A DNA stretch of 64,000 bases, taken from the NCBI RefSeq assembly GCF_035594765.1, contig NW_026943821.1, positions 20,367,608 through 20,431,607 on the forward strand, in the 5' to 3' direction. The first letter of the stretch is position 1; the number at the start of each line of letters is the position of its first letter. Under the pieces are notes generated by a model that was not told where the DNA came from, did not search any database, and saw only the letters and a program-made list of their open reading frames with translations. A program made the position numbers and the translations under genes. Shown here piece after piece: positions 1 through 64,000 of the stretch. The DNA comes from Anolis carolinensis. Taxonomy: Eukaryota.

Positions 1-1
1 C

Positions 2-913
2 TAAAGACACCCGCAGGAATCGGTTGAGCTCTTGGAGCCCTCGGATTGATCTGTGTAACCGATCCCTTTGCTCTTCCTGGGGGTCTTTGCCATTGATTTC
101 TGCTGGAGAAGAGACTTCTTGGGAGGAAAGGCCCGGTGTTGGCTGGATGCTGGCGGCGTTTCGGACACAGCAGAGGAACTTCTGGGTTGCAATGGCCACC
201 GGATCCTGTTTGCAGAGAGGGCTGGAGGCTGTATCTTGGAGGCCCTCTTCTTCCGCAAGGGCTTCCTGCAATTCCTTGACCTTCCTCCTTAACCGGTCCC
301 TCTCTTCCTCGTAAACCAAGAGTGTCCCTTTGCAGTGTTGCAGCTCCTCATTCCGGATGCCCAGCTGCTTCTCGAGGGCCGCCTTCCTCTCCCGGCAAAG
401 GGCCACTTCTTGTCTGTAGACGATGCTCTCTGTCGACAGGAAGTCCAGATTCGGCGCAAAAGATTGCTGACTTTGGCAACCCTTTCGGGACCCCACTGGA
501 CTTTCACCAAAGTTCTCAGCCACATTGGGACTTTGCTCTGTTCCGGATCCAGCGCTGGGCCGACGGTTGCGGTGAGAGGAGACCGCGTTCTCGAGGGAGG
601 AGACTGCTTGGAGGGCAGCGAGGAAGAGGTCTGGATGCCTTTTCTCCGGAGGAGGCATCGTCGCTTCCAGGCTCAGAAACGGCACACTGCATCGTGGGAG
701 GCTTGCTGTATATTCAGAGCAGAGATCAGAAAACTCTTCCTCCTCCTGCTCCCTGTCTTTCTCCCGCTCGAGGCGTTGGAGGTGTTGGTGAAGGCGGGAG
801 ACCGTCACCAGCAGTGCTGTGATGCGCTCCTCGCAGCGAAGGGCTTCTCGCTCATCTGGTGGCAAAGCCTTTTCGGGGGATCCTTCTTCATCTCTGGATC
901 CTTCCTGCTCCAT
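2..913 (-). CDS. MCC (mutated in colorectal cancers)/USHBP1-family coiled-coil protein; single long exon, runs off the window start
   Basis: Hand translation from ATG at 913 (acceptor ttttcAG at 920-919) gives 304 codons with no stop: MEQEGSRDEE...LRCEERITALLVTVSRLHQHLQRLEREKDREQEEEEFSDLCSE...HPDLFLAALQAVSSLENAV...RNEELQHCKGTLLVYEEERDRLRRKVKELQEAL...RDRLHRSIRGLQELNRFLRVSL. These blocks are collinear with MCC motifs as I recall them (RYEERITELHSVIAEL, EEDEYSELRSE, EERDRLRRRVRELQ, ERLNSRIEHLKSQNDLLTITL). Confidence 0.8.
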   Translation of the reverse strand, partial: MEQEGSRDEEGSPEKALPPDEREALRCEERITALLVTVSRLHQHLQRLEREKDREQEEEEFSDLCSEYTASLPRCSVPFLSLEATMPPPEKRHPDLFLAALQAVSSLENAVSSHRNRRPSAGSGTEQSPNVAENFGESPVGSRKGCQSQQSFAPNLDFLSTESIVYRQEVALCRERKAALEKQLGIRNEELQHCKGTLLVYEEERDRLRRKVKELQEALAEEEGLQDTASSPLCKQDPVAIATQKFLCCVRNAASIQPTPGLSSQEVSSPAEINGKDPQEEQRDRLHRSIRGLQELNRFLRVSL

Positions 914-1076
914 TCTGTCTGAAAAGTGGCTCCAAAGGCGGACAGCAGCATCAAAACAAGCCAAAGCCCAGCCCTTTGGTTCCTGTTTCTTCCCATAATA
1001 ACAATAATAATGAGAAGCCTTTCCTGTCTTTCCAGAGAGGAAGGAAGCCGGCTCCATCCGCACCAATGCTTTAACC

Positions 1077-1240
1077 CAGGGGTCTCCAAACTTTTTAAAC
1101 GGGGCCAGTTCACAGTCCGTCAGTCCGTTGGAGGGCTGGACTATAGTTGGAAAAACCCTATAAAGAAATTCCTATGCACACTACATATCACTTATTTTGA
1201 AGTAAAAAACAAAAACAAATGGGAACAAATACAGCCTCAA
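1077..1240. mobile_element. hAT-type MITE, 5' part (CAGGGGT terminus)
   Basis: Starts cagggg-tctccaaactttttaaac, the same terminus as the complete copy at 44150-44577. Confidence 0.55.
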
Positions 1241-1524
1241 TGTTAATAATAATCATAATCATAATAAAAATAATAAAGAGGGTGGGAAGAGATCCCTTGG
1301 GCCATTTAGTCCAATCCCCTTCTACTTTTGTGCACCAAAAGCACAAGCAAAGCACCCCTGACAGATGCCACCAAGCCTCAATGTTGTTGGTAATAATCAT
1401 CATCATTATCATCACATAGTCCTAAACGCTTGGGAAGTGTTCAACTTGTGATTTTGTGATACGAAATCCAGCATATATTTCTCGTTTGCTGTGTTATACT
1501 GTGTCTTTGTGTCAATAATAATAA

Positions 1525-2057
1525 TCTATATATATAAAAGAGTGATGGCATCATGGCGACCCACAAAACAACAAAACTACAGGCCCCCCAACCTCGAAAT
1601 TTGACAACACAACCCATCATCCATGCCTCTAGGTTGATACAACAAAAAGAAAAGAAAAATAAAGTCCTAATTAGTGAGAGAGGAATAATTGCTTTTATCC
1701 AATTGCTGCCAGTTTAGAGGGCTAATCTCTGTCCACTTGGTCTCCTAGCAACCAACTCAGCCAAGGGACAGCCAGGGTTCAGTTAGGGGACAGGCAGACT
1801 TAGGCTCCTCCAACTTGGTCTCCTAGCAACCCAATAAAAAATAATAAAGAACACTAAAAAAATTAATACAATAAAATACTATAATAACAGAAAATAACTA
1901 AAAATAATACAAGAAAATAATAAAATATGATAAATAAAATATAACTTACAATAAAATTAATAAAAAATGCAAATAAAGTCAAATAAAAATTACACAACAA
2001 TTTTTAACCAATACCACCACCACTTTGCCACAGCAACGCGTGGCCGGGCATAGCTAG
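1525..2057 (+). mobile_element. Non-autonomous Helitron
   Basis: 5' TC(tatatatataaaagagtgatggc), 3' hairpin gccacagcaacgcgtggc then CTAG; inserted between A and T with no TSD. Same ends as the copies at 23003-25630. Confidence 0.8.
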
Positions 2058-2114
2058 TAATAATAATAATAAGGGTTGGAAGAGACCCCTTGGGCCATTT
2101 AGTCCAACCCCCTT

Positions 2115-2770
2115 CTGGGAGTGTGTCCCTGTTGGTTCTCTTGGACATCTCAGCAGCCTTCGATACTCTATACCCTGCTGAAGTTTGGAGTACGATGGAC
2201 CATGGACAATGGGAATTGCAATACCTTCACTCACTTCCTGAGAACATTGCAATCCCCACCAATGCCTGAACAATACCAAACTTAGCACATAGAGGCCCCA
2301 TGTCCTATTCTACACCTGGGTGCTGTTTGGAGGGGGATGGACCATGGACGATGGGACTTGCAATACCTTCACTGGCTTCCTGAGAGCACTGCAACTCTCA
2401 TCAATGACTGATCAGTACCAAACTTGGTACACAGAGGCCCCATTACCCACTCTACATCCTGGTGTGGTTTGGAAGAGTTTGGACCATGGATGATGGGACT
2501 TGCAGTAGCTTCACTCACTTCCTGAGACCACTGCAACCCCCATCAATGTTTGATCAAGACCAAACTTGACACACGCACTCCCCATGACCTACTATACATC
2601 CTGGCGCTGTTTGGAGTGGGATGGACCATGGATGATGGGACTTGCATATGGGAATTGTACTTCACCTGCACCCATTGAACCCCGCTGACCCTGGACCTAG
2701 ACTAAACTTGGAACACAGGCAAACAATGCCTTTCTCAAATGACCCAGGCACCGCCAGGTCCCCAAGCTAG
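2115..2770 (+). repeat. 142-bp tandem repeat (about 3.5 copies) ending in a hairpin+CTAG; probable second Helitron family
   Basis: ggaccatgga recurs at 2197, 2339, 2481 and 2623; the tract ends gacccaggcaccgccaggtc-cccaagCTAG at 2770. Confidence 0.55.
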
Positions 2771-2889
2771 CTGTTAGGAATGGTGGGAGTTGAAGTTCAA
2801 AACACCTGGAGAGAAGGCCCAAGTTAGCCCATGCCTGTTCTTGAAGGTTAAAAAAAGCTCCACTGGCCCTTTAATTCCAGTGTCCAAGT

Positions 2890-3245
2890 GGTTGCCGGGA
2901 AATGTAGTCCTCCGCCCCTCCTTGTTTGTTCTCCCGCCTCGCTCGCCGCTTTTCCCGCCCCGCCTCTGGCCTTTCCCAGCATGCCTTTCTCCGGCCTTCC
3001 CTCTGACTGGCTGGCGATGAGGGCGGCGCATGCGCAGTACCCAAAACCCGGGCCGGAGCCGCTTCCTCTTAACGCCGCCGCGAAGAGCAGAGCCGGGCGG
3101 CGGAAGAAGCGAAGGCAGCCGAAGCGAAGGGCCGCCAAGGGTTGCCTGCTCGTTCGGTGAGTGCCACGGCTCGCGCGCGTGACGTCAGAGCGGCCGGGGT
3201 GACGTCACTATTTACGTCGGTGACGCGAATAGAAAGCGCGGAAAT
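2890..3245. promoter_or_regulatory. CpG-island promoter of TXLNA, probably bidirectional; includes TXLNA non-coding exon 1 (donor GTGAGT at 3157)
   Basis: CpG-rich. ZNF143/SBS-type motif (reverse of gggaaatgtagtcc, about 2897-2910), GC boxes, NRF1 gcgcatgcgc (about 3026), ETS cggaag, CRE tgacgtca at about 3180 and 3200. Confidence 0.75.
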
Positions 3246-3402
3246 AGTCACTTTTGGGAACTGGTATTTTTAAAAATATATTTTTATTATTTATACTATT
3301 TTTTTAAAAAAATTATCATTCATATTATTCTTTAAAATATTATTATGATTGGGTTGCTATGAGTTTTCCGGGCTGTATGGCCATGTTCCAGAAGCACTCT
3401 CT

Positions 3403-3443
3403 CCTGACGTTTCGCCTGCATCAGTGGCAGGCATCCTCAGAGG
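3403..3443 (-). ncRNA. Minimal type I hammerhead ribozyme (Penelope-associated), copy 1
   Basis: Minus strand reads cct-CUGAGGA-u-gccugc(cacugau)gcaggc-GAAAC-GUC^-agg: intact core, 6-bp stem II, palindromic ACGU stem III. Confidence 0.75.
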
Positions 3444-3609
3444 TTGTGAGGTCTGCTGGGAACTAGGCAAGTGGAGTCGATATATCTGTGGAATGACCAT
3501 GGTGGGAGAAAGAACTCCTGTTCTGTTTGAGGCAAGTGTGAATGTTGCAATCGGCCAGCTTGATTAGCATTGAATTGCCATGTATGGACATGTTCCAGAA
3601 GCATTTTCT

Positions 3610-3650
3610 CCTGACGTTTCGCCTGCATCAGTGGCAGGCATCATCAGAGG
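3610..3650 (-). ncRNA. Minimal type I hammerhead ribozyme, copy 2
   Basis: Minus strand reads cct-CUGAUGA-u-gccugc(cacugau)gcaggc-GAAAC-GUC^-agg. Confidence 0.75.
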
Positions 3651-3699
3651 TTGTGAGGTCTGCTGGGAACTATATATATACAATATAATTTATATTGTG

Positions 3700-3734
<35 letters not shown>

Positions 3735-6700
3735 ATGTATATACACAATATAATTTACAATAATACATAATAATTATAACATATTGTATATACATATAAT
3801 ATTCATATTATATTGTAATACGATATAATACTAATAATACAATATAATAATATTAATTATATATTATATTTTACATGTAATATTACTAATAATATTACAA
3901 TATATTGATACAGTACAATATAGTAATTTATTACCAGTATCGTACTATGCTAGTATAATATTGTATGTAAATTTAATTTGTAAGCTGCTCTGAGTCCCCT
4001 TCGGGGTGAGAAGGGCGGCATATAAATGTAGCTAATAAATAATAAATAAATAATAAACTAGGCAAGTGGGGTCAATATATCTGTGGAATAATGTCCAGGG
4101 TGGGAAAAAGAACTCCTGTTCTGTTTGAGGCAAGTGTGAATGTTGCAATTGGCCAGCTTGATTAGCATTGAATGGCCATGTAGTTTCAAAGCCTGGCTGC
4201 TTCCTGCCTGGGGGGAACAGCACCCAGAAAGCCGGGCAATTCCAGACAGGAAACAAATCAGGGTTAGCTAACACCTTCCAACCAGGGATTCCCCCAGGCA
4301 GGGAGCAGCCAGGCTTTGATGCTGCAATAATAAATAATAAACTTTATTTTTATATCCCGCCCCATCTCCCCAAAGGGACTTGGGGCGGCTCACAACAGGG
4401 ACAAGCCCGAACAACGACACAACATATTTGACAAAACTTAAAATATTTCAACGATACACAAAATAATATAATGGACATTACATTAAAATCCAAGCAGATA
4501 AAATCAGAGTAATTAAAAGCGAACCAACGGGGACAGGTTTCATAAAGTGCTATATCCTGGAAATGAGTAACAGTGATAAAGTGCCGTACGGTTTTATAAA
4601 CATAAAAAAGTATTCTGATGACAACTCTACTGGGCCTATTCATTCAAAAGCGTTCCAGAACAAGGCTATCCACTGCAAGGCTATTCAGTGCTAATCAAGG
4701 TGATTAATTGCAACATTCACACTTGCCTTCAACAGACAAGAGTTCTTTCTCCCACCGTGGACATTCCACAGATATATAAACCCCACTTATCTAGTTCCCA
4801 ACAGACCTCACACCTCTGAGGATGCCTGCCCTAGATGTGGGCAAAATGTCAGGAGAGAATGCTTCTGGAACATGTCCATACAGCCCGGAAAACTCACAGC
4901 AACCCAAAGTATTAATACTGCATTCCTTCTTGCTATAAATGTGTTTTGCACAATACTTTGGGATGTGATTTATAACTGATTGAAACATTATCGACAGCAT
5001 GTATTCTATATATTTACACAACATAAATGTTCTGTTATTAAAATACGCTGTTTAAAATGAATAGAAAGTGAATATGAAAGATAAATGAATTTAGCGTTTA
5101 GACTTGGGTCCAATCACATAATGAATATTCAAATATTTCCTCCCCAAAAATCGGGAAAAAATCCAAATACAGAATATGTCTGGTCCCAAGCATTTCGGAT
5201 AATAATAAATACTCAAACTGTAGCAGTGGAAGGAATAATAATCCTTTCCTTATTCTCCTTTTGTTGGCAGGTGAAGACTCTTTTTATAAATTCAGACCAT
5301 CGTTTCGAACTGAAGACTGTAAGTCTGCCGTTGGGTCAGAAATAAAGTCTGGTTTCACTCTTAAACGGTATATTTTTAATATATATTTAATGCATAAGCC
5401 TCCTTGAGTCTCAGAATAATAATCCTGCAGCACTGTGTGTTGCGGTCCTTCATTACGCATTGTGATGATGCCTTGCAGTTTCGCCTTGTGCAATGGCACC
5501 TAGTTAGTGGCAAGTCTTGCATAATGGTGCCATTTGTGTGGGAATGGTGTACTTAATGCTGGTGTGTGTGTTTATATATATATAAATATGCTACACTCAG
5601 AGGATGATAAATTGCAGCCAATATCTATCAGCAGGGATTATATTTCACTATGTATTGGCTTCTGGGACTAGTCCAACAGACCACAGCTGGCTACAAGAAC
5701 CAAACTTGCAACCAAACTGAGAAGAAGCCAACAACAACAACAATTCCTACCTGCCTCTCCTTACGGCTCGAGGTGGAGCACCAAGCATAGTTAAAATACA
5801 TCATAAAAACATTCACTAAAATGCTTAAACATATTTCTGTAAAATACACATATTATTAAAATGCACTAAACTAATTAAAATTCATAGTAATAATAATAAG
5901 TTGTATTAAAGTTGCCCCAGGTGCAATTCTTAAGGTAGTTTTCAAATAAGGTTCGTTCATCAGAGTCTGGAAATAACCTCAAATATAAAAGTTAAAAACA
6001 ATGTCAAATATTTATAAACCAGCAGAGAGAGAGGTCTGAAGGCTAGTCTTTATGTTTGTTATTTAGTTTTGTTTTAATACATATGTTAAGTGTGTATGTT
6101 GGTGTGTGTTTATTTTTTGTGTTTATGCTTTTGTTTTTCTAGATTCATTGGAATTTTTTTTGCAAAAATGTATAATTTCATAATGTATTTATTCACTTTA
6201 TTACAGTTGTGTTGTGGTTTTCTATCAATAAAAAGTAATAGCAAAATATTATATTGAACTAATAAAAATACTAATAAAATACTGTGGAATGGATGCAATT
6301 TGACACTGTTTGATGTGCCATGGCTTAGTATTATCGGTTCCTGGAGGTGGCACTTTGACAAGATATTATTATTATCGTTGTGATGATGATGTGGCACTTT
6401 GACAAGATATTAATATTATTGTGATGATGATGATGATGATTATGATTATTATTTATTATTGACCTCTACTTGTGACTTCATATATGTTCCTTTTTCATCA
6501 TCATAAAAATGAATTTTTTACTTTACTCTCCTCGTGGCTTCATATAGACTCTCTTCTTCTCGATAATGATGACGATAAATTTATTATTGGCCTCTCCTTG
6601 TGGCTTCACGTATGCTCCCTTCTTATCTATAATTTTTATTCGTGTTCATAATATTATATTTCTTACCTATCTCTCCTCATAGTTTTAACACAATGTAGTT

Positions 6701-7029
6701 AAAAACCTCATCCTATAACATTATATGAAAAGGTATTTCTATGAAGTACATCTATTCAAACACAGGGAACAAAGATTAAAATACATAAACACAGCACATG
6801 AATTTAAAATTCATGGTTAAGAATGGACTGTATTTAGTCTTCTCTGGTCCTCGAATTCCATAGCTGTCAGTTTTTCTGGAAGTTCAAGTGTGTCAAAACT
6901 ACATCATTTCTCCAGTGTCAATGTATCCTGAGTGATGCCCACTGCTCTCTTTCCTTAAAGCCAAGACAGGCTGACTTGTGATTTTCTTTTCCTAGGAACA
7001 GCTGAAAGTGGCTTTGCAGGCCAAGCGCC

Positions 7030-17110
<10,081 letters not shown>

Positions 17111-19202
17111 AGAAAAGGGTGGCGAGCGGGCCTCTGCAGAGACTGATCCGTTCCGGGCCTCAAGGGAGGCGAGGAAGGGAGTCCGCCGGTCAGGTTTCCC
17201 AGTTCAATACCGAAGGCACTCTCTCTTCTCTCCCTTTTACCCCACTCTTCTTCTTCTTCTTCTTCTTCTTTTTTTGTTTGGCTTCTTTTTGCAAAACTAT
17301 CTCAACCTATACTCTGCGACATGGTCCACTTTTTGATTCCAAATGCAAACAGACCCAAGAAACTGGGGGATTATAAGAATCCACAATTCCCAGTTTCGCT
17401 CCAAATATTCCACATTGTGTCCTCCAATTACAAACAAAAAAAAGTGGATTTTGCAGGGAACTCGGAGCAAATGTTGTAGCTTTCTTTGTTGTCCCCCGTA
17501 AAAAGAGAGCTACAACGTACAATCTCCGGAGTTGTAGGGTTTTTGTTGTTTCCCCCCCCCCCCCTCCACATAAAAAAAGCAGGGTTTGTCTTCTGGAGAA
17601 TAAGACAGATATGAGAAAGAAGAGACGGTAAGGTTGAAGTGTGCTGTCTTTTTTGGGGCCACGTCCCCCTCTTCCAGGACTTTGTTTGCGACTTCCGGGA
17701 TCTTTCTCGAAACATAGCCTTACGACTTTTCACCCGTTGCCTCGATGCTTTATATGCAGACACACGCACAATGATGTGTATGTATTAAAAGGAACTTGAT
17801 CCAAAGGTTTTTTTCCCCCTTCCTTTTTTGCACATACCAAGGGGGATGTATTAGCCTCCCCTCTTTGGGAGCTCGGTCCTAAATCTCTCCTAGGTTCGGA
17901 GAGATGAAATCTTAAGCTCTCAAAGCCCAAGGAAAAGGAGGGCTTTATGGGAAGGATATGGGTTCTGTTTCCTTAGCCGTTAAGTGGCTTGTTGGAGTCC
18001 AAAAATCCTCATTCGTGCATCGTTACATGATGGAATTAATGCGGTTTGATGCTACCTGTAATTGCCTTATCTCAATGCTATGGAATCCTAGGAGTTTGAC
18101 ACAGAAAAGGCTCCCAGGATCCCACAGCGTTGGCGATGAATGCAGTTTGAAACTTTAGGAACGAAAGCAGCATCGAAACTGCATTGATGCTACTTTTTAG
18201 TTTGGGACTTTTCTCAATCCTGGTTGAGGATTGCAATTCAGTCTTGCAACCGATTGCAAGCCTCACAGCTGTTTGTTTTTCCTTTCCAAAGCTACCTTTT
18301 TGGGGTCGTTTTTAAAGCCTCGAACCCTTTGCCTGGCTGGTTTTATCCTTCTTCCGCTTTGCTTTCCAGCCCAGTGAGTAAGGAAGGTTTTGGGAGCTTC
18401 CTACGGCATTAAAGGGACGCATGGAGTGAGAATTCAATAAATAATGTTGGTCTGCAACTCCCAGCATCCCTCAGCCTCGCCTGGGCTGATGAGTGGCACA
18501 GTTCGGCAGCATTTGGGAGGTTTTAGGATCCCAATCCCACCGCCTTTAAAAGAAGGCTTTGGGATTTAGGCCACAGCTTTCAATGCCGAGTCTCAAGCGG
18601 TGGGCCCTCAGATTATTACTTTTGGAGCCCGCTTCCTTCCCGCTTTAAAGGGCCCCCTTCCAGTTCCTGGCAAGACGGTCCCATGGCAAGTGAATGTATT
18701 TTCTCCGCCTTGTGGCCAGGCCTTTTTTGCTTCCTTCCTTCCTTCCTTCCTTCTTGGCTTTTCTTCAGACGCTGTGGTATCAATAGCCTATAATCATCAG
18801 ATCCGTTGTATGTACCTTTGTATCCGATAGAAATGAACATAAAACTTGATGACGGGAAATGTGTCGGCTCTGTTCTTTTGAGGGCTGGGATTGGGTCCCC
18901 CTCCCCGAGGCTGAGAGAATGTGACTTGCCCTAAAGAGCCCAGTGGGGATTTGAACACAATCGCTATGGAGAACCCATAGCTTCCTTAGGTGAGGCATTC
19001 TCAGAAATGGTTAATAATAATAATAATAATATATTTATTCTTATATCCCGCCCCATCTCCCTAAGGGGACTCGGTTCTCCTGAATTTTCCTTGGGGGTCT
19101 CCCATCCAAGTCCTAACCTCGGCCAACCCTTGTTCAGCTTCCAAAAAAAATTATTAGGGATGACACACACACACATATACACACATTATTACTATTATTA
19201 TT

Positions 19203-19469
19203 GGAGCCTCCGGTGGCCTAGGGGATAAAAGCCTCGTGACTTGAAGGTTGGGTTGCTGACCTGAAAACTGCCAGGTTCGAATCCCACCCAGGGAGAGTGC
19301 GGATAAGCTCCCTCTTTCAGCTCCAGCTCCATTGCAGGGACATGAGAGAAGCCTCCCATAAGGATGGTAAAACATCAAAACATCCGGGCATCCCCTGGGC
19401 AACATCGTTGCAGATGGCCAATTCTCTCACTCCAGAAGCAACTCCGGTGGCTCCTGATACGAAAAAAAA
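19203..19469 (+). mobile_element. tRNA-derived SINE with A-rich tail; second copy about 35915-36162
   Basis: Box A/B-like ggtggcctagggg...ggttcgaatccc; ends gctcctgatacgaaaaaaaa. Confidence 0.75.
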
Positions 19470-20270
19470 CTATTATTATTCACTCGGGGAGGGAGAAGGA
19501 GGAGAAGCAGCAGTCAGGAGGCTTGTCGCACCTTTAGTGGGTAGTCAACCTCTCCCCTCTTGACATCCAAGTCCTAACCTGGTAGCTTCCAAGATTATTA
19601 GGGATGACACATACACACATATACACACATTATTACTATTATTATTATTCACTCAGGGAGGGAGAAGGAGGAGAAGCAGCAGTCAGGAGGCTTGTTGTCA
19701 CACCTTTAGTGAGTAGTCAGCCTCTCCCCTCCTGACATCCAAGTCCCAACCTAGGCTAACACTTGTTTAGCTTACAAGATTATTAGGGATGACACACACA
19801 CATATACACACATTATTACTATTACTATTATTCACTCGGGGAGGGAGAAGGAGGAGAAGCAGCAGTCAGGAGGCTTGTTGTCGCACCTTTAGTGGGTAGT
19901 CAACCTCTCCCCTCTTGACATCCAAGTCCTAACCTGGTAGCTTCCAAGATTATTAGGGATGACACATACACACACATTATTACTATTATTATTATTCACT
20001 CGGGGAGGGAGAAGGAGGAGAAGCAGCAGTCAGGAGGTTTGTTGTCACACCTTTAGTGAGTAGTCAGCCTCTCCCCTCCTGACATCCAAGTCCTAACCTG
20101 AGCTAACACTTGTTTAGCTTCCAAGATTATTAGGGATGACACATACACACATATACACACATTATTACTATTATTATTATTCACTTGGGGAGGGAGAAGG
20201 AGGAGAAGCAGCAGTCAGGAGGCTTGTTGTCGCACCTTTAGTGGGTAGTCAGCCTCTCCGCTCCTGACAT
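19470..20270. repeat. About 170-185-bp chimeric tandem repeat, 5 copies in alternating A/B variants
   Basis: gggagaaggaggagaagcagcagtcaggagg recurs five times, separated by (CA)n/(TTA)n. Confidence 0.85.
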
Positions 20271-20569
20271 CCCCGTTGCCTTGACACTATAAGAGGATTT
20301 CGTGAGACCAGTCGCTCTGTAGTAACAGTGAGGCCGCGGCCCATATTTTAGTTCTTAGGGACCACTGGTGGTCCATGGACCACAGGTTGGGAACCACTGT
20401 ACTAAATGTCCTTTGACCAGTAGCTGGCCACTATTGCTACTGTAACAGCTACCGCTTTTAGGAATTGTATCAAAAGGGTTACGAATCAGTTTTTGGTCAA
20501 CTTTAGATTCGGTTTGGTTATTTGGAGCCTCCACCAGCCTCGTCCAACTAGAGGCTCCTGTTGAACTTC

Positions 20570-21325
20570 ATTTTGATGGGACGAAACTAACAGAATGAAC
20601 TTCAACAGGGACAGATGCAAGATACTCCACTTAGGCAGAAAAAAATTAAATGAAAAGATACAGAATGGGGGGCACCACGTGTTAAAAAGATCTTGGAGTC
20701 CTCGTGGAGAACAAGTTAAACATGAGCCAACAATATGATGCAGGGGCAAAAAAAGCCAATGGGATTGTGGCCTGCGTAAATAAGAGTCTAGTGTCTTGAT
20801 CCAGGGAAGACATGCTATTCCTCTATTCTGCCTTGGTCAGACCACACCTGGAATCACACTGGGTCCAATTCTGGGCACCACAATTGAAGGGAGATGTTGG
20901 CAAGCTGGGATGTGTCCGGAAGAGGGTGAATAAAATGATCAAGGGTCAAGAACAAGCCTTATGAGGAGCGGCTTAAAGAGCTGGGCATGTTTAGCTGGAG
21001 AAGAGAAGGCTGAGAGGAGGCATGATGAGGACCATGGATCAAGATGTGAAGGGAAGTCATAGGAGGGAACAAGCTTGTTTTCTGCTGCCCTGGAGACTAC
21101 GACGCAGAACGTCTTCATTCTACAGAAAAGGAGATTCCACCTGAACATTAGGAAGAACTTCCTCGCTGTGAGAGTTGTTCAGCAGTGGAACTCTCTGCCC
21201 TGGATGTGGTTGCAGCTCCTTCTTTGGATGGCCATCTGTTGGAGGTCCTTTGAATGTGCTTTTCCTGCTTCTTGGCCGAATGGGGTTGGACTCACGAAAT
21301 CTCTTCCAAATGATGATTCTATAAT
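20570..21325 (+). mobile_element. Older, degenerate CR1 LINE 3' fragment
   Basis: Frameshifted homology to the 7447 copy (RMNFNRDRCKILHLG...[12 protein letters not shown]). Confidence 0.85.
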
Positions 21326-44978: not shown

Positions 44979-46435
44979 TTTCTTATATACTGCCTCCATC
45001 TCCCCGAGGGGACTCAGGGCGGCTCACATGGGGCAAAGCCCTAAAAACAACAGTTGACATATACATAAAATAGTGCAAGTTACAACATTGAAATACATAG
45101 CAAATACACAGTTAGGATTGGGATTCAAAGTGCTACAATTGTGTCGCTGCCCACTGGGATTATGACAACACCGAGGCCATGATGTCAATTCTGCATCCTC
45201 ATCACAACCATTGCAGGCTTCCCTCTGATGTTATTGTGTGTATGTGCTTGTTCATTGGTCAGCAACACTTTCAAGCAGGGAGCAGATATGTGAAGTTAGG
45301 TGACATCCTTTTGTGACCCGTTGTCTTACCCAAAATTGAACTGCAATTCCTGGTAAGTAAATAATTAAGTTCTAAAGAGGGGTGTGTGAATCCAAGGGCC
45401 CAAAGAACAAAGATCTGCAGCCAATATTATTTTTATAAATACTTTATTAATTAATGTTGAGACACTAAACACATTTACTGTGCATTACACTATATCACGA
45501 TTTTTGTTCCTGGGTTATGAATGTCATTTCCTAATTGGTTCTATTAAACTGCAAAAACTTTGTTGTTGCGGGAGGGACATCCTGCAGCACATTTTGCTGT
45601 AGTTTTTCAAGGAATATCTCATAGAGTCTTAACCAATTAATTCAACATAGTTTGTGGCAGCCACAAAAGCAAAGTTTCTGGAGTATAACAAATACTTTCA
45701 AAGTAAGGACCGCACAATTAAATAGGAACAGAACATTTTTCAAATTTTGTTACATAGTGTTGTTAATTGTTATTATTGTTGTTATTTGTGAGAACAAATA
45801 CGTTAACATTCTTTGAGATGAGATTTGAGTCCAAATCTAATTCTCTTCCTCCGGTCTGACTTGCTGACCCTATTTGTTTCGTTCCCTCTTTGGCAGTTAT
45901 CTAAACCCTGAAATGAAGCCACTGAACAGAAAGATGACAAAAGACAGAACACAAGTGAGTTTCTAAGGAGACAAGAAAGGGAAAAAAACACCCAGATGTT
46001 GCTTTTAACCTGAGCAGCTACTCATAGAAAAGCATTGAATATTATTTTTTAGCTTTATAAAACCAGTAGTGACTTTGTCTATTAAGAAAATGAGCTATAT
46101 TTATCCATTAACACGTTAGAGCCACATTTTGGCTACACTGTAGAATGGATGCAGTTTGATGCCCCTTTAATTGCCAATGCTATGGATTCCTGGGAGATGT
46201 ATAGTTCCATAGCAATTTGAGCTCTGGCTGTTAAAGTGGTGTTAAACTGCATTTATTCTACAGTGTAGACACACCCTATGATATTTACCTGTAGAGCAGA
46301 AAGGCCATAGATGGATTACTAACTATACTATTTCTGATATTTTCCGCCTGTAAGGACTATCCAGGTATTTCCCAAAGGACCTCAGGTTCAGGCCAATGGA
46401 GGAGACCCACAAACTTACCCTGCATCATACAGTGA

Positions 46436-46482
<47 letters not shown>

Positions 46483-47982
46483 TTAATAATTAATAATAAT
46501 TATAACTCAGCTGCTATCAGGACCTCAAGATTGAACTTCAAAGACTCTGGCAGAAACCAGTGCAGGTGGTCCTGGTGGTGATAGGCACATTGGGTGCCGT
46601 GCCAAAAGATCTCAGCCGGCATTTGGAAACAATAGACATTGACAAAATTACGATCTGCCAACTGCAAAAGGCCACCCTACTGGGATCTGCATGCATCATC
46701 CAAAAATACATCACACAGTCCTAGACACTTGGGAAGTGTTCGACTTGTGATTTTGTGATACAAAATCCAGCATATCTATCTTGTTTGCTGTGTCATAATA
46801 AAATAATAATAGTAATACATCATGCAGTTCTAAACGCTTGGGAAGTGTTCGACTTGTGATTTTGTGATACGAAATCCAGCATATCTATCTTGTTTGCTGT
46901 GTCATAATAAAATAATAATAATATATCACACAATCCTAAACGCTTGGGAAGTGTTCGACTTGTGATTTTGTGTTATGAAATCCAGCATATACATCTCATT
47001 TGCTGTGTCATACTCTGTCTTTGTGTCAATAATAATAATAATAACAAAACAACAACAACACTATGTAACACGATTTTTGTTCTCGGGTTATAAATGTCAT
47101 TTCCTAATTGGTTCTATCATAAAAACATGGAAAAAGTTTATTAAACTGCAAAACTTTTTGTTTCTGCAGAAGGGACATCCTGCAGCACATTTTGCTCTAG
47201 TTTTTCAATTAATATCTCATAGATTTTCAACCAGTTCAGCATAGTTTTCTCTCTTCATCGAAACCTAAAGTAGCTCATAGATGACTGAGATGGTCAAATG
47301 GTTGCTAATGACCTTTTTTGACCACCTTGGTCATCCACACAACACTGCGAGGTAGGACTCAGCTGCCCTTCCCAGATTCAGACCTGCCAATGCCACCAAT
47401 GGTGGCCCGCCCTTCCTTCCTTTCTTGCAGCATCTTCCGCAACGGGGACCTGCTGAGCCCCCCTTTCCGCCTGATCCTCAACAAGAGCCTCCTGCAAGAC
47501 TGGGGCGCCATCCTCGAACTCCTGTCCGAAAAGGCCAACCTGCGCAGCGGAGCCGTCAGAAAGTGAGTCCCAGGAGACAGCTAAAGGCTACTCCTTACAG
47601 AGTAGCCCACAGAGTCTGCATGACAAGGCTGGTTTAAATGCCCAGGAGCAGAATGAGAGTTCAAAGCAGATTGCAGCATATTTCACCCAAATTAGCGAAT
47701 GACAGCTCCTTCATCTCCTTCCTTGGGTTTTTTAATGTTTATTATTGGACTTGATAACCTTTCAAAGAGACTTTGGAAAGAATGTTGCATGGAGAAATAG
47801 TGCAATGGAATTGAATATTGCATGGAGAAATAGTGCAACGGAAGTGAGTGTTGCATGGAAAAATAGTTCAATGAAATTTAATGTTGCATTGAGAAATAGT
47901 GCAATGGAAGTGAGTGTTGTATGGAGAAATATTGCAATGGGAGTGTTGCATTGAGAAATAGTTAAACAGAATTTAGTGTTGC

Positions 47983-48014
<32 letters not shown>

Positions 48015-49567
48015 AAGTGCAGGTGGTCCCGGTGGTGATCAGCACATTGGGTGCCGTGCCAAAAGATCTCAGCCAGCATTTGGAAACAAAATCACGATCT
48101 GCCAGCCTCAAAAGGCCACCCTACTGGGATCTGCACACATCATCCGAAAATAAGCACACAGTCCTAGAGACTTGGGAAGTGTTCGACTTGTGATTTTGTG
48201 ATATGAAATCCAGCATCTCTATCTTGTTTGCTGTGTCATAATAAAATAATAATAATTTATTTGTTTGACCAGTCATATGACCATTTCAAAGTGCAACATA
48301 AATAAAAGCAAGGCAAAAAGGATGGGAGGACAGCAGCTGACCTTCTGTTTGCCGTCAAAAATCTTATTTTCCTGATTCTTCTTTCAGGAAATGTGCTCTT
48401 TTCTTGATAGCTTTCAGGATAAAAAGGCTTATTCTGATTATGGTGGATCTTTTTTGTCCTTGCAAGAGGACTGTCAGAAGATCATTTCTGTTGGACCTAA
48501 AATTAGATAGTAATGGATGAAAATATCTGTGTCAAAGTTCAGCATATGCTGGGCCGTCAATCAAAAAATGTTCGATATCTTTCACTATTTGTTCTCCCCA
48601 GACACAAAATTTAGTGTTGCATGGAGAAACAATATAACTGAAGTGAGTGTTGTATGGAGAAATAGTGAAATGATGGAACTTATGGTATTTTGTGTTAGAA
48701 CGCAGTCTAAGTATAGTGTGTCTCTGCTCCAGAGTTATAGCATTATGATTTCACATTAATTGTCATGGATTCCTGGGATGTGTAGTTTGGTGAGGATCTC
48801 TCGGATGTTCCGTTCAATGACAGCAGTCCAGGGAATGGGCCAGAGAGGGAATTCTACAGCTTCTCCCCATACTACACATCTTCATGTTCCAAAAGCGGCC
48901 TGAAAGTGCTCCAGTGACATAGTACAGACAGGCCCTTGAGTCTGGCTCTTTCCCCAAAAAACAACGATCTTCCCCTCCTGCCCTCCAGGCTCTACAAGCT
49001 GAATGGGGAGCCGGTGCACGGCGGCAAGGAGCTGATCAGCGGGGACTACTACGTGGCCGTGGGGCTGGAGCCCTACAAGAACCTGCCGTACTTTGAGCTC
49101 CTGGTGCCCCCCAAGATGGTCCTCCAGTCCTTCCGGTAGGCGATGCAGGGCGTCAGGCCCAGCTGTGCAGAAGCATTGCTCGGGGACCCTCCCGACCAAA
49201 CCCAATCCTCCCCAAACACTCCTGCGGGATCGTTTAACATTTGGGTAGCCAACCAAGGGTGCCAAAAATTCCCGTATTGACCCAAGTCTCATGCGCCATT
49301 GAATCTAATGCGCTCCTGGAACTAAATTTTTAAGAATTGCTATGAATTTTCTCTTTTTGGACTTATAGGAACTTTCCCAATAACCGACGGTGGACCCAGA
49401 ATCAAGGGGTAAGTAGGCATCTTTCCTTATTCCTCCCGTTTTGATATTCAGTGGTTATAGGAACATAAGCAATAGTTTGAAATAATTATCTTGCAACTTA
49501 TGTCATTGCTGGCCATTTTAAATGGCCCATTTGTGTCCTAAAGGGGTAGTTATGATATATAAGAAAA

Positions 49568-49601
<34 letters not shown>

Positions 49602-50165
49602 TATTATTATTATTATTATTATTATTATAAAATTACGATCTGCCAACTGCAAAAGGCCACCCTACTGGGATCTGCACGCATCATCCAAAAATACATCACA
49701 CAGTCCTAGACACTTGGGAAGTGTTCGACTTGTGATTTTGTGATACGAAATCCAGCATATCTATCTTGTTTGCTGTGTCATAATAAAATAATAATAATAA
49801 CAAAGTAATAATTATTATTATTATTATTATTATTGGGGGGCCCTGATGGCACAGTGTGTTAAAGTGCGGAGCTGCTGAACTTGCGGACCAAAAGGTCCCA
49901 GGTTCAAATTCTGGGAGCGGAATGAGCCCCCACTGTTAGCCCCAGCTTCTGCCAACCTAGCAGTTCGAAAACATGCCAATGTGAGTAGATCAATAGGTAC
50001 CACTCCAGCGGGAAGGTAACGGCACTCCATGCAGCCATGCCGGCCACATGACCTTGGAGGTGTCTATGGACAACACCGGCTCTTCGCCTTAGAAATGAAG
50101 ATGAGCACCAACCCCCAAAGTCGTCCACGCCTGGATTTAACGTCATGGGAAACCTTTACCTTTAC

Positions 50166-50221
<56 letters not shown>

Positions 50222-52002
50222 TTTATTTCTTACCCATCTCTCCTCGTGGCTCGAGGCAGGTTACAACATAGTTAAAACACACAATCATTGCAAACATTCT
50301 ATAAAACACACATATTGAAACGTAATAATAATATAGTTTGGATGCACCCTAGATTGCTGACTCTCCACCCGACTATAAGCCCCAGGATCCCTTAGCATTA
50401 AGCCATGGCAGTGAAAGTGGTGTCAAACTGCATTAATTCTGCAGTGTAGATGCACCTGCAGATTGCATGTGGCTTTTTGCAGCCATGGGGCGGTTAATGG
50501 CTTGGTTGCCCACCAGTATGGTCTTTCTGTTCCCAGATTGGCAAGCTCCTTTTGCTTTCCCAAGACGGGTGCAACGACTCCGAATTCCTTGAACCACCAC
50601 AGCAGGTAAAGGAAGGGGATGGACTTGAACATTTCCCTGCCTCTGCCTTTGCTTTTACCTTTTCTTATTATGTTTTTCTTAAGGTGTGTCCTTCTCTTGA
50701 CCAGGACCCGCAGCCGGCCCAGTCCACCGGAGCAGAGCAAGCCGAAAAGGCCCCCATTGGCCCCACTGCAGCATCTCTAGGGCACAAACCGAGCAGGAGA
50801 CACCAGGAGAAGGAGGCATCGGTTTTCCATGCCAAGGCAGCCCAGACGGAAGGAGCCAGCCAGCAGCCACGTCGGAGCATGGAGCAAGGTAGGAATTGGG
50901 GGAAAATAATAGAGGGATTTCTCAGGAATGATGGGAAACTATGTCGAGGATCACAATATATCAGTCTGAGAACCAGTGTACAACCGTAAGAGCTCATTGA
51001 TGAAAAGAAATATAGTTTAAAATATTATTATATTTATTATTATTATAAAACATTGTTGTTATTATTAATATAAAGCATTACAGTAGAGTCTTACTTATCC
51101 AACACTCGCTTAACCAACATTCTGGATTATCCAACGCATTTTTGTAATCAATGTTTTCAATACATTGTGATATTTTGGTGCTAAATTCGTAAATGCAGTA
51201 ATTACTACATAGCATTACTGCGTATTGAACTACTTTTTCTGTCCAATTTGTTGTATAACATGATGTTTTGGTACTTAATTTGTAAAATCATAACCTAATT
51301 TGATGTTTAATAGGCTTTTCCTTAATCCCTCCTTATTATCCAAGATATTCGCTTATCCAACATTCTGCAGGCCTGTTTACGTTGGATAAGTGAGACTCTA
51401 CTGTATTATTAATAATACAAAATATTATTATTTTAAATATATATAACATCATCATTACTATTGTTGCTATTAATATAAAAACTATTATTATTATGATTTT
51501 GCTTTGTACCTCACTGTTTCTCTCCACAGAGGAGATTCAAAGCAGCTTACATGAAAAGCATTTCAATACCATTTAAATTCCAAAAATACAGTAGAGTCTC
51601 ACTTATCCAACACTCGCTTATCCAACATTCTGGATTATCCAAGCCATTTTTGTAGTCAATGTTTTCAATATATCGTGATATTTTGGTGCTAAATTCATAA
51701 ATACAGTAATTACAACATAACATTACTGCGTATTGAACTACTTCTTCTGTCAAATTTGTTGTATAACATGATGTTTTGGTGCTTAATTTGTAAAATCATA
51801 ACCTAATTTGATGTTTAATAGGCTTTTCCTTAATCCCTCATTATCCAAGATATTCACTTATCCAAGCTTCTGCCGGCCCGTTTAGCTTGGATAAGTGAGA
51901 CTCTACTGTATGCAAACATTAAAACATTATTAATAGACAAGTAATACTTATTATCATTCATAGTTATCATTATTTATTATTGTTAATAATAACAATATTC
52001 GC

Positions 52003-52055
<53 letters not shown>

Positions 52056-55000
52056 CACATTTCTTCCCTCAGAAAGGGAAGGTTCTCTCCTTCCAAAGGA
52101 AGAAACCATGTCCAATTCAGCCTCCCCAAATTCAGCATTTTCCCCTTCCATCTCTCTCCAAATTGATCATTCCAAAGGGTCCTACATGGAAGAATATCTA
52201 GGTTAGATTTTTCCCTATTGGGAGATATGGATTTTGCCAGCTGCTGTGGTTTGTTATATGTCTTTAGGTTGCTTCTGTTGTATTTTACGGTGTTCTTATT
52301 TTATTTTAGTGCTGTTTTTTGTTTTAATGGATTGTTTGCTTTTATGTCTGTTGGACTTTCTGTCGCATATGTAAGCCGAGTCCCTTTGGGGAGATGGTGA
52401 TGGGGTATTAAAATAGTATTATTATTATTCCTGGCAGAATTTGGTCAGAAGAGCTTCACCACAGTCTTCTTCTGAGGCTGAGAGAGTGTGGTTTTCATGG
52501 CCAAGCTGGGGATTTGAACTCTGGTCTTCCATCGCCCAATGCTCAAATCCCTCCACGTTTTATGCATTGATGTTTTTCCCTCTAGAAAGAAGCAGTGTCT
52601 ACAAAAGGAAAGGTGCGCTGAAGGAGGTGGCCCATGCGCCAGAGGTGGGGGAGGATGAGGACACGCAGGTGGAGCTGCCCTTGGACCAGGTAAAGGGGGC
52701 TCTCCTGGGGGAGAAAGGATATGTTTTGGACAGGTTCTGGTTTAACTTTTGAGAGCAAAATCATTCTACATAGTTGTAATGAAGTACGAATTTTGGTATA
52801 CAAATGTTATGTTTAATTGTGTGTTTGGGTTTTAAAAGGGTAAGTATTGCAGTTGCTGCATCTCAGCACTCAGAGGCTGGTTGCCATGGAAAAGTGGGCA
52901 GAGCCAACTGCTGGTTTGCTGAAGGATTGCAGAATTTTAAAAAGCGGGTCAGTCTGTGCCCTGATGAGGCACAGGGAAGATTGATCCTAGGTTGGAGGGA
53001 TCAAGGGAGACTCAATTGGTCATTTTGAGTCAGATTAAAATAAGTTTGGTGACTTATTTAATAATCTGTGTCTTAGTAAGGAACAGAGGATCTGTGATAG
53101 CATATCACAGGGGTGACTGTGGTATAAAAGTGGCAGAGGAATAGGGTTTAACTACCTTACATTAAAAGAAGTAATACTTTAGAGAGTTGATTCATCTTAT
53201 TCTGGAATTGTAACTGTTAATAAGAGTTACATAAGAACCAATATTGTAACCACTAAGCTCTGTGCCTGAATAAACTTGTTCTTGTTTTTCCAACATTGAA
53301 GTCTCTGTCATATATATTCTGAACCAAGTACGCTACCATCTGGAGTGAGTGGGAAGAAGAAAGAAGTAAAAGGGCTCCTCTCCTTGAATTTTTGGTGGTT
53401 GCATCTTTCCAAATTGGTGGCAGTTGTTTTTAGTTATTAGGCCCCTTTACAATTTGGTGACAGTAATAATTAAGCACCTTCACAATAGTGTAATCTTGTT
53501 AAAATCTGGATTCAGAAACTGGATTATAGACGGGTCCTGAATGAGACTGGTCCCTCGTAGATACTGTAAATATGTTTCAAGCATGTATTCATGGGAGTTA
53601 TGCTTTTATTTGCTGTTGGAAGCCTTCTCTATGGCACTAGTACCATAGAGTACTAGTGCCGTACCAAATTACAACTTCCAGGATTCCATAGCATTGAGCC
53701 ATGACAGTTATTCTGCAGTGTAGATGTGCCCAAAGTGGTGTCAAACTGCATTCATCCTACAGTGTAGATGCACCCGTGCTCCCAGTAAACATGCCAGCAT
53801 TTCAAGGATTTGCTGTTCATCAACGAGATGTTTCTCCACTTTGCAATTTCCCTGCTGCAATTGTCTCCTTTTTTTCTCCCTAGAAAGATGCAGAGACTGT
53901 GGAAGAGGAGGTTATCCCCAAGACCAAGCCTTTGCCACGCAAAAAAGTTAGCAGTCAATTTTAAACTCTCGTCTTGTAACCACTACATTTTAATCTTTGC
54001 TCTGTGTATTTTAACATACCATATATACTCAAGTATAAGCCGACCCGAATATAAGCCGAGGCACCTAATTTTACTACCAAAAAACTGGGAAAACATTGAC
54101 TCCAGTATAAGCCGAGGGTGGTAAATTTCAGAAATAAAAATAGATACCAATAAAATTACATTAATTGAGGCATCAGTAGGTTAAATGTTTTTGAATATTT
54201 ACAAAAAGCTCAAATTTAAGATAAGACTGTCCAACTCTGATCAAATCATTTTTCCCATCTTCTTCAATGTAAATATGCTTATGTAGTCTTTTAATAATAA
54301 TAGAGTAAAATAATACATGTAATAATAATATTAATAAATACAGGAAAATAATACATGTAATAATAACTAGAGTAAAATAATAAATGCAATAATAATAATA
54401 ATAAGATCAGAGTGAAATAATAAATGTATTAATAATAAAAATAGAGTAAAATAAATGTAATAGTAGCAACAATAATAGAGAAAAACAATAAATGTAATAA
54501 TACCAATAATAATAGAGAAAAATAATAAATGTACCATATATTCTCGAGTATAAGCTGACCCAAATATAAGCCAACCAAGACCCTCACCCGAGTATAAGCC
54601 AAGGGGGGCTTTTTCAGTCTTAAAAAAAGGGCTGAAAAACTAGGCTTATACTCGAATATATACAGTATGTAATTTGTAGAAATAATAATAATAATAATAA
54701 AAAAACTTTATTTATACCCCGCCACCATCTCCCCAGCGGGGACTCGGGGCGGCTAACATGGGGCCATGCGCAGAGCAATACAATATAATAAAATATAAAA
54801 ACAGCATATCATAGCATAATTAAAAGTAATACAATAGATAATAATAAACATCACATCAAGGAATCAAAAAACAGTAAAACAAGAGCAGGCTGCATGAACA
54901 CAAAGATAAAAGAAATACATTTTCATATGTGTATTTTGTATAACAGTTACGTGTTTGTAGCGATGCCTCAAGCCACAAGATGAGGCAGGTAAGAAATAAC

Positions 55001-55399
55001 ATTATTATTATTATTGTTAGCACTTATGGAAGTATTTTTATTGCATGCATCTTGCATAACAGAAGCAACCAATGCATTCCAGCTTTAAAAAGAGTGGGGT
55101 TTATTTGCTTTGGCACATATTAGGTTTTTATGGGAGCAAAGCTTGTTCTGCAACAATGAAACAAGCTTCTTTTATTTCTGTATCCTTTTTCACCTTTGTA
55201 AACGTTTCTTCCAGTGTTCTCGTCTTTTGTACATCTTTTATTTTCTCCCAACTCTTTCTGTGATAAACAGGTCGAGCCCACCGACAAAGTGCAGGCGGTT
55301 CATCCTATTCGGCGCTCGGCCGGAGACCCAGGACAGGAAGTGACCCAAAAGTACCATTTCCTTCCAACTTGGGGAAAGGCGGCTGCGTCGGAGAAATGA
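43351..55399 (+). CDS. DCDC2B: Doublecortin domain-containing protein 2B, 11 exons (start at 43351 or 43438)
   Basis: Exons 43351-43715, 45897-45954, 46355-46431, 47431-47562, 48989-49135, 49369-49408, 50537-50605, 50684-50888, 52586-52689, 53884-53946, 55271-55399; phase-consistent, 1389 nt. Two DCX domains ([11 protein letters not shown]..., [12 protein letters not shown]...), [13 protein letters not shown] motif, AATAAA at about 55488. Small 3' exons are less certain. Confidence 0.9.
44150..44577. mobile_element. hAT MITE with perfect 8-bp TSD, nested in a CAC-terminus element
   Basis: caggggtccccaaact TIRs; TSD ttctagag on both sides. Confidence 0.85.
47780..47985. repeat. About 33-bp tandem repeat, about 6 copies (echo at about 48610-48670)
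   Basis: gttgcatggagaaatagtgcaatggaa repeated. Confidence 0.8.
49836..50167 (+). mobile_element. Sauria SINE; other copies about 26285-26500, 37040-37735 (split), 58790-59112, 62388-62725, and inside the Helitrons
   Basis: tRNA-like head, core ttctgccaacctagcagttcgaaaacatgc, BovB-type 3' end (agtcggacacgact in the best-preserved copies) and (accttt)n tail. Confidence 0.85.
52805..53463 (+). mobile_element. Possible LTR with primer-binding-site remnant
   Basis: TGT...ACA bounds (52805-53451), internal TATAAAA and AATAAA, followed by ttggtgacag; no TSD found. Confidence 0.35.
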
Positions 55400-55994
55400 C
55401 CCTAACATCAGAGGCCCATTTTTGATTCCCCTGTGAGTGAGGTTTGGGGCGGTCTTTGCTCTCGCCCTCTCTCATGGAAATCCGTAAAATAAATGTGTAA
55501 AACCATCACGTTCTTTCCTTTAAAAGAGTCATAGAAGTGGAGACTGACAGGAACCAAAAGCCCAGGATCACTGGTTTTGCAAGAGGATGGAAGCTTGGCT
55601 ATTTGCTGCTGTAATGTTTGGAAGTGAAGAAAATATTGTAGTGGTTGAATGGGAATATGGGTACGAATTGTGACCTTTTAGTAGCCATAGTGGCACCAAC
55701 CAGGGGGCTGCATCAAGGGAAATCTAAATGGGAAACCTTTAACAGTACTTTGGTGCCATTCACAGTTCATTGACTGCACTATAAGAAGTTTTTTTAAAAC
55801 TTTACCAAAAGCAGAGGAATCTGTGCATCTAGACTCTGACTGGCAGACACAAAGTTGTTGTTGTTGTTGTTGTGTGACTTCAACTGTGATCCTGAGATGA
55901 ACCGATTGGGGCCTTTCTTGGCACGGTTTGATCAGGAGATATTTGCCATTGCCTTCCCTTGAGGCTCATCTACTCTTGAGTCCAAAGAGCCTCA

Positions 55995-61104
<5,110 letters not shown>

Positions 61105-61333
61105 GGCGACCGGTCATAGAATATGAGGGCTAGACTGACGCATCAAGTCCAACTTCCGGTATGGTGCGGCTCCTGCTTGACTTGGTTGACTGGAAGTCAA
61201 CCAAAACAGTGTGACGCTCTCTCACTTTTTGCATCTCTATAGACACCTCGCCCCGGCTTTCCGTTTCCGGTCTGATGCCGGAAGTGGCTCATGAGGCCTC
61301 TTCTGCGCCGCCCGGCCTTCTTTTGCCGCCGCC
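61105..61333. promoter_or_regulatory. Bidirectional promoter TMEM234/EIF3I
   Basis: Divergent ATGs 230 bp apart; ETS/GABP acttccgg, ccggaagt, tttccgg; CRE-like tgacgc twice; YY1-like gccgccat. Confidence 0.85.
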
Positions 61334-63900
61334 ATGGTGAGTCCCTCTCCGCCTGAAGACGTCCCTGAGTCGGTTTGGTGGCCAAATCCAGCCGGGTCTG
61401 GGCCTGGGCCTCTCCGTTGATGGCTTTGGAGCCTGGCCTGTTCCTGCTGTCCTTTTGGCTGCAGGCGAAAAGCCTTTGTATTCAGGCAGGCTGTTGAAAC
61501 GAAGTTTTGAGGCACAGGCCTTGGATTTGTCAATGTTTTGGAGCAGTTTGTGCCTTCCTCACTCTAATAAGGTTTTAACTCGGGCATAGGCAAACTTGGG
61601 CCCTCTCTCCAGGTGTTTTGGACTAACTCACACCATTCCTCACAGCCTCAGGCCCCTTCCTTTTCCCCCTCAGCCGCTTAAGCTTAAGTTTGCCCATGCC
61701 TGGTATAGAATATATAATTGTTTCAATTTGTTTGTCCACATCCAGTCCATTACGAATGACCGGCACTGGTTTAGGATCAGGACAGCTTCCTTGTCCATTA
61801 AAGAGGGGTTTAGGGATGGCTTTTTAAAATATAGACCCCACAACAATCAAAATAATAATTGGAATACAGTGTTCCCTCACTTATCGCAAGGTTCCAGGAC
61901 CACCCACAATAAGTGAAAATCCGTGAAGTAGGGACACTATATTTATTTTCATATTTATACATCATTTTAGTAGTTATACACTATTTTAAGTCTTTATCAA
62001 CCAACTGTGTGTTGATAAATTGCCGCCTCCTCCTCCTGTTGCCGCTTGGGCTTCTTTTTTCTCCCTTTGGCTTCTCCTTCCTCCCTTCCTTAGGCTGTAA
62101 ATTGTAATTTTTATGATTTATAATAGTCTTTTAGAGTTTATTGAAACACTGCGAAACAGCAAATCTGCGGAAAGTGAACCACGAAGTAGTGAGGGAACAC
62201 TGTAATAAGAAGAAGAATAGGAATGAGGTACTGTTCCATTATCTGAGAGGAATAATAATGATTATAGTAATAGTAATATATGAATAGGAATAATAATAAG
62301 AAGAAGAATAGGAATAATAATGGTAATAGGAATACTATTAATAATAGTAATAAGAATGGGAATATTAATGCTAATTGGAATGCTAATAGGAGCCTTCAGT
62401 GGCTCAGTGCGTTAAAGCACTGAGTTGCTGAACTTGCAGACTGAAAGGTCCCAGGTTCAAATCCAGGGAGCGGAGTGAGCGCCTGCTGTTAGCTCCAGCT
62501 TCTGCCAACCTAGCAGTTCGAAAACATGCAAATGTGAGTAGGTCAATAGGTACCGCTCCGGCGGGAAGGTAACAGCATTCCATGCAGTCATGCCAGTGGC
62601 CACATGACCTTGGAGGTGTCTATGGACAATGCCGGCTCTTCGGCTTAGAAATGGAGATGAGCACCAACCCACAGAGTCGGACACGACTGGACTTAACGTC
62701 AGGGGAAACCTTTAACTTTACCTTTAGGAATAACAGGAAAAAGAACTAGAGTACGAATAGGAATAATAATGATAATAAGAATAGTAGGAATACTACTAAT
62801 AAAAGGAATAATACGAATATGAATAAAAATAAAAAATAGGTATAAATTTACAACTGTTTGTGTTTCTTTCCATGTATCTTATAGAATATTTAATTTATAT
62901 GATACATGTTATCATGTTGTCGCTTGGTGTGCTATGTTTTATAAGAAATGTGCTGCTATTTATACCTTCTAAAAGCATTAAAAATAGATACAGCTTCACA
63001 GATTCAAAAAATAAAAACAGAGATAGAAATGAAAGCTCTACAAGGCAATATAGTTCAAAGACTTGTTAAAGCACATTGTTCTTTTCTTCCCACAGAAACC
63101 TATCCTCTTGCAGGGCCATGAGCGGTCGATTACCCAGATCAAATATAACAGGGAAGGAGATCTGCTTTTCACAGTCGCCAAAGATCCGGTAATGATTTTC
63201 TGGATCCTCCCCAACTTCTATATAAAGGAATTGAAAATCACTAATGTTATGATGTTCTGTTCCTCTCCTGGATGTGCTTCATTATGTTTTAATGACGCAG
63301 CCCAATCTATGAATTCTTCTTCTCCCAGATTGTTAACGTTTGGTACTCTGTCAACGGCGAGAGGCTTGGCACATACAATGGGCACACAGGAGCCGTCTGG
63401 TGCGTCGATGCTGACTGTATCCTTTGTCTTTAGGAAGCAAGCATGCTATTAAGACACAGATTTTCATTAATAAGACTGAGACAACTCTCAAGGTTCAGAG
63501 ACTCAGCATCTGGAGAGACTAGTTCAGTAACGGGCCCAACATTCATTTTTATTGCAGATCTTGCTTTGGATTAACTTTTATGGATTCTGATAAGTAATTG
63601 TGGGGCATAAAAAACTCTACAGGCCATAAGACTTGCATCAGATGGACTGATAAATCCATGAGTGAGAATATACAAGTGAATTGAGATGCAGTGGGTTATA
63701 CAAACCGGTTAATTGGAAGAATTAACATCGTACCATCTTTTGGATGCGTTGTCTAGATATTGATCTCTTGCAGTAGCTCATACTTTCTTCTGTACTGATA
63801 TAATGCGATGGGAGTTCCTTGACTGCTCCTTCAGGGGACACAAGGCATGTACTGACCGGCTCTGCGGACAACTCCTGTCGGCTCTGGGATTGTGAGACAG
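61334..63900 (+). CDS. EIF3I: Eukaryotic translation initiation factor 3 subunit I, exons 1-4 (continues beyond window)
   Basis: Exons 61334-61336 (ATG only), 63096-63188, 63329-63416, 63835-63900: M|[31 protein letters not shown]|[29 protein letters not shown]|[22 protein letters not shown]. Confidence 0.97.
63417..63834 (+). other. U12-type GT-AG intron of EIF3I
   Basis: 5'SS GTATCCTTT; branch point TTCCTTGAC at 63815-63823, 11 nt from the AG. Confidence 0.92.
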
Positions 63901-64000
63901 GTACAACTCAGAAACAAAGGCCTTTGGGAAAGTGGGCTAGAGGCAATGGGAACATGGTAAATATTGGGACAGGATAGATAGAGTCAAAAGCCTGTCCCAG

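What the first reader, a model, noticed from the sequence alone, without database searches (positions are those of the whole stretch)
2..920. Hidden intronless MCC-like gene head-to-head with TXLNA (candidate retrogene)
Seen: a minus-strand frame from ATG 913 stays open for 304 codons to the window edge. It is absent from the ORF track and is preceded by a splice acceptor 5 nt upstream of the ATG. Its coiled-coil blocks follow MCC in order (EERIT, EEFSDL, DL..LENAV, EERDRLRRKVKELQ, RL..I..L..LN..L). Known: in MCC and USHBP1 this span is split over several exons, both genes lie in other syntenic blocks, and the human neighbour of TXLNA here is KPNA6. Inference: an old, diverged but still open retrocopy or third MCC paralog that gained a 5'UTR intron and is absent from the mammalian locus. 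High divergence with no stops suggests purifying selection.
Basis: partly seen in the sequence, partly recalled or inferred. Interest (0 to 1): 0.8.

Follow-up and report, generated by a model that had tools for sequence, protein, structure and literature searches.

The report
Lizard USHBP1 is an orphan retrogene
The open frame is the start of the green anole's only USHBP1 gene: an intron-free copy made from spliced mRNA that landed between KPNA6 and TXLNA, while the original 16-exon gene was deleted from its old place; this is a clean but ordinary kind of gene relocation.

Summary
The minus-strand frame from ATG 913 is open to the window edge. In the same assembly (GCA_035594765.1, Anolis carolinensis) it continues to a 683-codon ORF.

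It is not a hidden or third MCC paralog. NCBI already annotates it as USHBP1 (XP_008120703.1). On a tree it is sister to Anolis sagrei USHBP1 (79% aa, 87% nt) inside the squamate USHBP1 clade.

A. sagrei, Sceloporus and alligator USHBP1 are multi-exon and lie head-to-head with BABAM1. The A. carolinensis copy is colinear with all 16 A. sagrei coding exons plus UTR ends. It lacks all 15 introns exactly at the splice junctions and sits between KPNA6 and TXLNA.

At the ancestral BABAM1 locus of A. carolinensis, about 28 kb holding the whole parent gene is missing and no exon remnant is left.

Evidence of constraint:
- dN/dS is 0.40 (CI 0.31-0.53).
- All 7 indels are in frame.
- The protein rate equals that of the intron-bearing ortholog.

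So this is an orphan retrogene, constrained and probably functional.

Not shown: transcription (the one read-laying run failed), the proposed 5'UTR intron, a poly(A) tail or target-site duplication, and the state of this interval in other anoles.

The scan noted the same stretch before in an overlapping window (s1-519651).

The parts
2..913 (-). Codons 1-304 of the intronless USHBP1 retrogene. The ORF continues beyond the window edge to 683 codons (L004 10145-12196).
   Evidence: Open frame. 100% identical to residues 49-352 of P0032, the protein called on this genome. The Pfam USHBP1_PDZ-bd domain starts at residue 285.
50..905 (-). Seven former intron sites, now seamless exon-exon junctions. 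The last base of each upstream exon is at window 905, 753, 640, 521, 281, 206 and 51.
   Evidence: A. sagrei exon boundaries, all GT-AG, mapped through the codon alignment. Exon-by-exon blastn is colinear.
914..1077 (-). Part of the retrocopy derived from the parental 5'UTR. It contains a lineage-specific in-frame upstream ATG at 1055-1057, used as the start in the 731-aa RefSeq model.
   Evidence: 88% identical to A. sagrei L003 9838-10000, directly upstream of its start codon. A. sagrei has ATA TAG where A. carolinensis has ATG GAG.
1078..1358 (.). Interspersed-repeat copies abutting the 5' end of the retrocopy. Homology to the parental mRNA stops here.
   Evidence: Other copies lie at window 44151-44362 and 30063-30206 and at L003 35973-36271. 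The repeat's own end coincides with about 1071-1077.
2900..3250 (.). CpG island (GC 0.70, CpG o/e 1.16). It is the presumed TXLNA promoter and first exon, and a candidate bidirectional promoter for the retrogene.
   Evidence: Composition only. Function is inferred.
7030..7230 (+). First coding exon of TXLNA (MKNQ...). The exon end is approximate.
   Evidence: ORF 7030-7317. The called Taxilin gene reaches this position in L004.
11138..17107 (+). Further TXLNA coding exons: 11138-11314, 11556-11759, 14987-15085 and 16829-about 17100.
   Evidence: Pfam Taxilin PF09728 hits exon by exon, E 3e-18, 1e-19, 2e-9 and 1e-3.

Best explanation
The frame is the 5' part of the only USHBP1 gene (harmonin-binding protein, MCC2) found in Anolis carolinensis.

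In the lineage leading to this species, a fully spliced USHBP1 mRNA was reverse-transcribed and inserted into the KPNA6-TXLNA intergenic interval. It lies antisense to both neighbours, about 2 kb from the TXLNA CpG island. The mRNA ran from the 5'UTR through all 16 coding exons to at least 100 nt of 3'UTR. The copy kept the whole 683-codon reading frame.

The intron-bearing parent lay head-to-head with BABAM1. It was later removed by a deletion of about 28 kb. The retrocopy therefore now stands in for the gene, which makes it an 'orphan' retrogene.

Shown here: intron loss at exact junctions, relocation, absence of the parent at the ancestral locus, an intact ORF, and dN/dS below 1 with no rate acceleration.

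Inferred: that it is transcribed, most likely by borrowing the TXLNA bidirectional promoter or a promoter in the adjacent repeat. Also inferred: that translation starts at the conserved ATG 913 rather than the lineage-specific ATG 1057, and that the protein keeps the ancestral USHBP1 role.
For: Identity of the gene:
- The window fragment equals residues 49-352 of P0032, called on GCA_035594765.1.
- Its 99%-identical cluster mate is XP_008120703.1, 'USHBP1 [Anolis carolinensis]'.
- PF10506 scores 55 bits against a cut-off of 24.5.
- The tree follows the species tree. The protein is sister to A. sagrei USHBP1 (SH-aLRT 100), inside Pleurodonta and Iguania.

Processed origin:
- A. sagrei USHBP1 has 16 coding exons and 15 GT-AG introns over 25 kb.
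- The A. carolinensis locus matches every exon in order at 80-94% nt identity with no intervening sequence. The match includes 163 nt of 5'UTR and about 100 nt of 3'UTR.

Ancestral state:
- USHBP1 is multi-exon and next to BABAM1 in alligator, A. sagrei and Sceloporus, where the order is ANKLE1-BABAM1-USHBP1-nuclear receptor.

New location:
- The gene lies between a Taxilin gene and an importin-alpha gene whose last exon is closest to importin alpha-7 (KPNA6).
- It is on a different scaffold from BABAM1.

Loss of the parent:
- In the A. carolinensis ANKLE1-BABAM1-RFX locus, the BABAM1-RFX gap is 7.2 kb, against 40 kb in A. sagrei.
- tblastn finds no USHBP1 remnant there (best E 0.065).
- The flanks are colinear. 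A. sagrei L003 about 8744-36737 is replaced by about 28 bp.
- No second A. carolinensis USHBP1 protein appears in either protein search.

Constraint:
- dN/dS is 0.40 (bootstrap CI 0.31-0.53) and dS is 0.27. All 7 indels are multiples of three.
- Unique amino-acid changes number 32 (A. carolinensis) against 26 (A. sagrei), p=0.51.
- Under neutrality, a 694-codon frame survives 5% substitutions with P=0.024 and 10% with P<0.001.

Reality of the locus:
- It is present in two independent assemblies.
- It is held by 20 runs from 9 studies.
Against: - No transcript evidence.
- The run table names no confirmed RNA holder. Three small 'RNA?' runs (58-81 million letters) hold 80-86% of the words, which is only suggestive.
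- No poly(A) tail and no target-site duplication can be recognised. Both ends abut repeats.
- The age of the insertion is bounded only from above, because dS to A. sagrei is no larger than neutral divergence. If the copy is very young, the intact frame and the pairwise dN/dS mostly reflect the parent's history.
- Two A. carolinensis individuals differ at 9 of 731 residues. This is high and could hint at weak constraint.
- Absence of the parent was shown at the ancestral locus and in the annotated proteomes, not by a whole-genome search.
Confidence: 0.8

Rival explanations
1. It is a third, ancient MCC/USHBP1-family paralog (an ohnolog beside TXLNA) that mammals lost.
For: It lies in a block different from MCC and USHBP1. 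The N-terminal 304 aa give no Pfam hit on their own. The word search found only 32-39% identical relatives.
Against: - The low identities came from the length filter of the word search.
- The exhaustive search gives A. sagrei USHBP1 at 80% identity.
- The tree nests it inside squamate USHBP1 as sister to A. sagrei.
- Every A. sagrei exon matches at 80-94% nt identity.
- dS is only 0.27.
- No other USHBP1 exists in this genome's annotation or at the BABAM1 locus.
Confidence: 0.01
2. It is a non-functional processed pseudogene that has not yet decayed. Under this reading A. carolinensis has in effect lost USHBP1.
For: - No expression data could be obtained.
- A retrocopy carries no promoter of its own, and repeats flank it.
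- There are 9 amino-acid differences between two individuals.
- USHBP1 evolves fast in squamates generally.
Against: - The 683-codon frame is intact and all 7 indels are in frame.
- dN/dS is 0.40, with an upper bound of 0.53.
- There is no excess of amino-acid change relative to the intron-bearing A. sagrei gene.
- Poly(A) and target-site duplications have eroded and a MITE-like element sits in the 3'UTR. This argues the copy is not very young, and an old neutral copy would carry stops.
- Small, probably RNA, runs hold most of its words.
Confidence: 0.1
3. The mechanism is the same but the timing is older. Retroposition predates the A. carolinensis / A. sagrei split. The two lineages then lost reciprocal copies: A. 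sagrei lost the retrocopy and A. carolinensis lost the parent.
For: The A. sagrei KPNA6-TXLNA interval could not be fetched, so absence of a retrocopy or its relic there is not shown. The Anolis stem branch of the USHBP1 tree is long (0.55).
Against: - dS between the retrocopy and the A. sagrei parent (0.27, CI 0.22-0.33) does not exceed orthologous non-coding divergence at the BABAM1 locus (76-80% identity). It is below BABAM1 dS (0.61, noisy, 123 codons).
- No second USHBP1-like protein is annotated in A. sagrei.
Confidence: 0.12
4. It is an assembly artefact, with cDNA or transcript sequence wrongly placed in the genome.
For: An intronless full-length copy that matches an mRNA is what contamination would look like.
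Against: - The same 731-aa ORF was predicted from the older, independent assembly, with 9 substitutions.
- 20 runs from 9 studies hold 79-100% of its words, including genome-sized DNA runs.
- It is embedded in contiguous sequence between TXLNA and KPNA6 with no N.
- No intron-bearing source gene exists in this genome.
Confidence: 0.01

Closest known systems
USHBP1 (harmonin-binding protein, MCC2) of Anolis sagrei, XP_060642121.1 / XP_067329153.1
   Same: 79% amino-acid and 87% nucleotide identity over the full length. Colinear through all 16 coding exons. Same single PF10506 domain at the same position. Same non-PDZ-ligand C-terminus.
   Different: The A. sagrei gene has 15 introns, spans 25 kb and sits head-to-head with BABAM1. 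The A. carolinensis gene has none, spans 2 kb and sits between KPNA6 and TXLNA on another scaffold.
'Orphan' retrogenes, meaning retrocopies that replaced their progenitors (Ciomborowska et al. 2013, PMC3548309; also treated in Carelli et al. 2016, PMC4772013)
   Same: A processed copy at a new locus, the parental gene lost, the copy annotated and treated as the ordinary gene, and purifying selection on the copy.
   Different: The loss is specific to a lineage within one lizard genus, with the intron-bearing state still present in a congener. Both events can therefore be bracketed and the deletion breakpoints can be seen. Expression is not yet documented here.
MCC (mutated in colorectal cancer)
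   Different: It is not the nearest relative. The exhaustive search with the 304-aa fragment returned USHBP1 orthologs. The only 'MCC-like' names among the hits whose names were looked up were a lungfish and a caecilian entry that group with USHBP1.

Membership tests
USHBP1 / MCC2 orthologous group | PF10506 (USHBP1_PDZ-bd) domain above Pfam's gathering score | tested here: met
   55.4 bits against a cut-off of 24.5, at residues 285-348 of the 683-aa protein. Residues 285-304 lie in the window.
USHBP1 / MCC2 orthologous group | Phylogenetic placement inside the USHBP1 clade, following the species tree | tested here: met
   Sister to A. sagrei USHBP1 (SH-aLRT 100) and nested with Sceloporus + Phrynosoma (99). 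This is the quick IQ-TREE tree; the careful search did not finish.
USHBP1 / MCC2 orthologous group | Positional orthology: head-to-head with BABAM1 and upstream of NR2F6 | tested here: not met
   The gene lies between KPNA6 and TXLNA on another scaffold. This is explained by relocation. It does not bear on sequence orthology.
USHBP1 / MCC2 orthologous group | C-terminal class-I PDZ ligand (ETSL/ETCI type) | tested here: not met
   The protein ends in ...GSGEQP. The motif is present in echidna, salamanders and crocodilians. It is absent from all 16 squamate sequences compared, so this is not a property of the retrocopy.
USHBP1 / MCC2 orthologous group | Binding to harmonin PDZ1 | not testable with these tools
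   Needs a binding assay.
Processed retrocopy / retrogene | All parental introns absent exactly at the splice junctions | tested here: met
   15 of 15 A. sagrei GT-AG introns are missing with seamless junctions, 7 of them inside the window.
Processed retrocopy / retrogene | Homology limited to the mRNA (UTR to UTR) at a locus unlinked to the parent | tested here: met
   Homology runs from the 5'UTR (window 1077) to about 100 nt past the stop (L004 12296). The flanks are unrelated to the parental flanks apart from dispersed repeats.
Processed retrocopy / retrogene | Poly(A) tract at the 3' end | tested here: not met
   No run of 6 or more A within 1.8 kb downstream. The 3'UTR homology ends at a MITE-like insertion.
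Processed retrocopy / retrogene | Target-site duplications | tested here: inconclusive
   No shared word longer than 8 nt between the 5' flank and 1.8 kb of 3' flank. The true 3' end is not defined.
Processed retrocopy / retrogene | Functional retrogene: intact ORF under purifying selection | tested here: met
   683 codons with no stop, 7 indels all in frame, dN/dS 0.40 (CI 0.31-0.53), and no rate excess against the A. sagrei ortholog.
Processed retrocopy / retrogene | Functional retrogene: transcribed | not tested
The only hint is word holdings in small 'RNA?' runs.
Orphan retrogene | Parental gene absent from the genome | tested here: met
   The ancestral BABAM1-RFX interval is 7.2 kb, colinear with A. 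sagrei except for the 28-kb USHBP1 segment, and has no exon remnant. No second annotated protein was found. A whole-genome nucleotide search was not possible.
Third MCC-family paralog | A separate clade outside both MCC and USHBP1, co-existing with both in one genome | tested here: not met
   It nests within USHBP1. No other USHBP1 was found in this genome.

The most novel reading that the evidence does not exclude
The relocation rewired the gene. The retrogene would be driven by the TXLNA CpG-island promoter acting bidirectionally, through a newly recruited non-coding exon spliced to the AG at window 919-918. Alternatively, transcription from the adjacent repeat would include the lineage-specific ATG 1057 and add 48 new N-terminal residues. 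Either way, A. carolinensis would express USHBP1 in a pattern or form different from anoles that keep the BABAM1-linked gene. With A. sagrei as the unaltered control, this would be a natural experiment on regulatory replacement of a conserved gene within one genus.
Probability: 0.3. Interest if true: 0.45.

Novelty: new member of a known kind. Interest (0 to 1): 0.35.

Why it matters
Replacement of a gene by its own retrocopy is a known route of gene relocation, so the phenomenon itself is not new.

The value here is in how clean and well bracketed the case is:
- A congener (A. sagrei) keeps the 16-exon gene at the ancestral BABAM1 locus.
- The model lizard A. carolinensis has only the intronless copy beside TXLNA.
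- The deletion scar of the parent is still readable.

This permits dating of both events across the anole radiation. It also permits a direct test of how a retrocopy acquires regulation good enough to let the parent be lost.

On the practical side, the RefSeq entry named USHBP1 in A. carolinensis has a different regulatory context and no introns. Its annotated first 48 residues are probably 5'UTR. Synteny-based orthology pipelines will mis-handle it.

I found no paper that links USHBP1 with Anolis or with retrogenes.

Tried and rejected
- Pfam on the 304-aa fragment alone gave only sub-threshold coiled-coil noise.
- The first word search was blinded by its length filter and returned two distant fragments.
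No letters of 3259-3295 were sent to any search tool afterwards. The only later use of that stretch was a local GC/CpG count.
- The look-up of encoding contigs had no record for P0006 (Hemicordylus), P0045 (older A. carolinensis model) or P0033. A synonymous/non-synonymous polymorphism count between the two A. carolinensis assemblies was therefore not possible.
- The search for a poly(A) tract and target-site duplications was negative.
- The attempt to extend 3'UTR homology past the MITE-like and SINE insertions found nothing.
- The attempt to use the 5' flanking repeat as an interrupted target failed, because the repeat ends naturally at the junction.
- BABAM1 dS as a species-divergence yardstick is noisy (123 codons, mostly the GC-rich exon 1) and was used only as a one-sided check.
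- The careful IQ-TREE search did not finish in the time limit, so the quick tree (SH-aLRT only) is reported.
- The A. sagrei KPNA6-TXLNA interval could not be reached. TXLNA, BABAM1 and KPNA6 were searched exon by exon by reference.
- The A. sagrei USHBP1 coding sequence was joined only inside a local script for the codon alignment. It was checked to translate exactly to P0025.
- In-situ intron loss was considered and rejected. The old locus shows a deletion, not an intronless gene, and the new locus carries only mRNA-bounded sequence.

Full report
**What is in the window**

Read on the minus strand, the frame from ATG 913 to base 2 is open for 304 codons. The ORF listing omits it only because it runs off the window. 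The region has 56% GC, so a chance open frame of this length is expected about once in 1e5 frames.

On the plus strand, TXLNA is confirmed exon by exon. Its first coding exon is at about 7030, and Pfam Taxilin hits fall at 11138-11314, 11556-11759, 14987-15085 and 16829-17107. Its CpG island lies at about 2900-3250. The two genes are head-to-head, about 2 kb apart.

**Identity**

The fragment alone gives no Pfam hit. The length-limited word search found only an alligator USHBP1 fragment and a Logan contig.

The exhaustive HMMER search found 22 relatives, the best being Anolis sagrei USHBP1 at 80% identity. A second word search with that protein returned P0032 (731 aa), listed as encoded by the window's own genome. 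The window fragment is 100% identical to its residues 49-352. Its cluster mate is XP_008120703.1, 'Usher syndrome type-1C protein-binding protein 1 [Anolis carolinensis]', which differs at 9 of 731 residues.

So the gene is already annotated as USHBP1, and the genome is A. carolinensis assembly GCA_035594765.1. The full protein from ATG 913 has 683 residues and one PF10506 domain.

The extra 48 N-terminal residues of the RefSeq model come from an in-frame ATG at window 1057. This lies inside sequence homologous to the A. sagrei 5'UTR, where A. sagrei reads ATA TAG. They are probably not ancestral coding sequence.

**Locus**

L004 is the same locus extended beyond the window (L004 x = window 11058-x; zero mismatches over the overlap). 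It shows three genes in this order:
- A Taxilin gene, head-to-head with the ORF.
- The single-exon ORF, at L004 10001-12196.
- An importin-alpha gene, tail-to-tail with the ORF. Its last exon is closest to importin alpha-7 (KPNA6).

The gene therefore sits inside the KPNA6-TXLNA interval.

**Processed origin**

The A. sagrei gene (L003) spans 25 kb. I reconstructed 16 coding exons with 15 GT-AG introns that translate exactly to P0025. This joining was done only in a local script.

blastn of the A. carolinensis locus against L003 gives one colinear chain. It runs from 163 nt of 5'UTR through each exon in turn to about 100 nt of 3'UTR. Identity is 80-94%, and adjacent exons abut in A. carolinensis. 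For example, ATGGAGCAG|gtaagg...cgcag|GAAGGATCC in A. sagrei reads ATGGAGCAGGAAGGATCC here.

Seven of the former intron sites fall in the window, at 905, 753, 640, 521, 281, 206 and 51.

Alligator USHBP1 is split in the same span, and so is Sceloporus USHBP1. The multi-exon state is therefore ancestral.

No poly(A) tract or target-site duplication is recognisable, and both ends abut repeats.

**Ancestral location and loss of the parent**

USHBP1 lies beside BABAM1 in three other species:
- Alligator: head-to-head with a gene whose last exon matches PDB BABAM1 chains at E 1e-29.
- A. sagrei: the neighbour is BABAM1, as protein P0052.
- Sceloporus: the order is ANKLE1-BABAM1-USHBP1-nuclear receptor.

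I fetched the A. carolinensis BABAM1 locus (L005; same assembly, another scaffold). It reads ANKLE1-BABAM1-7.2 kb-RFX.

tblastn with both USHBP1 proteins finds nothing there (best E 0.065). The flanks are colinear with A. sagrei on both sides. A. sagrei L003 about 8744-36737, which holds the whole gene, corresponds to about 28 bp at L005 7593-7620. The junction segment is single-copy in the roughly 170 kb of anole sequence at hand.

The parent has therefore been deleted. No second A. carolinensis USHBP1 protein exists in the collections searched.

**Not a third paralog**

The tree of 25 USHBP1 proteins follows the species tree. The window protein is sister to A. sagrei (SH-aLRT 100). Its terminal branch is 0.16, against 0.11 for A. 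sagrei (quick search only).

**Constraint and timing**

Against A. sagrei:
- Amino-acid identity is 79% and nucleotide identity 87%.
- dN is 0.110 and dS 0.273, so dN/dS is 0.40 (bootstrap 0.31-0.53).
- All seven indels are in frame.

If the A. carolinensis branch were neutral, its dN alone (about dS/2 = 0.136) would exceed the total dN observed.

Relative-rate counts with Sceloporus + Phrynosoma as outgroup are 32 against 26 (p=0.51).

Simulated neutral substitution leaves the frame open with P=0.024 at 5% and P<0.001 at 10%.

The dS does not exceed orthologous non-coding divergence at the BABAM1 locus (76-80% identity), and it is below BABAM1 dS (0.61, noisy). So retroposition is not older than about the A. 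carolinensis / A. sagrei split. How recent it is remains open.

**Expression**

This was not tested. The look-up of sequencing runs lists 20 holders from 9 studies, all of one organism, and none is on record as RNA. Three small runs guessed to be RNA hold 80-86% of the words.

**Literature**

No paper in the library links USHBP1 to Anolis or to retrogenes. The MCC-family evolution paper does not mention reptiles, introns or synteny. The concept of orphan retrogenes is established (PMC3548309; PMC4772013).

**Verdict**

The gene is neither hidden, nor ancient, nor a third paralog. It is the USHBP1 of A. carolinensis, relocated by retroposition, with the parent deleted. This is a new, well-bracketed example of a known process and of moderate interest.

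Noticed in passing
protein C-termini; window gene end at L004 12194: The class-I PDZ-ligand tail (ETSL/ETCI/ETPI) of USHBP1 is present in echidna, salamanders, crocodilians and lungfish. It is absent from all 16 squamate sequences compared.
   Followed up: partly
L003 44798-45006; L005 1-2783; L006 17818-25757: In both anoles the gene downstream of the USHBP1 position is an RFX-family gene. In Sceloporus it is a nuclear receptor (zf-C4 + Hormone_recep; NR2F6 by position). The anole lineage therefore had a rearrangement at this locus before the USHBP1 deletion.
   Followed up: no
P0006 / P0026 (Hemicordylus capensis XP_053150941.1, XP_053150939.1): RefSeq models named 'NR2F6 isoform X4/X2' carry a USHBP1 N-terminal part of about 600 aa. 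They look like read-through fusion models of the adjacent USHBP1 and NR2F6 genes.
   Followed up: no
P0030 (Rhinatrema XP_029470546.1) and P0019 (Protopterus XP_043946571.1): These entries are named 'colorectal mutant cancer protein-like', yet they cluster or group with USHBP1. This is a naming inconsistency that can mislead MCC/USHBP1 surveys.
   Followed up: no
L004 12297-12445 (outside the window, in the 3'UTR of the retrogene): A MITE-like insertion with perfect 16-nt terminal inverted repeats (CATGGGCCAACTTGGG ... CCCAAGTTGGCCCATG) sits exactly where 3'UTR homology to A. sagrei ends. A. sagrei has a different SINE-like insertion at the same point.
   Followed up: partly
L005 6140-7106 and 7813-8868: Two tandem arrays lie upstream of A. 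carolinensis BABAM1, next to the deletion scar. One has a period of about 34 nt and the other has units of about 63-75 nt. The scar segment itself (7421-7733) is GC-rich with CCAAT, GC-box, CRE and ETS-like motifs and ends in a GT donor. It probably holds the promoter and non-coding exon 1 of BABAM1.
   Followed up: no
P0032 vs P0045: There are nine amino-acid differences in 731 residues between the two A. carolinensis assemblies' versions of this gene. Only one lies in the window part (D to Y at residue 277 of the 683-aa protein). This is high for within-species variation.
   Followed up: no
window 7448-8137, 20575-21326, 29185-29608: CR1-type LINE 3' fragments with a reverse-transcriptase C-terminal ORF, one of them in a TXLNA intron. 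A roughly 260-nt SINE occurs at least 8 times in the window (for example 58851-59108 and 62458-62718).
   Followed up: no
window 11971-12101 and 25885-26019: Two runs of N (131 and 135 bases).
   Followed up: no
The places were not examined or searched further.
   Followed up: no
L003/L005 BABAM1 exons: BABAM1 dS between the two anoles is 0.61 over 123 codons, more than twice the USHBP1 dS of 0.27. It is dominated by the GC-rich, low-complexity exon 1. This may reflect alignment or mutation-rate heterogeneity.
   Followed up: no

What the first reader, a model, noticed from the sequence alone, without database searches (positions are those of the whole stretch)
3403..3650. Tandem pair of intact hammerhead ribozymes, 207 nt apart, in TXLNA intron 1
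Seen: two minus-strand type I hammerheads with full cores (CUGAGGA and CUGAUGA, perfect 6-bp stem II, GAAAC-GUC^), with predicted cleavage at 3406/3405 and 3613/3612. Known: Penelope-like elements carry such minimal hammerheads, whose palindromic ACGU stem III works as a dimer formed by tandem copies. Inference: antisense transcripts through this region would self-cleave and release a 207-nt monomer that could circularise (retrozyme-like). They could also be cut before reaching the TXLNA promoter and the MCC-like gene on the same strand.
Basis: partly seen in the sequence, partly recalled or inferred. Interest (0 to 1): 0.7.

Follow-up and report, generated by a model that had tools for sequence, protein, structure and literature searches.

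The report
Duplicated anole Poseidon ribozyme stub
Both small self-cutting RNA motifs are really there, but they are leftovers of a known lizard jumping gene with about 14,000 such motifs in this genome; this pair likely arose by a chance local DNA duplication and is likely a silent passenger rather than a gene switch or a source of RNA circles.

Summary
Two minimal type I hammerheads with complete cores lie on the minus strand at 3403-3443 and 3610-3650, with predicted cuts at 3406/3405 and 3613/3612. They are the 3' stub of the anole Penelope-like element Poseidon (PAc), whose hammerhead is published and tested (PMC11167929). G000 holds 13,980 exact matches to the motif, and 6 of the first 100 listed sit in short tandem arrays.

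The pair is one arm of an ordinary back-to-back insertion (3349-4907). Its junction is unique in the genome, lies off the element's usual end points, and the two units share 11 of 17 rare letters. A later local DNA duplication is therefore likely, not an amplified retrozyme.

Cleavage in vivo is doubtful. The published monomer needed PAc protein. A long antisense transcript would first make the complement of the opposite arm, which is predicted to trap copy 1. The upstream gene probably starts beyond the motifs. Neither cleavage nor expression was tested here. The scan noted this family repeatedly elsewhere in this genome. Ordinary.

The parts
3403..3443 (-). Hammerhead copy 1 (minimal type I; C3 at 3440, C17 at 3406; predicted cut 3406/3405); the element's ATG is at 3434
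3610..3650 (-). Hammerhead copy 2 (C3 at 3647, C17 at 3613; predicted cut 3613/3612)
3349..3581 (-). Unit 1: Poseidon pseudo-LTR plus the first ~86 nt of the ORF, ending at the family's commonest end point
3578..3581 (-). Junction between unit 2 and unit 1: 4-nt microhomology at +61..+64 of unit 2; unique in the genome
3582..3672 (-). Unit 2, 3' part (carries hammerhead copy 2)
3673..4055 (.). Younger insertion of another repeat (AT-rich) that splits unit 2 from its upstream pseudo-LTR; 5-bp flanking duplication at 3668-3672 and 4056-4060
   Evidence: (126-nt part is 98% identical to its best other copies)
4056..4217 (-). Unit 2, 5' part, out to the 5'-truncated end of the minus arm
4234..4907 (+). 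Opposite arm of the same back-to-back Poseidon insertion, interrupted at about 4327-4671 by another repeat; ends at +84 to +86 like unit 1
4816..4850 (+). Damaged hammerhead of the plus arm, sense to the taxilin gene: G12 and C15.2 changed at the two CpG sites
3001..3200 (.). Context: CpG-rich promoter region with a donor-like GT at 3157 (inferred taxilin exon 1; possibly bidirectional)

Best explanation
The two motifs are the hammerhead-bearing end of the anole Penelope-like retrotransposon Poseidon (PAc), likely doubled by a later local 207-bp DNA duplication and likely silent at this locus. Order of events (steps 1-3 inferred from sequence): (1) PAc inserted two truncated cDNAs back to back in the taxilin intron, both ending near +85 of the ORF, its usual reverse-transcription start. 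(2) After the minus arm had gathered about ten private changes, 207 bp of it were duplicated through a 4-nt microhomology, putting two hammerheads in tandem. (3) Younger repeats then inserted into unit 2 and into the plus arm. Chemistry (predicted, untested): if a short antisense RNA covering 3350-3670 is made, the two ACGU palindromes could pair into a shared helix III and give slow cleavage at one or both GUC sites. In the cell this likely happens rarely or never. No PAc protein-binding region is present, a long antisense RNA would carry a ready-made complement of the motifs, and nothing points to selection on this copy.
For: Family. 13,980 exact motif matches in G000, control 0. The window units match the ends of full-length tandem elements at 81-89%. 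Their 846-aa ORF starts at the ATG at stem II, has an RT domain (RVT_1 E 2e-13) and a C-terminal GVY..YIG segment. [quoted passage not shown] By eye, the template printed in that paper matches the genomic copies and differs from copy 1 only in loop II, two stem II wobble positions and one position beyond stem I. Layout. 58 of 121 hammerhead-bearing alignments end at +80..89 and 47 at +115..129. 11 back-to-back pairs occur among the first 100 listed matches; this layout is described in PMC8557442 (passages). Local duplication. The junction has 1 match in the genome with 1 mismatch allowed. The shared loop and stem variant occurs 3 times in the genome, 2 of them here. Unit 2 shares 11 of 17 rare letters of unit 1; the best other copies share 3 of 7 and 3 of 10, and the opposite arm shares 1 of the 11. 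The junction is at +61..64, whereas the two other arrays examined join at +82/83 and +86. Silence. Intact motifs are common: 11 of 52 and 30 of 38 copies in two samples. The dimer fold costs 20-28 kcal/mol, against 21.1 +/- 2.0 for 40 shuffled spacers. A 3349-4907 transcript pairs copy 1 with the opposite arm. The monomer needed PAc protein, insertion activity needed the first 172 nt of the ORF (only 86 and 64 here), and no RNA-seq ends were seen at the cut site (PMC11167929). 1 of 9 Xenopus dimers cleaved in vitro (bioRxiv 10.64898/2026.07.22.740005).
Against: In the 5' half the two units are only 91.9% alike, less than each is to its best other locus (93.3% and 93.5%), so overall identity alone does not show local duplication. 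One letter at +56 is shared by unit 2 and the opposite arm but not by unit 1. Three of the microhomology's four letters are the family state anyway. Both cores stayed intact through 12 substitutions between the units while only 11 of 52 comparable copies are intact; this is weak, because most losses are at CpG sites and the site lies beside a CpG island. The folding penalty has no positive control: ViennaRNA ignores tertiary contacts, and the natural arrays score even worse (24-30 kcal/mol). The PAc protein requirement was shown only on a monomer RNA, so a cis dimer might not need it. The family samples contain some overlapping loci.
Confidence: 0.82

Rival explanations
1. The tandem was made at insertion, when PAc reverse transcriptase jumped template or copied a multimeric or circular RNA, as the family's other short arrays likely were; it is still a passenger.
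For: Short same-strand arrays exist in this family: 6 of the first 100 listed matches, in arrays of 220 and 173 nt. Shared rare letters could come from one source RNA. Unit identity in the 5' half is no higher than to other loci.
Against: Those arrays join at +82..86, the reverse-transcription start, and this one at +61..64. The opposite arm of the same insertion has 1 of the 11 shared rare letters. The only other carrier of the loop variant (L035) shares 2 of 7 and 1 of 10 rare letters.
Confidence: 0.1
2. One reading: an active cis dimer that cuts antisense transcripts from the taxilin intron, releasing a 207-nt RNA that circularises or shielding the promoter.
For: Both cores are intact and all 22 dimer pairs are standard. 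The sense-strand copy is dead while the antisense copies are intact. Dimers and trimers of minimal hammerheads show low activity in vitro (PMC4209133). Tandem type I hammerheads give circles in other animals (PMC7229834, passages; canonical motifs).
Against: The unit is not amplified. The monomer has no unusual structure. The opposite arm is predicted to trap copy 1. Minus-strand poly(A)-type hexamers lie at 3927 and 3972, just upstream of copy 2. The upstream pseudo-LTR of unit 2 is cut off by an insertion. A comparable minus-strand copy at about 60.4 kb has the same two CpG losses as the sense copy, so the dead sense copy needs no selection.
Confidence: 0.05
3. The tandem is an assembly artefact (a falsely duplicated 207 bp).
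For: The junction occurs once in G000, and I could not confirm it in independent reads.
Against: The units differ at 12 substitutions and a 3-nt gap, and only unit 2 carries a younger insertion with a flanking duplication. An assembly error would not be expected to give that.
Confidence: 0.02

Closest known systems
Hammerhead of PAc / Poseidon_Ac, Anolis carolinensis (Frangieh et al. 2024, PMC11167929; parts 1-3 of 4 read)
   Same: Same core, extra U, ACGU palindrome, ATG at stem II, cut 26 nt after the start codon, end point near +85.
   Different: Older, diverged copy (81-89% to full-length young elements), without ORF or the protein-binding region, with a Watson-Crick stem II in place of two G-U pairs, and doubled at 207 nt rather than spaced by a whole element (2,664 nt).
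Minimal type I hammerheads of metazoan Penelope-like elements (Cervera and de la Pena 2014, PMC4209133; parts 1-2 of 4 read)
   Same: Extra base between 9 and 10.1, G10.1-C11.1 pair, long stem II, palindromic 15.2-16.2, dual motifs on opposite strands nearby; low activity even as dimers.
   Different: Stem I here is 3 bp (plus a possible 2-3 bp extension), against 4-5 bp reported for Schistosoma; the same-strand pair is 207 nt apart.
Non-LTR retrozymes (Cervera and de la Pena 2020, PMC7229834, passages; Li et al. bioRxiv 10.64898/2026.07.22.740005, parts 1-3 of 5 read)
   Same: Short head-to-tail non-coding units with a type I hammerhead in each; derived from a Penelope pseudo-LTR by local amplification, as Li et al. 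propose; the size lies in the known range.
   Different: Single locus, two units only, unit 2 broken by an insertion, minimal rather than canonical motif, no evidence of expression or circles.

Membership tests
Minimal type I hammerhead (PLE type) | Complete core CUGAnGA / GAAA / UH | tested here: met
   both copies
Minimal type I hammerhead (PLE type) | Extra base after A9, G10.1-C11.1 pair, stem II of 6 bp or more, palindromic 15.2-16.2 | tested here: met
   stem II pair probabilities 0.89-0.94 (copy 2) and 0.65-0.69 (copy 1)
Minimal type I hammerhead (PLE type) | Self-cleavage as a dimer | not testable with these tools
   All 22 dimer pairs are possible; the fold is not favoured and has no positive control
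Rfam hammerhead families | cmscan match | tested here: not met
   none among 7 matches at E<=1 in 1-12000; minimal variants lack helix III, so a miss is unsurprising (inference)
Poseidon_Ac (PAc) Penelope-like element | Homology to the pseudo-LTR/ORF junction of full-length RT elements in the genome | tested here: met
   by-eye match to the template printed in PMC11167929; the Repbase file in the supplement could not be read
Poseidon_Ac (PAc) Penelope-like element | 3' end at one of the two reverse-transcription start sites; back-to-back truncated arms | tested here: met
   Unit 1 and the plus arm end at +84 to +86; 58 of 121 alignments end at +80..89
Poseidon_Ac (PAc) Penelope-like element | C-terminal GIY-YIG endonuclease in the parent ORF | tested here: inconclusive
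   GVY..YIG segment seen by eye; no Pfam, NCBIfam or PDB hit for it
Autonomous PAc copy | Intact ORF at this locus | tested here: not met
   Only 25 and 26 codons follow the two ATGs before a stop
Non-LTR retrozyme | Two or more consecutive units each with a complete hammerhead (working definition of Li et al.) | tested here: met
   unit 2 is interrupted upstream of its motif, and Tandem Repeats Finder did not list the pair
Non-LTR retrozyme | The unit spreads as a family across the genome | tested here: not met
   Junction: 1 match in G000; only the window covers the whole 299-nt query among 40 scored of 6,920 candidates
Non-LTR retrozyme | Expressed as linear and circular monomers | not testable with these tools
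   No raw stranded reads were available; see Tried and rejected
Non-LTR retrozyme | Stable self-paired monomer | tested here: not met
   z -0.20 (folded as a linear strand)

The most novel reading that the evidence does not exclude
A retrozyme caught at birth: a chance 207-bp duplication of a dead Poseidon stub, kept from CpG decay by the neighbouring promoter island, built a cis double hammerhead that no longer needs PAc protein, cuts short antisense RNA from the taxilin intron and yields a 207-nt circle.
Probability: 0.05. Interest if true: 0.45.

Novelty: already known. Interest (0 to 1): 0.13.

Why it matters
As found, it matters little: it is one doubled copy among about 14,000 of a published and tested ribozyme. 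Its modest use is as an example of how a short hammerhead tandem can arise from a Penelope end by plain DNA duplication, the first step that Li et al. propose for animal retrozymes. It is also a natural substrate for asking whether the protein dependence of the PAc hammerhead simply reflects a need to bring two copies together. The younger 173- and 220-nt arrays (L033, L032) would serve that test as well.

Tried and rejected
Rfam scan of 1-12000: no hammerhead family. Expression: no RNA holder listed on record (18 of 24 rows hold part of the promoter stretch, none recorded as RNA). Contigs of 4 of those 24 runs laid on 3349-3670 were swamped by other family copies; no piece spanned the stretch, and contigs cannot show strand, ends or level. 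No conclusion follows on transcription, cleavage ends, circles or polymorphism of the duplication. The exon structure was not confirmed by transcripts. GIY-YIG was not recognised by Pfam, NCBIfam or PDB sequence search. The CCDC28B-like exon at about 30.3-30.45 kb gave no Pfam hit; that name is recalled. Lunse et al. (RNA Biol 14:1499) is not held; I know it only through the citation in PMC6765202. Supplement 2 of PMC11167929 gave no text, supplement 3 is a run list, supplement 1 was not opened and the GenBank file is unreadable. The bioRxiv supplements are closed, so I cannot say whether an anole was among its five reptiles. A search for intronic antisense hammerheads regulating host genes (five terms) listed 6 papers, none on this by title or abstract start. 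Rejected: amplified retrozyme (unique junction); special perfection of stem II (the same 3' strand occurs in 4 of 52 sampled copies; it may derive from CpG decay of a variant seen in 3 of 52, an inference); assembly artefact. Orthologous loci in other anoles could not be searched (G000 has no relatives held).

Full report
Observation. The minus strand carries two minimal type I hammerheads, 3403-3443 and 3610-3650. Each has CUGAnGA, an extra U, a Watson-Crick 6-bp stem II, GAA, the palindrome ACGU, C17 and a 3-bp stem I. C17 is at 3406 and 3613, 207 nt apart. The motif search gave 3 matches in the window and 0 in 100 shuffles. Rfam found no hammerhead family among 7 matches at E<=1 in 1-12000.

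Gene context. Two plus-strand frames near 11-11.8 kb hit Pfam Taxilin (2 of 5 frames scanned). A CpG-rich stretch at 3001-3200 (28 CpG in 200 nt), a donor-like GT at 3157 and an acceptor at 6995 before an ATG at 7030 make 'intron 1' a fair inference, not confirmed by transcripts. The name TXLNA is recalled. A 683-codon minus-strand frame starts at 913 and runs into the upstream neighbour L036, where it hits USHBP1_PDZ-bd (E 1.6e-10). Its likeliest promoter is the CpG island (inference), which lies downstream of both motifs on that strand, so its transcript would not contain them.

Family. A degenerate 41-letter motif pattern has 13,980 exact matches in G000 (7,020 forward, 6,960 reverse; control 0), about one per 130 kb. 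A protein query from locus L032 led to 867-codon frames. Four fetched regions hold such frames, whose ends match the window units at 74-90% (81-89% for L062). The ORF (846 aa from its ATG) begins at the ATG at stem II, has an RT domain and a GVY..YIG segment near its end (not recognised by Pfam, NCBIfam or PDB). Frangieh et al. 2024 (PMC11167929; parts 1-3 of 4 read) describe this element, PAc or Poseidon_Ac of the green anole: ORF start at stem II, cut 26 nt after the start codon, internal reverse-transcription starts. The window's cut falls after +29, the same place. The template printed in their methods matches the young genomic copies by eye. G000 is thus an anole genome (inferred) and the motifs are PAc ends. 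They report cleavage of a monomer RNA only with PAc protein, loss on C3G or G8C, no need of cleavage for insertion in vitro, insertion activity requiring the first 172 nt of the ORF, and no RNA-seq ends at the cut site.

Anatomy of the locus. The pair is one arm of a back-to-back insertion. The minus arm runs from about 4217 to 3349, the plus arm from about 4234 to 4907. Both end at +84 to +86 of the ORF. Of 121 hammerhead-bearing alignments in the fetched loci and the window, 58 end at +80..89, 47 at +115..129, 5 run on into the ORF and 11 end elsewhere (some loci overlap, and two ends are locus edges). Among the first 100 of the 13,980 matches, 11 back-to-back pairs lie within 1.5 kb and 6 matches sit in two same-strand arrays of 220 and 173 nt (this part of contig C1 is about twice as dense as the genome average). 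Inverted truncated copies and tails are standard for the class (PMC8557442, passages; PMC4209133, parts 1-2 of 4). The plus arm's hammerhead (4816-4850) has lost G12 and C15.2 at its two CpG sites. A younger repeat (98% to its best copies) splits unit 2 at 3673-4055, and another repeat interrupts the plus arm.

Origin of the tandem. The junction has one match in the genome with one mismatch allowed. It lies at +61..64 on a 4-nt microhomology also present at the start of unit 2, whereas the L032 and L033 arrays join at +82/83 and +86. The shared loop and stem variant occurs three times in the genome, twice here. Unit 2 shares 11 of the 17 letters of unit 1 that are rare in the sampled family (6 of 7 against 100 copies; 5 of 10 against 45 copies). 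The best other copies share 3 of 7 and 3 of 10, and the opposite arm shares 1 of the 11. The units now differ at 12 substitutions and a 3-nt gap. The simplest history is insertion, decay, local DNA duplication, more decay, then a new insertion into unit 2. Against this: the 5' halves are 91.9% alike, less than each is to its best other locus (93.3%, 93.5%), and one letter groups unit 2 with the opposite arm.

Would it cut? All 22 pairs of the double-hammerhead fold are standard, so a dimer is possible on paper. In the unconstrained ensemble stem II forms, but stems I and III have probability 0.01 or less. Forcing the dimer costs 20-28 kcal/mol depending on flanks, against 21.1 +/- 2.0 for 40 shuffled spacers and 24-30 for five neighbouring pairs in L032 and L033. 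This shows no design for dimer folding, but it has no active control and ignores tertiary contacts, so it does not refute activity. A long antisense transcript would make the complement of the plus arm first; folding 3349-4907 pairs copy 1 with 4816-4856, which would remove one partner. Minus-strand poly(A)-type hexamers lie at 3927 and 3972. Only 86 and 64 nt of ORF follow the two motifs. Published activity is low for minimal dimers (PMC4209133; PMC6765202, passages), and 1 of 9 Xenopus dimers cleaved (bioRxiv 10.64898/2026.07.22.740005, parts 1-3 of 5). The 207-nt monomer folds like its shuffles. Intact motifs are not rare: 11 of 52 copies in the best-hit loci and 30 of 38 in ORF-linked loci pass the same criteria. 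Survival of both CpG sites next to a promoter island may reflect low germline methylation (inference). Expression could not be judged (see Tried and rejected).

Comparison and verdict. The locus works, if at all, like a dimer-dependent Penelope hammerhead. It belongs to the PAc family. It meets the loose sequence definition of a non-LTR retrozyme dimer (two consecutive units; such arrays were found in 4 of 5 reptiles by Li et al.) but fails the tests of amplification and monomer structure, and circles (PMC7229834, passages) are untested. Earlier notes of this scan reached the same reading for other copies in this genome (I had found the paper and the copy number before that look-up); none exists near this place. 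The finding is real and ordinary: interest 0.13.

Noticed in passing
L032:1184-1928 and L033:1496-2135 (G000 C1): Young Poseidon arrays of four units (220 nt and 173 nt) joined at the +82..86 reverse-transcription start. In L033 the last unit and the opposite arm share letters that the inner units lack, which hints at two templates or repeated re-priming.
   Followed up: partly
window 2-913 (minus) continuing into L036: A 683-codon uninterrupted frame with a USHBP1/MCC-type PDZ-binding domain, head to head with the taxilin gene; possibly an intronless paralogue or retrogene sharing the CpG island.
   Followed up: partly
window 30535-30636 (minus) and 60393-60517 (minus): Two more decayed Poseidon-type hammerhead stubs; the first keeps the core but has a disturbed stem II, the second has lost G12 and C15.2.
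   Followed up: partly
window 23562-23913: A 149-nt tandem repeat (2.4 copies, 96% matches) that matches the 3' end of the Poseidon element upstream of the hammerhead; another local duplication of this family.
   Followed up: no
window 4188-4317: The weak Rfam mir-39 match is simply the fold-back centre of the back-to-back insertion.
   Followed up: yes
window 2164-2646: A 142-nt tandem repeat (3.4 copies, 80%) between the MCC-like gene and the CpG island.
   Followed up: no
window 30320-30450 (plus): An exon-like frame resembling CCDC28B (name recalled; no Pfam hit), which would fit the known neighbour of TXLNA.
   Followed up: partly
L062-L065 (G000 C1, C4): Several full-length, uninterrupted 867-codon Poseidon frames in tandem at 2,664-nt spacing; the family looks recently active.
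   Followed up: partly
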